Shown here: in pieces, positions 1 through 64,000 of the stretch
Numbering within the stretch: position 1 is the first letter of the stretch
Layout of the letters: every line of letters starts with the position of its first letter
Source: Escherichia phage teqhad
Sequence record: NC_054933.1
Length of the DNA: 64,000 bases
Direction: 5' to 3' (one strand)
Program-made: the position numbers and the translations under genes
Notes under the pieces: model-generated
Database searches by the model: none
What the model was told of the DNA's origin: nothing
Seen by the model: only the letters and a program-made list of their open reading frames with translations

Positions 1-1338
1 TTTAGGAGCTGTTCCTGCGATATATTCATGAATTGGATAAACTTTAAACTGCCCACGAATAGTCTCAGGACTAATGTTAACCTGACGAATAATGCTCGGA
101 TACAAAGACGTCAAGTCAAAACTCATAATATATCGACGAGCAATTGGTTTAGGTTCAAATACAAATGCACCCGGAAAACTCTGTTTAACGTGCGAACCTT
201 GTTGAGGAATAACCTTGTGTTCACCTTTCAATGAGTTAAAAATAATAGCATCCCAGGTTTTAATAGGACTCATTACACCAGAAAAAGGCATTTTAGCGTA
301 ATAAGACATACTTAAAACTAGATCGATAAACCCGCGAATTTTATCAATTGCTTGAACTGATTCTACGTCAATGATGTTATAACTAATGTATCGTTGATGA
401 TTAGTCTCACGAAGTTTATTAATAGGACCGTCGTATGGTAATTTACCTTTTTTGGTTTCATGTTGAGCAACTGATTCCAAAGAGAATGACGGCAAATTAG
501 TAAATGCGAATTTCTTATACAAATCTAAATAATCAAGAATAGATACGCCATCAATAGAATAAATTTCTTTGCTACCGTACATATTTTGGATAAGTTTAGA
601 TTTTACTCGACCGATTGGAGAGAAGCGTTTCATACTACGTTCACCGAGAACCATTTTAACGCGATTCATGATATACGGAACGTCAAATCCCTCAATATTC
701 CAACCAGTAAAAATAGCAGGTCGTTTCTGTTCCCAGAGATTGATATATTCCATGAGCATATCACGCTCATTATCGAATGGCATATAAATTACTCGGTCAA
801 GAATTTCTTGAGGAACTTCATCACCACCTTCACAGTCAAGCTTAGCAGCTAACTTTGCATCCCATTTTGATACTGAACCATACATTGAATTCAAAAGGTC
901 GAAAACATAAAAACGATCATCAATTGAATCGTAATGAGTGATAGCATCAATTTCATATTCAGCTTTCATTGGGTCAGGAAATTTATCACCAGTAACCTCA
1001 ATGTCACAGTTAGCTACACGAACAAATTTTCGGTCATAAACAATTTCTGAACCGTATGTATCACTGATATAAGCGAGTTTAAAATCGTTCATACCGAGAG
1101 CTTCGAGACCGATGTCTTCCATTCGTTTCATCCAATCTCGAGCATCTTTCATTGATGGAAATTTTTGAGGAGCGCAGTTTTTACCATAGATGTCTTTGTA
1201 CTTTGACTCTTCCTTACAATGCCTAAACATAGTTGGAAGATATTCTACTTCACGAGTACGTTCCTTTCCATTTTCATCAATATAACGTTCAACAATATTA
1301 TTTCCGACTGTTTCAATAGAGATATAAAATTCTTTCAT
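1..1338 (-). CDS. 43: DNA polymerase (family B), N-terminal 446 codons; partial, continues beyond window start
   Basis: Minus-strand translation from ATG at 1338-1336 reads MKEFYISIETVGNNIVERYIDENGKERT..., recognised as T4-type gp43 N-terminus; in frame to position 1. Confidence 0.95.
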   Translation of the reverse strand, partial: MKEFYISIETVGNNIVERYIDENGKERTREVEYLPTMFRHCKEESKYKDIYGKNCAPQKFPSMKDARDWMKRMEDIGLEALGMNDFKLAYISDTYGSEIVYDRKFVRVANCDIEVTGDKFPDPMKAEYEIDAITHYDSIDDRFYVFDLLNSMYGSVSKWDAKLAAKLDCEGGDEVPQEILDRVIYMPFDNERDMLMEYINLWEQKRPAIFTGWNIEGFDVPYIMNRVKMVLGERSMKRFSPIGRVKSKLIQNMYGSKEIYSIDGVSILDYLDLYKKFAFTNLPSFSLESVAQHETKKGKLPYDGPINKLRETNHQRYISYNIIDVESVQAIDKIRGFIDLVLSMSYYAKMPFSGVMSPIKTWDAIIFNSLKGEHKVIPQQGSHVKQSFPGAFVFEPKPIARRYIMSFDLTSLYPSIIRQVNISPETIRGQFKVYPIHEYIAGTAPK

Positions 1339-1385
1339 AGATATTCCTTAGTTTATAGCCCGAGTTATTAGGCTCTTGATATATT
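1339..1385 (-). promoter_or_regulatory. gene 43 translational operator (hairpin plus Shine-Dalgarno)
   Basis: Minus-strand RNA reads GAGCC-UAAUAACUC-GGGCU hairpin followed by UAAGGAAUAUCU-AUG, as in the autogenous gp43 operator. Confidence 0.7.
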
Positions 1386-1396
1386 ATACTCCAAAT

Positions 1397-1415
1397 AAGG
1401 GGCCGAAGCCCCTTT
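1397..1415 (-). terminator. UUCG-tetraloop hairpin (terminator / RNA-stability element)
   Basis: Minus-strand RNA AAGGGGC-UUCG-GCCCCUU immediately after the stop of the upstream ORF. Confidence 0.6.
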
Positions 1416-1418
1416 GCT

Positions 1419-1655
1419 TTAAATTTCTATTGTACGACGCGATATAACGGACTTGCCATCTGTATTTGTGGTTTTGATAATCGCATGAAATGCGCGTTGG
1501 CGTGGGTAAACTAATCGTTGGAATTCTTTTTGGAATTCTATTTGTTTATCTTCCGGGAGGTCAAAAACCAGTTGGGTAGAAGACAGACCATATGTTTGTT
1601 TTAGATTTTCGAATATTAGAAAAGCTTCGGTAAACTGAATCTCTGATTGTGTCAT
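1419..1655 (-). CDS. hypothetical 78-aa protein between regA and gene 43 (track ORF extends to 1706 from a non-ATG start)
   Basis: ATG at 1655-1653 preceded by UAAGG that overlaps the regA stop; MTQSEIQFTEAF...; no recognisable motif. Confidence 0.5.
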   Translation of the reverse strand: MTQSEIQFTEAFLIFENLKQTYGLSSTQLVFDLPEDKQIEFQKEFQRLVYPRQRAFHAIIKTTNTDGKSVISRRTIEI

Positions 1656-1665
1656 ATAATTTACC

Positions 1666-2034
1666 TTAATTACCAATCGTATATTTAGGAACGAGTTTCC
1701 ATTCATGTTTTTGTTTAAAAGAAATAACTCGGAAGTTATTAGTTAAATCTTTCATAAAAGTTCTTTGTCCAGGAACGATTTCAATCAGTCCCCAATCTTC
1801 TAACAGCCATGCAATCGAATCACGACGAACTTCATCTTCTTCTGTCATTTCAACTTGACGGCCATCCATACGAAGCATTTCTTTAAAATGAACGATATAG
1901 TATAGTCCTTTTTTCTGAAGAATATGACAGGACTGATACAGAACTTTATCTTTATTATTAGCAATTCCCATACGAGTCAAAGTTTCTTTTACTTTCAGAA
2001 AATCTTCAGGTTTTTTAAGAGTAATTTCAATCAT
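1666..2034 (-). CDS. regA: RegA translational repressor
   Basis: 122 aa, MIEITLKKPEDFLKVKETLTRMGIANNKDK...; synteny 62-regA-43. Confidence 0.93.
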   Translation of the reverse strand: MIEITLKKPEDFLKVKETLTRMGIANNKDKVLYQSCHILQKKGLYYIVHFKEMLRMDGRQVEMTEEDEVRRDSIAWLLEDWGLIEIVPGQRTFMKDLTNNFRVISFKQKHEWKLVPKYTIGN

Positions 2035-2035
2035 T

Positions 2036-2599
2036 TTACCATTCCAATGCTAGTTTTTTGAGTTGTTTCTGTTCTTTTACGTTCTTAGTCACTTCTTTTA
2101 AAAAATCATCCGTGACTAATCCTTTAAGTTCTTTTAATACTAAAGGTAGTTTTCCATTTTTAGTAAGAATTGATTTATAGTTAATTGCATCATTTGTGTT
2201 AACTTGATACCGCTTAGCAAGTAACTTAATAATCAATACTTCGGTGGAATCTTCAACTAGTTTTGCCCATTTACCATATCTTTTACCACGAGGAACTGCA
2301 GCCATCAGATAATTAAAATGGGCTTCATCGCTTAAACCTGATCCAATTAAATTCATAGCATATACAGCTGGCATGCACTCCGGAAATTGTGATAATGCAT
2401 TTTCAACCATGAATTTTGAATAATCTTTTTGAGCAATAGAGCATTTAGTTTTATTATTAATAGCTCCAATTATTTCAAAAAACTCATTTTCAGCTTTTTC
2501 TTTAAAAGAATCAGCAGCGGATTGGACAGCTGTCCAATCTTTTGAATACCAAGCAACTTGATGCTCGTTTAATTGAATATCATCTTCAAATAAGCTCAT
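2036..2599 (-). CDS. 62: clamp loader small subunit
   Basis: 187 aa from [22 protein letters not shown]; synteny 44-62-regA; start overlaps stop of gene 44. Confidence 0.88.
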
Positions 2600-2600
2600 A

Positions 2601-3560
2601 TCACTTCCACTGCATTTCACATGCTAATTGAATGAAAAGATAAGCTAAATGCAATTCAGTATTAGCTGCAATACCATGATACTGATTATTTTCGCCGACA
2701 ATTTCGTACATACGAATAATACTCTGTGGAGTTACACGTGAATAGATTTCTTCGGCAAGTTTACCCACGAACCACGAATAATCGGCTGCATATTTTGGTG
2801 CTAAAGCTCTGAGTTGTTTAACATCTTTATTTTTGAGAGACTCAAGAACATCATCAATAGCACCACGATCGTTAGTAACCAGTGATAAAATACCAGCATC
2901 CAAAACACCTTTAGATGAATAACTATCGAGCTCGCCAATAGTTTTACGAAAATCAGGAAAATTCTTTTTAACCAAAGCTGCTACAACTTTCATATCAGCT
3001 ATAGCAATTCCTTCATGCTTACAGATTTCAGTCAATCGACGAATCATCTGCTTCATCATTTCAATTTTATCTTCATCGGTCGGTTGACCGAATGTAATAA
3101 CTCGACAGCGTGACTGAAGTGGTTTAATAATACCATCAATATTGTTAGCAGTAATAATAATACTACAGTTTGAACTATAAGCTTCCATAAAGGAACGAAG
3201 ATGTCGCTGAGACTCTGCTAACCCTGAGCGGTCAAATTCATCAATAACGATTACTTTTTGACGACCATCAAATGAAGCGGCGCTGGCAAAATTAGTCAAA
3301 GGACCACGAACGAAATCAATTTTACAATCTGATCCATTCACAAACATCATATCAGCATTTACATCATGACACAATGCTTTTGCTACAGTTGTTTTACCTG
3401 TTCCTGGAGAAGGAGAATGAAGAATAATATGTGGAATCTTACCTTTACTTGTAATAGATTTAAAGGTTTCTTTATCAAAGGCGGGAAGAATACATTCATC
3501 GATAGTAGATGGACGATATTTCTGTTCAAGAATGTGTTCTTTTTCATTTACGGTAATCAT
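2601..3560 (-). CDS. 44: clamp loader large subunit (AAA+ ATPase)
   Basis: 319 aa from [18 protein letters not shown]; Walker A SPGTGKTT; track start at 3575 is a TTG codon. Confidence 0.93.
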
Positions 3561-3595
3561 AATTTCCTCATTCAAGTTTTAGTGTAAATTATAAA

Positions 3596-3607
3596 GGGCC
3601 GAAGCCC
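3596..3607 (-). terminator. UUCG-tetraloop hairpin in the 45-44 intercistronic region
   Basis: Minus-strand RNA GGGC-UUCG-GCCC. Confidence 0.5.
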
Positions 3608-3611
3608 TCTA

Positions 3612-4298
3612 TTAAAAATCGTGGGTAGAATCAGCTTCAAGAGCTACTACATAATTCGCATGTTCACCTTCAAATTTAGCAGCACCTTGTTTACCTTTTG
3701 CCCAGAGCAGAAGTTTATAATTTCCTGGTTGCATTTTCATATTTGCCATATTGATAATGAAATTAAATGTATTTTCACCATCATAATCACCAAGAGTCAA
3801 AGAATATTTAACACGGGTCAGAGCAGAATCTTCTACTTTATTAAAACCGTTAATTACGATTTTACCTTCTTTTACCGTGATAGCAATTGTATCAATTTGC
3901 AGACCACGAGATACACGCAACAGCTGTTGAAGGTCTTCAGCTTTAATTTCAGTAACAACAGATGCTACCGGGAATGGAATTGGTTTATTAGGAGCAACTA
4001 CTGTACTCGGATCGGCTGCTGGCCAAAAAATTGTTGAACGAGCATCAGCAATTTTAATATTTCCATCTTCTGACTGGGAAATTTCTGCATCATCATTAAC
4101 TAGAGACAGAATACCGAGAAAACCGTTCAAATCGTAAATTGCTACATCAAAATCAATAGTGTCAGAAATATTTGCTTCCGCATAAGTTGTACCATTAACT
4201 GCACGAGTCATAATAAATTGACCTGATTTAAGCATAATACCAGAGTTAATAGTAGCGAAATTTTTAAGCAGAGCAGTAGTATCTTTAGACAGTTTCAT
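3612..4298 (-). CDS. 45: DNA polymerase sliding clamp
   Basis: 228 aa, MKLSKDTTALLKNFATINSGIMLKSGQFIMTRAVNGTTYAEANISD... recognised as gp45. Confidence 0.95.
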   Translation of the reverse strand: MKLSKDTTALLKNFATINSGIMLKSGQFIMTRAVNGTTYAEANISDTIDFDVAIYDLNGFLGILSLVNDDAEISQSEDGNIKIADARSTIFWPAADPSTVVAPNKPIPFPVASVVTEIKAEDLQQLLRVSRGLQIDTIAITVKEGKIVINGFNKVEDSALTRVKYSLTLGDYDGENTFNFIINMANMKMQPGNYKLLLWAKGKQGAAKFEGEHANYVVALEADSTHDF

Positions 4299-4353
4299 GT
4301 AATTTCCTTCAATTCAAATGAGATTTAATTTTATAACTAATTTAATAAAGCAA

Positions 4354-4743
4354 TTAACGATTAAAATCAGCCGCAATTGTTTCCGCAACAATTTGTGCAG
4401 CAACAATTAGACGTTCATCTGCATTACCGCAATAATCATCTTCAAGGCGTTCACCGCATGAAGTCATAATAAATTTAGCACCGGCGTTTAGGGATTCTGT
4501 AGTATGTTTGCGCATTAATTCAATCCATTTATTACTTACTTCACGATCGATAGCTTCATAATACGCATGACGAGCAGGTGCAGATTTAATTTTGTTCTGA
4601 ATAACTTCCATTGCATTATCAGAAAGAGACAAAACCCATGCTCGACGAATTTTATTTTGGTTTTGTGGATTTGATTCAGAACGCACGTGTTTTGGCTGAA
4701 TATCTTTTACATCAACAGTATAATTCACAGTAATTTTAGTCAT
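4354..4743 (-). CDS. rpbA: RNA polymerase binding protein A
   Basis: 129 aa; position directly downstream of gene 45. Confidence 0.85.
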
Positions 4744-4752
4744 AATACACCT

Positions 4753-4944
4753 TTAGTCATAATAATCAGTAACAGTCCAAGCTTCATTTCTATTGGACAT
4801 TATTTTTGTATATTCTGCTTTAAATGCATTCCTAAGCATAGATTCAGTAACTATATGCTCTTCATTAGAAAAATTATTTCTCAGAATATATCGTTTTATT
4901 TCAGGAAAAGTTAATAGATGCTGTCCGGTTGAATATTCTGCCAC
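4753..4944 (-). CDS. 45.2: small early protein 45.2-like
   Basis: 63 aa; synteny between rpbA and 46. Confidence 0.65.
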   Translation of the reverse strand: MAEYSTGQHLLTFPEIKRYILRNNFSNEEHIVTESMLRNAFKAEYTKIMSNRNEAWTVTDYYD

Positions 4945-4954
4945 AGTTCCTCCG

Positions 4955-4962
4955 TATAAATA
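4955..4962 (+). promoter_or_regulatory. late promoter TATAAATA (plus strand)
   Basis: Exact TATAAATA 34 bp upstream of the plus-strand HNH gene; AAGGA SD at 4986-4990. Confidence 0.55.
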
Positions 4963-4995
4963 TGTTTATCACTCGCTGTATCAAAAGGATATGTT

Positions 4996-5712
4996 ATGAA
5001 TTATAAACTAATTTATGAAAAGTTAATCTCTAATGCTAAATCTCGAAAACTTGATTGCTATACTGAATCTCATCACATTATACCACGCTGTTTAAATGGC
5101 AGCGATGATGCTTCAAACTTAGTAGAGTTAACACCAGAAGAGCACTATGTAGCTCATCAACTTTTAGTAAAAATTTATCCTTCTGAACCAAAATTAGTCT
5201 ATGCTGCTAACATGATGACAGTTTCCACGAAATACGCTAAACGCAACAATAAAACTTTCGGTTGGATTCGTCGTAAACTCTGGGAAATAGAAAAGAACAA
5301 AGAATTCTCCCAGGAGACACGAAAGAAAATGTCTGATGCAGTAGCTAATAAAGCAAGACTAACTTGTCCTCATTGCGGTAAGTCTGGATTAAGCGGGAAT
5401 ATGAATCGTTGGCATTTTGATAACTGCCCAAATCACCCTAATCCTAAAGTTAGACCACCAATGTCTAAAGAACACAGAAATAATATCTCAAACGGACTTA
5501 AAGCAATCGTTCTTGAAGAAACATCCTGCGAATTCTGCGGAATGATAGGCAAGAAATGCGTTATCGCAGCGCATAGAAATTTCTGCAAGAAAAATCCAAA
5601 TGGACGCAAGAAAACTGAAAAGACTGGTACTTGCGTCCATTGTGGTAAAGTTACCACTTTCGGAAATTTATCAAGATGGCATAATGATAACTGTAAATAT
5701 AAACCTAGCTAA
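4996..5712 (+). CDS. HNH homing endonuclease with C-terminal zinc-finger-like repeats
   Basis: 238 aa; HNH core HHIIPRCLNGSDDASNLVELTPEEHYVAH; repeated CxHCGK...RWHxDNC motifs; antisense to all flanking genes. Confidence 0.85.
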   Translation: MNYKLIYEKLISNAKSRKLDCYTESHHIIPRCLNGSDDASNLVELTPEEHYVAHQLLVKIYPSEPKLVYAANMMTVSTKYAKRNNKTFGWIRRKLWEIEKNKEFSQETRKKMSDAVANKARLTCPHCGKSGLSGNMNRWHFDNCPNHPNPKVRPPMSKEHRNNISNGLKAIVLEETSCEFCGMIGKKCVIAAHRNFCKKNPNGRKKTEKTGTCVHCGKVTTFGNLSRWHNDNCKYKPS

Positions 5713-7393
5713 TCTTAGCTAAACTAAATCTACCAACTTTTTCCATTTGAATATGCTGACCGTATTCTTGTGGGTCATGGTCTTTATGCGAAATTATGAA
5801 GAAGTTGGTATCCTTCAAACCATCTAAAATTTTAGCTACATTTTTAATACCTTCAGCATCAAATGCACCGTCATACACTTCATCAAGAAATAAACAACTT
5901 ATTTTAACACCTGAAACTTTTTCAGCAATATCACGCCAAGTAAATAAAAGAGCAATATCAATTCGTGCTTTTTCACCTTGACTGAATGAAGCATAACTAA
6001 AATCTTCACGACCACGGGATTTAATTGTCTCATTAAATTCTTCATCTAATGTAAACACATAATCCGCTTCCATTATTTTAAGATAATAATTAATCTGTTT
6101 ATTAAATAATGGAATGTACTTTTTAATAATAGCACCTTTAATACCAGAATCTTTGAGCATATCAGTCAAAATTCCTCGGTGGTATTTTTCCATTACTAAA
6201 TTAGTTTTTGTCTTAACAATTTTATCAAGTTCTTCTTGAAGCAGTGCTATTTCATCAGCATGGTCAATAAACTCAGAAGATGCTTTTTCTATAGCTGCTT
6301 TAACTTTTTTAGCTTTATCTACCGTCGTGATTAAGGATTGCTTTTTATTGCGAATATCATTTGCTAATGACTGTTGGGTTTTAATATTATCTCGGTATTC
6401 ATCAACAAGAACTTTTAAATTATCGCGATGCGTTGAAAGCTGTTCAAACGAATGCGTGCATTCAGAAACTTTATCTTTAATTTTAGAAACAACTTTATCA
6501 CCGGAACTTAATTGTGACAAACAGGTTGGACATAATCCACCTTCATGATACATATTAATGACTTTATTATACGAGTCAATTTTTGATTTAATTAAAACTG
6601 CTTCTTGACCGATTTTATTAAATGCATCAGTCGGGTCTTCGTCTAAAACAATATTAACTAATCTTTCATTAGCTTCTTCTATTTCTGATTTTAGCGTTCT
6701 AGCTTCTTTTGCCAAATCATCATACATATTTTGAAGACGAGTAAGGTTGTCACCAGACAATTTTTTCTGACGTTCAACATTATCATTATATATTTTAATT
6801 TGTTGGATAATACTATCTTTTTTAACATCAAGCACTTGGTTTTGTGAATTTAATTCACGTATTAGTGCTTTATTAAGCTTATCCATTTCAGCTAATGTTC
6901 CTACCTCAAGCAGGTCTTCCACAAGCTTTCTTCGTGCAGGGGTCGACAAACCCATGAAAGGGGTATACCCTGCTGTACCAAGGACAACAATCTGCTTGAA
7001 ACTGGCATATGACATTCCGATAAGCTGTTCAAATTCTGCTTGGAAATCTTTACTGCTGGCAGATTCATTAAGACGTGTACCGTTAACGGTGATTTCGAAA
7101 ACGTTTGGTTTTTGTCCTCTTTTGATATAGTACTTTTTCTCATCATATTCCATCCACAGTTCAACTAAAAGTTCTTTCTTATTTGTGCTGTTTATTAATT
7201 GACCTTTCTTTACATCACGAAATGGCTTGCCAAAAAGCCCAAACGTGATGGCTTCTAACATAGTAGACTTACCACCGCCATTTCGTCCAGTAATAAGAGT
7301 TTTTTGAACCTTATCTAATTGAATGTCAATAGGATTTCCACCTACTGACATTATATTTTGATACCTAACTCGGTTTAGTTTAAAATTCTTCAC
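5705..7393 (-). CDS. 46: recombination nuclease subunit (Rad50/SbcC-like ATPase)
   Basis: 562 aa; Walker A GRNGGGKST; long coiled-coil region; start codon is GTG at 7393-7391. Confidence 0.9.
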   Translation of the reverse strand: MKNFKLNRVRYQNIMSVGGNPIDIQLDKVQKTLITGRNGGGKSTMLEAITFGLFGKPFRDVKKGQLINSTNKKELLVELWMEYDEKKYYIKRGQKPNVFEITVNGTRLNESASSKDFQAEFEQLIGMSYASFKQIVVLGTAGYTPFMGLSTPARRKLVEDLLEVGTLAEMDKLNKALIRELNSQNQVLDVKKDSIIQQIKIYNDNVERQKKLSGDNLTRLQNMYDDLAKEARTLKSEIEEANERLVNIVLDEDPTDAFNKIGQEAVLIKSKIDSYNKVINMYHEGGLCPTCLSQLSSGDKVVSKIKDKVSECTHSFEQLSTHRDNLKVLVDEYRDNIKTQQSLANDIRNKKQSLITTVDKAKKVKAAIEKASSEFIDHADEIALLQEELDKIVKTKTNLVMEKYHRGILTDMLKDSGIKGAIIKKYIPLFNKQINYYLKIMEADYVFTLDEEFNETIKSRGREDFSYASFSQGEKARIDIALLFTWRDIAEKVSGVKISCLFLDEVYDGAFDAEGIKNVAKILDGLKDTNFFIISHKDHDPQEYGQHIQMEKVGRFSLAKIS

Positions 7394-7653
7394 AAAAGAT
7401 TCCTTTTAATGTATCTTTTAGACCATTCTATCATATCATCATAATCTAAAAAGTATTCATCAAATTCAGCCACGCAAACAACACCTTGTGCTGTTTTTGA
7501 TGTAATATAAATTATTCCAACATATCTAGAATCTTCTTCGGTATAATCAATATTTGCTATGAATTCATCATTAATGTCAAATGTCGAAAACTTCACAGTA
7601 TGCATCCTTAATACAAGATACAGCCATATCTTGTAATGATTTAGGTGTGTCAT
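7390..7653 (-). CDS. hypothetical small protein (46.1-like position); start uncertain
   Basis: ORF between 46 and 47; overlaps next ORF, true start probably internal. Confidence 0.45.
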   Translation of the reverse strand: MTHLNHYKIWLYLVLRMHTVKFSTFDINDEFIANIDYTEEDSRYVGIIYITSKTAQGVVCVAEFDEYFLDYDDMIEWSKRYIKRNLL

Positions 7654-7840
7654 TATCTAAAATGTTGAAGTTAAAAGATACAGCCCAGTCAGTGCAGACT
7701 GTAACCTTTTTAATACAATTATCTTCAACCTCTAGTGGTTCAAACCAATATTCAATAATTTCTTTATGCCCAATATCATCTTTTACTTCGCATTCAAAAT
7801 GCTGACTCATCATAACATTTTTAAATTCATCAAAAGTCAT
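7577..7840 (-). CDS. hypothetical small protein (46.2-like position)
   Basis: 87-aa ORF immediately downstream of gene 47. Confidence 0.5.
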   Translation of the reverse strand: MTFDEFKNVMMSQHFECEVKDDIGHKEIIEYWFEPLEVEDNCIKKVTVCTDWAVSFNFNILDNDTPKSLQDMAVSCIKDAYCEVFDI

Positions 7841-8856
7841 TGTGTTGCCTCTACATATAACTGATTTGCATATTGAATAAGTGCTTCACGGTCAGAATCA
7901 GTGATGTCTGGAATTGCATTAATGTATTCTTCCATCAACGTCTGAAGAGATTGAACTTCAACTTCTTCACTGTCATCTGACTCGACAGAGTTATCAATCT
8001 TTGACACAACTCGTAATGAATGCACAACTTTTTCTAGTTCAGATTCGAACTTCGTCAGATTTTTGTCTACTTCAGTTACTATAACACGTACTGATAGATT
8101 TGTAAAATCTTTATAGTCAATTTTTCCTTTAAACGGATAATGAATTCTACGATGCCAGGTAGTATTGTTTGGAATAAATTCCATTCGTTCTGTTTCTGTA
8201 TCAAACATCCAGAACCCACGAGGGTCATTCTCGTCACCTGCTGTTAGTGTCCATGGTGTCCCAATATATCTGACGTTAGCAGCCTCAGAGATAGTATGGA
8301 AGTGACCAGACCACACCTCTTTATAAGTCTTAAGGAAATCAGGTTCAAGACCGTGAGATTTCATTCCTTTATAAAAATAAAATCCATTCAGTTCCCAGTG
8401 ACCAACACAAAAAGAAGCAGATGAAGTTTTGATGTGTTCAAGAATTTCACCAGTATTTTCTTCGCACATCCAAGGAATCAAATCAATCAAACACCCGTCA
8501 AAATCTACTGTAGTAGGCTTATCATACACTTTAACATTATGATATTTAGCCAAAAGCTCAGTAGAGGCATTTGGATGCATTACATTTTTGTAGTGGAGAT
8601 CGTGATTTCCTACAATAGTATGTAATGTGATTCCAGCGTCATCAAGCATTTGAACTATTTCACGGGCAAACTCCATAGTTTTATGCGTGATTGCTTTTCG
8701 CACATCAAAAATATCACCATATTGAATCCATACAGTAATTCCATTTTTCTTAGAATATTCTATCGCTTGCTTAATTCCATCAATTTGAATACCGCGAATC
8801 CACTCATCATCAGCTTTAACGCCTAAATGCCAATCACCCAAGTTTAGTATTTTCAT
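7837..8856 (-). CDS. 47: recombination nuclease subunit (Mre11/SbcD-like phosphoesterase)
   Basis: 339 aa; GDWHLG and GNHD phosphoesterase motifs; ATG at 8856-8854. Confidence 0.92.
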   Translation of the reverse strand: MKILNLGDWHLGVKADDEWIRGIQIDGIKQAIEYSKKNGITVWIQYGDIFDVRKAITHKTMEFAREIVQMLDDAGITLHTIVGNHDLHYKNVMHPNASTELLAKYHNVKVYDKPTTVDFDGCLIDLIPWMCEENTGEILEHIKTSSASFCVGHWELNGFYFYKGMKSHGLEPDFLKTYKEVWSGHFHTISEAANVRYIGTPWTLTAGDENDPRGFWMFDTETERMEFIPNNTTWHRRIHYPFKGKIDYKDFTNLSVRVIVTEVDKNLTKFESELEKVVHSLRVVSKIDNSVESDDSEEVEVQSLQTLMEEYINAIPDITDSDREALIQYANQLYVEATQ

Positions 8857-9457
8857 GGTGTCTTTTCCATCCTAATTTAGCTGCTTTTGAAACCAGTTCT
8901 TTAATTTTTCCTTTTGTCCATTCAGGACCAGGAGGTTCATGACATAACATTTGCTTAACTCCGTTATTATACCATTTTTTACCTTTATTATGTGATGAAG
9001 CTTTAAATTTATTTGACCTTCCTTTTACATAACCTTCTGGAATATAAGGCAAAAAGGCAGATTTTCCTGTTAATGGATCATGTGAATGTATATTTCCTTT
9101 ACAATTATGAGAACCATATAATGGATGATTTTGTCCTTTATTATCTCTTCCAAATGAACCTTTTGGAGCAGCATATGACATATTAAAGAATAATGGATTT
9201 TTAACTGCATCATGCAATCGTTGATAATATAACTCGCATTTAATAGCTTCTTCACGCGTATCAAATTCAGCTAAAATGCATGAATCAAATAAGTGAGGAT
9301 TATCTGAAAGCTCTTTATTATAAATTTTCTTATACTTTTTAGATAAAACTGAACCATGATATCCAGCTAAATGCCTATCTAAAGACGTAGATCCAATATA
9401 AAAAGGAGGAAGTTTATCTCCACTATATATTGTTAAATAAGTTATATATTTTTTCAT
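8834..9457 (-). CDS. GIY-YIG-type (Seg-like) homing endonuclease
   Basis: 207 aa; N-terminal YITYLTIYSGDKLPPFYIGSTS matches GIY-(10 aa)-YIG spacing; NHPLYG element; lysine-rich C-terminal tail. Confidence 0.65.
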   Translation of the reverse strand: MKKYITYLTIYSGDKLPPFYIGSTSLDRHLAGYHGSVLSKKYKKIYNKELSDNPHLFDSCILAEFDTREEAIKCELYYQRLHDAVKNPLFFNMSYAAPKGSFGRDNKGQNHPLYGSHNCKGNIHSHDPLTGKSAFLPYIPEGYVKGRSNKFKASSHNKGKKWYNNGVKQMLCHEPPGPEWTKGKIKELVSKAAKLGWKRHHENTKLG

Positions 9458-9594
9458 ATATCAAGAACCGTCATTGAAATGCAAAATAAAATTATTGAAA
9501 TAAACCCATCTGGTGTGCTAAAGAACCCAATCCAACATGCTTTAGTGAATAGATAAAATGCAAGAAAAAGTATCACATATCCAAGAAATATCAT
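9454..9594 (-). CDS. small hydrophobic protein (46 aa), ATGA-coupled to the GIY-YIG gene; below track cutoff
   Basis: ATG at 9594-9592; MIFLGYVILFLAFYLFTKACWIGFFSTPDGFISIILFCISMTVLDI; stop TGA overlaps downstream ATG. Confidence 0.35.
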   Translation of the reverse strand: MIFLGYVILFLAFYLFTKACWIGFFSTPDGFISIILFCISMTVLDI

Positions 9595-9617
9595 TATATC
9601 AAACTCCGTATAAAGCT

Positions 9618-9636
9618 AAAGGGCCGAAGCCCTTTA
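9618..9636 (-). terminator. UUCG-tetraloop hairpin overlapping the a-gt stop codon
   Basis: Minus-strand RNA AAAGGGC-UUCG-GCCCUUU. Confidence 0.5.
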
Positions 9637-10836
9637 TTTTGTAATAATGTCAAACTGTTCTTTAAAGCAGAAGCTTGAATCTTGATGCTGATACAAAAAT
9701 TCATATGCTTTTTCTCGCTCACGGTCATAAAGAGCTCGGTCAGATGACAGTTCTTTAATACGCTCAAATGTTGATTCCATATCATTTTCATCAAACCAAA
9801 TGATACCGCTATCATGCGAGGTCAAAGGAGTATTATCAACACGGAATTTTAAATTTTCGCCAGTAGATTTCCAAAATACCGGAATTGTTCCACATGCACC
9901 AAGCTCGAGATGAGTATATTCTAAAGAACGTTGTAGATATTTTTTATCCAACTTACTCAACTGATAACCAAAACCGGATTTACTCATGCGTTCAAGCATT
10001 TCGCTATTTACATAACGATCAAGAATTTGCGTTGGCAAATTAGGAGCAATTTTAATTTGGTCTACTTGATGAAGACGATAATACTCGTATGGAATTCCTT
10101 TTTCTTTAATAGGAATGAACGCTGGAGAACGTTCCAGACCTTCCATAATAGTACTTAGTCCTGCAGGTTTAAGATGTTTTTCATGAAAATCAAACATCTG
10201 ATAAAAACCTTTCCATGTAGTCGTACGACCAATCCATCGGTTGACATTCATGTTAATTTCAGAAACATCTTTCCAGTAGGTTGACCGAACCTTCGCAATA
10301 TCCATAGGAGGCTGAAAGTTATATACGGTCGGCGCTTCTTCAATATCATCAAACAAAGAAACTGTTTCAGGATACCATTCTTTCATCAGAACTTTATTAA
10401 AATCGCCATTATCAGAATGACTAAAAATAACATCAGCTCGACGAACAGTTTCTTCTAATCCCAAATTTCGGCGCAAAGAAAGAGAAGAATGGTCATGTTG
10501 ATAAACTACAACACGAACCGAAGGTTTAATGTTATCAATAATTTTTTTATAGTTATTAATAGTGTCTTCTTCAACTGAAGTAGCAGGAACTGAATTGATA
10601 ATTAGAATATCACAATCATTTACCAGCTTAAGTGTTTTATCGTATTCTTTTGCCAATAAAACCGGAATTGAAAATGATTTATAATCATGTGCGCAATTAC
10701 GAGTAAATGATTTATCTTTAGCATAAACCAAAGTTACTTCATGACCATTTTTAATAAACCAATCACGTTGCTCAAGAGAAAATTTAGTTACACCACAACC
10801 TTCAAGACCTCGAGCCATAAAAATACATACTTTCAT
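9634..10836 (-). CDS. a-gt: DNA alpha-glucosyltransferase (hmC glucosylation)
   Basis: 400 aa; MKVCIFMARGLEGCGVTKFSLEQRDWFIKNGHEVTLVYAKDKSF... recognised as T4 a-gt. Confidence 0.92.
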   Translation of the reverse strand: MKVCIFMARGLEGCGVTKFSLEQRDWFIKNGHEVTLVYAKDKSFTRNCAHDYKSFSIPVLLAKEYDKTLKLVNDCDILIINSVPATSVEEDTINNYKKIIDNIKPSVRVVVYQHDHSSLSLRRNLGLEETVRRADVIFSHSDNGDFNKVLMKEWYPETVSLFDDIEEAPTVYNFQPPMDIAKVRSTYWKDVSEINMNVNRWIGRTTTWKGFYQMFDFHEKHLKPAGLSTIMEGLERSPAFIPIKEKGIPYEYYRLHQVDQIKIAPNLPTQILDRYVNSEMLERMSKSGFGYQLSKLDKKYLQRSLEYTHLELGACGTIPVFWKSTGENLKFRVDNTPLTSHDSGIIWFDENDMESTFERIKELSSDRALYDREREKAYEFLYQHQDSSFCFKEQFDIITK

Positions 10837-10903
10837 TTAATATCCTCATTGTTTTTGGTTTATTTTACCAAAAATTTATAAAGCAATATAGGAGCCGAAG
10901 CTC

Positions 10904-11077
10904 CTATCCGCATAATACGCCATACAAAGGCTCATTAGAGCTTCTAAATTTTATGCGCTTATATGTTATAGTTCCTTCTGCTTTAGCTTTATCGTAAGAC
11001 TCTTTAAAGCGTCTCATCATTTCTACTTTAGAGGAACGAATTTTATTATAATCTATTTCAGAAGTCTGGATGTTCAT
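10904..11077 (-). CDS. possible small ORF (57 aa), below track cutoff
   Basis: ATG 3 nt after the stop of the upstream ORF; stop sits inside a GGAGC-UUCG-GCUCC hairpin; weak SD. Confidence 0.3.
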   Translation of the reverse strand: MNIQTSEIDYNKIRSSKVEMMRRFKESYDKAKAEGTITYKRIKFRSSNEPLYGVLCG

Positions 11078-11080
11078 CTT

Positions 11081-11287
11081 TCATAACTGCCACCATTTTT
11101 TGACTTGATAAGAATCAACCCACACTTTCATATTAGGGTCTGCTCTTACAATAGGAGGATTAACTTCTTTAATTGAACTATCATGGTATTCTTTTTCAGA
11201 AATTTTCACACAAAGATGACCATTCAAAGATTCAGTAAATCCTGCATTAATTTTAAGACGCTTGAATTTTACGTGTGTAAGCATCAA
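11081..11287 (-). CDS. hypothetical small early protein
   Basis: 68-aa ORF between 55 and a-gt. Confidence 0.45.
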   Translation of the reverse strand: MMLTHVKFKRLKINAGFTESLNGHLCVKISEKEYHDSSIKEVNPPIVRADPNMKVWVDSYQVKKWWQL

Positions 11288-11570
11288 TCATATCCTCAAT
11301 TTGCGATCTAGTAGTCTTCCAAAGAATACTGATGAGTTCATCGTTATATGGCTGTTTTAGAATATCCCGACTTTTCTTGATAGCATATTCGTATTGAGCA
11401 AAATTATTGTTTTCAGCTGCGATCTGAGCGTGCTTATAAAGACGATTCAGTTCGCGTTTGTTTTTAGACAATAACTTATTTGCTTTTCTTTCTGCTTCAA
11501 GACGGTTCTTTTCTTCAATAGAAGAAATAAGCTTTTCCACTTCATCATTAATTTCGGGTTTATCAGTCAT
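11253..11570 (-). CDS. hypothetical small early protein
   Basis: 105-aa ORF; charged, helical composition. Confidence 0.5.
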   Translation of the reverse strand: MTDKPEINDEVEKLISSIEEKNRLEAERKANKLLSKNKRELNRLYKHAQIAAENNNFAQYEYAIKKSRDILKQPYNDELISILWKTTRSQIEDMIDAYTRKIQAS

Positions 11571-11571
11571 A

Positions 11572-11790
11572 TTATTTCTCTAATATAAAATAAAAATCAT
11601 CATCTGTTAAATGATACCTGTAATTTAATTCTACACCATTAGATTTAAAAGCGGTATCATACGGATTTTCTGGATCAATATCAATGTCAAGAGCTAAAAC
11701 TTCCCTGAGATACATTTTAAGTAAATAGGGAATAGCTTCAACTTCAGGTATTTCTTCCAAGAATCCGGAGAGGTTAATCGTTAGCCTCAT
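11572..11790 (-). CDS. hypothetical small early protein
   Basis: 72-aa ORF immediately downstream of gene 55. Confidence 0.5.
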
Positions 11791-12331
11791 ATAAAAAATC
11801 CAAACTAGGAGAATCGTCTACAACACTTTTCTTTTCAGCCCCCGGTGTTCTATAGGTTGATTCTTCGTAATGCGTCATTTTATCGTAGATGTCTTGAATA
11901 AAAGTTTCATCTACTAACGCAACCATATCGTCGTCACGACTGTCATAGACATTGTGAACGAAGTAACTATATTTCTTTGCAACTTCCTTACGTTCTTTTT
12001 TAATACGCTGGACGAATGCATTAAAACAAGCTTGAGTTATATATGCATGTGGGTTTTTATATTTCGTTTCATCAAAATTATGAAGCCCCTTAATAGAAGC
12101 TTCTATACCATCTGCAATCATTTCTTGTTTCCAAGACTGGGTGTATCCTGAAAAGTTGAAACGTTTAGATAAGCCTTCTGCAATAAGCATAATGGCTAAT
12201 CCGATAGTATCATTCTGACGAACTACTTTATTTGGGTCTTTATTATTTGCTAATTCTGTTTTCCAATCAATAATAGCTTGTAAAAGCTCTTTATTGTTTA
12301 CGTAATTATATTTAGGCTTAGTTTCTGACAT
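11774..12331 (-). CDS. 55: late-transcription sigma factor gp55
   Basis: 185 aa from [23 protein letters not shown]; ATG at 12331-12329 preceded by GAGGUG; track start is an upstream GTG. Confidence 0.9.
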
Positions 12332-12368
12332 TTTCACCTCTTAGCTCAATTCATAGATCTATTATATC

Positions 12369-12395
12369 ATAATATTTGAAGATCTATCTTAAAGC
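12369..12395 (-). promoter_or_regulatory. middle promoter candidate (MotA box TGCTTTA plus -10 TATTAT)
   Basis: Minus strand uaTGCTTTAag, 14 nt spacer, TATTAT; about 40 bp upstream of gene 55. Confidence 0.45.
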
Positions 12396-12409
12396 ATAGA
12401 GAATATCAG

Positions 12410-12679
12410 TTATCTAAGTAAACAGTATGCTTGGAATACTTTCTCCATCATCTTTTTAAATTCATGAATATCTATATAATGACTAGTTAAATCAGCATGA
12501 TATAAAAAGTCTAAAAACTTTTCATGTGTGCTAACATATTCACTTTCATTTAATTCAGAAACATGACTTTCCCAATATCCAACACCAGTCTTATTTGGGA
12601 AAAATGAAATTTTCATATATTGGTCAACATAGAAAATGCCATAATTTTCAATAGTAATAGAAATATTAATAAATTTCAT
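12410..12679 (-). CDS. hypothetical early protein
   Basis: 89-aa ORF, ATGA-type junction with the upstream ORF. Confidence 0.5.
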   Translation of the reverse strand: MKFINISITIENYGIFYVDQYMKISFFPNKTGVGYWESHVSELNESEYVSTHEKFLDFLYHADLTSHYIDIHEFKKMMEKVFQAYCLLR

Positions 12680-12891
12680 ACATTCATCAACTTAGCCGCT
12701 TCAAGAGCTGCATCTAGTGAATCAAATTGGTCAACATATTCAATCAATTCGCCATAATTGGCATATAACCACCATTGGCTAAATTCATACTCAAGGATGA
12801 ATCCGTTTCCTTCAATTTGAGTTAAACCAATGCCATTTGTATTTACTTCATATCCAGCAAGACGCAAATCGTTAATAAGAGCTTCGTTCAT
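12676..12891 (-). CDS. hypothetical early protein
   Basis: 71-aa acidic ORF. Confidence 0.5.
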   Translation of the reverse strand: MNEALINDLRLAGYEVNTNGIGLTQIEGNGFILEYEFSQWWLYANYGELIEYVDQFDSLDAALEAAKLMNV

Positions 12892-12893
12892 AA

Positions 12894-13220
12894 TTATACC
12901 TTAGTAATTTTCAGGTCTGCAAATTTTTTCTTGCGTTGATTTTTCATGCGACGAATAGTTTTATCGGAAATTTCATGCTTTTGATAAGCTTTAGATTCTA
13001 CACCAAAAGCTTTAACATCAAATTCTGACAAGATATATTGAACCAACAATTCACGGACAGTATTGCGTCCAATCTTCTGATCATTCTGTTTCATCGTTTG
13101 ATGAAGCTCTTTTTCCCATTTATCCAAACTTTGAGGAGTTACAATATCGCCTTTTTCTAGCAAAGAAACTACTTTATCATATGCGTAAGAATTAATGACG
13201 TTTTTAATTTGAATAGTCAT
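12894..13220 (-). CDS. hypothetical early protein
   Basis: 108-aa ORF with basic C-terminus. Confidence 0.5.
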   Translation of the reverse strand: MTIQIKNVINSYAYDKVVSLLEKGDIVTPQSLDKWEKELHQTMKQNDQKIGRNTVRELLVQYILSEFDVKAFGVESKAYQKHEISDKTIRRMKNQRKKKFADLKITKV

Positions 13221-13272
13221 ACATTATCCTCAATTACGTTAAAATTTTATTATCCAAAAAGGGCCGAAGCCC

Positions 13273-13473
13273 TTAGCTAAACTTTTTGGCACCCTTCCAG
13301 CCTTCATACATCATTGCGGCTGATATTAATATTGCTCCTGAGCAACTTGAATATTTGTGATTCCAAAACCAGTTCAGAAAAACTTCGTCATCAATACCTT
13401 GGGCTATCATATTTTCAAAGAACTGACGACGAGCTTCGGCAATTCGCTGCGATAATTTAGATTCAGGATTCAT
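13273..13473 (-). CDS. hypothetical early protein
   Basis: 66-aa ORF preceded by a UUCG hairpin at 13261-13276. Confidence 0.45.
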   Translation of the reverse strand: MNPESKLSQRIAEARRQFFENMIAQGIDDEVFLNWFWNHKYSSCSGAILISAAMMYEGWKGAKKFS

Positions 13474-13689
13474 TTAAATTTTCCAATTACCATTTTCATC
13501 AATAAATTTAATCCAGTCATTTACTGACCACTTAGTTGTATCACCTTTTGGAGTAACATTTAAAGTGTATAACCCCTGCTTAAAAAGCATTCGTTTGATA
13601 TTCATATTTTCCTCAGCTGTAACGATAACACTCGTTTGATTTACGTTTAGCAACTCGTTGAGAAGTATTATAATCAAAATCATCGTCAA
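13474..13689 (-). CDS. hypothetical early protein (start uncertain)
   Basis: 71-aa track ORF; N-terminal part overlaps the upstream gene. Confidence 0.4.
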   Translation of the reverse strand: MTMILIIILLNELLNVNQTSVIVTAEENMNIKRMLFKQGLYTLNVTPKGDTTKWSVNDWIKFIDENGNWKI

Positions 13690-13906
13690 TGTAAACTGAT
13701 TTTTTCAACTTTCTTACTTCACCGCGTAATTGACGATTTAGCTCATCTTTAACTTCTGAATCAATACCTTTCATTCTACGCCATTTATCTGAGCGAAAAA
13801 TGTTTTCAACCATATCTTTATGACTTACACCATCAGGAGCTTTACGCTTTCCGAAATAGTCATAATCACGTACTTTTAAATCTTTACGACGATACGTTTT
13901 ACCCAT
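13613..13906 (-). CDS. hypothetical basic protein (97 aa from MGKTYRRKDL)
   Basis: ATG at 13906-13904 overlaps the stop of the upstream small ORF. Confidence 0.45.
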   Translation of the reverse strand: MGKTYRRKDLKVRDYDYFGKRKAPDGVSHKDMVENIFRSDKWRRMKGIDSEVKDELNRQLRGEVRKLKKSVYIDDDFDYNTSQRVAKRKSNECYRYS

Positions 13907-14075
13907 GGAGTTTAATTTCCTTAGCAACTGAACTAAATACAGCACGATCACAAACCATGCGTTTGTTCCATTTAATCACAGTATAATGAACATCTAGATC
14001 ATCGACTGCTGTAACAATAACGATATGTCCGTTAACACGATAGTACTGGTCAATTTTAATCTCTTTATCAACCAT
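13899..14075 (-). CDS. small ORF (58 aa), below track cutoff
   Basis: ATG at 14075-14073 with GAGGA SD 6 nt upstream; MVDKEIKIDQYYRVNGHIVIVTAVDDLDVHYTVIKWNKRMVCDRAVFSSVAKEIKLHG. Confidence 0.5.
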   Translation of the reverse strand: MVDKEIKIDQYYRVNGHIVIVTAVDDLDVHYTVIKWNKRMVCDRAVFSSVAKEIKLHG

Positions 14076-14105
14076 ATCAATTCCTCAAAGGTAATTCATA
14101 TGTTA

Positions 14106-14135
14106 ATAATACCACGGTTTGAACCTGTTGTAAAC
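14106..14135 (-). promoter_or_regulatory. T4-type early promoter
   Basis: Minus strand GTTTAC - 18 nt - TATTAT with TG extension and A/T-rich upstream. Confidence 0.55.
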
Positions 14136-14217
14136 AACTTTGTGAAAAATATTTTAGGGAATGATAAGAAAGGAACGATAGCTTAGAATGGTAATATACA
14201 GAATGTGAGAAAGAAAG

Positions 14218-14231
14218 GCCCAGAGGGCCCG
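14218..14231 (-). terminator. GC-rich hairpin after the nrdH-like ORF
   Basis: GGCCC-AGA-GGGCC inverted repeat just 3' of the stop. Confidence 0.4.
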
Positions 14232-14233
14232 TC

Positions 14234-14541
14234 TTAATCTTCTATGATATCTCTATCATATCCAAGTGAAATGAGAGTTTCTTTGAAGTGTTTAATGTTC
14301 TTTTGTCTAGAATCATTAATGAAAATGACTGGATAACGAATGTTAAGAGATGTGAATCCAGCGCGTTTAGCAAGAGATACAATCAGAGGACGATCATACT
14401 CAATCTTACCGTTATTTGTAAGAACTTTATAGAAAGTAAAAGGAGCATTGAGCTCCTTTAGAAGTTTTGTAACTGATTGACATCCAGGACAACGACCTAC
14501 TTCATCTGGAATTCCATAGACTTCAATCTTATTCTTTAAGT
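14234..14541 (-). CDS. nrdH: glutaredoxin/NrdH-like redoxin; start codon uncertain (possible GTG)
   Basis: KIEVYGIPDEVGRCPGCQSVTKLLKEL with CPGC redox motif; no in-frame ATG near the conserved N-terminus; AAGGA 10 nt upstream of GTG at 14541. Confidence 0.55.
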
Positions 14542-14840
14542 TCGAGTTTTGTTCCACGAGAAATAATTCCTTGGTAAGCCCAATAAGGAGGATTAACAGA
14601 ATCCTCACCAGAGTTTTCTTCAGGAAAATAAACCTGGATAACAAATCCAGACGCATCAAAGGTAAAATAAACCGTAGGCAATTCACCTAACAATTCGGCA
14701 CGAGCATTAATTTCTTCTAGATCTCGTTCACGTCCAGCCCAAAAACTAGGATTTAGATTACATTCGTAAAAATAATAGTCATTACCGAACATATCAAAAC
14801 CCTTCCAACTCTCTACCACGTACCGCTCAAAACTAATCAT
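14529..14840 (-). CDS. hypothetical early protein
   Basis: 103-aa ORF between nrdG and the nrdH-like gene. Confidence 0.5.
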   Translation of the reverse strand: MISFERYVVESWKGFDMFGNDYYFYECNLNPSFWAGRERDLEEINARAELLGELPTVYFTFDASGFVIQVYFPEENSGEDSVNPPYWAYQGIISRGTKLELKE

Positions 14841-14842
14841 AA

Positions 14843-15058
14843 TTAAGCCTTTTTATCAAGAACAGAATTCAGTTTGTTAGTAATTTTATCCAGACGCTCA
14901 TTAAACTCACTAGAAGATAAGCCCTTTTCTGGAGAAATTAAACTAATAACGAAAAATATAGCAATAAAAGGAATAAGGAAAATAGCTCCAACTGCCATAA
15001 ACAGAAAGAATGTTACAGTTGTAAGAAAATCAGCTAAACCTTTACGAAATTTATACAT
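14843..15058 (-). CDS. small membrane protein
   Basis: 71 aa with a hydrophobic stretch FFLFMAVGAIFLIPFIAIFFVISLI. Confidence 0.5.
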   Translation of the reverse strand: MYKFRKGLADFLTTVTFFLFMAVGAIFLIPFIAIFFVISLISPEKGLSSSEFNERLDKITNKLNSVLDKKA

Positions 15059-15173
15059 ATTTTACCCTTAATTAATTAACAAAGCATTGATAAGTACTAA
15101 ACTATATTGGGAATAAAATTCTGGACCAAAATGAAAAATCATATCATTTATAGTATCCATAATGCAATTCAAT

Positions 15174-15644
15174 TTAATCATGTTTCCACACCCCATCGGT
15201 ATTTGACCAAAGTCGCTGATTATCTGATCCTCGCCACAGCTTTTTAGTCGGAAGATTTTTCTCATACTTCCCATCAATAATAACATCAACATATTTAAGC
15301 ATTTCTAGTTGTTTAATATCTTCAAACTTATATCCTGTCCACAACCAAATGCTTTTATTGGGATAAAGATTTTTAATAGTTTGAACCACAGAGTGAATCA
15401 CGTCTCTGTTATCAGGATAAAGAGGGTCACCTCCGGTTATAGTCAATCCTTCTATATAATCATTATTCAAACATTCAATTAATTGTTCTAGTGTTTCACC
15501 AGTGAATGGAACACCATTTCTAGCATTCCATGTTGATTTATTATAACACCCTTCGCATTTATGCAAACAACCTGTAACGAAAAGAACGACCCTGCATCCA
15601 GGGCCATTCACAAAATCACAGGGATAAAATCTATCGTAATTCAT
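15174..15644 (-). CDS. nrdG: anaerobic ribonucleotide reductase activase (radical SAM)
   Basis: 156 aa; CLHKCEGC (CX3CX2C) cluster motif; directly downstream of nrdD. Confidence 0.9.
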   Translation of the reverse strand: MNYDRFYPCDFVNGPGCRVVLFVTGCLHKCEGCYNKSTWNARNGVPFTGETLEQLIECLNNDYIEGLTITGGDPLYPDNRDVIHSVVQTIKNLYPNKSIWLWTGYKFEDIKQLEMLKYVDVIIDGKYEKNLPTKKLWRGSDNQRLWSNTDGVWKHD

Positions 15645-17458
15645 TGGTGTTTAACCCTATGCATGATTTCTTTATTTTTACCGAGATTAAATCCGCGTTC
15701 GTTCGGATTTCCCAAATAGCCGCATGTTCTTCTTATTGTGTTCATCTTTTTAGGATCAGTTTCTCCACAAATAGAACAAACAAATCCGTTTTCAGTAGGA
15801 GTCATTTCATGGGTACTTCCGCATGTAAAACACTTATCTACTGGCATATTAACACCAAAATAATCTAAATGCTGTGCAGCATAATCCCACACGGCCTCAA
15901 GACCTTTTAAGTTATTTTTCATATCAGGAAGTTCAACATAAGAAATGTGACCGCCGGTCGCAATGAAATGATACGGCGCTTCACGAGAAATCTTTTCAAA
16001 CGGAGTAATATTTTCTTCTACTGAAACATGGAAACTGTTGGTGTACCAACCTTTATCGGTAACATCCTTTACACTTCCATATTTTTCGGTATCAAGTTTA
16101 CAGAAGCGATAACAAAGGTTTTCAGCAGGAGTAGAATACAAGCTAAAAGCAAAACCAGTTCTTTCAGTCCACTGCTTAAGACGAGCATTCATTTTAGTTA
16201 AAATTTCTTGTCCAATATCACGACCGACAAGAATATTCAATTCGTGAATACCAATGTATCCTAAGGACACTGAACTTCTACCGTTTTTAAATAACTCAAT
16301 TATATCATCATCAGGTTTAAGACGAACCCCGAATGCACCTTCTTGGTAAAGAATAGGAGCAACAGTCGCTTTAACTCCTTTTAAGGAACTAATTCTACAC
16401 ATCAAAGCTTCAAAACATAAATCCATTCGCTCATTGAACAATTCGATAAATTTCTGTTCATTGAACTGTGTTCCAATATAAGAATCTAACGCGATACGAG
16501 GAAGATTCAGTGTTACAACACCGAGATTATTACGTCCATCAAGAATTTCATTACCAGTCGAATCTTTCCATACGCTCAAGAAACTACGGCAGCCCATTGG
16601 AGAAACAGGAACAGATGAACCAGTGATATCTTTATTGTTCTTAGCTGAAATAATATCAGGATACATTCTTTTGCTTGCGCACTCTAGAGCAAGCTGTTTA
16701 ATATCATAGTTCGGATCGTCTTTATAAAGATTAACACCTTCTTCAACAAACATAACAAGCTTAGGGAAAATAGGAGTTATCCCATCACGACCAAGACCTT
16801 TAATACGATTTTTCAGAATTGCTTTCTGAATCATTCGTTCAGTCCAGTCAGTTCCTGTACCAAATGTAATTGTTACAAAAGGTGTTTGTCCGTTTGAACT
16901 AAAGAGAGTATTTACTTCATATTCATAAGCTTGGAATGCATCGTATACATCTTTTTCTGTTTTAGATTGAGCATAATTCAACGCATCAGCGATTTGCCAT
17001 TTTTCTGCATCCTCAATATGTTTTGCATAGGTGCGTTTAACATAAGGAGAAAGTACTTTATCTACATTCGCAAAAGTCGTTCCGCCGTATTGGTGAGAAG
17101 CAACTTGCGCAGTAATTTGCGCCATAATTGCAGTAGCAACTCCAATTGATTTAGGAGTTTCAATCTGTGCATTACCTAGCTTAAATCCGTTCTCAAGCAT
17201 TCCTTTTAAATCTACTAAACAACAATTAGTAAATGGAAGAGCAGGGGAATAATCAATATCGTGGAAATGGATAATTCCGCTTTCATGCGCTTTCATAATA
17301 AAAGACGGGACCATATTTTTGGCAATGTGTTTAGACACAATACCAGCCATAAGGTCCCGTTGAGTTGGAAAAACACGAGAATCTTTATTAGCATTCTCGT
17401 TCAAAAGGTCTTTATTAGTTTTATGAATCAATCCTTCAATTTCTTTTTCAATTGTCAT
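15641..17458 (-). CDS. nrdD: anaerobic ribonucleoside-triphosphate reductase, uninterrupted
   Basis: 605 aa; C-terminal glycyl radical motif RRTCGYLG and Zn ribbon CFTCGS...CSICG; single continuous ORF. Confidence 0.92.
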   Translation of the reverse strand: MTIEKEIEGLIHKTNKDLLNENANKDSRVFPTQRDLMAGIVSKHIAKNMVPSFIMKAHESGIIHFHDIDYSPALPFTNCCLVDLKGMLENGFKLGNAQIETPKSIGVATAIMAQITAQVASHQYGGTTFANVDKVLSPYVKRTYAKHIEDAEKWQIADALNYAQSKTEKDVYDAFQAYEYEVNTLFSSNGQTPFVTITFGTGTDWTERMIQKAILKNRIKGLGRDGITPIFPKLVMFVEEGVNLYKDDPNYDIKQLALECASKRMYPDIISAKNNKDITGSSVPVSPMGCRSFLSVWKDSTGNEILDGRNNLGVVTLNLPRIALDSYIGTQFNEQKFIELFNERMDLCFEALMCRISSLKGVKATVAPILYQEGAFGVRLKPDDDIIELFKNGRSSVSLGYIGIHELNILVGRDIGQEILTKMNARLKQWTERTGFAFSLYSTPAENLCYRFCKLDTEKYGSVKDVTDKGWYTNSFHVSVEENITPFEKISREAPYHFIATGGHISYVELPDMKNNLKGLEAVWDYAAQHLDYFGVNMPVDKCFTCGSTHEMTPTENGFVCSICGETDPKKMNTIRRTCGYLGNPNERGFNLGKNKEIMHRVKHQ

Positions 17459-17928
17459 TTTAAACTCTTTCTAAGCTGCTTCTTGAATGAAGCTATTAAT
17501 TGTGTTTTGGTGTCAGATTCATTATATTCAAATCCTCTTTGAAGCATCTCGGCCATCATTTCCTCTTTTCCTAAACGAGAAAATTCCTTTGATTTATCTC
17601 CAACGAAGTTAGGGTGAATATTATTTTGGGTGTAATCGGATTTTAAATAAGTAAGTAAATTTTCTAACCATTCAAGATAATCAACACCTTGTCCCTTTAA
17701 GCCAGAACGATTAAATTTATGCTTCATTTGACCTTCTGCGGCATTGCAGAGATTACAAAGCAATCCACGTACCTTTCCTGCTTTTGGTCCATTTAATTCA
17801 TGGTCATGGTCGAGGTGATTAGCTTGAACGTCAGGATTTAGTTCTCGTTGGCAAATTAAGCATTTACCATTTTGTGCATCATAAAATTTCTGTTTTTCTT
17901 CTTTGTATAATTTGCCAGTCAATAACAT
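17455..17928 (-). CDS. 49: endonuclease VII (Holliday junction resolvase)
   Basis: 157 aa, MLLTGKLYKEEKQKFYDAQNGKCLICQRELNPDVQANHLDHDHELNGPKAGKVRGLLCNLCN recognised as gp49. Confidence 0.92.
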   Translation of the reverse strand: MLLTGKLYKEEKQKFYDAQNGKCLICQRELNPDVQANHLDHDHELNGPKAGKVRGLLCNLCNAAEGQMKHKFNRSGLKGQGVDYLEWLENLLTYLKSDYTQNNIHPNFVGDKSKEFSRLGKEEMMAEMLQRGFEYNESDTKTQLIASFKKQLRKSLK

Positions 17929-17970
17929 AATAAAACCCTTACCTTAAATAGATAAGGGTATTTATTATTT

Positions 17971-18456
17971 TCAAGTATTGTAAAACATTTGATTCAATCG
18001 CTTATATTGCCGAATCTTTTGGTCAGAAAAAGAAATTTGGGTTTCAAGCCATTCAATATATTCTGCCGCAGCTTGCATCAAATTTCCTTCATAGCCATCG
18101 TTATTTTCTTGTGCAGCTAATTTAGCTAATGCGTATGAAATACGTTCACCTTGAAAATCAGCTTTAGGCTTCTGAACAACTTGATTAGTTCTCTCTACAA
18201 CTTCTTCAATTTCGCCATTTTCTACTGATTCAGTATTCCACAAGCACCAATACGTAATTGGCTTATCGTAGATGTTAATAATCTTTCCATCAGAAAGTTC
18301 AATTTCAATAATTCCAGTGTCAGGCTCTATATCATCTTCACATTCTTTTGCAAGTTCACGAACTTTAAAGACAGTACCTGCACTAAGTTCCGGCCAGTAA
18401 TTACACAGCCCTGTATCAGCACGATTAATTCTAAACCACTTATCTACTGTAATCAT
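17971..18456 (-). CDS. pin: protease inhibitor Pin-like
   Basis: Synteny downstream of 49; about 161 aa from MITVDKWF. Confidence 0.6.
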   Translation of the reverse strand: MITVDKWFRINRADTGLCNYWPELSAGTVFKVRELAKECEDDIEPDTGIIEIELSDGKIINIYDKPITYWCLWNTESVENGEIEEVVERTNQVVQKPKADFQGERISYALAKLAAQENNDGYEGNLMQAAAEYIEWLETQISFSDQKIRQYKRLNQMFYNT

Positions 18457-18579
18457 GTCCCATCTCCATATCAATTAAGTCATTTATCGTTGGTTCATTA
18501 TATACTGTTTCTTCATCAGTGTAAACCGGTTCTTCCGGCTCTGGCTCTACAGTTTCCCATCTAGCCGCCCACCAAGGTT

Positions 18580-18900
18580 TTATAGCGTAATCCATTCTCG
18601 TACTATCTGAGTTACTACACGTTCACGGGGCTCGACTAGTTCAACAGTCGGAACTGCATAATACCAGTCAGAATGATAAGAACCTGACCGAGATTCATTT
18701 ACCGCTACATGTACATTATGTTTTGGACTAAAGTAAACACACTGACGATATTGGCATTTACCATCTTGCACCCAGTCTTCTATTTCGATAGGTTTAAGAT
18801 AATCGGAAAAATCGAAATCATAGTTTTCCGAAAATGCATCATGGTCTTCAATGATTTCGCTCAGAACTGCATCAACATCTAATTTATTTTCAATAGTCAT
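18580..18900 (-). CDS. hypothetical early protein
   Basis: 106-aa ORF. Confidence 0.5.
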   Translation of the reverse strand: MTIENKLDVDAVLSEIIEDHDAFSENYDFDFSDYLKPIEIEDWVQDGKCQYRQCVYFSPKHNVHVAVNESRSGSYHSDWYYAVPTVELVEPRERVVTQIVREWITL

Positions 18901-18910
18901 TTTTCACCAA

Positions 18911-19120
18911 TTAATTTCGCAATTTATTAAGTTCTTCATCATCAATCCAGGATTCTAGTCCTGTTGGCAGGTCACATTCAATTTCCCAAAGAAGTTCTTC
19001 AATTTTATGAAGACGATCTAGTTCTTCAGCAGGAATAGTAACCATTGACGGAGCTCTTGCTACATTAATATCGTAAATCATATTTACCCCAGTTTGACCA
19101 TACAATCGCCGTATTTCCAC
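18911..19120 (-). CDS. hypothetical early protein
   Basis: 69-aa ORF. Confidence 0.45.
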   Translation of the reverse strand: MEIRRLYGQTGVNMIYDINVARAPSMVTIPAEELDRLHKIEELLWEIECDLPTGLESWIDDEELNKLRN

Positions 19121-19299
19121 TTAGAAATAGACTTTTCACCATTAGAATAATAAACTTCGAGTTTAGCACGATTATTTTTAATTTGAATAACCTTGGCTGT
19201 CATCAAAGTTCCATACCCATAATAAACTGCAACTTCATCACCTACATATACCGCGCTTCCGCGGTAATCATGAATATAGTCATTTCCTTCGAGCATCAT
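19084..19299 (-). CDS. hypothetical early protein
   Basis: 71-aa ORF, ATGA-type junction with nrdC. Confidence 0.45.
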   Translation of the reverse strand: MMLEGNDYIHDYRGSAVYVGDEVAVYYGYGTLMTAKVIQIKNNRAKLEVYYSNGEKSISKWKYGDCMVKLG

Positions 19300-19559
19300 T
19301 TAAAATATTCTCGCAGTTGGTCAAATCCACCAATATGACTTCCATCAGGAGCAAATACTTGTGGCATTGTCAAACCAATTTGAGTATCACGACCTAGTTT
19401 AGTCAGAAGCTCAGCGATTTTCTCATCATCAAAAACACCTTTTTCCGGCATAATGTTGATAAATTCAAACGGCTGTTTCTTCACGGTCAAAAGACGTTTT
19501 GCATTATCGCAATACACACATTTATGAATGTTGCTATCATAACCATATACTTTAAACAT
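19296..19559 (-). CDS. nrdC: thioredoxin/glutaredoxin
   Basis: 87 aa; CVYC redox motif (HKCVYCDNAK). Confidence 0.85.
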   Translation of the reverse strand: MFKVYGYDSNIHKCVYCDNAKRLLTVKKQPFEFINIMPEKGVFDDEKIAELLTKLGRDTQIGLTMPQVFAPDGSHIGGFDQLREYFK

Positions 19560-19560
19560 A

Positions 19561-19962
19561 TTATTCCTTAATTCCTAGTACTTGTTTAAAAGTCTCGTCG
19601 TAATCAAGACTTTGGCCCGTTTGTTCTTTATGTTTGTATATAATATCACTTACTTCTGATAGCATATTTTTATATGAACGAGTTAAAGCAGATTTAAGCA
19701 CGCTGTATCTATCAGGAAATTTACCATGTTCATTATAATACGCTATTGCTAATTCACGGACTGCCTTTTCAGCAGTCTCCATATATTCTTTACGCTTTGT
19801 CATTTTCTTCTCGGTCAAATCGGTGTTTACAATGGCGGCATTTATAACGAAGATTACTAGTCTGCCAATGAACCAATTGCACCTGTTCAGTTCCACATTC
19901 AGGGCAATTAGGAACGTTTTTAGAAGCCCTTTCGCGACGTTTAACCATAGCCATAATGGCAT
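19561..19962 (-). CDS. hypothetical protein (probably starts internally near [13 protein letters not shown])
   Basis: Track ORF overlaps the upstream gene; C-terminal part soluble and helical. Confidence 0.4.
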
Positions 19963-20086
19963 CCCATGCTGGAGGTTTAAAATCTAAATCGTCAGTAACT
20001 AGCAGTCCTTTATCAAACCCAACGCATGGAGTCCATTCAGGAAAATCTGAAGCTTCGGCAATATCTTCTAATAAACGCTTTTTCAT
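19790..20086 (-). CDS. zinc-ribbon protein
   Basis: 98 aa; CPECG...CRHCKH four-cysteine ribbon. Confidence 0.5.
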
Positions 20087-21009
20087 TTCAGTACCTCAAT
20101 AGCATCACGTAAACCATTTGCTTTGGCGGTTAAAGCCTTAATAACTTTAGTATGCTCTTCAATCTGTTTTTCAACTTCAATCAAACGGGCACTGAGATAT
20201 TCGCGTTCTTCTTTCATAGTATCATTCCCATGATTGGGCTTTGGCGTAGGTTTAAATTTATTAGGGTCCTTTAACTTAATAACAACTTTAGTTTCAAACA
20301 GTGAAAGACCATAATTCGTATTATCATCAAAGGATTCAACTACGTCCATTTTAGACAATAACGTACGAAGATTATAAGTCAAAGAACGAATCGTTTTATT
20401 ATGTTTATTAGCTTCACATGGTTTCATATATGGAAGATTTTTATATATTTCATGCGGAGCACAAACAATAATTGACAATTCAAATGGTCCATTCTGTGAT
20501 GATGGAATGAATTTAGCCGTAACCCAATCTTTTACATTTACATTAATAGTACGATCATCGCCATGACAAAACAGTCTACGAGAATGCTTAAAAATCATAT
20601 TCACATTATTATTAAATTCGTGTGAAAACTCGCTGGCAAATTTTTCTTTACTATTTTTAGAAAACCATTCTTCTAAATAAGTTCTTTTCACGTCATTAAT
20701 AATATTAAATGTAACAACATTAGCATTTGATACATTAGTCTCAATGTAGCTTGGATACATAAATTTTTTAACATTATTAACAGCTATCACAGAAGATAGT
20801 AATCGGGAACGTTTGAACCACTCGAGCAAAGAACCAAGAGAATGTGAATACGCATTTTGTGTATCTTTACAAATATGGTTTTCCCATCCAATATAGTCTA
20901 AAAAATCACGAAGAATATTATTGATTACTGCTCTGTGTCCTATCTGATAATTACGATGTTTAGTAATAAGACTGTCAAAATAATCAATATAATGTTTACG
21001 AGTTTTCAT
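20083..21009 (-). CDS. hypothetical protein, member 1 of a tandem coiled-coil paralog family
   Basis: 308 aa; C-terminal heptad-rich segment; shares S-T-x-L...MDVV motif with the next three ORFs. Confidence 0.6.
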   Translation of the reverse strand: MKTRKHYIDYFDSLITKHRNYQIGHRAVINNILRDFLDYIGWENHICKDTQNAYSHSLGSLLEWFKRSRLLSSVIAVNNVKKFMYPSYIETNVSNANVVTFNIINDVKRTYLEEWFSKNSKEKFASEFSHEFNNNVNMIFKHSRRLFCHGDDRTINVNVKDWVTAKFIPSSQNGPFELSIIVCAPHEIYKNLPYMKPCEANKHNKTIRSLTYNLRTLLSKMDVVESFDDNTNYGLSLFETKVVIKLKDPNKFKPTPKPNHGNDTMKEEREYLSARLIEVEKQIEEHTKVIKALTAKANGLRDAIEVLK

Positions 21010-21061
21010 GTTCTTCTCACTTGGTTAATGATTTATACTCCGAGCCATCCTTGGCTTTAAA

Positions 21062-22063
21062 TTACTTAATTAACTGTAAAGCTTGTTCAAGACGATCCAG
21101 GCGATTAACAGATTCTTCCCAAATCCTTTTAGCCTGCTCATATTCTTTCTGCGCTTTATTAGAAATTTCTAGAACTTCTTTATAAGCTTTTTCTAATGCA
21201 ATAACTTCTGGACGAATTTCTACCGGTTCAGGCGAATCATCAAGATTATCCATTAGTTCCTCAAGTGTAGTTTCTTCTTTAGGAGTATTCACAATTTCTT
21301 CACATTTTTGTTGGTAAATTTCTTTATCAGTTAGTGAATAAGCACATTTCACTTCACGAAGGCTAATTACGAGTTTATATCCTTCCCAACCGCATATATT
21401 CTTAAAAGGATATGTATGAATATTTTCTACTGTTTCCATACAAAGTAATGCGGTCTCTAATTGACGAGTTATAGTGCTAGCAATTGAGAAAAATTTATTA
21501 ATATTCTTTTGGTTAGTTTCTGGTGTAAAAAATCCATAATTCACAAAAATAGCTACTTTATTTTTATCAAGTTCATATTCTTTTATGATAATCATATCAG
21601 AAGCCAAAGGATGAATTTGACGATAATCGCCATAACATAATTTAGAAGCTGATTTTAGAATTTGCTTCTTGAAAAGTCTGAAATTACTAATCCAACGACG
21701 AGTAAAAATATTCTCAGGGTCTTCTTTATTATTGAGATGATAAGAATTAACATCACCGAACCAATTATATCCTACTACATCTTTAGTTCGTTTAATTTCT
21801 TTCCCAAAATTACCAAGAATATCCCGATTAACCAAATATGAAAGAAGACGAGACTCTTTAAAGGTTTTCTTGATAACATCTTTATCTACACGGCTAGAAA
21901 TTTTACGAATTTCATGAATAAATTTAGTAGAAGAAACAATACCTGCATCAACACTATTGAGCCATTGATTGATAATAGAAAGAACGCTATTTTGGCCAAA
22001 CATCGGTATAGCTTTATCATCAATAACGCTATTGAATGATTTGATATATTCGTTACGAGTCAT
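21062..22063 (-). CDS. hypothetical protein, member 2 of the tandem coiled-coil paralog family
   Basis: 333 aa from MTRNEYIKSF (ATG 22063-22061, GAGGAG SD); the track start lies upstream of the promoter -10. Confidence 0.6.
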   Translation of the reverse strand: MTRNEYIKSFNSVIDDKAIPMFGQNSVLSIINQWLNSVDAGIVSSTKFIHEIRKISSRVDKDVIKKTFKESRLLSYLVNRDILGNFGKEIKRTKDVVGYNWFGDVNSYHLNNKEDPENIFTRRWISNFRLFKKQILKSASKLCYGDYRQIHPLASDMIIIKEYELDKNKVAIFVNYGFFTPETNQKNINKFFSIASTITRQLETALLCMETVENIHTYPFKNICGWEGYKLVISLREVKCAYSLTDKEIYQQKCEEIVNTPKEETTLEELMDNLDDSPEPVEIRPEVIALEKAYKEVLEISNKAQKEYEQAKRIWEESVNRLDRLEQALQLIK

Positions 22064-22091
22064 ATTAATCTCCTCAGTAGAAAGTAAGAAC

Positions 22092-22121
22092 ATTATACCA
22101 CATCCTTGTGGCAAAGTAAAC
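22092..22121 (-). promoter_or_regulatory. T4-type early promoter
   Basis: Minus strand GTTTAC - 18 nt - TATAAT with TG extension; -35 abuts the upstream stop codon. Confidence 0.6.
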
Positions 22122-23140
22122 TAGTTCAGTGCATTTAGTGCATTGTTCAGTTTAGAACGTTGCTTCATGAGATTTTTGACTTTTTCTTGTGCTTTTTCTA
22201 GCATCTTTTCAGCTTCTAGCACTTCATTGGTCGCTTTAACGAGTTCATCATCTACTGCCTTAAGGGACTTCTCAATCGCATCCGCGTGCCATTTTTCAAC
22301 AGGTTTAAGACTCGGATTTTCAATAGGAAGAAAATTCACTTTATTGAATTTCCATGCATCTTTATTGCCTGAACTATACATCCAAAATTTAGGATCGTTT
22401 GATGAGTAATTAGATAAATTTAAGTTATCTTGCACTTCTTGCTTTTTCTCTTGCGGGACTTCGTCCTTTCTCAAAAAATCGTATTTAAATGAAACGATCA
22501 TATCAAGTTCATATGTTGTTGTATGTTCCCAATTTCGCTCAAAACGAGGTAAAATCTTAGAATGAACAGCGGCAACAACATCCATATACTTAAATGCTTC
22601 TGTCAACTGCGATTTAAGGCATTCGCAAATTGAAAGAGAATTTTTTGTATTAGGTTTAAAGCTAATTCGTGCAGTTCTATTATTTTCTTTTAATGGTCTT
22701 ACTTCCATCTGAAGAGTATAACCATCAAATTTCAGGTTCTTTAAGTTAATGTCAGAACCTTTTAATCGACTAGCCGTCGACAAAATTTGCTTTAATTGTT
22801 TACGGAATAGAGCAATAAATCTCCATTCAATACGATAATGATTTGGATTGAAAAATCCAGATGATAAATCGACCTTACTCTGACCAACACCTTGAACAAA
22901 CAGAGGATTTTTATAATCAATAGTTTTACAGAAATCGGTGAGCTGCTCACGAGCAGTCATTTGTGTAATATACCCCGCTTTACTAAAATGACGTAACCAT
23001 TCACTGCTATTCATATATTTAAAGTGAATATCACGATTAACTTTATCAGGGTCTAAATTATTTTGGCACAAAAATGTCATAACATCACGAGTATAGCTGG
23101 CATTACGAACCATATCTTCAATTTGAGAACGAGTTTTCAT
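22121..23140 (-). CDS. hypothetical protein, member 3 of the tandem coiled-coil paralog family
   Basis: 339 aa; EWRFIALFRKQLKQILSTASRL similar to RWISNFRLFKKQILKSASKL in member 2. Confidence 0.6.
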   Translation of the reverse strand: MKTRSQIEDMVRNASYTRDVMTFLCQNNLDPDKVNRDIHFKYMNSSEWLRHFSKAGYITQMTAREQLTDFCKTIDYKNPLFVQGVGQSKVDLSSGFFNPNHYRIEWRFIALFRKQLKQILSTASRLKGSDINLKNLKFDGYTLQMEVRPLKENNRTARISFKPNTKNSLSICECLKSQLTEAFKYMDVVAAVHSKILPRFERNWEHTTTYELDMIVSFKYDFLRKDEVPQEKKQEVQDNLNLSNYSSNDPKFWMYSSGNKDAWKFNKVNFLPIENPSLKPVEKWHADAIEKSLKAVDDELVKATNEVLEAEKMLEKAQEKVKNLMKQRSKLNNALNALN

Positions 23141-23148
23141 GGTGTTCC

Positions 23149-24036
23149 TTAAGATTTAAGTAAATCAACAATTTTAATTAACTTTTCACGCTCAGATTTA
23201 GCTTTACTACTCAATCCAGATAGTCTAAAGATTTCATCGTCATATTGTTGAATAGAAATATTCAGCTCTTCAATTTGCTTATTAAAATAATCAATTTGTT
23301 CAGAATGTTTTTCGTTACTACGAACTGGTACAGGTTTTGTAGGAAATTTAGTTAAACTGGATTCATCCGGGCGATAAATTAAAATACAATTTGAACCAAT
23401 CGGGCATTTAGCACCAGACACATATTCTAATGTTCCAGCTTCCTTTAAAACTTCAAAAGCTAAACAGAGATGATGCCCCATATTGACATAATCTGTAGAG
23501 TGAGCTCTGACGTAATAATCATCTCCACGAGTGCTAAATTTAAAGCATTTAAGGTCTTCTGTATTATTAGTTTTAAAAATCATTTGTTTATCTAAACCTT
23601 TAGCTAATCGAGCGCCTAATGCTAATAATCGTCGTTGATTTTCCCACAAATCCGCAATCATTTGATCGAATGACAATTTCGGCATTAGTCGACCATAAAG
23701 GTCATATCCTTTATTATAATTGCGAAGGATTTCACTCGCATTAATACGAGACAACGCTCCAATTTTATTAAGGGCTTTCATGATGCGATTAGATAAACCC
23801 ATTCCAGACCCATTTGTTCGTTGTAAATGTTTTTCTAATCCAAATCCAATATCAACTTTAAATTTATCTAAAATTTCAGCATGAACATCTCTGTCAATAA
23901 CATTCAAATCCAAAGTTGGGTTAAATCTATGAAAAAATTTATCTGGCTCTCCACGACGAAGTACAGTCCATTCATTTAATTTTTTATTAACTAAAGATTT
24001 AATTACTGCATTGACATTATTAATTACTACTGACAT
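23149..24036 (-). CDS. hypothetical protein, member 4 of the tandem coiled-coil paralog family
   Basis: About 295 aa from MSVVINNVNAV (ATG 24036-24034; track start is TTG); C-terminal coiled coil. Confidence 0.55.
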   Translation of the reverse strand: MSVVINNVNAVIKSLVNKKLNEWTVLRRGEPDKFFHRFNPTLDLNVIDRDVHAEILDKFKVDIGFGLEKHLQRTNGSGMGLSNRIMKALNKIGALSRINASEILRNYNKGYDLYGRLMPKLSFDQMIADLWENQRRLLALGARLAKGLDKQMIFKTNNTEDLKCFKFSTRGDDYYVRAHSTDYVNMGHHLCLAFEVLKEAGTLEYVSGAKCPIGSNCILIYRPDESSLTKFPTKPVPVRSNEKHSEQIDYFNKQIEELNISIQQYDDEIFRLSGLSSKAKSEREKLIKIVDLLKS

Positions 24037-24047
24037 ATTTTTCTCAC

Positions 24048-24452
24048 TCAATTTTCAATTTTACTAAATACACAGAATATGATGGAAAAGACTATATAAG
24101 CACCGCATACAGATTGAACTAATACCATTCCAAAGAACCAAACAATATTATCAAACAATGTCTGTTTTACGTCGAAAGGACGTAAACTTACAGTAATATT
24201 ATCGCCTTTTTCTATTGATGAATACATCTCTGGTGAAATATATTCACTAAATCTATAACCGTCTTTGAGTTCATATACGGCAATAAACGATAAACTAGAC
24301 CCCTTTCCTTGAGTTCCTGTAAGGGTATTAACTACAGTAACATCATAATCTTTATAATGCATATAATCATTAATTGCGTAATAACCATATGCAACTACTA
24401 CACATAAACAACATATCAATAAATTCAATCTTTTAATTATCAACTGTTTCAT
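24048..24452 (-). CDS. membrane protein with N- and C-terminal hydrophobic segments
   Basis: 134 aa; LLICCLCVVVAYGYYAI and FFGMVLVQSVCGAYIVFSIIFCVF. Confidence 0.5.
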   Translation of the reverse strand: MKQLIIKRLNLLICCLCVVVAYGYYAINDYMHYKDYDVTVVNTLTGTQGKGSSLSFIAVYELKDGYRFSEYISPEMYSSIEKGDNITVSLRPFDVKQTLFDNIVWFFGMVLVQSVCGAYIVFSIIFCVFSKIEN

Positions 24453-24481
24453 AATAATCTCAATTAAAAGGGCTTAGAACC

Positions 24482-24504
24482 ATTATACCATCCTTGGTAT
24501 AAAG
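24482..24504 (-). promoter_or_regulatory. promoter candidate (MotA-box-like GCTTTA plus -10 TATAAT)
   Basis: Minus strand cGCTTTAta, 12 nt spacer, TATAAT. Confidence 0.4.
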
Positions 24505-24507
24505 CGG

Positions 24508-25035
24508 TTATGCGAGTACCGTCTTTAACCGTTCTTCAAACTTCCGAAGAGTATTCTGGCGTTCAGCTCTTTGCTTTTTGTAAGTTTCAATACGCTCTGA
24601 AATGAGAGTGTATCGTTCATTTACTGATTCTTTCATAAAATCAGGAATTTCACGAGAAGCTTTAATCTCATCAAATTTATCAATAACAGCTTGCTCTTCA
24701 GCAATTAAGTTATCATACATCAAAATATCTTTCTTGATGAACTCAATATCTTCTTGAGTTACACGAGATAATTTAGATGCTTTATCCTTTTTGTACTGTT
24801 CGTTAGTATCACGAGACCAGTGTAATGTACGATTTTTATTCGTATTTTTGTAAATTTCTACAATACCAATCTCATCAATAATAACGATCCAATTCCAACG
24901 GGATTTGTAAATTTGTCCTCCATCAACCGTGATTTCACCTCCGATTGAGATGTCATTAAAGAACTTGCTTTGTGCTTCTGATTTAAATTTACCATCATTG
25001 TAATTTACCAGGTTGAAAATATCTTTAGCGTTCAT
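24508..25035 (-). CDS. hypothetical early protein
   Basis: 175 aa; ATG at 25035-25033 with GGAGG SD. Confidence 0.55.
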   Translation of the reverse strand: MNAKDIFNLVNYNDGKFKSEAQSKFFNDISIGGEITVDGGQIYKSRWNWIVIIDEIGIVEIYKNTNKNRTLHWSRDTNEQYKKDKASKLSRVTQEDIEFIKKDILMYDNLIAEEQAVIDKFDEIKASREIPDFMKESVNERYTLISERIETYKKQRAERQNTLRKFEERLKTVLA

Positions 25036-25063
25036 TTTCTGTTCCTCCGTAGTTGATAGTTGT

Positions 25064-25093
25064 ATAGTACCACAGAGGAACAGTCTTGTAAAC
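25064..25093 (-). promoter_or_regulatory. T4-type early promoter
   Basis: Minus strand GTTTAC - 18 nt - TACTAT followed by ACAACTATCAACT leader. Confidence 0.55.
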
Positions 25094-25095
25094 CA

Positions 25096-25410
25096 CTAAA
25101 AGAAACTTCTTTCACAATTTTTTCCACTGAACCATGCGCTCACTGCTTTCTTAGTCTCAGGAGCAGTGTTATCCATAAACCATTCAAAGGCAGCCTTTTT
25201 ATGATTCTGGAGGGCTTCTCGGGCTTTAATCTGCTCACGGTCTATTAACACTAACATATGAGCCTTTCTTGTCACCAAGGGCTTCTTATGATTCTTGGAG
25301 TATTCCCAGTCATTTGTCCAACGCATTGTCGTTGCGAACTGAAATACTGCTTCTTTAATTTTAGTTTCGTAAATTTCACGAGCCTTTGAGTATAACATCA
25401 TTACCTCCAT
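25096..25410 (-). CDS. hypothetical early protein (start probably at the 5th codon)
   Basis: 104-aa track ORF; GGAGGU lies 5 nt upstream of the internal ATG. Confidence 0.5.
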   Translation of the reverse strand: MEVMMLYSKAREIYETKIKEAVFQFATTMRWTNDWEYSKNHKKPLVTRKAHMLVLIDREQIKAREALQNHKKAAFEWFMDNTAPETKKAVSAWFSGKNCERSFF

Positions 25411-25499
25411 TTATCAGTTTAATTCTAGTCATCTTTTTGATGGCAGTCCATATAATCTATTTCTGAACTGCCTTTTTATCTTAGAAGGCCTCTTATGAA

Positions 25500-26468
25500 T
25501 TATTTCAGAAGAGTAACCTCAGCGATTTCTTCCCAACCGTTTTTGTCGGTCATAATAAAGTCAGCAAGATAAAGAGCAGTACGCAGTGAAACATTGCGTA
25601 AACGATTAACATTGACTTTCATCCATGATAATGCTTTATAAGTTTCTTCATCAGAAAGACCACGCTTTTGCATCATGTCAGTTGAAAGAATAACATCTTC
25701 AACCCTGACCATAATTTCTTCATTAGTGTGAACACCCAAATCCAAATAAACTGAGCGGGACACTAATGCTTGTAAATGTGGAGCAAGTTTAGTACCACGG
25801 TCTAATTCGCGGTCAATGTCAACGTTTGTGATAAAAACAATCGTTCCTTTAAATTCAAACTCACGCTCAATGCCTTTTTCTTCTAAGTAAGAAGATGCAG
25901 TGCTCCAGCAGACTTTACGGGTCTCTCCAGTGTCCAGAGCAGCTTTCAGAAGATTAAGAATGTCCATATCAGAGAAAACATCCACATCATCAATCAAAAG
26001 GACAGAATTCTCTTCACGATTATTCCAAAGTTGTTCATAAAGACCGATACCGGAGATTTTACCGTTAATGCTTTTATATTCAATGTATCCATTATCATTT
26101 GCTTTATTTAAAGCTTTATCTAAAGAATACGTTTTACCAATACCTGCTGCTCCCGAGATAATTAATGAACGAATGTTTCCGTTAATAATACCATTCGTCA
26201 TCATTCCCATAACATTAAATCTTTTATTAATGCGGGTTTTCATATCTTCATATGATTCTTTAACTTCTTCAACTTTTACACCATCATATGAAATGTCTGA
26301 TTTGTAAACCCAAACACCGCGACGTTTACCGTCAATTTCAACAAAAACTTTACCATCTCCTTGTGCATCTACCGGAGCATTATCTGGGAACCATTCACCT
26401 AAGAGCTCAAAAGTTCCAGAGATTTCTTTACCGAAGTAGATACCCTTATTGATAGTTACAGTTTTCAT
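25500..26468 (-). CDS. P-loop NTPase (AAA-like)
   Basis: 322 aa from MKTVTINKG; Walker A GAAGIGKT and Walker B VLLIDDVD; GGAG SD. Confidence 0.65.
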   Translation of the reverse strand: MKTVTINKGIYFGKEISGTFELLGEWFPDNAPVDAQGDGKVFVEIDGKRRGVWVYKSDISYDGVKVEEVKESYEDMKTRINKRFNVMGMMTNGIINGNIRSLIISGAAGIGKTYSLDKALNKANDNGYIEYKSINGKISGIGLYEQLWNNREENSVLLIDDVDVFSDMDILNLLKAALDTGETRKVCWSTASSYLEEKGIEREFEFKGTIVFITNVDIDRELDRGTKLAPHLQALVSRSVYLDLGVHTNEEIMVRVEDVILSTDMMQKRGLSDEETYKALSWMKVNVNRLRNVSLRTALYLADFIMTDKNGWEEIAEVTLLK

Positions 26469-26502
26469 TTTATTCTCCAAATCCGTATCAGTTGATAGTT
26501 GT

Positions 26503-26532
26503 ATAGTACCATAAAGCTTTATGCTTGTAAAC
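26503..26532 (-). promoter_or_regulatory. T4-type early promoter
   Basis: Minus strand GTTTAC - 18 nt - TACTAT with A/T-rich UP-like tract. Confidence 0.55.
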
Positions 26533-26562
26533 CGTTTTGTGAAAAATTTTTGAAATAAAAAA

Positions 26563-26580
26563 GGGAGCCCGAAGGCTCCC
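26563..26580 (-). terminator. UUCG-tetraloop hairpin followed by a U-run
   Basis: Minus-strand RNA GGGAGCC-UUCG-GGCUCCC then UUUUUU. Confidence 0.6.
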
Positions 26581-26582
26581 TA

Positions 26583-27596
26583 TCATTTATAATAACTTCG
26601 GTGGTTTTCAAGATAGACCTTCTCAAGGAAGTCATCCCAGAAACCCATGTCTACTTTTTGCTGCATACCGTTCTTAGAAGCTTCAGTAGATGCTGCTTCT
26701 ACTTGATCGACCACATCTTCCAAAAACTTTTGAACCGTTTTAAATGGATGTTTACCCAACTTCACGTCGAGAATAAATGGAGCGTCTTGAAGTGGATAAA
26801 CCAAGTCACCAGTTTTGTAAATTTCCAATAGTTGAAGTCCACCACGACAAGCATGGCTCAGAGCTTTCCAGTCAATGCCTTCATTGGCTTCGGCCTTTCG
26901 AGCGCGTTCACCATATTCAGCATCTAATTTGTTCAGTGACTGCTTAAGCTCAATAAGAGAAAGCGTTGTCTGATATTTACGACCCAGCACTGTATAGAAC
27001 GTTTGTGGACCTGTTTTCTCATGATTATGGAACACCCATTCACAGAATTCGTTTTCTGGAAGACGATGCTTAATATCTTCAACTTTAGTACGACGCTGCT
27101 TAATGGAACCGTCTTCTTGGTAATCAACCCATTGCTCAGGGATTTGATTAACTACTTTCAATACATCACGTAATGCAGCCAAACGAGAACCCTTGACGCC
27201 GTATTTAGAAGCTTGCTTGCGGACATATCCTAAATAGGATTTCATGTTAGTCGTATAAAAACGAGAACGGTTGTCTTGAATAAACTTCCACACATCAGGC
27301 AAATCAGATTTAACCACTAGTTCAGGTGGAGTGTGAAGCATATCCAATGCTACAGTTTCACCATCTGCTGCTAATTTAAAGAAATATTTAAGACTGTATA
27401 GTTCATGGTCAATATCATCTTTAGTGTTTTTAGATGATGTGTTGTTAGTGTTTTTACTCATGTGCTCTTTGACATTTCCGACAAGAATATCGCGAGCAGG
27501 AGGAACAAAGATTTCTTTAAAATCTACATCAGATTCTGGGGTAGAAGTTCCATAAAGATGACTACCAAAATAGCTTTTCATTACTGTTTTCATCAT
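26583..27596 (-). CDS. protein with minimal nucleotidyltransferase-fold (pol-beta-type) motif
   Basis: 337 aa; N-terminal FGSHLYGTSTPESDVDF matches the hG[GS]x9-13DxD motif, third acidic residue in VALDMLH. Confidence 0.6.
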   Translation of the reverse strand: MMKTVMKSYFGSHLYGTSTPESDVDFKEIFVPPARDILVGNVKEHMSKNTNNTSSKNTKDDIDHELYSLKYFFKLAADGETVALDMLHTPPELVVKSDLPDVWKFIQDNRSRFYTTNMKSYLGYVRKQASKYGVKGSRLAALRDVLKVVNQIPEQWVDYQEDGSIKQRRTKVEDIKHRLPENEFCEWVFHNHEKTGPQTFYTVLGRKYQTTLSLIELKQSLNKLDAEYGERARKAEANEGIDWKALSHACRGGLQLLEIYKTGDLVYPLQDAPFILDVKLGKHPFKTVQKFLEDVVDQVEAASTEASKNGMQQKVDMGFWDDFLEKVYLENHRSYYK

Positions 27597-28054
27597 TCAG
27601 CCTTATATTCAATAACAGGACATACTTTAGCTTTACGAGCTTTTAAAAATTCAACGATAATCGATTTCTTGGGTTGAATAGGAGGTAAACCTTTATTTTT
27701 CCTATCAATGTTTTCTACGTGTAAAGCATAATCCTTTTTCCATTTATAATCTTTATATTTTTCACGCAAATGTACAGGAATAACAAATGAACCAATAATA
27801 AGTAAAACAACCAAAAGCGCAAGTATAAATGCTGATGGAAGCAAAGTCCATAAACTACCAAAAATAAGCCAACGCTGTAAACTTTCTGCACAAATAATTG
27901 TTAGCCCTACGAGTATAGCACATCCAAAAATAGAAACGAAAAATGTAGGAATGGCAATAGACCAAAAATATGCGCATAGTGTCTTAGGTCGTTGCCATTC
28001 ATCGTTAAACAATTTGAATAATTTATAATGCCAAGAGTTTTCATTAATAATCAT
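27593..28054 (-). CDS. polytopic membrane protein
   Basis: 153 aa with three or more hydrophobic helices. Confidence 0.55.
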   Translation of the reverse strand: MIINENSWHYKLFKLFNDEWQRPKTLCAYFWSIAIPTFFVSIFGCAILVGLTIICAESLQRWLIFGSLWTLLPSAFILALLVVLLIIGSFVIPVHLREKYKDYKWKKDYALHVENIDRKNKGLPPIQPKKSIIVEFLKARKAKVCPVIEYKAE

Positions 28055-28056
28055 AA

Positions 28057-28578
28057 TTATCCTTTCATTGAAGGTGTAACAGTTGTTAAATACTTAATCA
28101 TAGCCTCAGCTTCTGATTTTGATAGTGAAATTTCTTCACCGTTTTGGCGAATAGAAACAAAATCTGGATGACGATCACCACCAGCTTTTAAAACACACAT
28201 ATAAGTATCAGCTTCGCCTTCAATATTTGAAATGATTGAAGCAGTTCCACACGAATGTGGTTTTTGATAAATCAATACAGCTTTTCTTCCACCATTTGAC
28301 TGTTCATAGGCTTTTAATACATCAAACAAATCAGTTCTTTTATCAATAGCTAAGATGTTATTTTCATCTTCAATATTAAATCCTTCGGATACTTCATAAA
28401 GAGTTACCCATAAATCACCGATGTCAATAACAGCATTTACTTTTCCACGGCTTTCAAGAGTATGACAAATTTTCTTGATTTCGTCATAACTCATTTTAAT
28501 AATATCATCTCCTTGACTAAGGAAGATGTCATTTTTAAATTCAACACGAATTAAACCACTTCCACTTGAAATAAACAT
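28057..28578 (-). CDS. hypothetical protein (paralog pair A)
   Basis: 173 aa; C-terminal VSIRQ...SEAEAMIKYLTTVTPSM similar to the next ORF. Confidence 0.5.
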   Translation of the reverse strand: MFISSGSGLIRVEFKNDIFLSQGDDIIKMSYDEIKKICHTLESRGKVNAVIDIGDLWVTLYEVSEGFNIEDENNILAIDKRTDLFDVLKAYEQSNGGRKAVLIYQKPHSCGTASIISNIEGEADTYMCVLKAGGDRHPDFVSIRQNGEEISLSKSEAEAMIKYLTTVTPSMKG

Positions 28579-28584
28579 ATTTCC

Positions 28585-29139
28585 TCACTTTGAAATCATA
28601 ATTGGAATGACAGAATCAAGATAAGTCTTTAGCGCAATAGCTTCGTCTTTGGTAAATGTGACAATATGTGCTCGAAAATCGTCAATTTGACGAATAGATA
28701 CTACATCTCCCTCTTCATAGCATTTTGACACATTTAAAATAGTTTCATCATTCTGATTGCAAGCGTTAGTAATAATAGCATTGCAATTTTTAAACCATTT
28801 TAAACTGTGTTTTCTTTCATTAGAATAATAAAAATATTTAATCTTATCTATAAAACTATCCCAATGGATAACTGATAAGCATATTGACTCGCTTTCAATA
28901 TTAAATCCTGGGCATGAAGAATAAAAATGAATTTTATGCTCATCATTAATGCTTACAATTTTATCAGTATAAGGATTTTCAATTTGGGTTAAATGAATGA
29001 TTTCACTAGGCGTAAAATATAGCATATCATCTTCTTGTGTCAAACGATACATATTATTTACTTTTTCTATAGCCAATTCACCAAAAAGTGAACTAACTTC
29101 TAATACTAATCGTTTCATATTAATCCTTTTTATTGGCAC
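28585..29139 (-). CDS. hypothetical protein (paralog pair B)
   Basis: 184 aa; C-terminal VSIRQ...KDEAIALKTYLDSVIPIM. Confidence 0.5.
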   Translation of the reverse strand: MPIKRINMKRLVLEVSSLFGELAIEKVNNMYRLTQEDDMLYFTPSEIIHLTQIENPYTDKIVSINDEHKIHFYSSCPGFNIESESICLSVIHWDSFIDKIKYFYYSNERKHSLKWFKNCNAIITNACNQNDETILNVSKCYEEGDVVSIRQIDDFRAHIVTFTKDEAIALKTYLDSVIPIMISK

Positions 29140-29398
29140 GAATTTGTTCTAAAATTTTAGAGTATTCCTTTGTATCAGATTTACGTACAATCGATACACT
29201 ATACGGCATACTATCGGTGTCTTTTATAAAGCGTTCCAAATGACACTCTAATAAAATTTCTGGATTATAAATCGTGTACATCAAATTACCTGTTGCTCCA
29301 CGATATTGACAGATTTCTACTGATTGAACACCATTCCATAATTTTGTTAAGACCAAATCACCTACTTCTAATTTAGGAAAGCCCATGTTATTCACCAA
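29120..29398 (-). CDS. hypothetical protein
   Basis: 92-aa ORF. Confidence 0.45.
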   Translation of the reverse strand: MVNNMGFPKLEVGDLVLTKLWNGVQSVEICQYRGATGNLMYTIYNPEILLECHLERFIKDTDSMPYSVSIVRKSDTKEYSKILEQIRANKKD

Positions 29399-29573
29399 TT
29401 AAAGTTTCAATATAAGAATCAAGATTTACTTTAGCTTCTTCCATAAGAGTTTTGTATTTAATCTTGTTAGCATGTCCGGAGAAAGCTGATTCATCAATAA
29501 CTGTTGATGTATGAACAGCTCTACTATACGTCTCAATTAATTCTCTTAATTTAAAAGCCTGCTCACTTGTCAT
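29388..29573 (-). CDS. small protein, ~60-aa paralog family member
   Basis: 61 aa, MTSEQAFKLRELIETYSRAV... Confidence 0.5.
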   Translation of the reverse strand: MTSEQAFKLRELIETYSRAVHTSTVIDESAFSGHANKIKYKTLMEEAKVNLDSYIETLIGE

Positions 29574-29705
29574 TACATACTCCTTTGAATCATATCAATA
29601 ATATTGTTCACCAGATTATAGGTAAACATTGGGTAATTATATTGAATCATCACATATATAACAAACAAAACTTTCATTCTCTTCTCCTTGACAGTTGACA
29701 AGATT

Positions 29706-29735
29706 ACTATACCATAACCTTGCCAACTTGTAAAC
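29706..29735 (-). promoter_or_regulatory. T4-type early promoter
   Basis: Minus strand GTTTAC - 18 nt - TATAGT. Confidence 0.55.
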
Positions 29736-29737
29736 CG

Positions 29738-29911
29738 TTAAATGTTGTTTTCAATAAAATTCTGAAGCTTTGTGTGAGCATCAACCATGATTTTCATTTC
29801 TTCCTTTGCGAAAGCTGTACCTCTTTCCCGAGCAGAATACTCATAGTCAGAAACTGCATTAGCATATTCTTCAATTAGCTTCATTAAAAACATCTGCTTT
29901 TCAGTTTTCAT
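29738..29911 (-). CDS. small protein (57 aa), ~60-aa paralog family member; below track cutoff
   Basis: ATG 29911-29909 with AGGUGG SD; MKTEKQMFLMKLIEEYANAVSDYEYSAREGTAFAKEEMKIMVDAHTKLQNFIENNI. Confidence 0.5.
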   Translation of the reverse strand: MKTEKQMFLMKLIEEYANAVSDYEYSARERGTAFAKEEMKIMVDAHTKLQNFIENNI

Positions 29912-30095
29912 TATTCCACCTAATCATTTCAAGATATTGAACTAACTTAGCTTTAGATTTATCCAAATCCTTTTTAGCTGCTTCTATACCGTCGTATGAA
30001 TATCCTTCACAATGCTCAACTGCTAATTGATATGAATCTATTTCAATATCACGTGCTAATTTAATGATTTTTTCAAACTGTTCACGTGTTAGCAT
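29901..30095 (-). CDS. small protein, ~60-aa paralog family member
   Basis: 64 aa, MLTREQFEKIIKLARDIEIDSY... Confidence 0.5.
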   Translation of the reverse strand: MLTREQFEKIIKLARDIEIDSYQLAVEHCEGYSYDGIEAAKKDLDKSKAKLVQYLEMIRWNNEN

Positions 30096-30097
30096 AC

Positions 30098-30301
30098 TTA
30101 AACTCTCGTATTATGATCGATAATTTCATCAAGAAACATATCTAACGCTTCTAAAGCATTATCAACTTTAGCTTCAAGTTCATCAATGCCTTTATTTGCA
30201 ATGCCTGACGAAAACCAAGCAAAGTCACTAAGTTCCTCGTCTGCTTTACGAATTAAAGCTACCAATTCTTTAATCTTATCCGCTTGTTCGATACTAATCA
30301 T
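30098..30301 (-). CDS. small protein, ~60-aa paralog family member (start at [13 protein letters not shown])
   Basis: Internal ATG gives 67 aa and an ATGA-type junction with the upstream ORF. Confidence 0.45.
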   Translation of the reverse strand: MISIEQADKIKELVALIRKADEELSDFAWFSSGIANKGIDELEAKVDNALEALDMFLDEIIDHNTRV

Positions 30302-30489
30302 TATTCCACCACATATGAAAGAGAGAATATTGCACACGCCATGTGAGTTGCAACTTCATCACACATATTATAACGTTTCTTAAGAAGTTCTACAAGTTCT
30401 TCACTAGTAACTTCATCCATGTCGACGAAAAAATCACCATTAATGATGACGTAGATATTTCCTTCTTGATTAAGTGCTTCAATTTTCAT
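30301..30489 (-). CDS. small acidic protein
   Basis: 62 aa; GAGGAG SD. Confidence 0.5.
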
Positions 30490-30517
30490 GATGTTCTCCT
30501 CTTTATCCGATGGTTGT

Positions 30518-30547
30518 ATAGTACCACGGCTCAGACGGAAAGTAAAC
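30518..30547 (-). promoter_or_regulatory. T4-type early promoter
   Basis: Minus strand GTTTAC - 18 nt - TACTAT. Confidence 0.55.
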
Positions 30548-30562
30548 CGGTAAAATGAAAAA

Positions 30563-30580
30563 AGTCTCCCGAAGGAGACT
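30563..30580 (-). terminator. UUCG-tetraloop hairpin
   Basis: Minus-strand RNA AGUCUCC-UUCG-GGAGACU upstream of rI.-1. Confidence 0.5.
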
Positions 30581-30584
30581 AATG

Positions 30585-30971
30585 TTATTCGAGGGAAAGA
30601 AGATACTTACTCTGGTAAAACATTCCAGTAATATCATCTATCGTGCTTTGAATGGCTGGAGGCATTTCTTTATAAATGCTGTTAGATTGGTCTAGTATGC
30701 GATCAATCATTTTAATTATGTCGGTAGGAAGTTTACTGGCATCTGGAATTGAAGGTGTGTATTTTCTACCAGAATACCCCAAATATTGCTCACCAAATTT
30801 ATCAATCAAATCTGGCAACTCGGAGAAAATAAAATCGTATGCTTTGTGTCTAGCATAACTTTTAGTTTCAAAATGTGCAGAATGAAAATAAGCTTGTGCA
30901 GCCATTAATAAACCTAAGTATTCATCTGCCTTTGAAGGTTTTCCACTTTGTGAAAAGTCGCTGAATTTCAT
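30585..30971 (-). CDS. rI.-1: rI.-1-like protein
   Basis: 128 aa; position immediately downstream of rI. Confidence 0.6.
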
Positions 30972-31261
30972 TCAGTCTCCAATTTAATGTTCATAATTCT
31001 AGCGTATGATTGTGCCATCTCCGCGCCTCGTTCTATACATTCAAAATCAGAAGAGCACGGGTCATTTTTATAGGTCGTTCTCATAAAACTATAGAACTGT
31101 TCAGATGATTCTACACTTTTATTTTCAAAAAGCATATAAACGTGTCTAATACCAGATTCCATAAATTTATCAAAATGAGGATCGACATTCGCTTCAATCG
31201 ATGGAGATAAAACAAATGACAATCCTAGCATGGCAAATAGTGCCGTTGCTTTTAAGGCCAT
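30968..31261 (-). CDS. rI: lysis-inhibition regulator RI (periplasmic antiholin)
   Basis: 97 aa; N-terminal signal-anchor MALKATALFAMLGLSFVLSPSIEA. Confidence 0.85.
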   Translation of the reverse strand: MALKATALFAMLGLSFVLSPSIEANVDPHFDKFMESGIRHVYMLFENKSVESSEQFYSFMRTTYKNDPCSSDFECIERGAEMAQSYARIMNIKLETE

Positions 31262-31273
31262 AAAGGCCTCCTA

Positions 31274-31486
31274 TCATTTTTGTCCTGTATTTACTTTATG
31301 CCGATGCACGGCCTTAACTTTATCAAGGTATTTTTCAAAATTTCGCAATCTAGTATAGTCTGCCGGAGATTGGTTGAGTGATACTTCTCGACGCAAAGCT
31401 GAAATAACATTTCCAACTTCCCTACGAATTTCATCTAATTGAAGAACAGTAAGATTGCGAAGTTGCTTTTCAGTTAATTGTAGCAT
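31274..31486 (-). CDS. rI.1: rI.1-like small protein
   Basis: 70 aa; synteny between tk and rI. Confidence 0.55.
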
Positions 31487-31528
31487 ATATACCCCTTTAG
31501 TTAGATAAACCTATTTATAACTTTTGCA

Positions 31529-32110
31529 CTAACCAAGCTTTTTAGTTAATTCATTCCAATGTTTTCTACACAAAGAAACATAAATTTCATCACCAATACA
31601 GATTTGATTACCTTCTTTAACTGGTGTTCCATCTTCCATTAATCGAGCTGTCATAATCGCTTTTTTACCACAATGACAAACTGCCTTTAGTTCAATAAGT
31701 TTATCTGCAATCGCTAAAAGTTCTTTAGAACCTTCAAACAATTTTCCAGCGAAATCAGTCCTTAATCCATAAGCCATAACAGGAACATTATATGTATCAA
31801 CAATTCGACTCAATTGATGCACTTGTTCAGTTTTTAAAAACTGAGCTTCATCTACAAATACGCAATGAATATCTTTTTGTGCTTCAGCCCATTTATAGAA
31901 CTCAAAAATATCCATATCATCCGTAATAATATTCGCTTCCTGCTTAATTCCAATACGAGAAACGACTTCACAGACAGAATCGCGAGTATCAATAGCAGGC
32001 TTAAGAACTAATACACTCATTCCACGTTCTTTATAATTATGTGCAGCAGTCAAAAGAGAAGCAGATTTTCCAGCATTCATTGCTGCATAAGTAAAAATTA
32101 AACTCGCCAT
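31529..32110 (-). CDS. tk: thymidine kinase
   Basis: 193 aa; P-loop AAMNAGKS; Zn-binding CHCGKK...C..H. Confidence 0.92.
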   Translation of the reverse strand: MASLIFTYAAMNAGKSASLLTAAHNYKERGMSVLVLKPAIDTRDSVCEVVSRIGIKQEANIITDDMDIFEFYKWAEAQKDIHCVFVDEAQFLKTEQVHQLSRIVDTYNVPVMAYGLRTDFAGKLFEGSKELLAIADKLIELKAVCHCGKKAIMTARLMEDGTPVKEGNQICIGDEIYVSLCRKHWNELTKKLG

Positions 32111-32111
32111 T

Positions 32112-32300
32112 TTAGTCCTTAGTTAAATTTTCTAAATATGTTTCTAAATCATTTTCAGCTTTATCGATAGATTTTACTAATTCGTAATATGTTTCGGCAT
32201 CTCCATAATCAGAAGATATTTCAAAAGACAAATCCTTTTCTAAACTAATAATTTCACCAACTAAAAATAATATTTCGTTCTTTTGTTCGCGAGTAATCAT
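32112..32300 (-). CDS. small protein, ~60-aa paralog family member
   Basis: 62 aa, MITREQKNEILFLVGEIISLEKD... Confidence 0.5.
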   Translation of the reverse strand: MITREQKNEILFLVGEIISLEKDLSFEISSDYGDAETYYELVKSIDKAENDLETYLENLTKD

Positions 32301-32482
32301 AAGGAATTTATATAATTAATAAGTTCTTGTTCTTTATTATCGAATTCTTTAGAAAGTTCTTCGTACTCGTTTGCACTAAAAGGACCGCATTCATTACAAA
32401 CTTTTTCCAATTCACTATTTTTATCCATAACTTCGTGGATAAGAGAAAAGAGTTTGTCTTTTTGTTCTTTGCTTAGGCTCAT
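32297..32482 (-). CDS. small protein, ~60-aa paralog family member
   Basis: 61 aa, MSLSKEQKDKLFSLIHEVMDKNSELEK... Confidence 0.5.
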   Translation of the reverse strand: MSLSKEQKDKLFSLIHEVMDKNSELEKVCNECGPFSANEYEELSKEFDNKEQELINYINSL

Positions 32483-32652
32483 ATATTAATTTCCAGAAGT
32501 TTTAAAATAATTCGCTTTTGCTTAAATATTTCCACAGTTAAATGATCAGTATCTTTTTGACCAATTCCAATGGCAAAACCTTTATTAACAGCGAGTTCAA
32601 TTAAATTATCAAGTTCACGTAACACTTCATATTGTAACTCAGAACTATTCAT
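32479..32652 (-). CDS. small ORF (57 aa), ATGA-coupled on both sides; below track cutoff
   Basis: ATG 32652-32650 overlaps the upstream stop; MNSSELQYEVLRELDNLIELAVNKGFAIGIGQKDTDHLTVEIFKQKRIILKLLEINI. Confidence 0.45.
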   Translation of the reverse strand: MNSSELQYEVLRELDNLIELAVNKGFAIGIGQKDTDHLTVEIFKQKRIILKLLEINI

Positions 32653-32882
32653 TTTGGTTCACCTTGTTTTACAAAGTCTGGATACGGTTGAAACCCGGAA
32701 TAGAAACCTTCACCGGTATGATTTGTACATCCTTTATTGGAGCAATAGCAATAGCACCAATAATCAAAATCACATATCATTTCATCGTTACATAAAGTAA
32801 AAACAACAGGCCATTTACACTTTTCACAATGGGCATTTTTAAGAATACTAGTTTGGCTCATAACCATGTAACCTTTAAGCAA
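32649..32882 (-). CDS. cysteine-rich small protein
   Basis: 77 aa with 10 Cys (CEKCKW...CYCYCSNKGC). Confidence 0.5.
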   Translation of the reverse strand: MLKGYMVMSQTSILKNAHCEKCKWPVVFTLCNDEMICDFDYWCYCYCSNKGCTNHTGEGFYSGFQPYPDFVKQGEPK

Positions 32883-33070
32883 TATTCTTCTACATGTTGT
32901 TTACGACCTTTCTTATCAATAAAGGTATATTCAACGAATGTTCCAATGTAGTCTTTATCTACATCATGTGGACTATTAATTGGACATTTAGTACGGCAAA
33001 TGCGTTCCCATTGACGAATAATTTCCACTTTGTTTTTAGGATCAAACGGATGTGGGTAATGTACTTTCAT
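32858..33070 (-). CDS. hypothetical small protein
   Basis: 70-aa ORF. Confidence 0.45.
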   Translation of the reverse strand: MKVHYPHPFDPKNKVEIIRQWERICRTKCPINSPHDVDKDYIGTFVEYTFIDKKGRKQHVEEYCLKVTWL

Positions 33071-33521
33071 AATCCACCACTATTAAATCAATATCAGGAG
33101 TAAACATGTCGATTAATTTAGAAACCTTATCCCAATCGCCGCCAGCAATACCACAACCTATGCGTGGAATGTAAATTACCGGTTTAAACAAAAGGGTTTC
33201 TGCCTGTAGATTTAATTCTATCATGCAGTTTACTAAAGCACCATAATCAAGATTAGGACCCGGTTCGTATTGCGTATACAAATTATAGCATATACTAAAT
33301 CCTGTGGGATTATGTTTAAAAACAATAGACATATCGCCTAATTTATCACGAGAACCGTACTCAGTAGTGGTTTTATCTATTTCTAAAATTTTGGGATAGG
33401 CTCTTGCTAATTGACCAGCTACACCTGAACCCATAGTATGAAAACAATTGCACCCGTGCGCAATAATATTACCTTGAAGAAATAGGGCGACAATATCGCC
33501 CTTGATATATTTTACAATCAT
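33042..33521 (-). CDS. macro-domain protein (ADP-ribose binding/processing fold)
   Basis: 159 aa; KGDIV...IIAHGCNCFHTMGSGVAGQLARAYP and PRIGCGIAGGDW match macro-domain glycine-rich motifs. Confidence 0.65.
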   Translation of the reverse strand: MIVKYIKGDIVALFLQGNIIAHGCNCFHTMGSGVAGQLARAYPKILEIDKTTTEYGSRDKLGDMSIVFKHNPTGFSICYNLYTQYEPGPNLDYGALVNCMIELNLQAETLLFKPVIYIPRIGCGIAGGDWDKVSKLIDMFTPDIDLIVVDYESTLPTSV

Positions 33522-33859
33522 CTAGTACTCAATCCTCGATTATAAGAATCTACCAAACGGTCAACCATTGAATGACAAGCGGCTTTATCTTTCTCCTCCG
33601 CAACTGAACATTCTAAGGTATTCCACTTTTTAGCATATCGTTTTAACAATGTATCATTTTTGTATCTGCTTGATTTATCTCTTTCTCCGTCTTTATATGC
33701 ATATATTAATTTCTGCGCAAATTCAGCTTGGCATGCTTTATTTTTCCCGCAATAATCCGCTGCAGTACGGTTTACATACTCTCTAATTTCAGTATATGAT
33801 GTATCTGCTAACGCAGAAAATGAAATTAATCCTATACATAAAACCAAAATTTTAGTCAT
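33518..33859 (-). CDS. small secreted Cys-containing protein
   Basis: 113 aa; signal peptide MTKILVLCIGLISFSALA; four Cys. Confidence 0.5.
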   Translation of the reverse strand: MTKILVLCIGLISFSALADTSYTEIREYVNRTAADYCGKNKACQAEFAQKLIYAYKDGERDKSSRYKNDTLLKRYAKKWNTLECSVAEEKDKAACHSMVDRLVDSYNRGLSTR

Positions 33860-34397
33860 TTACTATTTCCAAAAGTTTATTATTTTTAAGGTAATTAGCC
33901 TTTTCTAGGACTTCAGAAGCATATTTAGAACCTGCTTTAACATTCCATCCCGAATTATAAGAGGATATTGCTTTTCTTATATCGCCCTTATGTATATTTA
34001 ACCAATAAGAAAGTTCAATGTACGCCCAGGAAGCTGAATTGGACCGTTTATTCAACATTCTTTTTATTTCAGCATCGGTCATATTATAACCAAGTTCCTT
34101 AACTCTTGCTCGCATAGTAGGCAAATAATTTTGGAACATTCCATAAGCGTGATGCTTTGGTTTAGATTTTAAATTAACTCCGCCAGAGCTTTCTTGCCAT
34201 AAAATAGCAGCCATTATATGACCCAATCCGCTCTTGTGGATATTTTTGTGTGTTTTATATTTTCCATCCTTAGAAAATTGTTCCCCGAATTGATACGCGT
34301 AACGCATGTTATCGAGTTGGACATTACTGAAAGTATGCTCGGAGCTATGTGCCATCATTGAAATGGCCAATAGACCAGCGAGTAGTGCTTTTCTCAT
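33852..34397 (-). CDS. secreted lytic-transglycosylase-like (SLT-domain) protein
   Basis: 181 aa; signal peptide MRKALLAGLLAISMMAHS; ILWQESSGG...YGMFQ resembles the SLT catalytic ES...GLMQ motif. Confidence 0.55.
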   Translation of the reverse strand: MRKALLAGLLAISMMAHSSEHTFSNVQLDNMRYAYQFGEQFSKDGKYKTHKNIHKSGLGHIMAAILWQESSGGVNLKSKPKHHAYGMFQNYLPTMRARVKELGYNMTDAEIKRMLNKRSNSASWAYIELSYWLNIHKGDIRKAISSYNSGWNVKAGSKYASEVLEKANYLKNNKLLEIVND

Positions 34398-34404
34398 GCT
34401 TACC

Positions 34405-34866
34405 TCATTGAGTTTTAATTACTGCTTTAGAAGCCTTTCCTGGTAAACGACGACTGTTGATAATTGCCATCCTGCATTGAAGTGACGGGTCTTTGAACTT
34501 CTCATTAGGCTTACAAACCGTAAATCCAAGCCAAAGATTTCCATCTGTGATTTCTAAACGTCCAGGACGATATTCAACCCCATCAATAAAATCCTCGTCA
34601 ATGTCAGGACGCGGAGGCATACTCAGGAATTCATTAACTTCTAAAACATGGTCTTTTATTTTATGGAATAATTCAAAAACATATGTCTCATCAATCTCCC
34701 GTTGAATTGCACGATCAAGAAGATGTTGAGAATATTTTAGATGAAACGATGAGACTCCTGCTGCTTTTGATGCCTCACGAATCTCATTGTTAATTTGACG
34801 AAACTCCGACTCAAAGTGACGACGAAGCTTATTTCGACGGATAAAAACTTCTGTATTGATAGTCAT
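34405..34866 (-). CDS. regB: RegB endoribonuclease
   Basis: 153 aa, MTINTEVFIRRNKLRRHFESEFRQINNEIREASK... recognised as T4 RegB. Confidence 0.9.
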   Translation of the reverse strand: MTINTEVFIRRNKLRRHFESEFRQINNEIREASKAAGVSSFHLKYSQHLLDRAIQREIDETYVFELFHKIKDHVLEVNEFLSMPPRPDIDEDFIDGVEYRPGRLEITDGNLWLGFTVCKPNEKFKDPSLQCRMAIINSRRLPGKASKAVIKTQ

Positions 34867-34925
34867 GTTGTTCTCCTCTTAACTGATAGAAAAATTATAC
34901 CACAGTCAAGAGGAAAAGTAAACAG

Positions 34926-35246
34926 TTATTCTTTAAATCTAATCAATTTATTCATAGACTTTGAAACTTCTGCACGAACCTCATGTAAGTTTTTAAGCTG
35001 TTCAAGACGCTGCTCATAGTAAGCAATTTCATCTTCTTCGAGACAGTCCTGTGAATCTTCTTTAAGATAGCGTGCATAGTCCTGGAAAGCTTTACGGACT
35101 ACTTCCTGGAAGTCATCAAGACTTTGAATTTTCTTAGGAGCGGCAGATACACGACGAGGGGCAGTATAATACTCATAACCAAACCCTGCACTTAATTGAG
35201 CCATTATTATTTTTCCTCTGGTTGGAACACTGCACGACAAGCCCAC
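34926..35246 (-). CDS. hypothetical early protein (likely starts at [13 protein letters not shown])
   Basis: 106-aa track ORF. Confidence 0.45.
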
Positions 35247-35506
35247 ATACTGGCTTCTTTGAGTTTCGTTTTAGCAATAGTTAACTGATCGAGGCTTTCG
35301 GCATAATTCTTCGCGAATTCACAATCTTCACAATTATCTAGTGCTTCCCAGAATTCATCATACAAAGCATCAAAGATAAGTCCTAAACGAACTTCAGCGT
35401 CTTTGATAGCATTCACTTTACCGATTTTCTCTTCAGTATGTGGTTTATAACCCTTAATATCTTCAATCATATTTGACTTCCTCACCAGTACATAAATCAT
35501 ATTCAA
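35207..35506 (-). CDS. hypothetical early protein (likely starts at [10 protein letters not shown])
   Basis: 99-aa track ORF. Confidence 0.45.
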
Positions 35507-35684
35507 CTAAACGAATAGGTTCATGAATGCCATATCCCTGAACAGAAATTTCTGTCGTAGGATAAATTCCACTAATATCACCCATATTCCACGCTTCATT
35601 AAATTGCTGTTCGCCTGAATTACTAAACCATTCTGCGAAAGCATTTAGCACATCTTTAGAACCTTCAATAATTATCTTTGCCAT
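35463..35684 (-). CDS. hypothetical small protein
   Basis: 73-aa ORF. Confidence 0.45.
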   Translation of the reverse strand: MAKIIIEGSKDVLNAFAEWFSNSGEQQFNEAWNMGDISGIYPTTEISVQGYGIHEPIRLVEYDLCTGEEVKYD

Positions 35685-36046
35685 TACAAACTCTCGGTAA
35701 AGGTACGAGCGATAACGTCGCGCTGCTGTTCCGGAGTCAGAGAGTTAAAGCGAACTGCATAACCGGATACACGGATGGTCAGCTGCGGATATTTTTCCGG
35801 ATGCTTAACTGCATCTTCCAGAGTTTCACGACGCAGAACGTTAACGTTCAGGTGTTGACCACCTTCAATTTTAACTGTAGGCTGTGGCTCAATTTCAATT
35901 TCACGGGCATGCAAACCGTAGAAAATTTCTGGGTCTACAAAAGAGTCCTCTTTAAAGGTTTTAGAGACAATAATTCGTGCTTGAATACCATCTTCAAAAT
36001 AAATAGTACCTTTATGTGTGCCTTCAAGAATTTGATATGCTTTCAT
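35684..36046 (-). CDS. autonomous glycyl-radical cofactor (GrcA/YfiD-like)
   Basis: 120 aa; C-terminal [60 protein letters not shown] carries the RVSGYAVRF glycyl-radical motif. Confidence 0.85.
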
Positions 36047-36053
36047 ATAAACC

Positions 36054-36380
36054 TCAATTAGAAAATAAATTTATCCAAGATTGTTCTTTAATTAAAAATG
36101 GCTCAGAATCATATGCCATTAAACTTTGGGTGATTAGTCCTTTAAAAGGTCCATCAATAAATTCCATGGTAAAATATGGAATTTTATTCATTAACTGTGC
36201 GTTAGGAGCAGTGCACAAAACTCTGCATCCTTTGAATACACCTTTTTGTAATTTGTATTGCTTGGGATAAAATTCGCTTAAAATGTTGTTATTTGCCAAA
36301 ATTTCAAAATGATTTACCAATTTATTTTTAATAGTTTTTGGCGAAAAATAGAGATATTCGAAAAGCTGTGTGTCTGTCAT
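36054..36380 (-). CDS. hypothetical protein (from [12 protein letters not shown])
   Basis: About 108 aa. Confidence 0.45.
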
Positions 36381-36967
36381 TATTGCATTCCGATTACGAA
36401 AAACTGTGGACGAGTAATACCACCAATGCAACATTTACTATTACAGCAGTAGTGTACAGTGTCAATATGGACGCTATAAATCTTATCCATATCAGGAGAT
36501 TTGACAGGCTCATCAATTATATACAAAATTCGCGAAAGCGATAAACCTCTGAACTTGCTTCCTTTATTACCAATAAAACTGCGTACAGAATCAGTAAATA
36601 AACGAAAACGTATATCATCATTAGAATAACGCGAAAATTCCTTTTTAATGTTATTTGCAGAAATTTTAGCGTAAGCTGAAGTATTAGAAAGAACAATAAC
36701 TGTTCCGCCATCATACAGCCAATTAGCAGCAAAGTTAGTCACAGCAATTGATTTACCAGATTGACGTCCACCATCTATACGAAGTGTGCAGTACTGTTTA
36801 AGTAATTCTTCAAATGGCGGGATATATTCGTTTTTACAAATTTCTTCTACTCTAGCATCAGAATGGTGTGTAAAAGCATTCATCAGGGATAGATAAGGAC
36901 CAGTTAAAAATGTTCTCATTTTATTCTCTCTAAATTTGGGCCATTCCATGGCGCATGAATTGTCCAT
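36380..36967 (-). CDS. P-loop protein (start probably at MRTFLTGPYL near 36919)
   Basis: Walker A GGRQSGKS and Walker-B-like ILYIIDE. Confidence 0.5.
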   Translation of the reverse strand: MDNSCAMEWPKFRENKMRTFLTGPYLSLMNAFTHHSDARVEEICKNEYIPPFEELLKQYCTLRIDGGRQSGKSIAVTNFAANWLYDGGTVIVLSNTSAYAKISANNIKKEFSRYSNDDIRFRLFTDSVRSFIGNKGSKFRGLSLSRILYIIDEPVKSPDMDKIYSVHIDTVHYCCNSKCCIGGITRPQFFVIGMQ

Positions 36968-37060
36968 TTCTGTATTTACCCATTACCGCACTCAGGCTCG
37001 ACCTTATTACAGGTTGGCGGGAATCCCTCATAGAATCATGAGGTCCAGGCTGTTCCCATA

Positions 37061-37534
37061 TTATTTGAACGATTTAACGTACTGAATAGAACCTTTACTA
37101 TTTACAAAGGCAATTTTACCATTTTTATTATACATGGTAGCAGTACGTTGATAACCATAAGTTTGTTTACCAGATTGATAACCAACTAATGCGAAATTAT
37201 CTTCGCCCATTTTATTCTGTTTAGCGCGAATGCGTTCATGACCATGTGCCATAAGAACCTTAGCATCACCGGTTGCAATGGATCTACGAGTTTTTTCATC
37301 TTCAACTGTATTAACAAAGTCGTCAAATGAATCAAATTTAGCATGAGATTTATTATACAGTTTTCCATCTACTGCATAATTATATCCCTGTACATCCATC
37401 TCAACTTCTGTACCATCATCCAATACAGCAGTGATTTTTTGACCTTTTTTAAATTTCAAAAGATCAGTAAAAGATTCAGCAATAATTTGAGAATTAATAG
37501 CTGCTTCAGTGATAAATTCTTGATATGTTTTCAT
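37061..37534 (-). CDS. internal head protein (IP) with capsid-targeting sequence
   Basis: 157 aa; N-terminus MKTYQEFITEA is the T4-type CTS cleaved by prohead protease. Confidence 0.75.
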   Translation of the reverse strand: MKTYQEFITEAAINSQIIAESFTDLLKFKKGQKITAVLDDGTEVEMDVQGYNYAVDGKLYNKSHAKFDSFDDFVNTVEDEKTRRSIATGDAKVLMAHGHERIRAKQNKMGEDNFALVGYQSGKQTYGYQRTATMYNKNGKIAFVNSKGSIQYVKSFK

Positions 37535-37543
37535 ATGTTTCCT

Positions 37544-37960
37544 TTAAATGTAAATATTTTTACCGTAATACTTATACCAATGTGGTTTCATTAAAATTTT
37601 TTCATCAAGTCGTTGTTGACTCAATTTAATAGCTGATTTGCATGGATTATAATCATTTTTCCATTCTACTGGAATATCGCTGATGTCAGGAACTTCAGTA
37701 TCTTTTATACTGAACCCTCGTTTTAAGCATTCCGTTATAATGTCTAATTGACGCTTTCGCAAAAATTCTAACTTATCGTAAAAGAACGTAACATGGCCAG
37801 AACCTAAAATAAACTCGGAAGATATTTTAAAATCTTTAACGCGCTTACCATTTGCCACATGCTTACGAACTATACCAAAAACACGTGGCAATTCACGATA
37901 TTCTGCAATTAAATGCTGATCAGTAAGTTCAGATACTAAAGTCAAATTAATACGAGTCAT
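37544..37960 (-). CDS. denV: endonuclease V (pyrimidine-dimer DNA glycosylase)
   Basis: 138 aa; [12 protein letters not shown]...[10 protein letters not shown]...; diverged from T4 denV. Confidence 0.88.
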
Positions 37961-38019
37961 TTTATCCCTCCAAATAACTGTGAATATACTATCACAATTC
38001 TAGGAGAAAGTAAACAACT

Positions 38020-38988
<969 letters not shown>

Positions 38989-39007
<19 letters not shown>

Positions 39008-39477
39008 TCAGTGATAAAGTTATTTAAATTTTGAGTATATTTCTTTTCATCAAAAATCTTTTGCTGTCTGCGTAAACGCCATGGCATTTCAATGAACGTG
39101 TACCATATCCCAGATAATATTGCTGCTGTAAAAATATTAACAAGTATGGTTAAAATAATCCAATCTCCCGTTCTGTCTACTGGACTTTCTCCAAAGAAGC
39201 AAAATACAAATGATGTCACAGGAAAACTAATAATGTACCACAGAATCATAATTTTATCTGTGAACCAATCAGCATTTGTTAACTTAGCACGACCATTATG
39301 AATACACACGAATTTATCATCTGTTATAATAGATGGCTTAGCTGCTTGATATCCCATTCTAAACTCCCTAATCAACAAATTTTTCATATCTTCGGAACAA
39401 CCATTCCAGTCAACTCTATTAACTGAAATGCCATCATCCCCATCATCTAAATCATACCAGCGAGTTTTTAAAATCAT
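38989..39477 (-). CDS. membrane protein, member of a tandem family
   Basis: 162 aa; hydrophobic helices; C-terminal ...FITECRKLK. Confidence 0.5.
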
Positions 39478-39836
39478 TTAATTTTCCTACAATCACTCAC
39501 AAACTCTTCCATTGATTCTTTTTCAATATAAGACATGTAGCTATTATATTCCTTTAATTGTATTTTGTAATCCTTTTTTCTTTGCCAATTTATTTTAAAA
39601 TTATCATAATGAAAATATAACATGGTACCAAAGAATGAAAATAATGAAATAATTTTAGTATAGTGAAGTTCACTCCAAACTTCTATTATATTTACTGTGC
39701 CGTCAATGTTTAAAATAAGACAGTCAATTAACAATCCAAAAAGACTACCCGCAAGAGCTGCAGCCAACGCTACAGCAAAAATTAAAAATGACTCAGGAAG
39801 AGAATATTTGACTTTATTTAGTTTTGGCTTTTGCAT
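39474..39836 (-). CDS. membrane protein, member of a tandem family
   Basis: 120 aa; C-terminal ...FVSDCRKIK. Confidence 0.5.
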   Translation of the reverse strand: MQKPKLNKVKYSLPESFLIFAVALAAALAGSLFGLLIDCLILNIDGTVNIIEVWSELHYTKIISLFSFFGTMLYFHYDNFKINWQRKKDYKIQLKEYNSYMSYIEKESMEEFVSDCRKIK

Positions 39837-40231
39837 CGTGATTCCTTAACAAATTTCATAATTTCATCAAATTCATGCGCAGCAAGTTTAAGCTGATGTT
39901 CCTTTTTAATCTTTTTACACTGAGCTTTCCAATCACGTACACGTTTACGATAGTGTCTTCCTTGATACCAGTATCCTATCCAATTTATAGGTACTAATAA
40001 AAGCGGAACTACCAATGGAAGAATTAGTGTTGCTCCAAATATTGCACCAGATTCAATATCAGTCATAACGTCTATAACTATTCCAGCAATCAGCAGAATC
40101 ACAAATGATACGGCTACCACAGGACCTATTAACACATCAGTAGAAATTATCTGACGCTTTAATTCATACTTCAACGGTTTACTTGGAAGGTATAGTGATG
40201 GCTTTGACATATTCTCTACATTCCTTAACAA
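39818..40231 (-). CDS. membrane protein, member of a tandem family (start uncertain)
   Basis: 137 aa; C-terminal ...FVKESRCKSQN. Confidence 0.5.
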   Translation of the reverse strand: MLRNVENMSKPSLYLPSKPLKYELKRQIISTDVLIGPVVAVSFVILLIAGIVIDVMTDIESGAIFGATLILPLVVPLLLVPINWIGYWYQGRHYRKRVRDWKAQCKKIKKEHQLKLAAHEFDEIMKFVKESRCKSQN

Positions 40232-40784
40232 ATTTTTCTAATAATAAATCGCTTTCAAAATTGGGATTTTCTACGAATTTATCAAAAAGATCATCAACAA
40301 TAGTTAAGATATTCTTTTTACTAAGAATACGTTTATTTTCATGCTTCGTTTCAGAATCAACTATAAGAGTAAAGAAATATTTCTTGCCCTGAAATTTTAC
40401 AGTAGTATCAATATAGAATAAATTTGACTTTTGTAAATTACGTTTAAACCATGCATCACTTAAACTATAAACACCAAGATAATCATAATCGTCGTTTAAA
40501 TAACATACTGTCCATTCAGGAGAAATGAAATCAGTAAATTCAACATCAAAATCACATGTTAATGAATGAATTGATTCAATACTGTTAATAAGTATTCCAG
40601 GACGTATTAAAGACTTTTTACCTTTATAAAATCCAGAAAGACTTTCATCAGTTTCATATGAAGAACCCCAATAATAATTACGTCCTTCTGCCATACGTTT
40701 AAGAGCATTTAATAATTGGTCTGGAACATCAACCTGTCTTTGGAACTCTTCAAACATTGAATTGAAATCACTTTGCATTTTCAT
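40179..40784 (-). CDS. hypothetical protein
   Basis: 201 aa; C-terminal ...FVKECREYVK. Confidence 0.5.
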   Translation of the reverse strand: MKMQSDFNSMFEEFQRQVDVPDQLLNALKRMAEGRNYYWGSSYETDESLSGFYKGKKSLIRPGILINSIESIHSLTCDFDVEFTDFISPEWTVCYLNDDYDYLGVYSLSDAWFKRNLQKSNLFYIDTTVKFQGKKYFFTLIVDSETKHENKRILSKKNILTIVDDLFDKFVENPNFESDLLLEKFVKECREYVKAITIPSK

Positions 40785-40806
40785 TCCTACTTACTCCAAG
40801 TAATAG

Positions 40807-40820
40807 GGGCCGAAGCCCCT
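40807..40820 (-). terminator. UUCG-tetraloop hairpin
   Basis: Minus-strand RNA GGGGC-UUCG-GCCCC. Confidence 0.5.
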
Positions 40821-40825
40821 TATCA

Positions 40826-41419
40826 TTATTTCAGAGAATTAATATATTCCTGAACATCGGCAGAGGTAGTTTCAACCCCAGAAATATTACCATTAAAGGT
40901 TTCAACTCGGGCGAGAGTATCTTCAATATCAACCTTAGTCAGCGCTGCAATTTCAACTACATCATCGGCAGTACTAATTCCAAGGGCATTCGCTGCACGA
41001 GTTTCACGGATATATTCCAATTTAACTGCAAGTTCTTGGCGAGCATCATCCAATTCAACTACTTTCTTGGCGATTTCAATTCGCATTTCAGCATAACCAT
41101 CAGCTTTAGTAGTCAACTGTTCAGCTGTTCGACGATATAGCAAGCCGAGTTTAGCATGCATTGTTACATCTTGACCTTCAGAAAGAAGCTTGCGAATTTC
41201 ACGCTCTTTTGATTCGGCCTGTCGATTCTTTTCGACAATAAGTTCACGAATACGTTTTTCTTCATTAATAGATTTAACAGAAGCAGTTTTTAGATCTTTA
41301 ATCTTATCAAGTAGTTTTGCTGCCGCAGCAGTATACTGTTCTTCAACAGATAGATTTTTAGCCATAGCAGAACCAAGTTTAGTGCGAATAAACTCAACAA
41401 TTTTCTTCAGTGTGTTCAT
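40826..41419 (-). CDS. coiled-coil protein
   Basis: 197 aa, largely heptad-repeat helical. Confidence 0.5.
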
Positions 41420-41476
41420 AGTATTTCCTTAGGTTGGTATAATTAGATAATATCACGTTTCTAATAGATTGTAAAC

Positions 41477-41812
41477 TTATTCTTCGTCTAGCTCGTCGAT
41501 AAAGGCGTCGATGGCCTCGACAACGGCATCATTGATAGCCAATAAAATAAAATCATCGTCAGTACCTTTAGAAGATTTTAAAGCATTGATATATGCTTGG
41601 TTGGCGAGTTCCCAAGCCTTTTTAAAATAAGGAGCTTCATCATCGGGGCCAACGAAACGTACGCCTTCAAAGATACGGTTAGCATAATCCAATACCCACT
41701 GTACAGGCATGTTTTGAGAACGTTCGTTAAACTCTTTAAATTCCTTAGATTCAAAAAGCTCTTCAGGATAATCATTTCTATTACAAAAAGCTTTACTAAA
41801 GTTACGTTTCAT
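41477..41812 (-). CDS. hypothetical acidic protein
   Basis: 111 aa. Confidence 0.5.
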   Translation of the reverse strand: MKRNFSKAFCNRNDYPEELFESKEFKEFNERSQNMPVQWVLDYANRIFEGVRFVGPDDEAPYFKKAWELANQAYINALKSSKGTDDDFILLAINDAVVEAIDAFIDELDEE

Positions 41813-41838
41813 AATGTTTTCCTTGTGATGATAAGTCT

Positions 41839-41868
41839 ATAGTAACGCCTTCATACTTAGATGTAAAC
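41839..41868 (-). promoter_or_regulatory. T4-type early promoter
   Basis: Minus strand GTTTAC - 18 nt - TACTAT; -35 overlaps the stop of the upstream small ORF. Confidence 0.5.
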
Positions 41869-42021
41869 TATTTCAACATCGCCTTTTGCTGTTTTATAAC
41901 CTTCAGCCCAAGATACAACCGAGTTTTTATCTGAAGATTCAAATTCTGGCATTGGGCTTTCGCCAATGTTCACGCAGTATGTTTCTTCATTTTCGTCGAA
42001 CCAAATAATTAAAGTAGTCAT
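41857..42021 (-). CDS. small ORF (54 aa), below track cutoff
   Basis: ATG 42021-42019 with GGAG SD 7 nt upstream; MTTLIIWFDENEETYCVNIGESPMPEFESSDKNSVVSWAEGYKTAKGDVEIVYI. Confidence 0.5.
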   Translation of the reverse strand: MTTLIIWFDENEETYCVNIGESPMPEFESSDKNSVVSWAEGYKTAKGDVEIVYI

Positions 42022-42057
42022 TTATTTCTCCGTTTCTGTATTTGTTTTGATAAGTCT

Positions 42058-42087
42058 ATAATAACACCATCCTTGGTGTTTGTACAC
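42058..42087 (-). promoter_or_regulatory. early-promoter-like element
   Basis: Minus strand GTGTAC - 18 nt - TATTAT. Confidence 0.4.
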
Positions 42088-42089
42088 AA

Positions 42090-42355
42090 TTATTTCATAT
42101 TATTGAAATATTCTTCTGCGATTTCGTCGTTATCATGGTAAACTTTAGAAGACAGTTTAACATAACCTTCAGCAGTGAACATGTTAATCACAACCTTTAC
42201 AGTATACCACTGACCATCTTCATTACCCATTACTGCGTAAGTTTCAAACATCGGATGGTCAGGACCGATAACTTTAATATCATTCACTGTACGACCGAAA
42301 TCTTCTGAAACACATTTCATAAAGAAGTTGAACAGCTCACCGTAATTATCCATTT
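42090..42355 (-). CDS. hypothetical protein (88 aa from MDNYGELF)
   Basis: GGAG SD upstream of the internal ATG; the track start lies upstream of the promoter. Confidence 0.5.
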
Positions 42356-42396
42356 CATTCTCCAAGTTGTTTTCTGTATCAGTAGTTGATAGTTGT

Positions 42397-42426
42397 ATAG
42401 TACCATGGAAGGGCAAGGATGTAAAC
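42397..42426 (-). promoter_or_regulatory. T4-type early promoter
   Basis: Minus strand GTTTAC - 18 nt - TACTAT, with A/T-rich UP-like tract. Confidence 0.55.
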
Positions 42427-42563
42427 CGTTTTGTGAAAAAATTTTTAAAAAGTTTTGGGGAATTCTAGGGCAGGAAGGGGAAATCAAAGGATAGGATAAT
42501 ATATTATAAAGGGTAGAAACTAAATGATGTCTAGAGAGGCCCGGAAAGGCCTAGATACCAAAA

Positions 42564-42587
42564 AGCCCCAACCTTTCGGCTAGGGCT
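42564..42587 (-). terminator. GAAA-loop hairpin downstream of the IP-like gene
   Basis: Minus-strand RNA AGCCCUAGCC-GAAA-GGUUGGGGCU followed by U-run. Confidence 0.55.
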
Positions 42588-42594
42588 AAGAATG

Positions 42595-43068
42595 TTATTT
42601 GATTTGTTTAGCAGACCAAATGCGATCTTTAATAATTTTTTGGATGTCTTCAACATACTCTAGGTCATGAGCATGTGGATTATCTTTGAAACTATGAGCT
42701 CGCGCAAGTTTCTGGCCTTCGGTCTTAATTATCAAAAGTTCTTTAAGAATTGCTTCATACCTAGAGATAATTCCTTTAGCAATATTTTTTTCTTGTGCTG
42801 CTTTAGGGTCAGCCTTAGGAGCAGGTTTACCTGAAGCCTTTGCAAAAGCAGCTCCAGTAGCAACTAAACTTTTCCAGGCCATACTAACTGCATTTCCCGT
42901 AAATCCTTCTGCTTTCATGTCGCGAGCAAATTGGAATCGTGATTCATCAGAAGCATCTTTATAGGAATATTTACCCGCTGCAATGGCTGCTTTTGCGACA
43001 GCTTGAATTTCGGTGCTAAACGCTTCATTTAACACCGCTTCATTTAAAAATTGAGTATATGATTTCAT
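42595..43068 (-). CDS. internal-protein-like protein with CTS-like N-terminus
   Basis: 157 aa; MKSYTQFLNEA resembles the CTS MKTYQEFIAEA; Ala/Lys-rich. Confidence 0.6.
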   Translation of the reverse strand: MKSYTQFLNEAVLNEAFSTEIQAVAKAAIAAGKYSYKDASDESRFQFARDMKAEGFTGNAVSMAWKSLVATGAAFAKASGKPAPKADPKAAQEKNIAKGIISRYEAILKELLIIKTEGQKLARAHSFKDNPHAHDLEYVEDIQKIIKDRIWSAKQIK

Positions 43069-43104
43069 CTTATTTCCTGTTTTAATTTGTAGATTTAATA
43101 TACT

Positions 43105-43112
43105 TATTTATA
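43105..43112 (-). promoter_or_regulatory. late promoter TATAAATA
   Basis: Minus-strand TATAAATA about 37 bp upstream of the IP-like ATG. Confidence 0.5.
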
Positions 43113-43118
43113 CTAAAA

Positions 43119-43142
43119 AGCCCCAACCTTTCGGCTGGGGCT
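43119..43142 (-). terminator. GAAA-loop hairpin, near-identical copy of the 42564-42587 element
   Basis: Minus-strand RNA AGCCCCAGCC-GAAA-GGUUGGGGCU followed by U-run. Confidence 0.55.
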
Positions 43143-43458
43143 AAGCCTTGCGGCAACCTTGTCGGGGTTCCACCTGCTAAGGCAAGTGTTTGTACGAAAC
43201 GCCGGGATTCGAACCCGGTTATCAAGCAGTTGACGCTACTCAATATTTTTAAAAGGCCATATCTCGACCATATCCGAACGTTCCGTCAAAAACGCTACTC
43301 GGCTTACGGCAAAGATATTTCCTCGAATCGATAATTCGGTGCGCCGTTTCTGCTGTGATGTAAGGGGATATTAACAAATCATAAAGATTTATTAAGACCA
43401 GTCCTTACTCAGGGAACATCAGTCCGACGTCTTGCCGGTAGCGACCCGGCTTCTTGTT

Positions 43459-43534
43459 TGGTCGAGGCAGTAGGGATCGAACCTACGACCCAGGACTTAG
43501 AAGGTCCTTGCTCTTCCTTCTGAGCTATGCCCCG
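43459..43534 (-). tRNA. tRNA-Arg (anticodon UCU)
   Basis: Manual fold: acceptor CGGGGCA/UGCCUCG, anticodon loop CUUCUAA, T-arm GUAGG-UUCGAUC-CCUAC, CCA encoded. Confidence 0.8.
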
Positions 43535-43538
43535 TAAT

Positions 43539-43614
43539 TGGGGTGACCGATGGGAGTCGAACCCATGACTACGAGAATCACAATCTCGAGTTCTACCAAC
43601 TGAACTACGGCCAC
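43539..43614 (-). tRNA. tRNA with anticodon GUG (His by anticodon; C73 present, no encoded G-1)
   Basis: Manual fold: acceptor GUGGCCG/CGGUCAC, D-stem GUUC/GAAC, anticodon stem CGAGA/UCUCG, loop UUGUGAU, T-loop UUCGACU, CCA encoded. Confidence 0.6.
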
Positions 43615-43728
43615 ATTAATACCTACTCCAACAATCAAGATGTCTTCACACGAAATTAAGAGAAGAGTGATCAGTTCAACCCCTATAATCGCGTCAAGTA
43701 GATATTAATGTGACAGTTGTCACAAATT

Positions 43729-43803
43729 TGGCGGACGTGATAGGATTCGAACCTATAACCAATCGCTTAACAGGCGATCGCTCTGCCATTGAGCTACACA
43801 TCC
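43729..43803 (-). tRNA. tRNA-Asn (anticodon GUU)
   Basis: Manual fold: acceptor GGAUGUG/CACGUCC, anticodon stem AUCGC/GCGAU, loop CUGUUAA, T-arm AUAGG-UUCGAAU-CCUAU, CCA encoded. Confidence 0.7.
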
Positions 43804-43807
43804 AAAT

Positions 43808-43894
43808 TGGTGGGGAGTGGTGGAGTCGAACCACCCGAGTCGCAATGACAATGGATTTACAGTCCACACCGCTACCTCTACGGGATAACTCCCC
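43808..43894 (-). tRNA. tRNA-Tyr (anticodon GUA), long variable arm
   Basis: Manual fold: acceptor GGGGAGU/ACUCCCC, anticodon stem GUGGA/UCCAU, loop CUGUAAA, T-arm GGUGG-UUCGACU-CCACC, CCA encoded. Confidence 0.65.
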
Positions 43895-43907
43895 TTAATT
43901 CTTAATT

Positions 43908-43982
43908 TGGTGGCCCTGGGTGGAATTGAACCACCATCTGGCGATTATGAGTCGCTTGCTTGAACCTTCCAGCTACAGGGCC
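43908..43982 (-). tRNA. tRNA with anticodon CAU (Ile-type as in T4, or Met)
   Basis: Manual fold: acceptor GGCCCUG/CAGGGCC, anticodon loop CUCAUAA, T-arm GGUGG-UUCAAUU-CCACC, CCA encoded. Confidence 0.65.
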
Positions 43983-43983
43983 T

Positions 43984-44059
43984 TGGTGCTGATTGACGGA
44001 ATCGAACCGCCGACCTTCTCATTACAAGTGAGTTGCTCTACCTACTGAGCTAAATCAGC
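43984..44059 (-). tRNA. tRNA-Thr (anticodon UGU)
   Basis: Manual fold: acceptor GCUGAUU/AAUCAGC, D-stem GCUC/GAGC, anticodon loop CUUGUAA, T-loop UUCGAUU, CCA encoded. Confidence 0.75.
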
Positions 44060-44064
44060 AAAAC

Positions 44065-44154
44065 TGGCGGAGGCGATAGGATTTGAACCTATGAGTCGCC
44101 GGAGCGACTGCCGGTTTTCAAGACCGGTGCATTAAACCACTCTGCCACGCCTCC
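44065..44154 (-). tRNA. tRNA-Ser (anticodon UGA), long variable arm
   Basis: Manual fold: acceptor GGAGGCG/CGCCUCC, anticodon stem CCGGU/ACCGG, loop CUUGAAA, T-arm AUAGG-UUCAAAU-CCUAU. Confidence 0.75.
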
Positions 44155-44156
44155 AG

Positions 44157-44230
44157 TCTCCATACAAGGATTTGAACCTTGGACCTCCTGATCCCAAATC
44201 AGGCGCTCTACCAAACTGAGCTACACGGAG
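44157..44230 (-). tRNA. tRNA-Pro (anticodon UGG), CCA not encoded
   Basis: Manual fold: acceptor CUCCGUG/UAUGGAG (G-U pairs), anticodon stem CCUGA/UCAGG, loop UUUGGGA, T-arm CAAGG-UUCAAAU-CCUUG; 2 nt from tRNA-Ser. Confidence 0.7.
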
Positions 44231-44240
44231 TAAATTAAAT

Positions 44241-44314
<74 letters not shown>

Positions 44315-44319
44315 AAATT

Positions 44320-44406
44320 TGGTGCGAGAAGTGGGACTCGAACCCACAAGGAAATCATTCCGCAGCATTTTAAGTGCTGTGCCTTTACCAATTTGACCAT
44401 TCTCGC
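44320..44406 (-). tRNA. tRNA-Leu (anticodon UAA), long variable arm
   Basis: Manual fold: acceptor GCGAGAA/UUCUCGC, anticodon stem CAGCA/UGCUG, loop CUUAAAA, T-arm GUGGG-UUCGAGU-CCCAC, CCA encoded. Confidence 0.75.
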
Positions 44407-44412
44407 TCTATA

Positions 44413-45021
44413 TTATTTATTACGTGAAAAAGATTGTTCTATCAATTCTGGACACTTTCGTTCTATCCATTTTCTAGCTTTTTGTGGGCTTATACCTATT
44501 ATTTTAGCAGCTTTACTAACCCATCCAAATTTAGAATAATCGATTTTAACTAATTCTTCGTAAATTTCATCAGTTAAAATCTTTTCATTAATATTTACCA
44601 GTAAATGATATAATTTATTATCATTAGCAATTTTAATGAATCTTTTATAGTTTCCGCCTTTACTTAAACCTAATGAAGTAATTGCAGATGATATAGTAGC
44701 CGAATTTAATAATGCGTTTAAAATTTCTTCATCACTAACATTATAACGCTTTTTATTATTTTTAATATTTTTACCAGCAAAAGTATCAGTTTGCGAATGG
44801 CAATTTGGACATAATAATCTTAAATTTGATTTAAGATGATTTTTATTATTTCCATCAATATGGTCTAATTGCAGAACAATATGCTTATTTTGCCATTTTG
44901 AAATTTTACAAATTGCACACTCATATGGAAAAATATTTTCTTTTATTATTTTGTCTTTCAGCTTTCCTGTACTAAAATTTGGATGTTTTCCTTCAAAAAT
45001 TTCAGCTAATTTAGTATCCAT
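44413..45021 (-). CDS. HNH homing endonuclease with C-terminal helix-turn-helix, abutting tRNA-Leu
   Basis: About 202 aa from MDTKLAEIF; HNH core CAICK...QLDHIDGNNKNH...NLRLLCPNCHS; stop is 6 nt from the tRNA-Leu 5' end. Confidence 0.8.
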   Translation of the reverse strand: MDTKLAEIFEGKHPNFSTGKLKDKIIKENIFPYECAICKISKWQNKHIVLQLDHIDGNNKNHLKSNLRLLCPNCHSQTDTFAGKNIKNNKKRYNVSDEEILNALLNSATISSAITSLGLSKGGNYKRFIKIANDNKLYHLLVNINEKILTDEIYEELVKIDYSKFGWVSKAAKIIGISPQKARKWIERKCPELIEQSFSRNK

Positions 45022-45120
45022 AATATAATTCCCAATTATTAACAAAGGCTCTCAAACAAGAGCCCTTGATGATAGAGGGTATTAATCAGTGCGGTATGAG
45101 TTAATAATAACAAATAATTC

Positions 45121-45645
45121 TTAAAGCAAATTAAACATTTTAACGGTCGGCAAAACAATTTCTTCTTCTATATAAGAGTATTTAACACTCTCAACTACAC
45201 GCAAAAAATCATAATCATAATACTCAGAAGCATTACCTAAAATATTAATAAGTCCTTCAAGCACTTTATTACCATTCACAAAGAATAAGTCAAATACACG
45301 TTCTTCGTCTTCTTCGGATTTATTACCAAGGTCAACTTCTATGTCAAAGACCTTTTTAATGAATTCTGGATAAAGTTGTTCTGAGAACAGTCCTTCAACC
45401 AAGTATTCATAAATAAAAAGCGATTGCTCGCTGAACAAGCCATTACCACAATAACGTTCAGCTTTAGTACTAGAATGTCTGCTTTTAAACTTCTTTAAAA
45501 GATATTGGAATTGTAAGATTTCATGCTCTTCTACGCCAAACAGTGTTTTAGTTTTATAGTTGTCACCATCATTTTCCCAGGTAGTGACATCAATTACGTA
45601 ACCCTGCGGAATTGTAGTACCTAAACAAATATTCATTTTCACCAC
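45121..45645 (-). CDS. hypothetical protein
   Basis: 174-aa ORF followed by hairpin GGCUCU-N6-AGAGCC at 45068-45085. Confidence 0.5.
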   Translation of the reverse strand: MVKMNICLGTTIPQGYVIDVTTWENDGDNYKTKTLFGVEEHEILQFQYLLKKFKSRHSSTKAERYCGNGLFSEQSLFIYEYLVEGLFSEQLYPEFIKKVFDIEVDLGNKSEEDEERVFDLFFVNGNKVLEGLINILGNASEYYDYDFLRVVESVKYSYIEEEIVLPTVKMFNLL

Positions 45646-45929
45646 GCTGCATTAATATACGTTTTCTGAATACATTCAAGACCCAAAGGATTCTTGAAAA
45701 TATCATATTCAAGAGGACCTTTTTCTGTTTCAATAAAGAAATCAAAATTTACTGTATTAAATTTACGGTCTTCCTTCACTAATTTAACCTGAGAAGATGA
45801 ACGGTCAATGTAAACCTTTTCAACTTCAAAACATGTTAAAATGCCATAATCATCAATCAAGGCTTTAGCTGCTTCTTGATCATATTTATATCCATTTTCA
45901 ACGGATGATACTTTAGCATAAAGAATCAT
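45639..45929 (-). CDS. hypothetical protein
   Basis: 96-aa ORF. Confidence 0.5.
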   Translation of the reverse strand: MILYAKVSSVENGYKYDQEAAKALIDDYGILTCFEVEKVYIDRSSSQVKLVKEDRKFNTVNFDFFIETEKGPLEYDIFKNPLGLECIQKTYINAAW

Positions 45930-45931
45930 TA

Positions 45932-46342
45932 TCAGCCTCTATCAACGATAGTATGAGTATGGGCATTTACGATTTGCCACCAGTCAAAGCGATTAGAACC
46001 ATAATCTGGTTTATTTTCATTTTCTTTAATGATATCACGCAGTTTATCTTCTGTTTCAGCATACGCAATTAAATCATCATATCCACCACAAGGGTAATAA
46101 TTATCACCTGCGAATAAAAGAAAATTTACCTTAGATGGATTTAAGTAATAATGGTCTTTAGGATATTTAGTTCCTCTCCAATCAGTTACTTCAACATAAC
46201 GGTAAGAAAATCCATTTTTACTTTCAATCCAACTCCACGCTTCAAAAGGAGTATTAAAAACTTTATCAGGTATTAAATTACCTTCAAAATGAGAAGGATT
46301 TGCATAATCCCCAGCATAAACATAATATTCGTTAATACTCAT
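45932..46342 (-). CDS. hypothetical protein
   Basis: 136-aa ORF rich in aromatic residues. Confidence 0.5.
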   Translation of the reverse strand: MSINEYYVYAGDYANPSHFEGNLIPDKVFNTPFEAWSWIESKNGFSYRYVEVTDWRGTKYPKDHYYLNPSKVNFLLFAGDNYYPCGGYDDLIAYAETEDKLRDIIKENENKPDYGSNRFDWWQIVNAHTHTIVDRG

Positions 46343-46528
46343 TTATTCACCTTTAGAAATTTTATCCATAACGATAGCAATTAAACCAATTAAAAATGCT
46401 ACTACAAGTGAAAAAACATTTTCTGCTGTAGTCAATAATCCGCATATAAATCCAACAAACATTGAAAAACTAAAAGCAGAAGCAGAAATTGCAATAGCAA
46501 CATTTCGAATTAATTCACAACGTTTCAT
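46343..46528 (-). CDS. small membrane protein
   Basis: 61 aa with two hydrophobic helices. Confidence 0.5.
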   Translation of the reverse strand: MKRCELIRNVAIAISASAFSFSMFVGFICGLLTTAENVFSLVVAFLIGLIAIVMDKISKGE

Positions 46529-46556
46529 TTTATTCTCCTCAGTAGTAGATAGGGTA

Positions 46557-46586
46557 ATAGTATCACTACCCTATCTAAAAGTAAAC
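46557..46586 (-). promoter_or_regulatory. T4-type early promoter (duplicate of the 46857-46886 element)
   Basis: Minus strand GTTTAC - 18 nt - TACTAT; lies inside an 11-bp inverted repeat TAGATAGGGTA...TACCCTATCTA. Confidence 0.5.
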
Positions 46587-46838
46587 TTATTTTTTACGAA
46601 AAATTGATTTATATTTATCAGCCCATTTCTCGATGACTTTTTCTGGTCCATAGATAACAAAATAATCACCAAACTCTTCACCACCGAGTTGACCGAAATT
46701 ATCTAATGCATCACGAAGAACTCCATGAGGCATTTCGCCCATTTTATCTTTCTTACCAATGTAAATAAACTCAACTTTTACATCAGCAGCTTCAGCAATA
46801 AATTCTTGATACGTTTTCATTTTATTCTCCAATTTCAC
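46587..46838 (-). CDS. small internal-protein (IPI-like) with CTS
   Basis: CTS MKTYQEFIAEA beginning at the internal Met (76 aa from that start); position upstream of 57B as for T4 ipI. Confidence 0.7.
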   Translation of the reverse strand: MKLENKMKTYQEFIAEAADVKVEFIYIGKKDKMGEMPHGVLRDALDNFGQLGGEEFGDYFVIYGPEKVIEKWADKYKSIFRKK

Positions 46839-46856
46839 ATTTGTTTTGATAGGGTA

Positions 46857-46886
46857 ATAGTATCACTACTAAAACCCCGTGTAAAC
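46857..46886 (-). promoter_or_regulatory. T4-type early promoter
   Basis: Minus strand GTTTAC - 18 nt - TACTAT. Confidence 0.5.
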
Positions 46887-46898
46887 AACTTTGTGAAA

Positions 46899-47595
<697 letters not shown>

Positions 47596-47596
<1 letters not shown>

Positions 47597-48309
47597 TATA
47601 GTACCTTTAGTGTATTTTTAATTTTAGAAAAAAGTTCTTCAAGAGAACCATCGTTTGTAATTACTAAATCACCATCACGAATTGGCAATCCAGCTTCTGT
47701 AATATGTGTATCATTGGATTTTTGACCAGGACGAACTACATGAATTACTGTAGCACCCATCGCCCTAGCCGCATCCATTTCATGATCTTGACGAGTATCA
47801 GGAACAATATAATAATCATAACCTGAGTTAAATTTATCAAGATAATCTAAAGCAAATAATTTTACCCAGTACATGCGGTCGAAGTTATTAACAATCAAAT
47901 CCGTACCTAGGGCTTGCATCAGACGACGGACTGACCATTGATCTTCAATATTATTTATAACGTCAGCAATCTTGTTAAATGCTACGAAATTAACTACGTC
48001 ATCAAAAACAAACACACCTTTAATTGGGCTTTTACTATTAAGATAGCAAAATGCTTGTTCCATAATCGTAATTACTTCTAATTTAGTCAGATTTAAATTA
48101 GTTTCACGATCATAGTCAATTCCTTCAAACTCTTTACGAGTTAAACAAGGATAGTCAGTGTTTGCTGCAAATACACCCCATGCATAAGCCAATGCATCTT
48201 TAATAGGACCAGCAAGTTGATATTTAACTGCAGAATAATTGCTCATGATAAAATCTGCAGTAGTATCTTTTCCACTACGCTTTACACCGCTTAAAAAGAT
48301 TAGTTTCAT
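47596..48309 (-). CDS. 1: deoxynucleoside monophosphate kinase
   Basis: 237 aa from MKLIFLSGVKRSGKDTT (P-loop); strong GAGGAG SD; track start is upstream. Confidence 0.85.
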
Positions 48310-48358
48310 GTGTTTCTCCTCAAATTTAATTAAGATTATAACACACAAAACTGAAGCA

Positions 48359-48889
48359 TTAAACTTCTGCTATAATTTTTCCATCTTTTTCTACTTGAAA
48401 ATATGTGTAAGGAATCGTTGCAGTACATACTAAAGCCGGGTCTGAATCTTCTGTGTAGCTAAATTCTACTTCAGATAGGTCAGAAACCCAAGGCTTATAA
48501 AAATTTATTGACATCACGATTTCAGTTTTGCTATTATCTAAGATGTAAAGCGTAATGTACTCAGGACCTGTTTTTTGGGCAGTATTTTCACCTGTAAGAT
48601 AGTTGCTAGTTCCTAGCATCCATTCATACATTCCTATCCACGACTTAAGTTCTTCATCAACTATAAATCTCACAATGAGTGGATCATACTCAAATGTAAC
48701 ACCTGGACGTTGTGCTCGGCCCAGTCCAAACGGCCCAGTCACGGTATCAGTAACAGGTATTCTAATTCCTGGAATAGGAACTGACTGAGCATTTAAAGTA
48801 AAAGCAGATGTAGTATTACTATGTGGTATTGATACTACAAAGTTAGTTGTATTTGCTTGGTTAAAAATTTGTTGCAGAGCTTGCGACAT
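48359..48889 (-). CDS. 3: tail completion / sheath stabiliser protein
   Basis: 176 aa from MSQALQQIF; synteny 1-3-2-4. Confidence 0.7.
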   Translation of the reverse strand: MSQALQQIFNQANTTNFVVSIPHSNTTSAFTLNAQSVPIPGIRIPVTDTVTGPFGLGRAQRPGVTFEYDPLIVRFIVDEELKSWIGMYEWMLGTSNYLTGENTAQKTGPEYITLYILDNSKTEIVMSINFYKPWVSDLSEVEFSYTEDSDPALVCTATIPYTYFQVEKDGKIIAEV

Positions 48890-48995
48890 ATATTCCTCAT
48901 AATGCTTTATAACTGTTGGTGGTATAATGGGTCTAAGTCTCTTCCATTCAATTCCATTTAGAACAAACAACAGAAAAGAATGGAAGATAATAGAA

Positions 48996-49820
48996 TTAGA
49001 TATTTGACCAGACTTTGTTTGCAGAGAAACGTTTTCCTTTTGAAACGAACTGTTGAAGTGGCATCAACACAACGTTCGCCCAGTCTTTCGGGGCGATTTC
49101 AACAAGGCTACCCATAATATTACCGGGTATATATGCCTTAATCATTTGGTCTGCACCCCTAAATCCTTTCACTTGACTCCAATCAATTTTTAATTTCGTT
49201 TTATTAGTAATAGTAGGTGTATTTGCATATTGCTTTAAAAGCTCTTCTAGAAATTGCTGACGAGCTTTAGGTGGAATATAGTGCAAGTTCAATCCGTACA
49301 TTAAATTATGCTTACCTAAACCAAGGTAAATTATCAAAGGAAATTTATCCCAGTAAGGAAGAGTTTCCTTGTGTTTAGCATCATAAGCAAAAGCATATAT
49401 TCGTCCCGGCTGCGGGCGAACAACTTTATGTCCTTTTACTTGCTTAATAGTTTCAGCAAACCACTTTCTGGTTTTATTATTAATTGCTGCACCTTCATTA
49501 CGAATTTTATCACGCAATGTTTGCCTGAATGAATTTATCATAAGCAGTTGTCTTTCTTGCTTATTGAGTTTATTCATTGGTTTTGATTCAAGCTTTTGAA
49601 TCTTTTCAGCTGTTTTAATTCCTGAAGCATATTTTGACATTGCCGAAGTAAACGTAGAGTATTTGATTCCTCTTTCTTCAGCAAATTGCTTTCCTGTCAT
49701 TCCTTTTGCTTTGGCCTTTTTGTATTCAAGACCTATCTGAATCCATTTCTTTTCGTTTAATGATTGCTTAACCTTTGGAACTTGGGGAGTGCTTTCATTA
49801 ATTATTTGAAAAATAGCCAT
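48996..49820 (-). CDS. 2: DNA end-protector protein
   Basis: 274 aa; synteny. Confidence 0.75.
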
Positions 49821-50272
49821 TATGCCCCCTTAAAGCCAAGAGCTCGTAATCCATCTTCTGTTAGAATTCTAAATTTTATTCCACGCTTTTCAGCTAAAGC
49901 TTGCGCTGCTTTCCATTTATCAGTATTAACGGAATATGTATAAATTTCATTCATAAATCTTTTCTTCGCTGCAGTTGTTAGATGTGCTGGTTTAACTGGT
50001 GGTTGTGTTTCTTTTTTAGGTTTTATTTCAATAAAAAATTCTTGTCCAGAAGAATCTTTCATCCAAATATCCATGAAGTATCTACGTTTTTTCCCTTCTG
50101 CATTACAAAAATAAGGAATTACTGCTGTTTCACTACCCCATGCAATAATTTCTGGATTTTTATCTAACCATTCAAAAAAGAATTTTTCCCAATTTGATCT
50201 ATACGTAATTTTTTTAGGGTCACCTCTATATTTTGATATATTTTTAGGAACCCATTTTCCAGAATATGCCAT
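49820..50272 (-). CDS. 4: head completion protein
   Basis: 150 aa; synteny. Confidence 0.75.
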
Positions 50273-50283
50273 TGGATTCTCCT

Positions 50284-50291
50284 TATAAATA
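50284..50291 (+). promoter_or_regulatory. late promoter TATAAATA for gene 53
   Basis: Plus-strand TATAAATA 29 bp upstream of the gene 53 ATG. Confidence 0.55.
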
Positions 50292-50298
50292 GATAATA

Positions 50299-50306
50299 TA
50301 TTTATA
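50299..50306 (-). promoter_or_regulatory. late promoter TATAAATA for gene 4 (divergent)
   Basis: Minus-strand TATAAATA 27 bp upstream of the gene 4 ATG. Confidence 0.5.
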
Positions 50307-50319
50307 AACAGGAGGGCCC

Positions 50320-50910
50320 ATGCTCTTTACATTTTTTGATCCGATTGAATATGCGGCCAAAACGGTGAATAAAAACGCGCCGACTATTCCTATGACAGAT
50401 ATTTTTAGAAACTATAAAGACTATTTCAAACGTGCTCTTGCGGGATACCGCTTACGTACTTATTATATTAAAGGTTCACCACGCCCGGAAGAATTAGCAA
50501 ATACTATATATGGAAATCCACAGTTGTATTGGGTTTTATTGATGTGTAATGATAATTATGACCCGTATTATGGATGGATTACTTCGCAAGAAGCTGCTTA
50601 TCAAGCATCTATACAAAAATACAAAAACGTAGGTGGAGACCAAATAGTATATCATGTAAATGAGAACGGTGAAAAATTTTATAATTTAATATCATACGAT
50701 GATAATCCATATGTTTGGTATGACAAAGGTGATAAAGCTAGAAAATATCCTCAATATGAAGGAGCACTTGCTGCGGTCGATACGTATGAAGCTGCTGTTC
50801 TTGAAAATGAAAAACTTCGTCAAATAAAAATAATAGCAAAATCAGACATTAATTCATTTATGAACGACCTTATACGTATAATGGAGAAATCTTATGGAAA
50901 TGATAAGTAA
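50320..50910 (+). CDS. 53: baseplate wedge protein gp53
   Basis: 196 aa; synteny upstream of gene 5. Confidence 0.8.
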   Translation: MLFTFFDPIEYAAKTVNKNAPTIPMTDIFRNYKDYFKRALAGYRLRTYYIKGSPRPEELANTIYGNPQLYWVLLMCNDNYDPYYGWITSQEAAYQASIQKYKNVGGDQIVYHVNENGEKFYNLISYDDNPYVWYDKGDKARKYPQYEGALAAVDTYEAAVLENEKLRQIKIIAKSDINSFMNDLIRIMEKSYGNDK

Positions 50911-52621
50911 TAACCTTAATTGGTTTGTTGGTGTTGTTGAAGATAGAATGGACCCATTAAAATTAGGTCGTGTTCGTGTTCGTGTTGTTGGTCTGCATCC
51001 ACCTCAAAGAGCACAAGGTGATGTAATGGGTATTCCAACTGAAAAATTACCATGGATGTCAGTTATTCAACCTATAACTTCTGCAGCAATGTCTGGAATT
51101 GGAGGCTCCGTTACTGGACCGGTAGAAGGAACTAGAGTTTATGGTCATTTTTTGGACAAATGGAAAACTAACGGAATTGTCCTTGGCACGTATGGTGGAA
51201 TAGTTCGCGAAAAGCCTAATAGACTTGAAGGATTTTCTGACCCAACTGGACAGTATCCTAGACGTCTAGGAAATGATACTAACGTATTAAACCAAGGCGG
51301 AGAAGTAGGATATGATTCGTCTTCTAATATTATCCAAGATAGTAATCTAGACACTGCAATAAATCCCGATGATAGACCACTATCAGAAATTCCAACTGAT
51401 GATAATCCAAATATGTCAATGGCTGAAATGCTTCGCCGTGATGAAGGATTAAGACTAAAAGTTTATTGGGATACCGAAGGATATCCGACAATTGGTATTG
51501 GTCATCTTATCATGAAGCAGCCAGTTCGTGATATGGCTCAAATTAATAAAGTTTTATCAAAACAAGTTGGTCGTGAAATTACTGGAAACCCAGGTTCTAT
51601 TACAATGGAAGAAGCGACGACTTTATTTGAGCGTGATTTGGCTGATATGCAACGTGACATTAAATCACATTCTAAAGTAGGACCAGTCTGGCAAGCTGTC
51701 AACCGTTCTCGTCAAATGGCATTAGAAAATATGGCATTTCAGATGGGTGTTGGCGGTGTAGCTAAATTTAACACAATGTTAACTGCCATGTTAGCAGGAG
51801 ATTGGGAAAAAGCATATAAAGCCGGTCGTGATTCATTGTGGTATCAACAAACAAAAGGCCGTGCATCCCGTGTTACCATGATTATTCTTACGGGGAATTT
51901 GGAATCATATGGTGTTGAAGTGAAAACTCCAGCTAGGTCTTTATCGGCAATGGCTGCGACTGTAGCTAAATCTTCTGACCCTGCTGACCCTCCTATTCCA
52001 AATGACTCGAGAATTTTATTCAAAGAACCAGTTTCTTCATATAAAGGCGAATATCCTTATGTGCATACAATGGAAACTGAAAGCGGACATATTCAGGAAT
52101 TTGATGATACCCCTGGGCAAGAACGATACAGATTAGTTCATCCAACTGGAACTTATGAAGAAGTATCACCGTCAGGAAGAAGAACAAGAAAAACTGTTGA
52201 TAATTTGTATGATATAACCAACGCTGATGGTAATTTTTTGGTAGCCGGTGATAAAAAGACTAACGTCGGTGGATCAGAAATTTATTACAACATGGATAAT
52301 CGTCTTCACCAAATAGATGGAAGCAATACGATATTTGTTCGAGGCGATGAAACTAAGACGGTTGAAGGTAATGGAACTATCCTAGTTAAAGGTAATGTTA
52401 CTATTGTAGTTGAAGGTAATGCTGACATTACAGTTAAAGGAGATGCTACCACTTTAGTTGAAGGAAATCAGACTAATACAGTAAATGGAAATCTTTCTTG
52501 GAAAGTTGCTGGGACAGTTGATTGGGACGTTGGTGGTGATTGGACAGAAAAAATGGCATCTATGAGTTCTATTTCATCTGGTCAATACACAATTGATGGA
52601 TCGAGGATTGACATTGGCTAA
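50894..52621 (+). CDS. 5: baseplate hub / tail-associated lysozyme gp5
   Basis: 575 aa; internal lysozyme domain MAEMLRRDEGLRLKVYWDTEGYPTIGIGHLI; C-terminal beta-helix repeats VKGNVTIVVEGNADITVKGDATTLVEGN. Confidence 0.93.
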   Translation: MEMISNNLNWFVGVVEDRMDPLKLGRVRVRVVGLHPPQRAQGDVMGIPTEKLPWMSVIQPITSAAMSGIGGSVTGPVEGTRVYGHFLDKWKTNGIVLGTYGGIVREKPNRLEGFSDPTGQYPRRLGNDTNVLNQGGEVGYDSSSNIIQDSNLDTAINPDDRPLSEIPTDDNPNMSMAEMLRRDEGLRLKVYWDTEGYPTIGIGHLIMKQPVRDMAQINKVLSKQVGREITGNPGSITMEEATTLFERDLADMQRDIKSHSKVGPVWQAVNRSRQMALENMAFQMGVGGVAKFNTMLTAMLAGDWEKAYKAGRDSLWYQQTKGRASRVTMIILTGNLESYGVEVKTPARSLSAMAATVAKSSDPADPPIPNDSRILFKEPVSSYKGEYPYVHTMETESGHIQEFDDTPGQERYRLVHPTGTYEEVSPSGRRTRKTVDNLYDITNADGNFLVAGDKKTNVGGSEIYYNMDNRLHQIDGSNTIFVRGDETKTVEGNGTILVKGNVTIVVEGNADITVKGDATTLVEGNQTNTVNGNLSWKVAGTVDWDVGGDWTEKMASMSSISSGQYTIDGSRIDIG

Positions 52622-52655
52622 TATACTTCCAATGAGCGCTGATTTAGGAGAATCC

Positions 52656-53150
52656 ATGGAAGGTTCTTCTATCGACGTCACCTTTACCGCTCAATTAGAA
52701 ACAGGTGAAACGTTAGTATCTATAAATATAACTAGTTACGAAGAAACTCCTGGGGTTTTAGTAGAAGAAAATCGCTTATATGGAACATATGAATCTGTAT
52801 TTGGTTTCGGAAATGATGCGTTGAAATATCGTTTAGGCGATGAATTTAAAACTGCTGCTTCATGGGAAGAACTTCCTACTGATTCTGATACTCAGCTGTA
52901 TTTGTGGAAAGCTCCTCAAAATCTCCAGAAGACATTCACTTACGAAGTAACATTAATATATGACTACCAAGAACAAAGTGAATCTGGAGGTTCTGGCAGT
53001 AATTCTAGGTCATCTTCTGATACTACTGAACCGACAGATCCTCCTGCTCCAGTAAGAAAAACTCTCGTTAAAAATTATACTAAAACTATAGTTGGAAATT
53101 GGAGTCGTTGGGCTAATAAATTGAGAAGCTATGTGTATGAGAGGCCATAA
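52656..53150 (+). CDS. 5.1: gp5.1-like protein (start chosen at the AGGAG-preceded ATG)
   Basis: Track ORF begins at 52593 inside gene 5; ATG at 52656 has SD AGGAG. Confidence 0.5.
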
Positions 53151-53444
53151 ATGTCAGGATTAAGTTATGATAAGTGTGTTACTGCTGGCCATGAAGCGTG
53201 GCCTCCAACAGTTGTGAATGCTACACAAAGTAAAGTATTCACTGGAGGAATTGCTGTTCTCGTAGCAGGTGATCCAATTACAGAACATACAGAAATTAAA
53301 AAGCCATATGAAACACATGGCGGAGTGACACAACCCAGAACTTCTAAGGTATATGTCACTGGAAAGAAAGCTGTTCAAATGGCTGATCCAATATCATGCG
53401 GTGATACTGTGGCTCAGGCATCATCTAAAGTATTCATTAAATAG
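53151..53444 (+). CDS. 5.4: PAAR-like baseplate spike tip protein gp5.4
   Basis: 97 aa; position between 5.1 and 6. Confidence 0.7.
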
Positions 53445-53452
53445 GATTTAAA

Positions 53453-55435
53453 ATGGCAAATACCCCTGTAAATTATCAATTAACAAGAACAGCAAATGCT
53501 ATTCCCGAGATATTCGTCGGGGGTACGTTTGCTGAAATAAAACAAAACCTCATTGAATGGCTTAATGGCCAAAATGAATTTTTGGATTATGATTTTGAAG
53601 GCTCAAGATTAAACGTTCTGTGTGACCTTTTAGCTTATAATACATTATACATTCAGCAGTTTGGTAATGCTGCTGTGTATGAAAGCTTTATGCGTACTGC
53701 TAACTTACGAAGTTCAGTTGTTCAAGCTGCACAAGATAACGGATATTTACCTACTTCAAAATCCGCTGCGCAGACCGAAATTATGTTAACATGCACTGAC
53801 GCATTGAATAGGAATTACATTACTATTCCTCGCGGAACTCGCTTTTTAGCATATGCAAAAGATACTTCTGTTAATCCATATAACTTCGTTTCTACCGAAG
53901 ATGTTATTGCTATTCGTGATAAAAATAACCAATATTTTCCACGTTTAAAATTGGCCCAGGGACGTATAGTAAGAACTGAAATCATTTATGATAAATTAAC
54001 ACCTATTATCATTTATGACAAAAATATAGATAGAAACCAGGTTAAATTATATGTTGATGGAGCGGAATGGATTAACTGGACGAGAAAGTCAATGGTTCAT
54101 GCTGGTTCAACATCAACGATTTACTATATGCGTGAAACTATTGATGGAAACACTGAATTCTATTTTGGCGAAGGTGAAATTTCTGTTAATGCTTCTGAAG
54201 GAGCTTTGACCGCTAATTATATCGGAGGTCTTAAACCTACTCAGAACTCTACGATTGTTATTGAGTACATCAGTACTAATGGTGCTGACGCGAACGGAGC
54301 AGTCGGATTTTCATACGCAGATACATTAACAAATATAACTGTCATCAATATTAATGAAAATCCAAACGATGACCCAGATTTTGTTGGGGCAGATGGTGGT
54401 GGTGATCCGGAAGATATTGAGCGTATTCGCGAATTGGGTACTATTAAACGCGAAACCCAGCAACGCTGCGTAACTGCAACTGATTATGATACATTCGTTT
54501 CAGAGAGATTTGGTTCTATTATTCAAGCAGTTCAGACTTTCACTGATTCTACTAAACCTGGTTATGCATTTATTGCTGCTAAACCTAAATCAGGTCTGTA
54601 TTTAACTACCGTACAGCGCGAAGATATTAAAAATTATCTCAAAGACTATAATTTAGCTCCTATTACGCCATCAATTATTTCTCCTAATTATCTTTTTATT
54701 AAGACTAATTTAAAAGTCACATATGCTTTAAATAAACTGCAAGAATCCGAGCAGTGGCTTGAAGGTCAAATAATTGATAAAATTGATCGCTATTATACCG
54801 AAGATGTAGAAATTTTTAACTCGTCTTTTGCCAAGTCTAAGATGTTGACATATGTAGATGATGCAGATCATTCTGTCATTGGTTCATCAGCGACTATTCA
54901 AATGGTTCGTGAAGTACAAAACTTCTATAAAACGCCTGAAGCAGGTATTAAATACAATAATCAAATAAAAGATCGTTCTATGGAATCTAATACGTTTTCA
55001 TTTAATTCTGGACGAAAGGTTGTAAATCCTGATACTGGTTTAGAAGAAGATGTATTATATGACGTTCGTATAGTATCAACAGACCGAGATTCTAAAGGAA
55101 TTGGTAAAGTTATTATTGGTCCATTTGCTTCTGGCGATGTTACAGAAAATGAAAACATTCAGCCGTATACAGGCAACGATTTTAACAAATTAGCAAATTC
55201 TGATGGACGCGACAAATACTATGTTATCGGTGAAATAAATTATCCGGCTGACATGATTTATTGGAATATCGCTAAAATTAATTTAACATCTGAAAAATTT
55301 GAAGTTCAGACTATTGAATTATATTCTGATCCAACCGATGATGTTATCTTTACTCGCGATGGTTCACTGATTGTATTTGAAAATGACTTACGTCCACAAT
55401 ACTTAACTATCGATTTGGAGCCTATATCACAATGA
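53453..55435 (+). CDS. 6: baseplate wedge protein gp6
   Basis: 660 aa, same length and position as T4 gp6. Confidence 0.85.
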   Translation: MANTPVNYQLTRTANAIPEIFVGGTFAEIKQNLIEWLNGQNEFLDYDFEGSRLNVLCDLLAYNTLYIQQFGNAAVYESFMRTANLRSSVVQAAQDNGYLPTSKSAAQTEIMLTCTDALNRNYITIPRGTRFLAYAKDTSVNPYNFVSTEDVIAIRDKNNQYFPRLKLAQGRIVRTEIIYDKLTPIIIYDKNIDRNQVKLYVDGAEWINWTRKSMVHAGSTSTIYYMRETIDGNTEFYFGEGEISVNASEGALTANYIGGLKPTQNSTIVIEYISTNGADANGAVGFSYADTLTNITVININENPNDDPDFVGADGGGDPEDIERIRELGTIKRETQQRCVTATDYDTFVSERFGSIIQAVQTFTDSTKPGYAFIAAKPKSGLYLTTVQREDIKNYLKDYNLAPITPSIISPNYLFIKTNLKVTYALNKLQESEQWLEGQIIDKIDRYYTEDVEIFNSSFAKSKMLTYVDDADHSVIGSSATIQMVREVQNFYKTPEAGIKYNNQIKDRSMESNTFSFNSGRKVVNPDTGLEEDVLYDVRIVSTDRDSKGIGKVIIGPFASGDVTENENIQPYTGNDFNKLANSDGRDKYYVIGEINYPADMIYWNIAKINLTSEKFEVQTIELYSDPTDDVIFTRDGSLIVFENDLRPQYLTIDLEPISQ

Positions 55436-58400
55436 CAGTAAAAGCACCTTCAGTCACTAGTCTCAGAATTTCCAAGTTATCCGCAAATCAGGTGCAAGTA
55501 CGCTGGGATGACGTTGGTGCTAATTTCTACTATTTTGTAGAAATCGCTGAGACAAAAACAAACTCGGGGGAAAAACTCCCGAGTAATCAATATCGTTGGA
55601 TTAATTTAGGATATACAGCAAATAATAGTTTCTTTTTTGACGATGCTGATCCATTAACAACATACATTATTAGAGTAGCCACAGCTGCGCAAGATTTTGA
55701 GCAGTCTGATTGGATTTATACCGAAGAGTTTGAAACTTTTGCTACAAATGCTTATACATTTCAAAACATGATTGAAATGCAATTAGCCAATAAATTCATT
55801 CAGGAAAAATTTACTCTTAATAATTCTGATTATGTTAATTTTAATAATGATACTATAATGGCTGCATTGATGAATGAATCATTCCAATTCAGCCCATCGT
55901 ATGTTGATGTTTCATCAATAAGTAATTTTATTATTGGTGAAAATGAGTATCATGAAATACAAGGTTCTATTCAGCAAGTATGTAAGGATATTAACCGAGT
56001 TTATTTGATGGAATCAGAAGGAATTCTATATCTTTTTGAGCGCTATCAACCTGTAGTTAAAGTATCCAATGATAAAGGACAAACCTGGAAAGCTGTAAAG
56101 CTCTTCAATGACCGTGTAGGATATCCTTTATCTAAGACAGTATATTACCAATCTGCGAACACAACATACGTTCTAGGATACGACAAGATTTTCTATGGCC
56201 GCAAATCTACTGATGTTAGATGGTCAGCTGATGATGTCAGATTTAGTTCGCAAGATATAACATTTGCTAAACTTGGTGACCAATTACATCTAGGATTTGA
56301 TGTAGAAATTTTTGCCACTTACGCGACTTTACCAGCGAATGTATACCGCATTGCAGAAGCTATTACTTGTACAGATGATTACATTTACGTTGTCGCCAGA
56401 GACAAAGTTAGATACATAAAAACGAGTAATGCACCTATAGATTCTGATCCATTATCTCCAACATATTCGGAAAGACTTTTTGAACCCGATACAATGACTA
56501 TAACTGGAAATCCTAAAGCAGTATGCTATAAAATGGATTCTATCGGTGATAAAGTTTTTGCGCTTATTATTGGTGAAGTTGAAACATTAAATGCTAATCC
56601 TAGAACATCAAAAATAATTGATTCCGCTGATAAAGGAATATATGTTTTAAATCATGACGAAAAGACATGGAAAAGAGTTTTCGGTAATACCGAAGAAGAA
56701 AGAAGACGTATTCAACCCGGATATGCGAATATGTCAACTGATGGTAAATTAGTTTCTCTGTCTTCGAGTAATTTTAAATTTTTAAGTGATAATGTTGTTA
56801 ATGACCCTGAAACTGTGGTGAAATATCAGTTAATCGGTGCTGTTAAATATGAATTTCCTCGTGAATGGTTAACTGATAAGCATTATCATATGATGGCATT
56901 TATAGCGGATGAAACATCTGATTGGGAGACTTTTACTCCTCAACCAATGAAATACTACGCAGAACCATTCTTTAACTGGTCTAAAAAATCTAACACACGT
57001 TGTTGGATAAACAACTCTGATAGAGCTGTAGTAGTTTATGCTGATTTAAAATACACCAAAGTTATAGAAAATATTCCAGAAACATCACCAGATAGATTAG
57101 TTCATGAATACTGGGATGATGGTGATTGCACTATAGTAATGCCAAATGTTAAATTCACTGGATTTAAAAAATATGCGTCTGGGATGCTTTTCTATAAAGC
57201 CTCCGGCGAAATAATTTCTTACTATGATTTTAACTATCGTGTGAGAGATACAGTAGAAATTATTTGGAAGCCAACTGAAGTATTTTTAAAAGCATTTTTA
57301 CAAAACCAAGAGCACGAGACTCCTTGGTCACCAGAAGAAGAGCGTGGATTAGCTGACCCCGATTTAAGACCATTAATTGGAACAATGATGCCTGATTCTT
57401 ATTTGTTACAGGATTCGAATTTTGAAGCATTTTGCGAAGCATATATTCAGTATCTTTCTGATGGGTATGGAACTCAGTATAACAATTTACGAAATTTAAT
57501 TCGTAATCAGTATCCTAGAGAAGAGCATGCATGGGAATATTTGTGGTCAGAGATATATAAAAGAAACATTTATTTAAATGCTGATAAACGTGATGCTGTT
57601 GCGAGATTCTTTGAATCACGTAGCTATGATTTTTATTCTACTAAAGGAATTGAAGCATCATACAAGTTTCTTTTTAAAGTTCTTTATAATGAAGAAGTTG
57701 AAATTGAAATTGAATCTGGGGCTGGTACTGAATATGATATAATCGTTCAATCTGATTCTTTGACTGAAGATTTAGTAGGACAAACGATTTATACAGCCAC
57801 AGGAAGATGTAATGTTACTTATATAGAAAGAAGCTATTCTAATGGTAAATTGCAATGGACCGTAACTATTCATAATCTTTTGGGAAGATTAATTGCTGGT
57901 CAAGAAGTTAAAGCAGAAAGACTCCCTAGTTTTGAAGGCGAAATTATTCGTGGCGTTAAAGGAAAGGATTTGCTTCAAAACAATATAGACTATATTAATA
58001 GAAGTAGATCATACTATGTAATGAAAATTAAATCCAATTTACCTTCTTCTCGTTGGAAATCTGACGTTATTCGTTTTGTTCATCCAGTAGGATTTGGATT
58101 TATAGCAATTACTCTTTTAACGATGTTTATTAATGTTGGTTTAACTCTTAAACATACAGAGACTATAATTAATAAATACAAAAACTATAAATGGGATTCT
58201 GGATTGCCTACTGAATATGCCGATAGAGTAGCTAAATTGACTCCAACTGGTGAAATTGAGCATGATTCAGTAACAGGCGAAGCAATTTATGAGCCTGGCC
58301 CAATGGCTGGTGTAGAATATCCTCTTCCTGATGACTATAATGCTGAAAATAATAATTCAATATTTCAAGGTCAATTGCCGTCTGAACGACGTAAATTAAT

Positions 58401-58530
58401 GAGTCCTTTATTTGATGCATCTGGAACAACATTTGCGCAATTTAGAGATTTAGTTAATAAACGTCTAAAAGACAATATAGGAAATCCAAGAGACCCTGAA
58501 AATCCAACACAGGTTAAAATAGATGAATGA
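55432..58530 (+). CDS. 7: baseplate wedge protein gp7
   Basis: 1032 aa, same length and position as T4 gp7. Confidence 0.85.
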   Translation: MTVKAPSVTSLRISKLSANQVQVRWDDVGANFYYFVEIAETKTNSGEKLPSNQYRWINLGYTANNSFFFDDADPLTTYIIRVATAAQDFEQSDWIYTEEFETFATNAYTFQNMIEMQLANKFIQEKFTLNNSDYVNFNNDTIMAALMNESFQFSPSYVDVSSISNFIIGENEYHEIQGSIQQVCKDINRVYLMESEGILYLFERYQPVVKVSNDKGQTWKAVKLFNDRVGYPLSKTVYYQSANTTYVLGYDKIFYGRKSTDVRWSADDVRFSSQDITFAKLGDQLHLGFDVEIFATYATLPANVYRIAEAITCTDDYIYVVARDKVRYIKTSNAPIDSDPLSPTYSERLFEPDTMTITGNPKAVCYKMDSIGDKVFALIIGEVETLNANPRTSKIIDSADKGIYVLNHDEKTWKRVFGNTEEERRRIQPGYANMSTDGKLVSLSSSNFKFLSDNVVNDPETVVKYQLIGAVKYEFPREWLTDKHYHMMAFIADETSDWETFTPQPMKYYAEPFFNWSKKSNTRCWINNSDRAVVVYADLKYTKVIENIPETSPDRLVHEYWDDGDCTIVMPNVKFTGFKKYASGMLFYKASGEIISYYDFNYRVRDTVEIIWKPTEVFLKAFLQNQEHETPWSPEEERGLADPDLRPLIGTMMPDSYLLQDSNFEAFCEAYIQYLSDGYGTQYNNLRNLIRNQYPREEHAWEYLWSEIYKRNIYLNADKRDAVARFFESRSYDFYSTKGIEASYKFLFKVLYNEEVEIEIESGAGTEYDIIVQSDSLTEDLVGQTIYTATGRCNVTYIERSYSNGKLQWTVTIHNLLGRLIAGQEVKAERLPSFEGEIIRGVKGKDLLQNNIDYINRSRSYYVMKIKSNLPSSRWKSDVIRFVHPVGFGFIAITLLTMFINVGLTLKHTETIINKYKNYKWDSGLPTEYADRVAKLTPTGEIEHDSVTGEAIYEPGPMAGVEYPLPDDYNAENNNSIFQGQLPSERRKLMSPLFDASGTTFAQFRDLVNKRLKDNIGNPRDPENPTQVKIDE

Positions 58531-59527
58531 TTCAAGTGTTATCTATCGTGCGATAGTTACTTCAAAATTTAGAACAGAAAAAATGTTGAATTTTTATAAT
58601 TCAATTGGAAGTGGTCCGGATAAAAACACTATCTTTATCACATTTGGAAGATCAGAACCGTGGTCATCAAATGAAAATGAGGTGGGCTTTGCCCCACCTT
58701 ATCCAACCGATTCTGTATTAGGCGTAACTGACATGTGGACGCATATGATGGGAACAGTGAAGGTTCTTCCATCAATGCTTGATGCAGTTATTCCTCGCAG
58801 AGATTGGGGAGATACTCGATATCCTGATCCATACACATTTAGAATTAATGACATTGTAGTGTGTAACTCAGCTCCTTACAACGCTACTGAATCAGGCGCA
58901 GGCTGGTTAGTATATCGTTGTTTAGATGTTCCTGATACCGGAATGTGTTCAATCGCATCTTTAACTGATAAGGATGAATGTCTTAAGTTAGGTGGAAAAT
59001 GGACTCCTTCTGCTAGGTCAATGACTCCTCCTGAAGGTCGAGGAGATGCTGAAGGAACAATTGAACCTGGGGACGGGTATGTGTGGGAATATCTATTTGA
59101 GATTCCGCCTGATGTATCTATAAATAGATGCACGAATGAATATATCGTGGTTCCTTGGCCTGAGGAATTAAAAGAAGACCCGACTAGATGGGGGTATGAA
59201 GATAATCTCACTTGGCAGCAAGATGATTTTGGATTAATTTACCGTGTTAAGGCAAATACTATCCGTTTTAAAGCATATTTAGATTCAGTTTATTTTCCTG
59301 AAGCTGCATTGCCAGGAAATAAAGGATTTAGACAAATATCAATAATCACGAATCCTCTTGAAGCTAAAGCTCATCCAAATGACCCAAACGTTAAAGCTGA
59401 AAAGGATTATTATGATCCGGAAGATTTAATGAGGCATTCGGGCGAAATGATTTATATGGAAAATAGGCCACCTATTATTATGGCAATGGATCAGACAGAA
59501 GAAATCAATATTCTGTTTACATTTTAA
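58523..59527 (+). CDS. 8: baseplate wedge protein gp8
   Basis: 334 aa, same length and position as T4 gp8. Confidence 0.85.
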   Translation: MNDSSVIYRAIVTSKFRTEKMLNFYNSIGSGPDKNTIFITFGRSEPWSSNENEVGFAPPYPTDSVLGVTDMWTHMMGTVKVLPSMLDAVIPRRDWGDTRYPDPYTFRINDIVVCNSAPYNATESGAGWLVYRCLDVPDTGMCSIASLTDKDECLKLGGKWTPSARSMTPPEGRGDAEGTIEPGDGYVWEYLFEIPPDVSINRCTNEYIVVPWPEELKEDPTRWGYEDNLTWQQDDFGLIYRVKANTIRFKAYLDSVYFPEAALPGNKGFRQISIITNPLEAKAHPNDPNVKAEKDYYDPEDLMRHSGEMIYMENRPPIIMAMDQTEEINILFTF

Positions 59528-59532
59528 ATTAA

Positions 59533-59556
59533 GGGAGCCCATGGGCTCCCTTTTTC
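59533..59556 (+). terminator. intrinsic terminator hairpin after gene 8
   Basis: GGGAGCCC-AUG-GGCUCCC followed by UUUUUCUUU on the plus strand. Confidence 0.6.
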
Positions 59557-59558
59557 TT

Positions 59559-59566
59559 TATAAATA
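59559..59566 (+). promoter_or_regulatory. late promoter TATAAATA for gene 9
   Basis: Plus-strand TATAAATA 25 bp upstream of the gene 9 ATG. Confidence 0.55.
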
Positions 59567-59590
59567 CTATAAACTCATAAGGAAACCGCT

Positions 59591-60457
59591 ATGTTCATTC
59601 AAGAACCAAAGAAATTGATTGATACCGGCGAAATTGGTAACGCTTCTACTGGTGATATCTTATTCGACGGTGGTAATAAAATTAATAGTGATTTTAACGC
59701 AATTTATAATGCGTTTGGCGATCAACGTAAAATGGCAGTAGCAAATGGCACCGGAGCAGATGGTCAAATTATCCATGCTACTGGATATTATCAAAAACAC
59801 TCTATTGCAGAGTATGCAACTCCAGTAAAAGTTGGCACTAGGCATGATATTGATACCTCTACCGTAGGTGTTAAAGTTATCATTGAAAGAGGCGAACTCG
59901 GCGATTGTGTTGAATTCATTAATTCTAACGGATCAATATCAGTTACTAATCCTTTGACAATTCAAGCTATTGATTCAATTAAAGGTGTTTCAGGTAATTT
60001 AGTAGTAACTAGCCCATATAGTAAAGTTACTTTACGCTGTATTTCATCTGATAATTCTACGTCGGTTTGGAATTATTCTATTGAAAGTATGTTTGGACAA
60101 AAGGAATCACCAGCTGAAGGTACATGGAATATTTCTACATCTGGATCAGTTGATATTCCACTATTTCATCGCACTGAATACAATATGGCTAAATTACTAG
60201 TTACATGCCAATCGGTAGATGGAAGAAAAATTAAAACAGCAGAAATAAATATTCTTGTGGATACTGTCAATTCAGAGGTAATTTCTTCTGAATATGCTGT
60301 CATGCGAGTTGGGAATGAAACCGAAGAAGACGAAATCGCTAATATTGCATTTAGTATTAAAGAAAATTACGTAACGGCGACTATAAGTTCTTCAACTGTC
60401 GGTATGAGAGCAGCAGTTAAAGTTATCGCTACGCAGAAAATCGGGGTGGCTCAATAA
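59591..60457 (+). CDS. 9: baseplate wedge / long-tail-fibre socket protein gp9
   Basis: 288 aa, same length and position as T4 gp9. Confidence 0.85.
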   Translation: MFIQEPKKLIDTGEIGNASTGDILFDGGNKINSDFNAIYNAFGDQRKMAVANGTGADGQIIHATGYYQKHSIAEYATPVKVGTRHDIDTSTVGVKVIIERGELGDCVEFINSNGSISVTNPLTIQAIDSIKGVSGNLVVTSPYSKVTLRCISSDNSTSVWNYSIESMFGQKESPAEGTWNISTSGSVDIPLFHRTEYNMAKLLVTCQSVDGRKIKTAEINILVDTVNSEVISSEYAVMRVGNETEEDEIANIAFSIKENYVTATISSSTVGMRAAVKVIATQKIGVAQ

Positions 60458-62265
60458 TGAAACAAAATATTAATATCGGTAATGTTGTAGATGATGGTAC
60501 CGGTGACTACCTGCGTAAAGGTGGTATAAAAATAAATGAAAACTTTGATGAGCTTTATTATGAACTCGGTGATGGTGATGTTCCATATTCAGCCGGTGCC
60601 TGGAAAACTTATAATGCTTCATCAGGACAAACATTAACAGCAGAATGGGGAAAATCGTACGCTATTAATACATCTTCTGGAAGAGTGACTATAAATCTTC
60701 CAAAGGGCACAGTTAATGATTACAACAAGGTAATTAGAGCTAGAGACGTATTTGCTACATGGAACGTCAACCCAGTTACACTAGTAGCTGCTTCCGGCGA
60801 TACGATTAAAGGGTCTGCAGTGCCAGTTGAAATTAATGTTCAATTCAGCGATTTAGAACTAGTGTATTGTGCCCCAGGACGTTGGGAATATGTCAAAAAT
60901 AAACAAATCGACAAAATTACCAGTTCAGACATTAGTAATGTAGCTCGCAAAGAATTTTTAGTTGAAGTTCAAGGACAAACGGACTTTTTAGATGTTTTCC
61001 GTGGAACTAGTTATAATGTAAATAACATCAGAGTAAAACATCGCGGTAACGAATTGTATTACGGTGATGTGTTTAGCGAAAACAGCGATTTTGGCTCTCC
61101 GGGCGAAAATGAAGGAGAACTAGTTCCTCTTGATGGATTTAATATTCGATTAAGACAGCCTTGTAATATTGGTGACACTGTTCAAATTGAAACATTTATG
61201 GATGGTGTATCGCAGTGGAGAAGTTCATATACAAGACGTCAAATTAGATTGTTAGATTCAAAATTAACGTCAAAAACTTCTTTAGAAGGAAGCATTTACG
61301 TTACTGATTTATCAACAATGAAATCAATTCCATTTTCTGCTTTTGGATTAATTCCAGGAGAACCTATTAATCCTAACTCTCTTGAGGTTCGTTTTAATGG
61401 AATTTTACAAGAATTGGCTGGAACAGTTGGAATGCCGTTATTTCATTGTGTTGGTGCCGATTCAGACGATGAAGTAGAATGTTCTGTTTTAGGTGGAACT
61501 TGGGAACAATCTCATACCGATTATTCAGTTGAAACTGATGAAAACGGCATACCGGAAATTTTACATTTCGATAGAGTATTTGAGCATGGTGACATTATCA
61601 ATATCACCTGGTTTAATAATGATTTGGGTACATTATTAACGAAAGATGAGATTATTGATGAAACTGATAATCTCTATGTATCGCAAGGACCAGGAGTAGA
61701 TATTTCCGGTGATGTAAATTTAACAGACTTTGATAAAATTGGTTGGCCAAATGTAGAAGCAGTTCAATCTTATCAACGCGAATTTAATGCTGTTTCAAAT
61801 ATCTTTGATACGATTTATCCTATTGGAACTATATATGAAAACGCTGTTAATCCAAACAACCCTGTTACATATATGGGATTCGGCTCATGGAAATTATTTG
61901 GGCAAGGAAAAGTTTTAGTTGGATGGAATGAAGATATTTCGGATCCGAATTTTGCTCTAAATAACAACGATTTAGATTCTGGCGGAAATCCTTCGCATAC
62001 TGCAGGTGGAACAGGTGGTTCTACTTCTGTTACATTGGAAAATGCTAATCTTCCTGCAACTGAAACAGATGAAGAAGTTCTAATAGTTGATGAAAATGGA
62101 TCAGTCATTGTTGGTGGGTGTCAATACGATCCAGATGAATCCGGTCCAATTTACACTAAATACCGTGAAGCTAAAGCATCTACTAACTCTACTCACACTC
62201 CGCCAACATCAATAACTAACATTCAACCATATATTACAGTTTATCGTTGGATAAGGATTGCATAA
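60457..62265 (+). CDS. 10: baseplate wedge protein gp10
   Basis: 602 aa, same length and position as T4 gp10. Confidence 0.85.
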
Positions 62266-62924
62266 TGAGTTTACTTAATAATAAAGCGGGAGTTATTTCC
62301 CGCTTAGCCGATTTTCTTGGTTTTAGACCTAAAGCTGGTAATATAGATGTAATGAATCGTCAATCAGTTGGGTCAGTGACAATTTCTCAATTAGCGAAAG
62401 GATTTTATGAACCAAACGTAGAATCAGCTATTAATGACGTTCACAATTTTTCTATAAAAGACGTTGGTACAATTATTACTAATAAAACTGGTGTTTCTCC
62501 TGAGGGTGTTTCTCAAACTGATTATTGGGCATTTTCTGGAACTGTAACAGACGATTCTCTTCCTCCGGGTTCTCCTGTTACAGTATTAGTATTTGGTCTT
62601 CCAGTTTCAGCAACAACTGGAATGACGGCAATTGAGTTTGTTGCAAAAGTTCGTGTTGCCCTTCAAGAAGCTATTGCGTCATTTACTGCTATCAACTCAT
62701 ATAAAGACCATCCGACAGATGGTAGTAAATTAGAAGTTACTTATTTAGATAATCAAAAACATGTATTAAGCACATATTCTACATATGGAATAACTATTTC
62801 ACAGGAAATTATTTCTGAATCTAAACCTGGCTATGGTACATGGAATTTATTAGGCGCACAAACTGTAACTTTAGATAATCAGCAGACTCCTACAGTACTT
62901 TATCATTTTGAGAGAACAGCATGA
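62265..62924 (+). CDS. 11: baseplate wedge / short-tail-fibre attachment protein gp11
   Basis: 219 aa from [14 protein letters not shown]; TAATG junction with gene 10. Confidence 0.85.
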
Positions 62925-64000
62925 GTAATAATACATATCAACACGTTTCTAATGAATCTCGTTATGTAAAATTTGATCCAACTGGTACAAATTTTCCGGA
63001 AGAGATTACTGATGTTCAGGCTGCTATAGCAGCCATTTCTCCTGCTGGCGTAAATGGAGTTCCTGATGCATCGTCAACAACAAAGGGAATTTTATTTCTT
63101 GCCACTGAACAGGAAGTTATAGATGGAACTAATAATACCAAAGCAGTTACACCAGCAACGTTGGCAACAAGATTATCATACCCAAATGCTACCGAAGAAG
63201 TTTATGGACTTACACGTTATTCAACAGACGATGAAGCTGTAGCTGGTGTTAATAATGAATCATCTATAACTCCGGCTAAATTTACTACAGCAATTAATCA
63301 CATTTTTGATACACGAATTTCTTCTGAAAGTTCACTTGGCGTTATTAAGTTATCATCTCTACCGCAAGCATTAGCTGGTGCAGATGATACTACTGCAATG
63401 ACTCCATTAAAAACGCAGCAGTTAGCTATTAAATTAATTGCGCAAATTGCTCCTTCTGAAACCACAGCTACCGAATCGGACCAAGGTGTTGTTCAATTAG
63501 CAACAGTAGCACAGGTTCGTCAGGGAACTTTAAGAGAAGGCTATGCAATTTCTCCTTATACGTTTATGAATTCATCTGCTACTGAAGAATATAAAGGCGT
63601 AATTAAATTAGGAACACAGTCAGAAGTTAACTCGAATAATGCTTCTGTTGCTGTTACTGGTGCAACTCTTAATGGTCGTGGTTCTACAACGTCAATGAGA
63701 GGCGTAGTTAAATTAACTACAACTGCCGGCTCACAGAGTGGAGGTGATGCTTCATCAGCACTAGCTTGGAATGCTGACGTTATCCATCAAAGAGGCGGTC
63801 AAACTATTAATGGAACACTCCGCATTAATAACACGCTTACAATAGCTTCAGGTGGAGCAAATATTACCGGAACAGTTAACATGACCGGTGGTTATATTCA
63901 AGGTAAGCGTGTCGTAACACAAAATGAAATTGATAGAACTATTCCTGTCGGAGCTATTATGATGTGGGCCGCTGATAGTCTTCCTAGTGATGCTTGGCGT
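62921..64000 (+). CDS. 12: short tail fibre gp12, N-terminal 360 codons; partial, continues beyond window end
   Basis: ATGA junction with gene 11; [22 protein letters not shown]...; repeated GV(I/V)(K/Q)L motifs. Confidence 0.85.

Follow-up and report, generated by a model that had tools for sequence, protein, structure and literature searches.

Probable early-promoter modules of Escherichia phage teqhad: recurrence, relation to breakpoints in relatives, and complementarity between promoter spacer and leader

Introduction

The original consensus work on T4 early promoters is said to be that of Liebig and Rueger in 1989 and of Wilkens and Rueger in 1996. The early promoters (Pe) of T4 are described as UP/-35/TGn/-10 promoters (Hinton 2010, PMC2988021), and regB is reported to have a typical early promoter (PMC3014915). 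Cassettes of early promoters with stem-loops (PeSL) were described for RB49/phi1 (Arbiol 2010, PMC2839356) and for PST/T4 and nt-1/KVP40 (Comeau 2014, PMC4122927), where the PST/T4 promoter consensus is TTTACW-N17-TAYWAT. Mini-circles resulting from inter-PeSL recombination were demonstrated in RB49 and phi1 (Arbiol 2010, PMC2839356). The internal-protein loci of T-even phages have PeSL analogues which derive their build from T4 early promoters and in which the stem-loop is weak or missing (PMC2839356), and these polymorphic internal-protein (IP) loci are bounded by early-promoter elements (Repoila 1994, as relayed in PMC2839356 and PMC4122927). A further arrangement is known from the T4 genes e, soc, 49 and I-TevI, the translation start of which is hidden by a hairpin with a promoter inside (PMC3014915).

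The repeats studied here are an element already known, namely the T4 early promoter, and the shuffling ascribed to them is the published PeSL hypothesis. They share with T4 Pe (PMC2988021) the -35/TGn/-10 build, with a clear UP tract at some sites, GTTTAC, the 17-bp spacing and the orientation with the early genes, as well as a collinear genome and orthologous sites such as the regB promoter. Nothing essential is unlike; teqhad has an additional promoter (42058) with a 54-aa ORF, and no ipII/ipIII promoters. Like PeSL cassettes, they are early-promoter modules that recur with an AT-rich tract, Shine-Dalgarno and ATG and have the promoter consensus of PST/T4; some of them lie within variable regions, beside indels between close relatives, and there are cassettes flanked by two copies. 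They differ from PeSL in that just 2-4 of 14 copies have a stem-loop upstream, the cores mostly abut the upstream stop codon, and breakpoints are not significantly in excess at modules compared with other junctions of the window. As at the T-even IP loci known from the cited summaries, it is internal-protein genes that are swapped at 46587-46820 and next to 37986, with early-promoter elements as their boundaries, but such boundaries also occur here at the non-IP nrdC.10/11 and e.6-e.8 genes.

Results

Window and promoter core

The window, that is, the whole 64,000-nt stretch of NC_054933.1 that was analysed, is of Tequatrovirus origin with approximately 98% identity to phages vB_Eco_EL and slur02. 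T4 was collinear with the window over T4 28.5 to ~91 kb at ~95% identity, and comparison among T-even phages revealed near-identical modules in T4, T2, RB68, ESh36, HY01 and EcNP1. The Rfam scan returned tRNAs only, and the T4 GenBank record contains no promoter features.

Searching for GTTTAC-N18-TAnnAT yielded 15 exact matches against 0.28 expected, a count which was reached in no shuffle. All 15 were located on the minus strand, where no GTTTAC/TAnnAT pair could be found at N16, N17, N19 or N20. Scanning with a masked weight matrix with pseudocounts revealed 14 strong sites with scores of 23-34 (Table 1), while the shuffle maximum was ~19, the plus-strand maximum 10.5 and the next-best minus-strand score 14. 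The sequence-only reading had proposed a recurring core with eleven copies on the minus strand; the core is borne out by these counts, and every one of the eleven 30-mers was recovered in place. The remaining sites are 34894-34923, 37986-38015 and 41447-41476. The modules also came out as the top direct-repeat families (D1-D3, D7, D8, D13 and D14) of an unbiased repeat search, and the composite of AT-rich tract, -35, -10, Shine-Dalgarno and ATG is repeated many times in the window.

Table 1. Candidate early-promoter modules of the window and a neighbouring terminator
Feature	Position	Strand	Score	Gene presumably driven	Sequence and structure	Relatives
Module 14106	14106-14155 (core 14106-14135)	-	29.3		UP tract 14136-14155; hairpin 14211-14235 just past nrdH, 75 nt upstream, -13 kcal/mol	
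Module 22092	22092-22121	-	26.7	nrdC.4 (21062-22063)	Spacer palindrome CCACA-AGGA-TGTGG	
Module 25064	25064-25093	-	33.7	nrdC.8 (24508-25035)	Spacer arm 25073-25083 pairs with Shine-Dalgarno arm 25039-25049; dG -25.5, z -6.2	
Module 26503 (most complete)	26503-26580 (core 26503-26532)	-	31.3	nrdC.10	UUCG terminator hairpin 26563-26580 (-17.2 kcal/mol), T-run, UP tract 26533-26552	Extra cassettes inserted here in T2, HY01, ESh36, EcNP1
Module 29706	29706-29735	-	24.7		-10 TATAGT; arms 29715-29727 and 29694-29706 either side of -10, z -4.3	
Module 30518	30518-30547	-	32.4	mobD.5 (30301-30489)	Adjoining UUCG terminator hairpin 30563-30580, then T-run; -10.3 kcal/mol, 15 nt from -35	
Module 34894 (beyond the earlier list)	34894-34923	-	29.7	regB (34405-34866)	Spacer arm 34903-34915 pairs with Shine-Dalgarno arm 34873-34885; dG -22.4, z -5.4	
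Module 37986 (beyond the earlier list)	37986-38015	-	23.1		Between e and denV; spacer arm 37992-38008 pairs with denV Shine-Dalgarno arm 37965-37983	T4 ipII/ipIII insertion point
Module 41447 (beyond the earlier list)	41447-41476	-	25.6	e.6 (40826-41419)	e.7 stop codon TAA adjoins GTTTAC	Breakpoint in T2, RB68, HY01, EcNP1, L010, L017
Module 41839	41839-41868	-	28.3	e.7 (41477-41812)	-35 and spacer overlap stop codon of 54-aa ORF	Left edge of 234-nt segment that T4 lacks
Module 42058	42058-42087	-	27.3	54-aa ORF 41857-42021 (phrog_5461)	GTGTAC variant; spacer palindrome ACACCA-AGGA-TGGTGT	Right edge of indels in T4, RB68, HY01, EcNP1, L008, L017
Module 42397	42397-42426	-	31.3	e.8 (42090-42353)	GTTTAC-N18-TACTAT, TGn = ATGG; UP-like tract 42427-42446; leader ACAACTATCAACT	Orthologous to T4 70.6 kb
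GAAA-loop intrinsic terminator	42564-42587	-			Ends tRNA/rnaC unit, ~140 nt upstream of module 42397; second copy 43119-43142 (repeat family D18, 94% identity)	
Module 46557	46557-46586	-	33.5	trna.4 (46343-46528)	Arms AGATAGGGTA (46567-46576) and TACCCTATCT (46547-46556) either side of -10, z -4.0	Breakpoint in 7 close relatives
Module 46857	46857-46886	-	32.4	Internal-protein gene 46587-46820 (phrog_8111)	UP tract 46887-46905	

The -35 element was GTTTAC in all sites except 42058 (13/14), and the -10 element was TAnnAT in all except 29706 (13/14). Their spacing was invariant across the 14 sites (17 bp counted from TTTACA), and the core fits the PST/T4 PeSL consensus. An extended -10, with TG two bases 5' of the hexamer (GTGG, ATGG or GTGA), could be seen in 12 of 14 sites, the deviants being 41839 (GCGT) and 42058 (GTGT). 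The UP region showed a clear AAAAATTTTTCACAAA tract at 4 sites; in compact sites it coincided with the 3' end of the upstream CDS and was merely A/T-rich in general. A start codon with a Shine-Dalgarno of the GGAG type was situated 25-43 nt downstream of each of the 14 sites, and the core usually abutted the stop codon of the preceding gene.

All sites are on the minus strand and lie within 1-47 kb, and the part of the window with late genes on the plus strand contained none. The numbers of genes from module to module were 30, 16, 4, 2, 7, 4, 13, 9, 7, 1, 1, 1, 9 and 1. It had been suggested that most small genes sit between two copies, but only 4 genes were directly flanked in this manner, 3 of them within 41477-42426.

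Stem-loops and accessory elements

The complete cassette outlined by the sequence-only reading is present in a minority of the copies. A tetraloop hairpin had been included as a part of it, but a GC-rich hairpin with a T-run directly upstream was found in only 2 of 14 modules (26503 and 30518, both UUCG). The A/T tract TTTCACAAA(A), ascribed to every copy, was detected in 4 of 14 with at most 1 mismatch (14106, 26503, 42397 and 46857), and the leader assigned to every copy (ACAACTATCAACT) was exact at 25064, 26503 and 42397 only. A supposedly recurrent CCAAGGATGG occurred exactly at 42058 alone (1/14). The description as PeSL-like holds for the kind of promoter, which is early and matches the consensus, but not for the stem-loop.

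An upstream-hairpin search revealed no hairpin within 100 nt in 10 of 14 modules, and convincing terminators could be found within that distance upstream of 2-3 modules only. On that count, and also because most UUCG hairpins are not attached to a promoter, the idea that a stem-loop belongs integrally to the repeat was rejected. Hairpins of the same UUCG type were also located at 3587-3612, 9612-9637 and 40798-40823 (family D11). T4 reportedly carries C(UUCG)G tetraloop hairpins in its intercistronic regions, as Tuerk and colleagues are said to have described in 1988. The UUCG hairpins upstream of 26503 and 30518 are similar to these, although most UUCG hairpins in the window are without an attached promoter.

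Breakpoints in close relatives

A breakpoint map was prepared from ten close relatives, with each record compared separately. Indel or swap breakpoints coincided with 6-7 modules. Synteny breakpoints had been expected to coincide with module copies, and the outcome was mixed: such coincidence was evident against random positions, as 11 of 67 distinct breakpoint edges lay inside modules covering 3.1% of the sequence (p = 6e-6), but it was not significant against gene junctions. Breakpoints were present at 8 of 14 module junctions and 42 of 104 other junctions (Fisher p = 0.18), and at 8 of 14 versus 12 of 28 among junctions with spacers of at least 40 nt (p = 0.29). Because these junction-level tests were non-significant, modules as preferred breakpoints are not upheld and are not claimed here, and a role in shuffling therefore holds only for a subset of modules.

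Among the 50 variable junctions, 42 were without a module, and 201 of 230 breakpoint edges were situated at gene junctions of any kind. Seven modules (14106, 22092, 25064, 29706, 30518, 34894 and 42397) had no breakpoint in the close relatives. Many indels, and according to the breakpoint map most of them, were homing-endonuclease insertions unrelated to modules (mobB, mobC, I-TevII, mobD, segB and segE). Together with the p values of 0.18 and 0.29, these observations favor a reading in which the modules are promoters only, alike through convergence or conservation of a polymerase-binding sequence, and share breakpoints merely by being intergenic, with no role in rearrangement.

Against this stand cassette events at certain loci. 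At 26503, T2 and HY01 carried an extra ORF between two complete copies of hairpin, UP tract and promoter, and the window had a single hybrid copy; the alignments to T2/HY01 overlapped by 39-50 nt, and the insert is bounded by direct repeats of that length. Modules 42058 and 41839 flank the 54-aa ORF 41857-42021, which is absent from T4, where one promoter is present. The internal-protein gene 46587-46820 was swapped between modules 46857 and 46557. Likeness between modules also reached past the positions contacted by polymerase: an identical 55-nt stretch from -10 to ATG was shared by two unrelated genes, the internal-protein gene at 46857 and nrdC.10 in ESh36 and EcNP1, and leaders were common to each of the adjacent pairs 41839/42058 and 46557/46857. 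The inter-PeSL mini-circles of RB49 and phi1 (PMC2839356) likewise speak against promoters without any part in rearrangement. That reading is the strongest of the rivals and nevertheless appears rather unlikely. The idea of shuffling modules is retained for the loci with clear cassette events, where recombination appears to be the cause of the breakpoints, but not in general, since half of the modules were never breakpoints in the close relatives.

Complementarity between spacer and leader

In approximately 40% of the modules, the promoter spacer was complementary to its own leader or Shine-Dalgarno, and the resulting spacer-leader hairpins had z values of -2.1 to -6.2; in 5 of 14 modules no notable hairpin was observed (z above -1.2). 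At 25064, 34894, 37986 and 30518, the Shine-Dalgarno/AUG was paired with a 5' arm upstream of the start site of the internal promoter. Translation-start regions behind Pe had a mean z of -1.9 compared to -0.04 for 80 other genes (p = 0.002). When cognate pairings were compared with swapped spacer-leader pairings across 27 families, the cognate was stronger (p = 2e-4). In 9 of 38 promoter families the Shine-Dalgarno was covered by a duplex of at least -12 kcal/mol in strength; a cognate duplex this strong was present in 14 families, and in 9 of these the 3' arm was the gene's own Shine-Dalgarno.

Complementarity between spacer and leader was maintained through compensatory changes across lineages. 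Upstream of regB, three lineages with differing sequences each had a perfect stem. Upstream of denV, four classes of spacer-SD stem were seen, along with a fifth class in which the 5' arm lay just downstream of the -10. In the 25064 stem, some substitutions in close relatives were not compensatory. The predicted gain in Shine-Dalgarno accessibility was moderate; the smallest was a rise from 0.27 to 0.41 and the largest one from 0.15 to 0.63. The hairpin of gene e was recovered in the window with a z of -3.6.

The arrangement resembles the T4 e, soc, 49 and I-TevI hairpins in that the 5' arm lies upstream of the start of the internal promoter and the 3' arm over the Shine-Dalgarno, and in that long transcripts are predicted closed and short ones open. 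In those T4 genes, however, the internal promoter is late or middle and the gene is therefore delayed, whereas the window modules are early and their own spacer is the anti-Shine-Dalgarno arm. An early internal promoter in the hairpin would limit translation to the gene's own early transcripts, and the spacer-leader hairpin may thus act as a translational gate. It is possible, and we propose it tentatively, that in many early promoters of the T4 type the 17-bp spacer commonly doubles as an anti-Shine-Dalgarno arm which insulates the gene from read-through RNA. No mention of early-promoter hairpins upstream of regB or denV was found in the Virology Journal reviews; the older T4 literature may have it.

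Dyad symmetry could also act at the level of DNA, as cruciforms or operators which shut off early promoters or attract endonuclease VII. Palindromes within non-transcribed DNA at 26503 (CATAAAG/CTTTATG), 42058, 22092 and 14106 would suit such a role, and the shut-off mechanism of early promoters is described as incompletely understood (PMC3014915). The arm sequences, however, vary from promoter to promoter, and there is therefore no common operator; the 3' arm is the gene's own Shine-Dalgarno in 9 of the 14 strong-duplex families, and variants of 46557 keep their pairing through G-T/G-U changes, which fits RNA and not DNA. We consider the DNA-level explanation improbable.

Mobile elements and other promoter classes

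A spread of promoters by transposition, with the modules as ends or remnants of MITE/IS-type mobile elements, would account for many dispersed copies and for the same module at non-homologous loci. Such an origin is highly improbable and a MITE-like element was rejected: no terminal inverted repeats or target-site duplications surround the copies, no transposase is nearby, all copies have the single orientation of transcription, conservation falls precisely on the elements that polymerase contacts, and the variable spacers are tuned to the Shine-Dalgarno of the local gene. MotA/AsiA-dependent middle or gp55-dependent late promoters, of which the former also have a sigma-70 -10, often with TGn (PMC2988021), and the latter do occur in the region, e.g., TATAAATA at 43105-43112, were rejected with similar firmness, as the -35 position holds GTTTAC in place of a MotA box around -30, the -10 reads TAYWAT and not TATAAATA, and an early promoter is documented for the regB orthologue (PMC3014915).

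Discussion

The modules are very probably sigma-70 early promoters which in part serve as homology patches for cassette exchange and which are insulated by a terminator or a spacer hairpin. We infer promoter activity and timing from the sequence and from orthology. In the proposed model, a Pe module would consist of an A/T-rich UP-type region, the -35 GTTTAC(A/T), a 17-bp spacer, TGn and the -10 TAYWAT, followed by a short leader and a strong Shine-Dalgarno. Host RNA polymerase would fire the modules at once upon infection, and each would start a minus-strand transcription unit of 1 to 30 small early genes. Their resemblance would mainly reflect selection for very strong polymerase binding, and in part also that entire modules were copied or exchanged from one locus to another.

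At variable loci, the 40-100 bp of common module sequence may act as a homology patch. Candidates are the junction of nrdC.10 with nrdC.11, both internal-protein loci and the stretch from e.6 to e.8, which contains the interval flagged at the outset (41839-42426). Cassettes with their own promoter could be inserted, deleted or exchanged at these patches, which would be PeSL-type shuffling as put forward by Arbiol (2010) and Comeau (2014).

Insulation may be conferred in two ways. A minority of modules would rely on an intrinsic terminator just upstream, and approximately 40% on the complementarity of the spacer to the module's own leader or Shine-Dalgarno. The spacer is DNA without base-specific reading by polymerase. 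Read-through RNA would fold into a hairpin whose loop contains the -10 and which hides the ribosome-binding site, and with it the GGAG target of RegB. RNA initiated at the module would be devoid of the 5' arm and remain open.

What the flagged repeats contribute is little more than a test of PeSL shuffling in numbers, in part a sobering one, in a further T4-like genome: modules are found at some of the most plastic loci, yet they do not coincide with breakpoints significantly more often than other junctions do. Swaps of small genes at such places are usual in this group of phages. The use of the spacer as an anti-Shine-Dalgarno arm, if true, would amount to a compact rule for designing gene cassettes that work independently of context, and would extend the late-promoter hairpin gate to the early class. 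Each promoter-gene module would then be translationally insulated from its genomic context, which would explain the transfer of modules between loci without misregulation. In the same case, regB, denV, nrdC.8 and mobD.5 would be tied to the 2-3 minute burst of the early promoters, and this would give a testable reason for the transient-only expression of early genes such as regB.

Genomic setting of the promoter modules

By megablast, the region 41839-42426 was assigned to Tequatrovirus, with 98% identity to Escherichia phages vB_Eco_EL, Solly, and slur02/04 and matches in more than 1,000 T4-like records. Collinearity of the window with T4 (AF158101) begins at T4 position 28,556 and continues past 78,000, with approximately 95% identity and about 20 indels. 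The interval is located between the tRNA/rnaC cluster and gene e.6.

Features of the window and predicted hairpins at the promoter modules (modules are named by the lower coordinate of their 30-nt core)
Feature	Coordinates	Strand	Annotation or stability	Remarks
Early and middle region	1 to ~50,300	minus		gene 43 to gene 4
Late genes	beyond ~50,300	plus		remainder of the window
e.8	42090-42353			in 41839-42426
54-aa ORF	41857-42021		phrog_5461	in 41839-42426
e.7	41477-41812			start of gene in 41839-42426
25064 (nrdC.8) hairpin	25039-25083		-25.5 kcal/mol, z -6.2	3' arm over SD
34894 (regB) hairpin	34873-34915		-22.4 kcal/mol, z -5.4	3' arm over SD
37986 (denV) hairpin	37965-38008		-17.3 kcal/mol, z -2.5	3' arm over SD
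30518 hairpin	30496-30541		-16.0 kcal/mol, z -2.1	3' arm over SD
29706 hairpin	29694-29727		z -4.3	flanks -10; 3' arm is first ~10 nt after -10
46557 hairpin	46547-46576		z -4.0	flanks -10; 3' arm is first ~10 nt after -10

Identification of the modules as early promoters

All 11 of the 30-mers listed in the sequence-only reading were recovered in place on the minus strand. The pattern GTTTAC-N18-TAnnAT had 15 matches against 0.28 expected, a count reached in no shuffle; all were on the minus strand with a spacing of strictly 18, and a scan of that strand of the window gave no matches at N16, N17, N19, or N20. A masked weight matrix produced bimodal scores, with 14 sites at 23-34 (the next-best minus-strand site scored 14, the shuffle maximum was about 19, and the plus-strand maximum was 10.5). 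These comprised the 11 listed sites together with 34894, 37986, and 41447, and a promoter-blind repeat finder returned the same modules as its top direct-repeat families.

The conserved positions, a -35 (G)TTTAC(A/T), a 17-bp spacer, TGn, and a -10 TAYWAT, correspond to the contacts of the sigma-70 holoenzyme. An A/T-rich tract precedes the -35 at some modules, and the core is followed by a short leader and a GGAG-type Shine-Dalgarno sequence (SD), with 25-43 nt from core to start codon. The T4 early promoter has been described as an 'uber' UP/-35/TGn/-10 promoter (PMC2988021), and the consensus of the promoter-early stem-loop (PeSL) cassettes of PST and T4, TTTACW-N17-TAYWAT (PMC4122927), equals that of the window modules. 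The sites were nearly invariant across T4, T2, RB68, ESh36, HY01, and EcNP1, and module 34894 is the promoter of regB, which has been described as a typical early promoter (PMC3014915). Middle and late promoters could be ruled out because the cores contain neither a MotA box nor TATAAATA. Sequence and orthology thus identify the modules with high confidence as T4 early promoters, which would be active as such.

Anatomy of the cassette

The recurring cassette was confirmed in its core, including positions, strand, and spacing, while its full anatomy had been overstated. A tetraloop hairpin, proposed as a regular component, immediately precedes just two modules, 26503 and 30518, each time with a UUCG loop followed by a T-run. 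A further hairpin lies 75 nt upstream of 14106, and the GAAA-loop terminator of the tRNA unit lies about 140 nt upstream of 42397. No convincing hairpin could be found in the 100 nt upstream of 10 modules, in most of which the core adjoins the stop codon of the upstream gene (e.g., TAA-GTTTAC at 41447 and 46557). Four sites have the TTTCACAAA tract and three match the leader ACAACTATCAACT exactly; CCAAGGATGG, described as frequent in the spacer, was seen at one. Most small genes were said to sit between two copies; only four genes are directly flanked by two modules, three of them in or adjoining 41839-42426, and the module-defined transcription units hold 30, 16, 4, 2, 7, 4, 13, 9, 7, 1, 1, 1, 9, and 1 genes.

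UUCG hairpins of the GGGCUUCGGCCC type also occur without a promoter at three intergenic sites on the minus strand (repeat family D11): 3587-3612 (genes 44/45), 9612-9637 (47.1/a-gt), and 40798-40823 (e.5/e.6). These are probably terminators or mRNA stabilisers.

Gene exchange at the modules

Several loci conformed to the PeSL model. In T2 and HY01, the nrdC.11/nrdC.10 junction additionally holds an ORF of about 160 codons, with a full set of terminator hairpin, T-run, AAAAATTTTTCACAAA tract, and promoter on either side. The window has one such set, in which the hairpin corresponds to the first copy and the core to the second. An overlap of 39-50 nt between the alignments is what a crossover in the common A/T-rich tract would be expected to give. 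ESh36 and EcNP1 have two other small ORFs at this junction, and their nrdC.10 is driven by a different module, in which 55 nt from the -10 to the ATG match the window 46857 module (46813-46869) with one mismatch; one module therefore serves two unrelated genes. The match is direct evidence for the copying of an entire promoter-leader module between loci.

The e.8/e.7 gap contains one promoter in T4 but two promoters with the 54-aa ORF between them in the window, and T4 homology stops inside both cores. The segment from 41447 to 42058 was replaced or deleted in T2, RB68, HY01, and EcNP1. The gene between 46857 and 46557 encodes an internal virion protein (phrog_8111), and every relative has other internal-protein genes in its place; ipII and ipIII of T4 are inserted exactly at module 37986. 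Both belong to the polymorphic internal-protein loci that earlier work has discussed (PMC2839356, PMC4122927).

Repeat family D4 (37499-37541, 43033-43075, 46785-46827) covers three ORFs with a common 5' end, MK(T/S)Y.EF.., two of which belong to annotated internal virion protein families. This shared end is the conserved internal-protein leader and gives these variable loci a second patch of homology. A 36-nt GAAA-loop terminator, duplicated at 94% identity (42555-42590 and 43110-43145), flanks ORF 42595-43068 (157 aa, phrog_2280). The N-terminus of this ORF is internal-protein-like, and the late-promoter motif TATAAATA lies ahead of it at 43105-43112. The ORF is missing from T4 and T2; in other relatives, a different insert, about 667 nt long, is found at that hairpin. 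The window cassette is bounded by stem-loops, not promoters.

Of the 10 tRNAs encoded in the window, those for His, Asn, Tyr, and Met are absent from T4. An HNH endonuclease ORF (44413-45021, minus strand, phrog_14736, E 5e-124) occupies the place of tRNA-Gln in T4, T2, RB68, and others; only the first 9 nt of this tRNA remain (TGGGAATTA), and no tRNA-Gln was found in the whole window.

Breakpoints and modules

Comparison with 10 close relatives of at least 94% identity (T4, T2, RB68, ESh36, HY01, EcNP1, and four IMG/VR contigs) revealed 62 distinct events with 67 distinct breakpoint edges. Eleven edges fell inside modules (26503, 37986, 41447, 41839, 42058, and 46557), which constitute 3.1% of the region (binomial p=6e-6), and 46857 was 22-38 nt from an edge. 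Module 42397 held a breakpoint in the distant set of six contigs (~70% identity) and was stable in close relatives.

The coincidence of breakpoints with modules was evident against random positions but not against other junctions, which were judged the fairer null. Gene junctions of any kind held 201 of 230 edges. Variable junctions numbered 8 of 14 with a module versus 42 of 104 without (odds ratio 2.0, p=0.18), and 8 of 14 versus 12 of 28 when spacers were at least 40 nt (p=0.29). Among the eight, junction 42353-42595 owes its variability to the duplicated terminator rather than the promoter. Modules 14106, 22092, 25064, 29706, 30518, and 34894 were stable in every relative examined, and many remaining indels are homing endonucleases (mobB, mobC, I-TevII, mobD, segB, segE, and others). 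The breakpoints therefore neither miss the repeats altogether nor coincide with them cleanly. About half of the modules fit the proposed shuffling, which is statistically inseparable from a tendency of breakpoints to lie between genes. The PeSL-type interpretation, already published for T4 and PST, was right in kind.

Predicted hairpins embedded in the promoters

Folding of the sequence running from the -35 as far as the start codon predicted, for six of the 14 modules, a hairpin of unusual stability that places the -10 hexamer in its loop; five modules gave no hairpin signal. The promoter spacer forms the 5' arm, which is therefore present only in read-through RNA and missing from module-started RNA. 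In 70-nt translation-start windows, the mean z was -1.9 for 13 genes with a module versus -0.04 for 80 without (Mann-Whitney p=0.002), and the known lysozyme hairpin was recovered (z -3.6). Predicted SD accessibility rose from the long to the short transcript at 37986 (0.15 to 0.63), 34894 (0.28 to 0.50), 30518 (0.36 to 0.57), and 25064 (0.27 to 0.41).

Unusually structured translation starts not behind an early promoter were also seen at 48309 (gene 1, z -4.0), 9594 (47.1, -2.8), and 45021 (the HNH ORF, -2.8). Homing-endonuclease genes are known to hide their ribosome-binding site, and the predicted structure at 45021 would fit this habit. Short spacer palindromes ending in TGn were present at 26503 (CATAAAG/CTTTATG), 42058 (ACACCA/TGGTGT), 22092 (CCACA/TGTGG), and 14106 (GGTT/AACC), with no leader partner for any of them.

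Across 27 promoter sequence families from the window and 16 relatives, cognate spacer-leader duplexes averaged -10.5 kcal/mol versus -7.3 kcal/mol when swapped (permutation p=2e-4). After addition of IMG/VR homologues of regB, denV, and nrdC.8, a choice of genes that biases the sample, the difference persisted in 38 families (p=5e-5), and duplexes of -16 kcal/mol or lower occurred in 10 of 38 cognate pairs versus 1.6% of swapped pairs. Compensatory variants were observed upstream of all three genes in diverged phages. The arms upstream of regB differ yet remain complementary in three lineages (TTCCTCTTGACTG/CAGTTAAGAGGAG, TTCTCCTCTAGTTG/CAACTAGAGGAGAA, and TCTCCTGTAAG/CTTACAGGAGA). Four classes of spacer-SD stem occur upstream of denV, including TTCCTCCAAG/CTTGGAGGAA, ATCTCCGTTTG/CAAACGGAGAT, and TCTCCTGTAG/CTACAGGAGA. 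A fifth class has its 5' arm between the -10 and the start site. Evidence against the hairpin reading comes from the five modules without a signal and from close relatives in which the 25064 stem is weakened by a few substitutions.

In T4, the principle is known from hairpins at e, soc, 49, and I-TevI that enclose a late promoter, and RNA structure protects GGAG from RegB (PMC3014915); in the window modules, the enclosed promoter is early. No such hairpin at early promoters was described in the reviews consulted; older T4 work may already mention it, so the novelty of the arrangement is uncertain.

Proposed function of the modules

Host polymerase would fire the module promoters at once, each starting a unit of early genes. 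Insulation from upstream transcription may be provided by a terminator at two to four modules and by the spacer/anti-SD hairpin at about six; the predicted folds show the structure of this hairpin and suggest its insulating function. The modules have 40-100 bp in common and carry their own expression signals, so the T4 recombination machinery could insert, delete, or exchange cassettes at them. Such exchange, not general to all copies, is supported by four loci here and by the RB49/phi1 experiments, and would leave neighbouring genes undisturbed.

Follow-up and report, generated by a model that had tools for sequence, protein, structure and literature searches.

A variably present gene with a late-promoter motif and a candidate internal head protein between rnaC and e.8 in a T4-like phage

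Introduction

Internal proteins of T-even phages enter the cell before any phage gene is expressed, and IPI*, the internal protein that has been studied in depth, blocks a restriction system attacking modified DNA. Repoila and colleagues in 1994, and Mullaney and Black in 1996, are said to have described polymorphic internal-protein genes in these phages (ipIV, ipV and others). For the lambdoid phages, Juhala, Hendrix and colleagues reportedly described in 2000 the class of inserted genes known as morons.

On the published view, internal-protein genes occur at two loci only and are absent elsewhere (Arbiol 2010, PMC2839356). By the account of the same paper, promoter/stem-loop elements were observed in Repoila 1994 at the internal-protein loci that vary, and deletions in T4 were traced to GGGC/GCCC motifs in Mosig 1998 (PMC2839356). 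Shuffling mediated by PeSL (promoter-early stem-loop) elements, one of which is present where the site is empty, has been described (Arbiol 2010, PMC2839356; Comeau 2014, PMC4122927); internal proteins are not a subject of Petrov 2010.

Here we analyse a gene of Escherichia phage teqhad (NC_054933.1) within a stretch of 64 kb, referred to throughout as the window. The original prediction was that a gene for an internal-protein-like product, with its own late promoter, lies between two repeats which could support cassette exchange at an internal-protein locus. We consider it likely that the 555-bp unit carrying this gene is a self-contained late module of moron type for an injected head protein, its terminator being a near-copy of that of the tRNA/rnaC operon.

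Results

Genomic setting

Hundreds of Tequatrovirus (T4-like) genomes match the region at 95-98% identity, Shigella phage JK23 being the top match (98%). Comparison with annotated relatives and with T4 placed every gene of the stretch on the minus strand (Table 1), transcribed in the order tRNA cluster, rnaD/rnaC, the 157-aa gene, e.8, e.7 and e.6. The rnaC region shares 97-99% identity with T4 and with phage Aplg8, in which rnaC is annotated; in Rfam the tRNAs were the sole matches, and no family covered rnaC or the hairpins described below. On the other side of the slot, the early-type promoter of e.8 is identical in sequence in T4, and the annotation of phage fPS-2 has a predicted early promoter at that position.

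The slot occupied by the 157-aa gene is the rnaC-e.8 junction, which is neither the ipI locus nor the ipII/ipIII locus; genes of those loci are found elsewhere in the window (46587-46820 and 37061-37534). The two variable internal-protein loci are known by their flanks as 57B-tRNA.4 and denV-e, and that the gene falls outside them concerns location and not mechanism.

Table 1. Positions of the features of the rnaC-e.8 slot and its flanks in the window.
Feature	Position	Strand	Basis or remark
tRNA cluster, tRNA-Leu to tRNA-Arg	44406-43459	minus	
tRNA-Arg	43459-43534		beyond rnaC
rnaD + rnaC	about 43456-43193	minus	
rnaC (species 1 RNA), end of tRNA cluster	43193..43331	minus	coordinates from T4 annotation (L003 7909-8047)
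Trailer, rnaC to its predicted terminator	43146-43192		roughly 47 nt
Repeat copy 2, predicted tRNA/rnaC operon terminator, upstream cassette boundary	43110..43145	minus	terminator scan, folding
Hairpin 2, AGCCCCAGCCGAAAGGUUGGGGCU then U5	43119-43142	minus	
T4-type late-promoter motif TATAAATA	43105..43112	minus	36 nt upstream of ATG
Ribosome-binding site AGGA	43075..43078	minus	6 nt upstream of ATG, read from sequence
Gene for 157-aa basic helical protein, PHROG 2280, candidate head internal protein	42595..43068	minus	ORF
Capsid-targeting-like propeptide MKSYTQFLNE, first 10 codons	43039..43068	minus	likeness to T4 IPII/IPIII
Repeat copy 1, predicted terminator of the gene itself, downstream cassette boundary	42555..42590	minus	terminator scan, folding
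Hairpin 1, AGCCCUAGCCGAAAGGUUGGGGCU then U5	42564-42587	minus	
Sigma-70/early-type promoter of e.8 (TTTACA, 17 nt, TACTAT)	42397..42425	minus	promoter scan
e.8 homolog, conserved left flank of slot	42090..42353	minus	98% identity with T4 e.8

A small basic protein under purifying selection

The 157-aa reading frame starting MKSYTQFLNEA is present as predicted. Among nine distinct orthologs the differences at codon positions 1, 2 and 3 number 276, 220 and 1124, and 988 codon changes are synonymous as against 378 that are non-synonymous. Because the differences concentrate at the third position and synonymous changes outnumber the others, we regard the frame as a real gene under purifying selection. 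It was found by tblastn in 510 phage records, one copy in each, and is annotated as hypothetical or not at all in all 60 of the records sampled from GenBank.

The protein matches only PHROG 2280, a family labelled as of unknown function (E 8e-58), and gave no match in Pfam, NCBIfam, PADLOC or, by sequence profile, the PDB. When 1.84 billion representative proteins were searched exhaustively with HMMER, only 13 hits came back, distant family members among them, and a search with the 157-aa protein alone gave nine IMG/VR loci. The AlphaFold2 model is all-helical (pLDDT 75.8), consisting of an N-terminal helical region, a Pro/Ala/Lys linker at residues 76-87 and C-terminal helices at 88-124 and 131-154; Foldseek comparison of this model with BFVD and the PDB found only orthologs and non-significant helical matches. 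With a pI of 9.4, 13% Lys and 18% Ala, the composition is close to that of IPII and IPIII (pI 9.3-9.5, 13-15% Lys).

The N-terminus and the evidence from virions

T4 IPII and IPIII begin MKTYQEFIAE, and mutational work on the T4 targeting sequence assigned residues 4 and 7 to targeting and residues 8 and 10 to processing (PMC9026906). The 157-aa protein keeps all four critical positions (Y4, F7, L8 and E10). Among family members that are only 24-49% identical, M1 and F7 never vary and L8 hardly does, position 4 always holds Y or F, and Glu is the usual residue at 10; since these residues are kept at such divergence, the N-terminus, as judged from the sequences, ranks with the best-conserved stretches of the protein. 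Retention of the four residues and their conservation across a divergent family make the proposed capsid-targeting-like N-terminus credible. Cleavage by gp21 is predicted after Glu10, and a second L-N-E site ends at Glu15. Over the six frames of the window three reading frames start with the targeting motif, the other two being the genes at 37061-37534 and 46587-46820, both of which belong to PHROGs labelled 'internal virion protein'. BLASTP against the ipIV-like protein gave an E of 0.99, with likeness limited to the first roughly 11 residues. The 157-aa protein is small, basic, Lys-rich and free of internal-protein homology beyond the targeting sequence.

There is one proteomic observation on the family. 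Yersinia phage fD1 encodes an ortholog of the 157-aa protein, g140, which was particle-associated by LC-MS/MS at the strict threshold (Table S3), as were the internal-protein homologs g129 and g146 (PMC8309999). The same particle list is unspecific, taking in 113-137 of 277 phage proteins and 672 host proteins (PMC8309999); because DenV, lysozyme and NudE are among the proteins listed, the detection gives weak backing to an internal-protein assignment.

These data have to be weighed against the idea that the protein acts late in infection outside the virion, for example as an assembly or regulatory factor, and that its likeness to a targeting sequence is inherited or coincidental. Homology to known internal proteins that stops after roughly 11 residues would fit such a role, as would the PHROG 2280 label, the position of the gene outside the canonical internal-protein loci and the breadth of the fD1 list. 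It would leave to chance or descent, however, that the targeting and processing residues fall in some of the best-conserved columns of a family that has diverged widely, that the alternative cassette of the same neighbourhood (described below) has the even more canonical motif MKTYAEFLTE, and that the composition is typical of internal proteins; moreover, fD1 particles yielded the ortholog at the strict threshold. We therefore think a non-virion role unlikely, while giving it some weight. The small late gene probably encodes a protein that is packaged in the head and enters the cell together with the DNA.

Direct repeats that look like terminators

The two near-identical 24-nt elements noticed on either side of the gene are present and differ by a single base (A/G, 19th position). 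Allowing up to 3 mismatches, the element has two matches in the 64-kb window and none in 100 shuffles. Its near-identity holds, but the length given to it does not: the direct repeat is really one of 36 nt, with 34 of 36 positions identical, and it reaches past the stem-loop into CTTAG on one side and TTTTT-N-GTAT on the other.

In the terminator scan both hairpins have a 10-bp stem, a GAAA loop of 4 nt and a U5 tail on the minus-strand RNA, that is, a GC-rich stem-loop directly joined to a U-tract as in Rho-independent terminators. Hairpin 1 folds at -18.3 kcal/mol on the minus strand versus -9.7 on the plus strand, and hairpin 2 at -20.6 kcal/mol (z -3.96) versus -15.9. Both the A/G difference between the copies and an internal 'mismatch' become G.U wobbles on the minus-strand transcript only. 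On account of the stem, loop and U5, of the folding bias and of these strand-limited wobbles, both hairpins look like intrinsic (Rho-independent) terminators of the coding strand. The annotations of fPS-2, Aplg8 and vB_EcoM_112 list the hairpins, as predicted terminators only. Hairpin 2 is orthologous to the single hairpin that follows rnaC in T4 (L003 7835-7858), with 22 of 24 bases identical, and is taken to be the rnaC terminator that was there beforehand.

The late-promoter motif TATAAATA begins 3 nt past the U-tract of the upstream hairpin. Its frequency in the window shows no enrichment (12 occurrences against 11.2 expected), and it counts, for this reason, only through where it lies and through being conserved: all orthologous loci have it, or the variant AATAAATA in Mosigvirus-type loci, at the same place. 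The gene thus has the late-promoter sequence that had been ascribed to it, suitably placed before the ATG and conserved, and we infer that the motif is active as a promoter.

Removal of the 555-bp unit, which consists of 519 bp of unique sequence and one 36-nt repeat, leaves a sequence that is colinear with T4 at 91.9% identity and has no gap at the junction. T4 itself has 284 bp and one hairpin between e.8 and rnaC, and the window corresponds to the T4 slot plus one such unit.

It could be argued that the two hairpins are simply independent terminators of a favoured design, GC-rich with a GAAA loop, which had no bearing on the gene's past or on its mobility. In the 251-kb jumbo-phage contig L031 the core CCCCGACCGAAAGGTTGGGG with its T-run occurs four times and marks the end of several unrelated small genes; it is also found in dozens of unrelated IMG/VR contigs; as the core terminates unrelated genes in unrelated phage contigs, hairpin likeness alone is weak evidence of duplication. 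A different downstream hairpin in L049, L074, L076 and L054 would likewise agree with independent acquisition. What it does not account for is that the 34/36 identity spans flanks outside the stem-loop, that the T4 empty site lacks exactly one repeat unit, and that a rare AG stem variant is common to both window copies and a TT variant to both copies in L069. We judge independent origin improbable. The exact empty site, the co-varying rare stem variants and a 36-nt identity that takes in flanks outside the stem would instead favour a common origin of the two copies or conversion between them. Within-genome co-variation of the copies agrees in two of four informative genomes and disagrees in the other two, and is only suggestive of concerted evolution.

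Four states of the slot

A composite 'empty-site' query located the locus in about 731 phage records, of which an evenly spaced sample of 60 was inspected. Four states of the slot were seen: empty, the 157-aa gene, a 187-aa gene, and both. The slot is empty in T4 and PST, in both of which rnaC and e.8 are adjacent, and within the sample in RB5, Sf24, SV76, W143 and one more; PST carries the Krisch laboratory annotation of ipIII-ipVI. The 157-aa gene alone, as in the window, fPS-2, Aplg8 and fD1, was the commonest state in the sample. The sample also held inserts of ~685 bp, together with sites too large for the search to join. The ~685-bp insert is a second cassette, encoding a 187-aa protein that starts MKTYAEFLTEA, and is found alone in SP1 and IME340; the large sites, in ime09, L020 and L028, have both cassettes in tandem. 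By tblastn the 187-aa gene is in 165 records. Alternative genes, to be looked for in T-even genomes as a check on the original prediction, do occur in this slot, as the 187-aa cassette and the tandem pairs show.

The alternative cassettes share the N-terminal motif, as MKTYAEFLTE in the 187-aa protein and MYTVNEFLAE in L054. Both the 157-aa and the 187-aa protein match PHROG 2280 strongly, but kinship between the two was left unconfirmed by pairwise BLASTP and by hhalign of shallow profiles (probability 20%), and since these comparisons fail to back the PHROG 2280 link we do not claim paralogy.

Whether the repeats are conserved as boundaries, as the original prediction would have it, depends on the side considered. 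Of the Tequatrovirus and Mosigvirus loci examined, all have the upstream boundary, made up of the predicted rnaC terminator and the late-promoter motif. The terminator on the downstream side belongs to the same hairpin family in most, namely the window, fPS-2, Aplg8, fD1, ime09, L019, L020, L028, L062, phiE142 and Shf125875, but has been replaced in several relatives: by an unrelated shorter hairpin, AGCCCCGTCTGGGGCT, in L049, L074 and L076, and by another unrelated hairpin, GGGGACCTTCGGGTCCCC, in L054. The distant homolog L078 (fHe-Yen9-01) has no upstream hairpin, and the downstream copy is missing too. With the downstream copy swapped in four loci and missing in a fifth, the repeats are not universal boundaries. 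The 187-aa cassette, for its part, ends in a different 3' hairpin (AGCCCTATC...GATAGGGCT), which has only AGCCC and GGGCTTTTTGG, about 10 nt, in common with the rnaC terminator.

Direct repeats at both ends, patchy presence and, within the neighbouring tRNA cluster, a homing-endonuclease gene (weak HNH match at 44413-45045; segB in T4) might suggest an autonomous or endonuclease-driven mobile element with the repeats as its ends or as a target-site duplication, but we reject this as highly improbable, because the 519-bp unique segment holds the 157-aa gene only, with no nuclease, transposase or recombinase signature, because the unit sits as a single copy at one fixed site in 510 records where such elements would be expected at multiple or new sites, and because the supposed target copy is a predicted terminator, found at empty sites as well.

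Discussion

Our preferred reading, a late moron-type module for a head protein, can be set out as a sequence of events. Transcripts made from the tRNA cluster in the early and middle periods would end at hairpin 2. Late in infection, RNA polymerase with the phage late factors would start at TATAAATA, cross the 157-aa gene and end at hairpin 1, and this stop would shield the early gene e.8 and its promoter from late transcription. The first 10 residues of the product would serve as a capsid-targeting sequence, binding the protein to the prohead scaffolding core, and the prohead protease gp21 would be expected to cut off the propeptide after Glu10, possibly also after Glu15. The mature basic protein, of about 16 kDa, would then stay with the DNA inside the head and be injected, and would probably counter a host defence, by analogy with IPI* (PMC3012670). 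Head targeting, cleavage, injection and an anti-defence role are all read here from likeness to known internal proteins.

As to the history of the unit, the 36-nt direct repeats would make it easy to delete precisely, whether by replication slippage or by recombination over short homology, and a single hairpin would remain, as is seen in T4. When phages co-infect a cell, the unit may be gained or lost through ordinary homologous recombination in the e.8 and rnaC flanks, which are 92-98% identical; the recombination pathway is one that we infer. The proposal that the repeats support cassette exchange at an internal-protein locus is in part sustained by the exact presence or absence of the unit and by the alternative cassettes, but the site is not a recognized internal-protein locus, and exchange does not depend on the repeats, since the conserved e.8 and rnaC flanks suffice. 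The repeats best explain loss of the unit, or its original duplication, rather than exchange.

A wider reading can be offered more tentatively, and we would put it at somewhat below an even chance: that rnaC-e.8 is a third, so far unrecognized internal-protein locus, with a small, fast-diverging PHROG 2280 family of packaged and injected proteins that over 500 genomes label 'hypothetical'. Its late-promoter/terminator modules would be stacked on the terminator of the tRNA operon, and the repeats would form the short-homology joints for their addition, loss and conversion. If true, it would contradict the published two-loci view and add candidate injected anti-defence proteins. The PHROG 2280 set considered in this connection comprises the 157-aa and 187-aa genes and variants of 169-205 aa.

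A family as widespread as this one (about 510 records) would, if packaged and injected, be a source of anti-defence candidates, and could help to explain differences in host range among therapeutic T4-like phages. The four states of the slot provide a clean natural series on the gain and loss of terminator-bounded modules. The principle of shuffling is already published (Repoila 1994, Arbiol 2010), and what is new here is the site, the pairing of a late-promoter motif with a strong GC-rich terminator, and a protein family that no sampled record annotates as internal. As capsid-targeting sequences and the shuffling of regulatory cassettes are both in the literature, the value of these findings is incremental; their significance would rise if packaging of the protein and its action against a host defence were demonstrated.

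Comparison with known systems

Set beside the internal proteins of T-even phages, the 157-aa protein has, like T4 IPI, IPII and IPIII, a small and basic composition with an aromatic residue at position 4, Phe7, Ile or Leu at 8 and Glu10, and like them a body that is unrelated to other internal proteins. MKSYTQFLNE and MKTYQEFIAE differ at five of ten positions, two of the changes being conservative. The gene is variably present in close relatives and bracketed by regulatory elements, as T-even internal-protein genes are, but unlike these it lies at a third site, rnaC-e.8, and no sampled record annotates its product as internal. The elements themselves also differ, a late-promoter motif and a strong GC-rich terminator here as opposed to early promoters and weak AT-rich stem-loops (PMC2839356).

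The arrangement resembles PeSL cassettes in that repeated promoter/terminator composites surround a small non-essential gene. Two copies in the window stand against one in T4, and the single element at the empty site of a close relative follows the same logic as RB49 ORF192 versus phi1. The order of parts is not that of a PeSL, in which a sigma-70-like early promoter and a stem-loop share a conserved intergenic stretch of some 100 bp: here a predicted terminator precedes a late-promoter motif, and no sigma-70-type site overlaps the repeats, the nearest lying ~140 nt beyond hairpin 1. There are two copies in 64 kb, whereas PeSLs form a dense array.

Hairpin 2 occupies the position of the T4 tRNA/rnaC terminator, and the window departs from T4 in having a second copy 555 bp downstream. 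In this bounding of the unit by homologous repeats it differs from lambdoid morons, whose accretion needs none, and it differs further in that the gene is codirectional with its neighbours and would be expressed during lytic growth and not from a prophage. The plan is nevertheless that of a moron: a late-promoter motif with presumed activity, one gene and its own predicted terminator, set between rnaC and e.8, two genes that are adjacent in relatives.

Genes and terminators related to the rnaC module

Association of an internal-protein-like gene with the rnaC terminator was seen beyond the window. A T4-like contig (L009, 3523-3982) carries a 127-aa gene, beginning MLTYAEFLNRN...VLTEA, whose end directly adjoins the rnaC trailer (about 45 nt) and the same terminator hairpin; rnaC itself is missing. 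This is another internal-protein-like gene tied to the rnaC terminator module. In a metagenomic contig (L054, 12437-13058) a gene of the PHROG 2280 type, the family of the 157-aa candidate, lies downstream of the rnaC terminator and is broken by nine consecutive A residues (~12806-12814), which leave it in two frames, reflecting either a sequencing error or a frameshift. When joined, the two frames are similar to the 177-178-aa variants of Klebsiella and Yersinia phages.

The terminator core is found more widely. A 251-kb contig (L031, IMGVR_UViG_3300045125_000071), from a jumbo phage that appears to be unrelated, carries the terminator CCCCGACCGAAAGGTTGGGG(C) followed by a T-run four times on the plus strand within 5212-8634, three of the four copies each lying immediately 3' of a small ORF. 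Their hairpin core is that of the T4 rnaC terminator, and single copies of this core are present in many further unrelated IMG/VR contigs.

Neighboring features of the window

Additional features of the window and their family matches
Feature	Position	Strand	Match or context
ipIV-like internal protein gene, 157 aa, MKTYQEFITEA	37061-37534	-	PHROG 3155
Second small inverted repeat, TCTAGAGAGGCCCGGAAAGGCCTAGA	42531-42556		between terminator and e.8 early promoter
HNH-like ORF, 210 aa	44413-45045	-	PF01844, E 0.0057 (weak, sub-threshold)
ipI-locus gene, 77-aa variant	46587-46820		PHROG 8111

Of the canonical internal-protein loci, the denV-e interval differs from that of T4, with neither ipII nor ipIII in that interval; denV is directly upstream of the ipIV-like gene.

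The tRNA set comprises Arg, His, Asn, Tyr, Met, Thr, Ser, Pro, Gly and Leu. Directly after tRNA-Leu, at the place where T4 has tRNA-Gln, is the HNH-like ORF, probably a free-standing homing endonuclease within the cluster; segB is absent from the window.

The region upstream of e.8 (42384-42449) shares 82% identity over 66 nt with another intergenic region (26490-26555). This similarity probably stems from an extended conserved T4 early-promoter sequence, and likely accounts for the multiple matching places per record in BLAST searches. The second inverted repeat sits just downstream of hairpin 1 and is also found in T4, with both arms changed.

Follow-up and report, generated by a model that had tools for sequence, protein, structure and literature searches.

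Directly 3´ of tRNA-Arg, on the minus strand of Escherichia phage teqhad (NC_054933.1), lies a region of 328 nt (43131-43458 of the window, by which we mean the whole stretch of 64,000 nt that was analysed). Ten tRNA genes occupy 43459-44406 on the same strand (ARAGORN and Rfam, run on the window), and the closest records to the window are from Tequatrovirus phages, e.g. REP1 and SA21RB. On sequence comparison with T4, the interval 43193-43457 is assigned as the orthologs of rnaD and rnaC, followed by a conserved trailer and a terminator (Table 1). Descriptions of the T4 species 1 and 2 RNAs date back to the 1970s; the genes themselves are thus not new, and it is the structural detail that is. 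A sequence-only reading of this DNA had suggested that the region could be the counterpart of the two small stable RNAs encoded by T4 near tRNA-Arg, and the colinear homology with T4 rnaD and rnaC bears this out. We regard the assignment of identity and structure to the two genes as close to certain.

The gene order is alike in T4 and the window, with tRNA-Arg, rnaD, a 6-nt spacer, rnaC, trailer and terminator following each other (pairwise alignment, NC_000866). As in T4 (T4s002), rnaD starts 1 nt past the CCA of tRNA-Arg, and it shows 85.6% identity over 118 nt to T4 rnaD (71053-71171; local blastn). The 5´ and 3´ cores of the two are near-identical, whereas the tip of the central hairpin has diverged, the closing pair of hairpin H1 is G-C in the window and A-U in T4, and position 28 is an A in the window that breaks a U-A pair of the closing stem, unlike in T4 rnaD. 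The alignment of rnaC with T4 rnaC (T4s001; 70908-71046) spans 139/139 nt with 97.8% identity (local blastn), and its position after rnaD, its trailer and its terminator are all shared. Three substitutions separate the two sequences, one of which turns a U-A pair of helix P3 into U.G. The mature ends depend on the record, in that X03016 sets both rnaC ends 1 nt further in than NC_000866. The same stretch is annotated as rnaD/rnaC in RB6 and as “species 1/2 RNA” in X03016. More than 800 phage records contain the rnaD/rnaC region, and in most of them it is unannotated or covered by “hypothetical protein” CDSs.

The elements that surround the two genes are conserved as well. The AU-rich spacer doubles as the 5´ leader of rnaC, and in other genera an AAnnA-type leader of the same kind lies between the CCA end of a tRNA and rnaC. 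The trailer core, AACACUUGCCUUAGCAGGUGGAACCCCGACAAGG, occurs once in the window and in 733 phage records; T4, Dhakavirus, Gaprivervirus and Erwinia phage IT22 all have it unchanged, including those that lack rnaC and/or rnaD. The T4 equivalent of the terminator is labelled “pot. terminator” in X03016. Downstream of the terminator, the window has an inserted late gene that T4 does not have. The downstream gene called “IP-like” in the sequence-only reading matches a PHROG of unknown function. The folding energy of the region is far below that of shuffled sequences, both for the region as a whole (z = -6.1) and for rnaD and rnaC taken alone (z = -3.8 each). Neither RNA is represented by a family in Rfam 15, and only the ten tRNAs reach the gathering threshold in the window. 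The Rfam scan that had been proposed from the sequence returned nothing at threshold inside the region, where the best match, to tRNA-Sec, scored 16.4 bits against a gathering score of 47. Conservation and covariation across relatives, put forward there as the test of a structured RNA, were found for both rnaC and rnaD.

Table 1. Features of the rnaD/rnaC region, in 5´ to 3´ order on the minus strand (positions of the window)
Feature	Position	Strand	Basis or remark
tRNA-Arg(UCU), last of ten tRNAs	43459-43534	-	ARAGORN, Rfam
rnaD (T4 species 2 RNA) ortholog, ~120 nt	43338-43457	-	T4 alignment; 24 homologs
rnaD 5´ hairpin H1, GCCGG-GUCGCUA-CCGGC	43434-43450	-	Covariation
rnaD closing-stem 5´ strand (G27-G33) and invariant internal-loop strand GACUGA	43419-43431	-	Pairs with 43339-43346
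rnaD variable central hairpin, includes second GGACUG	43356-43411	-	Homolog comparison
rnaD 3´ strand: loop GAAA and closing stem CGGCG-C-AC, 1-nt 3´ overhang	43339-43350	-	RNAalifold
AU-rich spacer GAAUUA between rnaD and rnaC (rnaC 5´ leader)	43332-43337	-	T4 alignment
rnaC (T4 species 1 RNA) ortholog, 139 nt by NC_000866 boundaries	43193-43331	-	T4 alignment
rnaC P1 5´ strand (C2-G8), acceptor-like stem	43324-43330	-	Pairs with 43195-43201
rnaC long arm (positions 14-73), tip loop UUGACG at 43284-43289	43259-43318	-	Covariation
rnaC A-rich single-stranded joiner UUUAAAAA (positions 79-86)	43246-43253	-	Conservation
rnaC P3 hairpin, 10 bp (positions 87-112), loop CGUCAA at 43230-43235	43220-43245	-	Covariation
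rnaC T-arm-like hairpin CCGGG-UUCGAAU-CCCGG (positions 114-130)	43202-43218	-	Element noted in the sequence-only reading
rnaC P1 3´ strand (C131-G137)	43195-43201	-	Adjoins T-arm, then U138, then ACA
Conserved 3´ trailer, core AACACUUGCCUUAGCAGGUGGAACCCCGACAAGG at 43157-43190	43143-43192	-	Sequence conservation
Intrinsic terminator of the tRNA/rnaD/rnaC transcription unit	43114-43142	-	10-bp stem and U tract

Two hairpins had been picked out from the letters of the region, and both were recovered on the minus strand. One is the T-arm-like element, now placed in rnaC and located by a regular expression; the other, GCCGG-N7-CCGGC, is H1 of rnaD. Perfect hairpins with a 5-bp stem and a 7-nt loop are expected ~0.3 times in 328 nt and were observed twice, and since both co-vary in relatives they are more than a chance occurrence. 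Direct GGACUG repeats, reported alongside them, are indeed present twice (43420-43425 and 43399-43404) but do not hold up as a feature: repeated 6-mers are at chance level in the region (18 versus 12 +/- 4 in shuffles), and the second copy is not conserved, T4 having GGAAUUG instead.

The fold of rnaC was derived from an alignment (A6) of 21 distinct homologs from at least nine genera. The sources were Tequatrovirus, Karamvirus, Kanagawavirus, Winklervirus, Gelderlandvirus, Mosugukvirus (Pectobacterium phage PM2) and Marfavirus phages, the unclassified Citrobacter phage Ursula and IMG/VR contigs. The RNAalifold consensus and explicit pair counts over these homologs agree on a predicted four-way junction. 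The model has 48 positions (46 standard pairs and two U.U of P1), of which 28 show compensatory change, and 92.9% of its cells are paired. None of 500 shuffles reached any of the measures, and sliding the partners by 1-3 columns left pairing in only 38-49%. The covariance model built from A6, R1, scores rnaC of the window at 169 bits, and as a single copy.

In P1, the A4-U135 pair is G-C in most genera and G.U in PM2, C2-G137 is replaced by A-U in PM2, and both internal U.U become U-A there, which gives this phage a perfect 7-bp stem followed by U-CCA; the two mismatches are found in 20 of the 21 sequences. P2 is formed by A9G10G11 and C76C77U78, and its A-U pair is U-A in PM2. Compensatory changes affect 14 of 17 pairs in the long arm and nine of the ten stem pairs of P3. 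The AAAAU core of the single-stranded joiner is kept in all 21 homologs. In the T-arm-like hairpin, the middle stem pair co-varies (U-A/G-C), and the loop reads UGCAUGC or UGCAUCC in some genera.

Taken together with canonical tRNA structure, the model indicates that rnaC imitates only the top half of a tRNA, by a 7-bp acceptor-like P1 stacked directly on the T-arm. rnaC has in common with canonical tRNA a 7-bp stem that runs straight into a 5-bp T stem, whose 7-nt loop, UUCGAAU, fits the UUCRANN pattern; there is no nucleotide between the T-arm and the 3´ strand of P1, and U138 sits at the discriminator position. The tail after U138 is ACA in the window and in most genera, and CCA in PM2 and the Marfavirus group. 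The D/anticodon half is replaced by the long arm and the 10-bp hairpin. R1 aligns globally with genuine tRNAs at other loci (13-25 bits, E = 5e-5 to 0.1). The sequence-only reading had failed to fold a canonical tRNA, and ARAGORN likewise calls none between 43131 and 43458; the T-arm is part of a structure that resembles a tRNA in its top half alone, which is why no canonical tRNA can be folded. A separate observation that speaks against mimicry is that the UGCAUGC loop of some genera cannot form the canonical T-loop motif.

A further, probable element of the rnaC fold is a contact between the tips of the long arm and P3. Their loops, UUGACG and CGUCAA, are exact reverse complements. All six pairs can form in 20 of the 21 sequences, and 99% of the loop-loop pairs are complementary. 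Marfavirus-type loops read UUGGCG and CGCCAA, i.e. A46-U99 is exchanged for G-C, and PM2 retains a GACG/CGUC core. On these grounds, with one independent compensatory event, the two loops are likely to form a kissing interaction. By helix counting, P3, the kiss and the distal stem amount to ~22 bp, and the proximal long arm and P2 to ~19 bp. An intramolecular arrangement with the arms side by side is plausible from this count, and the contact could instead be intermolecular, in a dimer. Pattern scans of IMG/VR and a metagenome scan yielded no new, more divergent rnaC sequences, only those of Marfavirus, PM2 and Karamvirus type, and 19 of 20 matches in the metagenome scan were chance.

rnaD is a separate module of different build, with a 5´ hairpin and a long irregular hairpin that contains an invariant internal-loop core. 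An alignment of 24 distinct homologs gave a consensus of 22 pairs, seven of them compensatory (RNAalifold). The closing pairs of H1 vary between G-C, A-U and G.U, and between C-G and, in Vequintavirinae phage A7_1, U-A. The 5´ strand of the closing stem and the adjoining loop strand (43419-43431) are invariant at all positions in 24/24 sequences. Over the 24 homologs, the invariant 5´ core is GAAACCGGGUCGCUACCGGUAAGUCGUCGGACUGAUGUUCCCUG and the 3´ core is AUCACAGC(A/U)GAAACGGCGCAC. An asymmetric internal loop of GACUGA opposite GAAA is invariant, and the adjacent pair U40-A107 is UA in 15, AU in six and UU in three sequences. Between the two cores, the tip of the hairpin exists in at least four unrelated versions (window/T4, T2/TH44, C6 and A7_1 types), and the base pairs co-vary. 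By eye, G38A39 and G108A109 flank the pair 40-107 in a manner that resembles a kink-turn; the bulge geometry is atypical and the loop bases are invariant. Short possible pairings were also seen by eye, of the H1 loop with GUAGCG motifs in rnaC and of GUUCCCUG with the trailer, again at positions that are all invariant. rnaD is not tRNA-like. A reading of it as a tRNA-like RNA with an ACCA end was considered and rejected: hairpin H1 is not enclosed by the closing stem and its loop is no T-loop, and several homologs have CA in place of the terminal CC.

Two interpretations that follow existing annotation can be weighed against these folds. It is hardly credible that the stretch encodes small proteins. 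“Hypothetical protein” annotations cover it in dozens of records, and stop-free stretches of ~50 codons exist in many homologs. However, the frames are broken in T4, T2, PG7, Proteus phage ABTNLPp2 and PM2, reading frames of homologs differing by stops and 1-nt indels. The only ORFs that overlap the region in the window start with TTG (42 and 53 aa), in agreement with the earlier impression that no convincing ORF is present, and their frames are not conserved. In addition, substitutions are pairwise compensatory, and T4 makes the RNAs. Strong selection acts on RNA secondary structure and not on any reading frame. Extremely unlikely, too, is the notion that rnaC is a degenerate or unusual tRNA gene, as implied by annotations based on ARAGORN, which folds the 3´ 94-95 nt of rnaC (positions 46-139) into a class-II-like cloverleaf named “tRNA-Lys(ttt)” in phage G2133 and “tRNA-Met(cat)” in PG7; the weak tRNA-Sec match would also fit. 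This cloverleaf, which pairs positions 46-53 with 131-138, was rejected as a prediction artefact. It has mismatched D and anticodon stems, and when imposed on 16 homologs it pairs 52% of cells with no compensatory change and has one acceptor pair broken in 11 of them. There is strong support for the competing fold, phages disagree in the “anticodon”, and ARAGORN makes no call in the window. The calls elsewhere arise because three features of class II tRNAs recur in rnaC, namely a helix at the position of the variable arm (P3), a T-arm and a 3´ strand that can pair.

Comparison with known RNAs sets the likenesses and their limits. As in class II tRNAs, a helix (P3) is found 1 nt upstream of the T-arm, at the site of the long variable arm, and the best tRNA match of R1 is a tRNA-Ser, but rnaC has no D arm, anticodon arm or anticodon. 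The tRNA-like domain of tmRNA also has an acceptor stem stacked on a T-arm, and other helices where the anticodon side would be, and its 5´ processing by RNase P is what would be expected for rnaC. It differs in that rnaC has no G3.U70 (3:70 is A-U in the window), no tag ORF and no pseudoknot ring; ARAGORN found no tmRNA in the window, and there was no sequence or Rfam similarity to tmRNA. In mascRNA, the bacterial Y-RNA-like YrlA and the tRNA-like structures of plant viruses, an acceptor/T-arm-like module recruits tRNA enzymes or partners without decoding. rnaC is distinguished from these by its four-way junction and putative kissing loops, and by ending in the acceptor stem, and a search of 43000-43720 with their Rfam families gave only chance-level matches, on true tRNAs or a bare T-loop.

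The distribution shows that rnaD, rnaC and the trailer are independent modules, usually located inside phage tRNA arrays. In Dhakavirus (VR5, C6), rnaD is joined directly to the trailer without rnaC, and in Gaprivervirus TH44 an inserted ORF separates the two. In Karam-, Kanagawa-, Winkler-, Gelderland-, Mosuguk- and Marfavirus phages it is rnaD that is missing, and rnaC usually lies between tRNA genes, as in the order tRNA-Trp, rnaC, tRNA-Gly. Erwinia phage IT22 has the trailer core alone, between tRNAs. Outside Straboviridae, Vequintavirinae phage A7_1 carries rnaD right after a tRNA. No cellular or plasmid relatives that might point to a mimicked host RNA were found in 5,426 E. coli genomes and the PLSDB plasmids, and the rnaD core was not found in GTDB genomes.

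Several facts about T4 bear on how these RNAs may be made. T4 species 1 undergoes processing by RNases III, E and P and has a reported length of 140 nt; C2-U138 of rnaC plus CCA would come to the same 140 nt. Some T4 tRNAs reportedly need tRNA nucleotidyltransferase, going by the title of a 1974 paper attributed to Deutscher et al. The whole tRNA cluster of T4 is thought to be a single transcript of ~1.75 kb that ends after species I (PMC2330249). rnaC and rnaD are made from this region, with roles given as unknown (Uzan & Miller 2010, PMC3014915), and according to the same review T4 had, up to then, no characterised regulatory RNA that acts in trans (PMC3014915). Both are classed as late, and in T4 RNAC was detected on a Northern blot as a stable RNA of ~140 nt (PMC9697503). 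In the window, both RNAs would be co-transcribed with the ten tRNAs and excised by the tRNA-maturation machinery of the host. Their release may be through RNase E-type cleavage of the AU-rich spacers and, for rnaC, through RNase P acting at the 5´ end of P1; all 21 rnaC homologs have U or A ahead of C2, and X03016 starts species 1 at C2. Trimming of the 3´ ends would come next, and for rnaC possibly CCA addition, as for T4 tRNAs without encoded CCA. Since the tail is ACA and not CCA, a tRNA-like 3´ end would need such repair. Both products are expected to accumulate as stable RNAs late in infection. As a statement of identity plus maturation, this is the best explanation, and we consider it very probable.

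What the RNAs do once released can be approached only tentatively, and one possibility, somewhat doubtful as it stands, is that both act in trans. rnaC would be a mimic of the acceptor/T-arm half that occupies or diverts a host protein reading this half, its target being either an enzyme of tRNA-end processing or turnover or a defence enzyme directed at tRNAs, and rnaD would act through its invariant loop core on a host-specific partner. Against this reading, deletion mutants in the tRNA region of T4 are viable on laboratory hosts. Indirect support comes from the tRNA regions of T-even phages, which act as anti-defence loci (PMC13096335), and from adaptation of the T4-like phage BW1 to E. coli ECOR34, in which the sole mutation common to three lines was in rnaD and the adapted lines gained virulence (relative bacterial growth measure 0.17 to 0.98; PMC12685909). 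T4 has rnaC but does not escape a Septu system that cleaves tRNA-Tyr, so at least Septu is not countered (PMC13096335). A more specific version, which we find rather unlikely, would make rnaC the founder of phage-specific “half-tRNA” decoys and rnaD an independent host-range RNA, both being passengers of tRNA arrays. The body of rnaC, locked by the kissing loops, would then present a processed, CCA-bearing acceptor/T-arm minihelix that soaks up an enzyme attacking or monitoring tRNA 3´ ends or elbows, e.g. a CCA-modifying toxin or a tRNA-turnover nuclease.

Other functions have been considered for the same observations. The RNAs may be modules acting in cis, which order the cleavage of the tRNA precursor and shield its 3´ end, the stable RNAs being by-products without function in trans. 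That they are always co-transcribed with tRNAs, at or near the operon 3´ end in T-even phages, would fit, as would the independent conservation of the trailer core, also in tRNA arrays, and the resistance of structured 3´ ends with short overhangs to exonucleases. We nevertheless take this to be rather improbable: rnaC is internal to the array in several genera (tRNA-Trp, rnaC, tRNA-Gly), a processing signal needs far less than ~140 nt, 46 conserved standard pairs and a loop-loop contact, the RNAs accumulate late (PMC9697503), and a point mutation in rnaD alters host-specific virulence (PMC12685909). Regulatory sRNAs would act by base-pairing of conserved single-stranded segments (in rnaD, the loops GUCGCUA and GACUGA/GUUCCCUG; in rnaC, the A-rich joiner) with mRNAs of the phage or the host, whose translation or decay they would control. 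This would explain why loops are invariant while stems vary, and “regulatory RNAs” is the term used by the authors of PMC9697503 and PMC12685909. This is unlikely in our view, as in rnaC the two loops with the highest conservation are each other's complement and not free; nothing similar was found in E. coli genomes or plasmids by a homology search, which is blind to short antisense sites. It is very unlikely that rnaC is a chargeable adaptor, aminoacylated after CCA addition and engaged in non-decoding delivery such as tmRNA-like ribosome rescue or aminoacyl transfer. The 7-bp acceptor stem, the discriminator U, the CCA encoded in PM2 and Marfavirus types and, in most lineages, a UUCGAAU T-loop closed by the canonical G53-C61 pair are what such an RNA would have. 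On the other side stand a 3:70 pair that drifts between A-U, G-C and G.U with no conserved identity element, two U.U mismatches in the stem of 20 of the 21 sequences, ACA and not CCA in most lineages, and no tag ORF or ARAGORN tmRNA. The trans-acting mimic in rnaC and host-interaction RNA in rnaD is the reading that we carry forward, at the tentative strength given above.

In conclusion, the region of the window is correctly recognised as a pair of known phage genes, a classification that the structural detail leaves unchanged. Because rnaD and rnaC have no Rfam family, annotation pipelines put spurious small ORFs or pseudo-tRNAs in their place, as is the case in hundreds of records. The covariation-backed architecture predicted for rnaC, with the top half of a tRNA, a kissing loop and CCA in two lineages, goes beyond the sources consulted and Rfam, as do the core-plus-variable-tip architecture of rnaD and the modular spread of these elements in tRNA arrays, which covers at least nine genera as well as a single Vequintavirinae phage. 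These RNAs gain added weight from the role of phage tRNA clusters in countering tRNA-targeting immunity and from the finding that virulence on a natural E. coli isolate can increase through one mutation in rnaD. The comparative model makes a 50-year-old loose end of T4 biology experimentally tractable.

Public records disagree in their annotation of the rnaC/rnaD locus, which comprises the orthologs of the T4 species 1 (rnaC) and species 2 (rnaD) RNA genes. Only a few records, those of RB phages, T4 and T2L, name the two genes. Many others place "hypothetical protein" CDSs over them, and in some the 3´ part of rnaC carries a spurious label, "tRNA-Lys(ttt)" or "tRNA-Met".

Compared with T4, teqhad has approximately 555 bp of additional sequence directly past the rnaC terminator, comprising a sequence resembling a T4 late promoter, an ORF encoding 157 amino acids and a second copy of the terminator, downstream of which the alignment to T4 resumes. 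This arrangement looks as though a gene cassette had entered here through recombination at the repeated terminator. The ORF belongs to a family of unknown function, and no family match backs the "IP-like" label given to its gene in the sequence-only reading. Upstream of the first terminator, the 3´ trailer contains a core of approximately 38 nt (GAACACUUGCC..AGCAGGUGGAACCCCGACAAGG) that is invariant in T4, Dhakavirus, Gaprivervirus and an Erwinia phage and is retained where rnaC and/or rnaD are absent. Its conservation exceeds that of the terminator downstream. The core is a candidate for either a processing site or a third functional RNA element.

The 3´ strand of P1, the acceptor-like stem of rnaC, has an alternative partner in T-even phages and PG7: it can form 8 bp with ACGGAACG, which takes in part of the kissing-loop sequence UUGACG. 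Over 16 homologs this pairing is 87.5% pairable, with no compensatory change among them; the sequences may be similar by chance, or the pairing may represent an alternative conformer specific to a lineage.

Features of the rnaC/rnaD locus and its surroundings. L-numbers are loci of compared phages, each with its own coordinates.
Feature	Window position	Strand	Position in compared phages	Remark
tRNA-Asn to tRNA-His gap	43615-43728	minus		114 nt
Alternative P1 pairing	43279-43286 with 43194-43201	minus		8 bp; rnaC positions 46-53 with 131-138
3´ trailer	43143-43192	minus	L008 823-907; L009 831-915; L013 1320-1390; L012 901-947	
Insertion relative to T4	42560-43113	minus		~555 bp
T4-late-promoter-like TATAAATA	43105-43112	minus		part of insertion
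157-aa ORF	42595-43068	minus		part of insertion; phrog_2280
Second terminator copy	42560-42586	minus		part of insertion; near-identical to 43115-43141
tRNA-type label over rnaC 3´ part			L006 973-1066; L005 1254-1348	MK327928; KJ101592
116-aa ORF insertion			L026 151-501 (phage T2); L003 1681-2031; L027 151-501	phrog_3355
rnaD homolog			L029 1487-1593	Escherichia phage A7_1

Within the tRNA array, the spacer between tRNA-Asn and tRNA-His stands out by its length, the other spacers being far shorter (1-13 nt). An ORF encoding 116 amino acids (family of unknown function) separates tRNA-Arg from rnaD in T2, NR1 and ESh16, and 3´ processing of tRNA-Arg therefore cannot always generate the 5´ end of rnaD. 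A homolog of rnaD whose cores are intact and whose tip is short and of a different type is found immediately behind a tRNA in A7_1, a member of the Vequintavirinae. Its occurrence there, outside the Straboviridae, implies that the rnaD module has passed horizontally between the tRNA arrays of unrelated coliphages.

Follow-up and report, generated by a model that had tools for sequence, protein, structure and literature searches.

The homing endonuclease SegB of phage T4 has its cleavage sites inside tRNA genes and promotes preferential inheritance of the tRNA region (PMC2330249). It recognises a T-psi-C-encoding motif, and the sequence of the recipient is lost (PMC2330249, PMC2988022). SegB also brings about the exclusion of T2 tRNA-region markers (PMC2330249). 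The genes for T4 MobA-E and SegF/SegG are likewise free-standing. They spread by cleavage of alleles without the endonuclease gene, flanking DNA being co-converted, and the Mob proteins, which are of the HNH type, act by nicking (PMC2988022, PMC2790892). Group 1 of the His-Me finger enzymes includes both F-TflIV, the HegA protein of phage T5, and T4 MobA-E (PMC5714182). Among the coding genes within the tRNA arrays of phages and mycobacteria, those for HNH homing endonucleases are reported to be the most widespread, and they have been connected with the generation of diverse tRNA repertoires (PMC5966550, PMC6409571).

The stretch of DNA analysed here, called the window, comprises 64,000 nucleotides of Escherichia phage teqhad (NC_054933.1). 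ARAGORN detected ten tRNA genes in it, all on the minus strand between 43459 and 44406, in the order Leu, Gly, Pro, Ser, Thr, Met(CAT), Tyr, Asn, His and Arg. tRNA-Gln was absent from the head of the array, as the first-pass annotation of this DNA had claimed, and no complete copy was found anywhere else in the 64-kb window. Its place is taken by an open reading frame for an HNH endonuclease. From upstream to downstream the locus is composed of the following features:

45104-45130, minus strand: T4 middle promoter-like sequence (putative function; consensus match only)
45044-45067, minus strand: leader hairpin AAGGGCUCU-UGUUUG-AGAGCCUUU (RNA fold)
45026-45034, minus strand: TGGGAATTA, the first 9 nt of tRNA-Gln (alignment and junction comparison)
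44413-45021, minus strand: coding sequence of the HNH endonuclease, 202 aa, ATG start at 45021
44407-44412, minus strand: 6-nt spacer TATAGA between the HNH stop and tRNA-Leu
44320-44406, minus strand: tRNA-Leu(UAA), which now heads the tRNA array
43459-44314, minus strand: remaining array (Gly, Pro, Ser, Thr, Met/Ile(CAT), Tyr, Asn, His, Arg)

The stop codon TAA of the HNH gene occupies 44415-44413. Six nucleotides (TATAGA, 44412-44407) separate it from G1 of tRNA-Leu at 44406, exactly the distance given in the first-pass annotation. In a second spacer haplotype, TATAGC, the AGC found after tRNA-Gln in HNH-less phages is retained. The mechanical ORF (44413..45045) opens with a TTG at 45045. 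This start was rejected in favour of the ATG at 45021, because the latter agrees with the GenBank annotations (609 nt), with PHROG 14736 in length and with orthologues that measure 200-202 aa.

Alignment with T4 and its relatives confirmed that tRNA-Gln normally stands ahead of tRNA-Leu. In the HNH-less phages R5505, RB18, T4, T2 and T6 tRNA-Gln(UUG) lies directly upstream of tRNA-Leu at the same position. The RB18-type allele has an alternative anticodon stem. Co-linearity between the window and relatives without the HNH gene holds up to nt 9 of tRNA-Gln and resumes at tRNA-Leu. The two alleles differ only in that the HNH cassette takes the place of tRNA-Gln nt 10-73, the flanks being identical up to TGGGAATTA and from GCGAGAA. 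The suggested replacement within the tRNA array is therefore real and its junctions are exact. The cassette consists essentially of the ORF alone (4 nt + 609 nt + 3-6 nt), and tRNA-Leu is 99-100% identical between HNH-plus and HNH-minus phages. Breakpoints were the same in all six HNH-plus phages compared, with two junction haplotypes, which points to one origin followed by spread via homologous flanks. A search for remnants of tRNA-Gln, which had been proposed along with the replacement, yielded its first 9 nt as the sole trace; TGGGAATTA forms the 5' junction or represents microhomology. When tRNA-Gln nt 10-74 was aligned locally with the cassette, the score was no better than chance (reached by 282 of 300 shuffles), and no extra tRNA-like elements were found by Rfam between 42400 and 45300 at E <= 0.1.

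In a census of GenBank the contiguous leader-Gln-Leu allele was found in 448 records, T4, T2 and T6 included, and the HNH allele in 62, which puts the HNH gene in only about one of every nine Tequatrovirus records in the survey (62 against 448). A tRNA-Gln match was found in none of the 60 HNH records listed, and a chimeric query of tRNA-Gln plus HNH matched these with its HNH part only and in one place. The two alleles are mutually exclusive in Tequatrovirus. The GenBank records surveyed held no intermediates at the locus, neither an HNH gene with an intact tRNA-Gln nor an empty site with the same breakpoints. Close copies were not detected in IMG/VR by protein search or by the exact junction pattern, so the census rests on GenBank isolates only.

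The encoded protein can be divided into three regions, the latter two taken from a predicted model:

44752-45021, minus strand: N-terminal HNH/zinc domain, about aa 1-90
44620-44733, minus strand: first HTH-like module, aa 97-134
44437-44571, minus strand: second HTH-like module, aa 151-195

Its initial identification as an HNH endonuclease proved right. It matched PHROG 14736 ('HNH endonuclease') over the full length (E = 5.5e-124) and ten more HNH PHROGs, and it shows the beta-beta-alpha fold with a zinc site made of two CxxC pairs. In an alignment of 33 homologues C35, C38, H54, N66, C71, C74 and H75 were invariant. D53-H54, N66 and H75, which comprise the catalytic His/Asn and the metal-ligand His, were invariant or nearly so in this alignment and also invariant in a five-sequence alignment including T5 HegA. 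The Pfam HNH profile (PF01844) gave 17.3 bits (E = 0.005), below the curated cut-off of 21.4; precomputed PF01844 matches of two orthologues (P0003 and P0004) are marked weak. The protein family as a whole has roughly 5,500 members. Every nuclease match among the Pfam, PHROG and NCBIfam results was to HNH, and GIY-YIG families were absent. A C-terminal helix-turn-helix, also proposed at first reading, is plausible: two three-helix modules are predicted at aa 97-134 and 151-195, but the Pfam HTH families gave sub-threshold matches only (aa 164-192, E about 0.01-0.1). Neither a sequence search of the PDB (best E 0.39) nor Foldseek with the whole model returned significant matches. The sequence bears no sign of a role other than nuclease and DNA binding.

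The closest full-length named homologue is T5 HegA (F-TflIV), with 34.7% identity over residues 16-184, which is 84% of the query (tblastn E = 5e-15). In both proteins the HNH core contains two CxxC pairs, and their C-terminal, HTH-like tails are similar. HegA is nevertheless a distant relative, with an extra N-terminal HTH of the LuxR/GerE type (Pfam E = 8.5e-7) that the window protein lacks. Its gene, too, belongs to a tRNA region, where it follows immediately on tRNA-Ser and tRNA-Ile and is not a neighbour of tRNA-Leu or tRNA-Gln. With SegB the gene shares a lifestyle rather than homology. Both are free-standing nuclease genes within the T-even tRNA array, and segB-like genes also fill tRNA slots, namely that of tRNA-Pro in RB18 and CM8 and, as T4-type segB, the Tyr/Asn/His position in Killian. 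However, SegB is a GIY-YIG enzyme, whereas the window gene encodes an HNH/His-Me finger protein, sits at the head of the array in the tRNA-Gln slot and has no recognisable promoter of its own. The first-pass annotation was thus correct in assigning the gene to a different family from segB, but the one has not been substituted for the other: they are independent elements, occupy different slots and coexist in Killian and CM8. The genes for MobA-E and SegF/SegG resemble the HNH gene in being inserted between or next to conserved genes. They are found between protein-coding genes and usually leave their neighbours intact, whereas the element in the window removes a whole tRNA gene.

A pattern search of the upstream leader revealed a MotA box TTTGCTTTA (45130-45122), a 12-nt spacer and a -10 sequence TATTAT (45109-45104). 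This promoter-like site precedes both the HNH and the tRNA-Gln allele and is kept in HNH-plus and HNH-minus relatives. The leader hairpin, situated between it and the first gene of the tRNA operon, is likewise conserved and present in both alleles. Between the junction and the ATG there are only 4 nt, and neither a T4 late promoter (TATAAATA) nor any separate promoter is found there; a scan for the sigma-70 consensus was uninformative (22 sites against 15.6 expected). Since the cassette lacks a promoter of its own, it would be transcribed together with the tRNA precursor from the upstream promoter-like site. Cutting by RNase P at the 5' end of tRNA-Leu would then free the HNH mRNA and set its 3' end. 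The retained TGGGAATTA has a putative ribosome-binding role: its GGGA, 8 nt ahead of the ATG, may act as a weak Shine-Dalgarno sequence. Pairing of the leader with the GGG/AUG region, which could sequester the start, was weak and not significant (RNA fold, z = -1.65).

The distribution of the HNH gene departs from the phylogeny of the flanking DNA, and the gene is more conserved than its surroundings (flanks 82-98% identical). It is 98.5-100% identical across phages whose flank at a distance of about 1 kb is only 82-92% identical to the window, while the closest relatives of the window in this same flank, R5505 and RB18 (97-98% identity), are HNH-less. The proteins of MLF4 and JEP6 are 100% identical, yet 4-8 nt of 612 differ, and six of the eight variable sites among six copies are synonymous, with the catalytic and zinc-binding residues invariant. 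The gene was found in several ICTV species and in differing tRNA-array backgrounds: together with T4-type segB in Killian, with a segB-like gene replacing tRNA-Pro in CM8, and without the upstream 174-aa ORF in slur03. This distribution, and the presence/absence polymorphism at one locus among otherwise co-linear close relatives, are features expected of a free-standing homing endonuclease gene. No co-conversion tract is visible, the adjacent leader, tRNA-Leu and tRNA-Gly being 97-100% identical in all alleles. Because these immediate flanks are so conserved in all Tequatrovirus, ordinary homologous recombination could account for the patchy distribution.

Two further T4-like lineages have orthologues with 58-68% identity at the same locus. 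The order of genes is conserved in these syntenic orthologues: dNMP kinase, 57A, 57B, trna.4/.3/.2, the HNH gene and then the tRNAs. In Roskildevirus-like contigs (58% identity) the cassette stands in place of a segment that in Cronus includes tRNA-Gln. In a Marfavirus-like contig (68% identity) it stands in place of the tRNA immediately after a retained tRNA-Gln. The coexistence of the HNH gene with tRNA-Gln, which would have spoken against the replacement as first proposed, was not found in the Tequatrovirus records surveyed, but it does occur in this more distant phage. The retained tRNA-Gln has changes in the anticodon stem and the T arm, and the tRNA-Met upstream is unchanged over its aligned 3' part. 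Just past the HNH stop of the same contig (L092) there is a sequence, GCGAGA..CTGGTAA, that resembles the start of tRNA-Leu. As a candidate remnant of tRNA-Leu it was rejected, since Rfam recognised no tRNA there even at E <= 1, and it is a weak hint only.

The explanation for these observations may lie in homing. We estimate a chance of roughly two in three that a free-standing HNH (His-Me finger) homing endonuclease gene has replaced tRNA-Gln(UUG) at the head of the T-even tRNA operon. That an HNH cassette stands where tRNA-Gln was is plain from the alignments; that the replacement was endonuclease-mediated, as had been suggested at first reading, is what we infer, together with nuclease activity, the target site, homing and the mode of expression. 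In a mixed infection the HNH enzyme would attack a related genome that lacks the HNH gene, nicking or cutting it at the allelic position, most probably in the tRNA-Gln gene or next to it. Recombinational repair with the HNH-bearing genome as template would then introduce the HNH gene and eliminate tRNA-Gln. An HNH-bearing genome would itself be immune because the target is gone.

The tRNA-Gln gene is probably the target, and its disappearance would follow directly from homing. It might be objected that the enzyme instead recognises the 5' side of tRNA-Leu or the Gln|Leu junction, the loss of tRNA-Gln being collateral. This we consider rather unlikely, even though distant relatives lend it some weight. 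The best 80 relatives of the HNH domain in IMG/VR fell into 66 clusters at 80% identity, 62 of which lie within 1.5 kb of tRNA genes. In 36 of the 66 a tRNA on the same strand starts between -70 and +30 nt from the ORF stop, and this abutting tRNA is tRNA-Leu in 20 of the 36 cases, against a background of 15% (binomial p = 2e-8), followed by Tyr (5) and Ser (2). Relatives in GenBank agree: avDM4 and pEa_SNUABM_12 show the order HNH then tRNA-Leu, and PEi26 shows tRNA-Leu, HNH, tRNA-Met. The tRNA-Leu-like stretch of the Marfavirus-like contig points the same way, for what it is worth given the Rfam result. However, the relatives that abut tRNA-Leu are of a different architecture, with an N-terminal HTH and a C-terminal HNH, and have only the HNH domain in common with the window protein. 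The full-length Roskildevirus-like orthologues have no tRNA-Leu nearby; it is the tRNA-Gln locus that they share with the window. Moreover, tRNA-Leu is unchanged in HNH-plus genomes, so a target wholly internal to it would leave these genomes sensitive.

A nuclease might also be kept because it benefits the phage and not because it homes, for example by excluding or degrading co-infecting relatives or, as for SegB, through recombination or amplification of the tRNA locus under host defences that target tRNA. The mostly synonymous variation and the maintenance of orthologues across three T4-like lineages are compatible with such a benefit, and SegB does mediate exclusion of T2 tRNA-region markers (PMC2330249). 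Yet a gene present in about one in nine Tequatrovirus records fits an optional selfish element; it takes away a tRNA gene and adds no function, and its sequence hints at nuclease and DNA binding alone. We regard a benefit in place of homing as improbable, and a benefit would in any case be compatible with homing. Last, the HNH arrangement could be ancestral, with tRNA-Gln gained later by most phages, or loss of tRNA-Gln and gain of HNH could be unrelated events, as the loss of tRNA-Gln without HNH in Sf25 and ECp13 might suggest. Against this, the HNH allele retains exactly nt 1-9 of tRNA-Gln plus, in one haplotype, the AGC behind it; the array begins with tRNA-Gln in T4, T2, T6 and other genera; and the records surveyed contain neither HNH with intact tRNA-Gln nor an empty site. 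This makes either version very improbable.

The homing reading makes the locus a clean and fairly ordinary case of mobile nuclease genes eroding the tRNA set of a phage. The gene and its relatives fit the pattern reported for HNH genes of tRNA arrays. Those reports concern co-occurrence, whereas here one tRNA gene has gone out and one endonuclease gene has come in, a one-for-one remodelling of the tRNA repertoire seen at nucleotide resolution. Two points go beyond those reports, namely that the same thing has happened repeatedly at the tRNA-Gln locus, three T4-like lineages being affected, and that the 3' ends of ORFs abut or enter tRNA-Leu. We found no description of the Tequatrovirus HNH gene, the tRNA-Gln swap, its recurrence between lineages or the tRNA-Leu-abutting ORF ends in the searchable literature. 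T4, T2 and T6 carry the presumed sensitive allele, and slur03 and a51 are examples of HNH-plus isolates, which makes the system experimentally tractable.

It is tempting to go further and to place the gene in a large, unrecognised lineage of HNH homing endonucleases specialised on tRNA genes, present as bare ORFs that replace tRNA genes or lie flush against them. Within it, the full-length T4-like group would target tRNA-Gln, and a sister group tRNA-Leu and other tRNAs with a long variable arm. The elements would borrow the promoter of the operon and leave it to RNase P to make the 3' end of their mRNA, and some ORFs even end translation on the U8-R9-R10 of the tRNA or on the UAA anticodon. 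We offer this tentatively, as possible rather than probable. If true, such elements would be a main reason why tailed phages gain, lose and swap tRNA genes. If the pattern of HNH genes flush against tRNA-Leu holds, it would reveal a family of tRNA-gene-specific endonucleases with naturally diversified and potentially useful DNA specificities. Phage tRNAs have been linked to the evasion of host defences that cleave tRNA, and amplification of the tRNA locus has been connected with SegB. Endonucleases by which tRNA genes are deleted or shuffled are for this reason relevant to the arms race between phage and host.

tRNA-Gln has also disappeared by other routes in phages that lack the HNH gene. In Sf25 a deletion has produced a chimeric Gln/Leu tRNA, and in ECp13 the whole array is missing.

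The window is from a T4-like phage (genus Tequatrovirus). Over 3.5 kb around the predicted HNH endonuclease gene it matches phages a51, MLF4 and phiD1 at 94-97%; the gene itself is 100% identical in slur03, slur08, slur14, G2133 and T4_ev240. The locus showed the following elements:

45130-45104, minus strand: middle-promoter-like site (MotA box TTTGCTTTA, 12 nt, TATTAT), a good match to the T4 consensus
45044-45067, minus strand: conserved hairpin, 3' of the promoter-like site
44413-45045, minus strand: HNH ORF as listed mechanically, with a TTG start
44415-44413, minus strand: HNH stop codon TAA, then six bases (TATAGA), then tRNA-Leu, whose first base is 44406
43459-44406, minus strand: ten tRNA genes (ARAGORN) in the order Leu(UAA), Gly, Pro, Ser, Thr, Met(CAT), Tyr, Asn, His, Arg

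The first-pass annotation had described an HNH frame stopping 6 nt before tRNA-Leu and a missing tRNA-Gln. Both observations were borne out: ARAGORN found no tRNA-Gln across the whole 64 kb, and Rfam returned the same tRNA set and no additional tRNA-like element. For Met(CAT), the RB18 annotation gives Ile. The only particular that had to be corrected was the start codon, placed at the TTG at 45045. The gene in fact begins with the ATG at 45021, which gives 202 aa, equal to the length in the GenBank annotation and to that of the PHROG profile and close to that of the orthologues.

Alignment with T4 and its relatives revealed what the HNH gene had replaced. R5505, which lacks the gene, carries a tRNA-Gln(UUG) directly upstream of tRNA-Leu, a single base lies between the two in RB18 (also without HNH), and a contiguous 250-nt leader-Gln-Leu segment is present in T4, T6 and T2 at 98-99.6% identity. 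The upstream flank is identical through TGGGAATTA, nucleotides 1-9 of tRNA-Gln (window 45034-45026), and downstream the sequences agree again from GCGAGAA, where tRNA-Leu begins. Between these junctions HNH-less phages have nucleotides 10-73 of tRNA-Gln, whereas the window has TATT, the 609-nt ORF and TATAGA; since the inserted DNA consists of just these, the cassette is a bare ORF. The first-pass annotation had proposed looking for remnants of tRNA-Gln inside or beside the ORF; a search of the cassette found no trace beyond the first 9 nt. The breakpoints are exactly the same in six HNH-bearing phages, which show two haplotypes, GGGAATTA...TATAGA and GGGAATCA...TATAGC, the latter retaining the AGC found 3' of tRNA-Gln in HNH-less phages. 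One ancestral event followed by spread via the homologous flanks would be the simplest account of these common breakpoints.

A chimeric query (tRNA-Gln joined to the HNH gene), able to reach both common tRNA-Gln alleles, was compared with 50,697 GenBank phage records. This query detected the HNH gene in 62 records; the contiguous Gln allele, found separately, is carried by 448. In all 60 HNH records listed the HNH part alone matched, at one place per record, and tRNA-Gln was undetectable anywhere. The annotation of a51 contains ten tRNAs (a51_tRNA_1 to a51_tRNA_19), all within the cluster and none of them Gln. Neither a complete tRNA-Gln elsewhere (in the window or the 60 listed HNH records) nor this HNH gene at its site with Gln kept (within Tequatrovirus) was found. 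The identical flanks and the mutual exclusion of HNH gene and tRNA-Gln in the census support the replacement that the first-pass annotation had proposed. The finding is real, and it is a well-resolved instance of an already known type rather than a new type of system. HNH genes in tRNA arrays have been described (PMC5966550, PMC6409571); flush abutment on tRNA-Leu and one-for-one swaps were not found in the literature searched.

The tRNA-Gln locus also varies among phages of this group. About 343 GenBank records showed just 80-90% identity to the R5505-type query and presumably carry the other, RB18-type tRNA-Gln allele. The tRNA-Gln genes of R5505 (L002 3268-3341) and RB18 (L003 3839-3911) differ solely in the anticodon stem-loop, at 12 of its 17 positions, with all five stem pairs compensatorily swapped. 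Such concentrated change suggests either selection (escape from an endonuclease or anticodon nuclease) or allele exchange. Shigella phage Sf25, which has no HNH gene, possesses a chimeric tRNA (L097 1289-1370) in which the 5' acceptor and D arm of tRNA-Gln are joined to the anticodon, variable and T arms of tRNA-Leu, the deletion being bounded by CAAGTTGG and CAAATTGG, two D-arm sequences that resemble each other; this could be the repair scar of a break in tRNA-Gln. In Escherichia phage ECp13 (Tequatrovirus) the entire array is absent, and the conserved leader has no tRNA gene within 5 kb.

Among 5.8 billion proteins searched, three full-length orthologues and 5,510 relatives (E <= 1e-5) turned up. 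All three are syntenic, following dNMP kinase, 57A, 57B and trna.4/.3/.2 homologues at the head of a tRNA array. On two Roskildevirus-like contigs (orthologue 58% identical) the cassette stands in place of a segment that in Erwinia phage Cronus holds tRNA-Gln(UUG), 222 nt on L093 and 255 nt on L094. The Marfavirus-like contig (68%) has kept tRNA-Gln; here the cassette starts 14 nt after it and takes the place of the tRNA that follows, which in Klebsiella phage PWKp18 is an 83-nt tRNA-Asn. Compared with HNH-less relatives, this tRNA-Gln has an anticodon stem and a T arm with paired changes, and the upstream tRNA-Met is unchanged over its aligned 3' part. Judged from these alignments, what the orthologue group has in common is the tRNA-Gln locus. 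This is the main reason to propose that the enzyme may have its target within or next to the tRNA-Gln gene; two lineages would have lost that target, and the third would carry a changed version of it. One Roskildevirus-like HNH contig (L093 3824-3830) also lacks the tRNA-His seen in Cronus (L096 1754-1829) immediately 5' of its two tRNA-Ser genes.

The protein matched PHROG 14736 ('HNH endonuclease') end to end (E = 5.5e-124) and ten further HNH PHROGs; the Pfam HNH model scored 17.3 bits, below the curated cut-off of 21.4. In an alignment of 33 homologues the CxxC pairs C35/C38 and C71/C74 and the H-N-H residues H54, N66 and H75 were invariant. A confident AlphaFold2 model built from this alignment (mean pLDDT 90.7) predicts a beta-beta-alpha domain at the N terminus and, C-terminal to it, two modules of three helices each (aa 97-134 and 151-195), so the initial description as an HNH core with a C-terminal helix-turn-helix was reasonable.

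As the junction is only 4 nt from the ATG, there is no room for a promoter of the cassette's own. The middle-promoter-like site, common to both alleles, precedes the junction by about 75 nt; the HNH gene would be the first cistron transcribed with the tRNA precursor, and RNase P cleavage at tRNA-Leu would create an mRNA 3' end six bases past the HNH stop. The GGGA left from the 5' end of tRNA-Gln precedes the ATG by 8 nt and could be a weak ribosome-binding site. The tRNA-Leu is unchanged in HNH-bearing phages and is predicted to fold as a normal cloverleaf in the HNH context.

Six HNH copies showed eight real variable sites, six of them synonymous; in MLF4 and JEP6 4-8 of 612 nt differ and the encoded protein is identical. 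The gene is 98.5-100% identical where DNA about 1 kb upstream is just 82-92% identical to the window, whose closest relatives in that segment are the HNH-less R5505 and RB18 (97-98%). It occurs in several ICTV species and in differing array backgrounds: with a T4-type segB and without Tyr, Asn and His in Killian, with a segB-like gene where tRNA-Pro is expected in CM8, and without the upstream 174-aa ORF in slur03. A mobile element would be expected to show such a distribution, though ordinary recombination would be compatible with it as well; co-conversion is not visible because all alleles are almost the same in the immediately adjacent DNA. By comparative criteria the predicted gene appears to work like a free-standing homing endonuclease gene.

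In lifestyle the nearest counterpart is T4 SegB, a GIY-YIG homing endonuclease of the same array, which cleaves within tRNA genes and, when T4 is crossed with T2, forces the T4 tRNA region on the progeny (PMC2330249, PMC2988022); recent work showed that it amplifies the tRNA locus when the Septu defence system exerts pressure (PMC13096335). The HNH gene differs from it in slot and, as noted at first pass, in nuclease family. Killian possesses segB as well as HNH in place of tRNA-Gln, so the two endonuclease genes are independent and can coexist. Its segB (L004 1790-2455) lies between tRNA-Arg and tRNA-Met/Ile, replacing Tyr, Asn and His (compare window 43539-43894). A segB-like GIY-YIG gene lies between tRNA-Ser and tRNA-Gly in RB18 (L003 3017-3667) and CM8 (L005 2174-2782), exactly in the slot of the window's tRNA-Pro (44156-44230), a second one-for-one swap of a tRNA for an endonuclease gene. 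CM8 carries both swaps and has six tRNAs left.

The closest named full-length homologue is HegA (F-TflIV) of T5 (34.7% identity); within that phage's tRNA region its gene comes immediately after tRNA-Ser and tRNA-Ile. The 80 best loci from an IMG/VR profile search, all coding for relatives of the HNH domain, form 66 clusters at 80% identity; 62 clusters have tRNA genes within 1.5 kb, 55 on the same strand. In 36 the tRNA 5' end lies -70 to +30 nt from the ORF stop, and these tRNAs include 20 tRNA-Leu (background 15%, binomial p = 2e-8), five Tyr and two Ser; the p value is to be read loosely, the loci having been picked by similarity to a tRNA-Leu-abutting protein and being phylogenetically non-independent. 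Many of these ORFs run into the tRNA, ending at tRNA positions 8-10 (TAG, TGA, TAA) or in the TAA anticodon of tRNA-Leu (L024, L027, L030, L034, L037, L038, L043, L048, L060, L061, L071, L081 and others). Their domain order is reversed, with an N-terminal HTH and a C-terminal HNH, and they are therefore a sister group, not orthologues. That the HNH gene belongs to a broad lineage of tRNA-gene-specialised endonucleases remodelling phage tRNA repertoires is a tentative proposal, to which we give odds clearly short of even. Two intact HNH ORFs, 154-156 aa long, have no annotation in GenBank: one in Edwardsiella phage PEi26 (L009 1800-2270), wedged between tRNA-Leu and tRNA-Met, and one in Aeromonas phage avDM4 (L010 1827-2291), overlapping the start of tRNA-Leu.

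Elsewhere in the array, a 114-nt gap between tRNA-Asn and tRNA-His (43615-43728) has no tRNA or Rfam match, whereas the other tRNAs are spaced 1-13 nt apart; R5505, a51 and slur03 have the same gap. A 351-nt ORF (116 aa; 'trna.2 protein' in CM8) that adjoins tRNA-Arg in these three phages is absent from the window at 43455-43458, a clean deletion of about 366 nt. Finally, 3' of the array on the minus strand are two GC-rich, terminator-like hairpins of nearly identical sequence, AGCCCCAGCCGAAAGGTTGGGGCT and AGCCCTAGCCGAAAGGTTGGGGCT (43119-43142 and 42564-42587), each followed by T-runs, at about the position of the small stable RNAs of T4.
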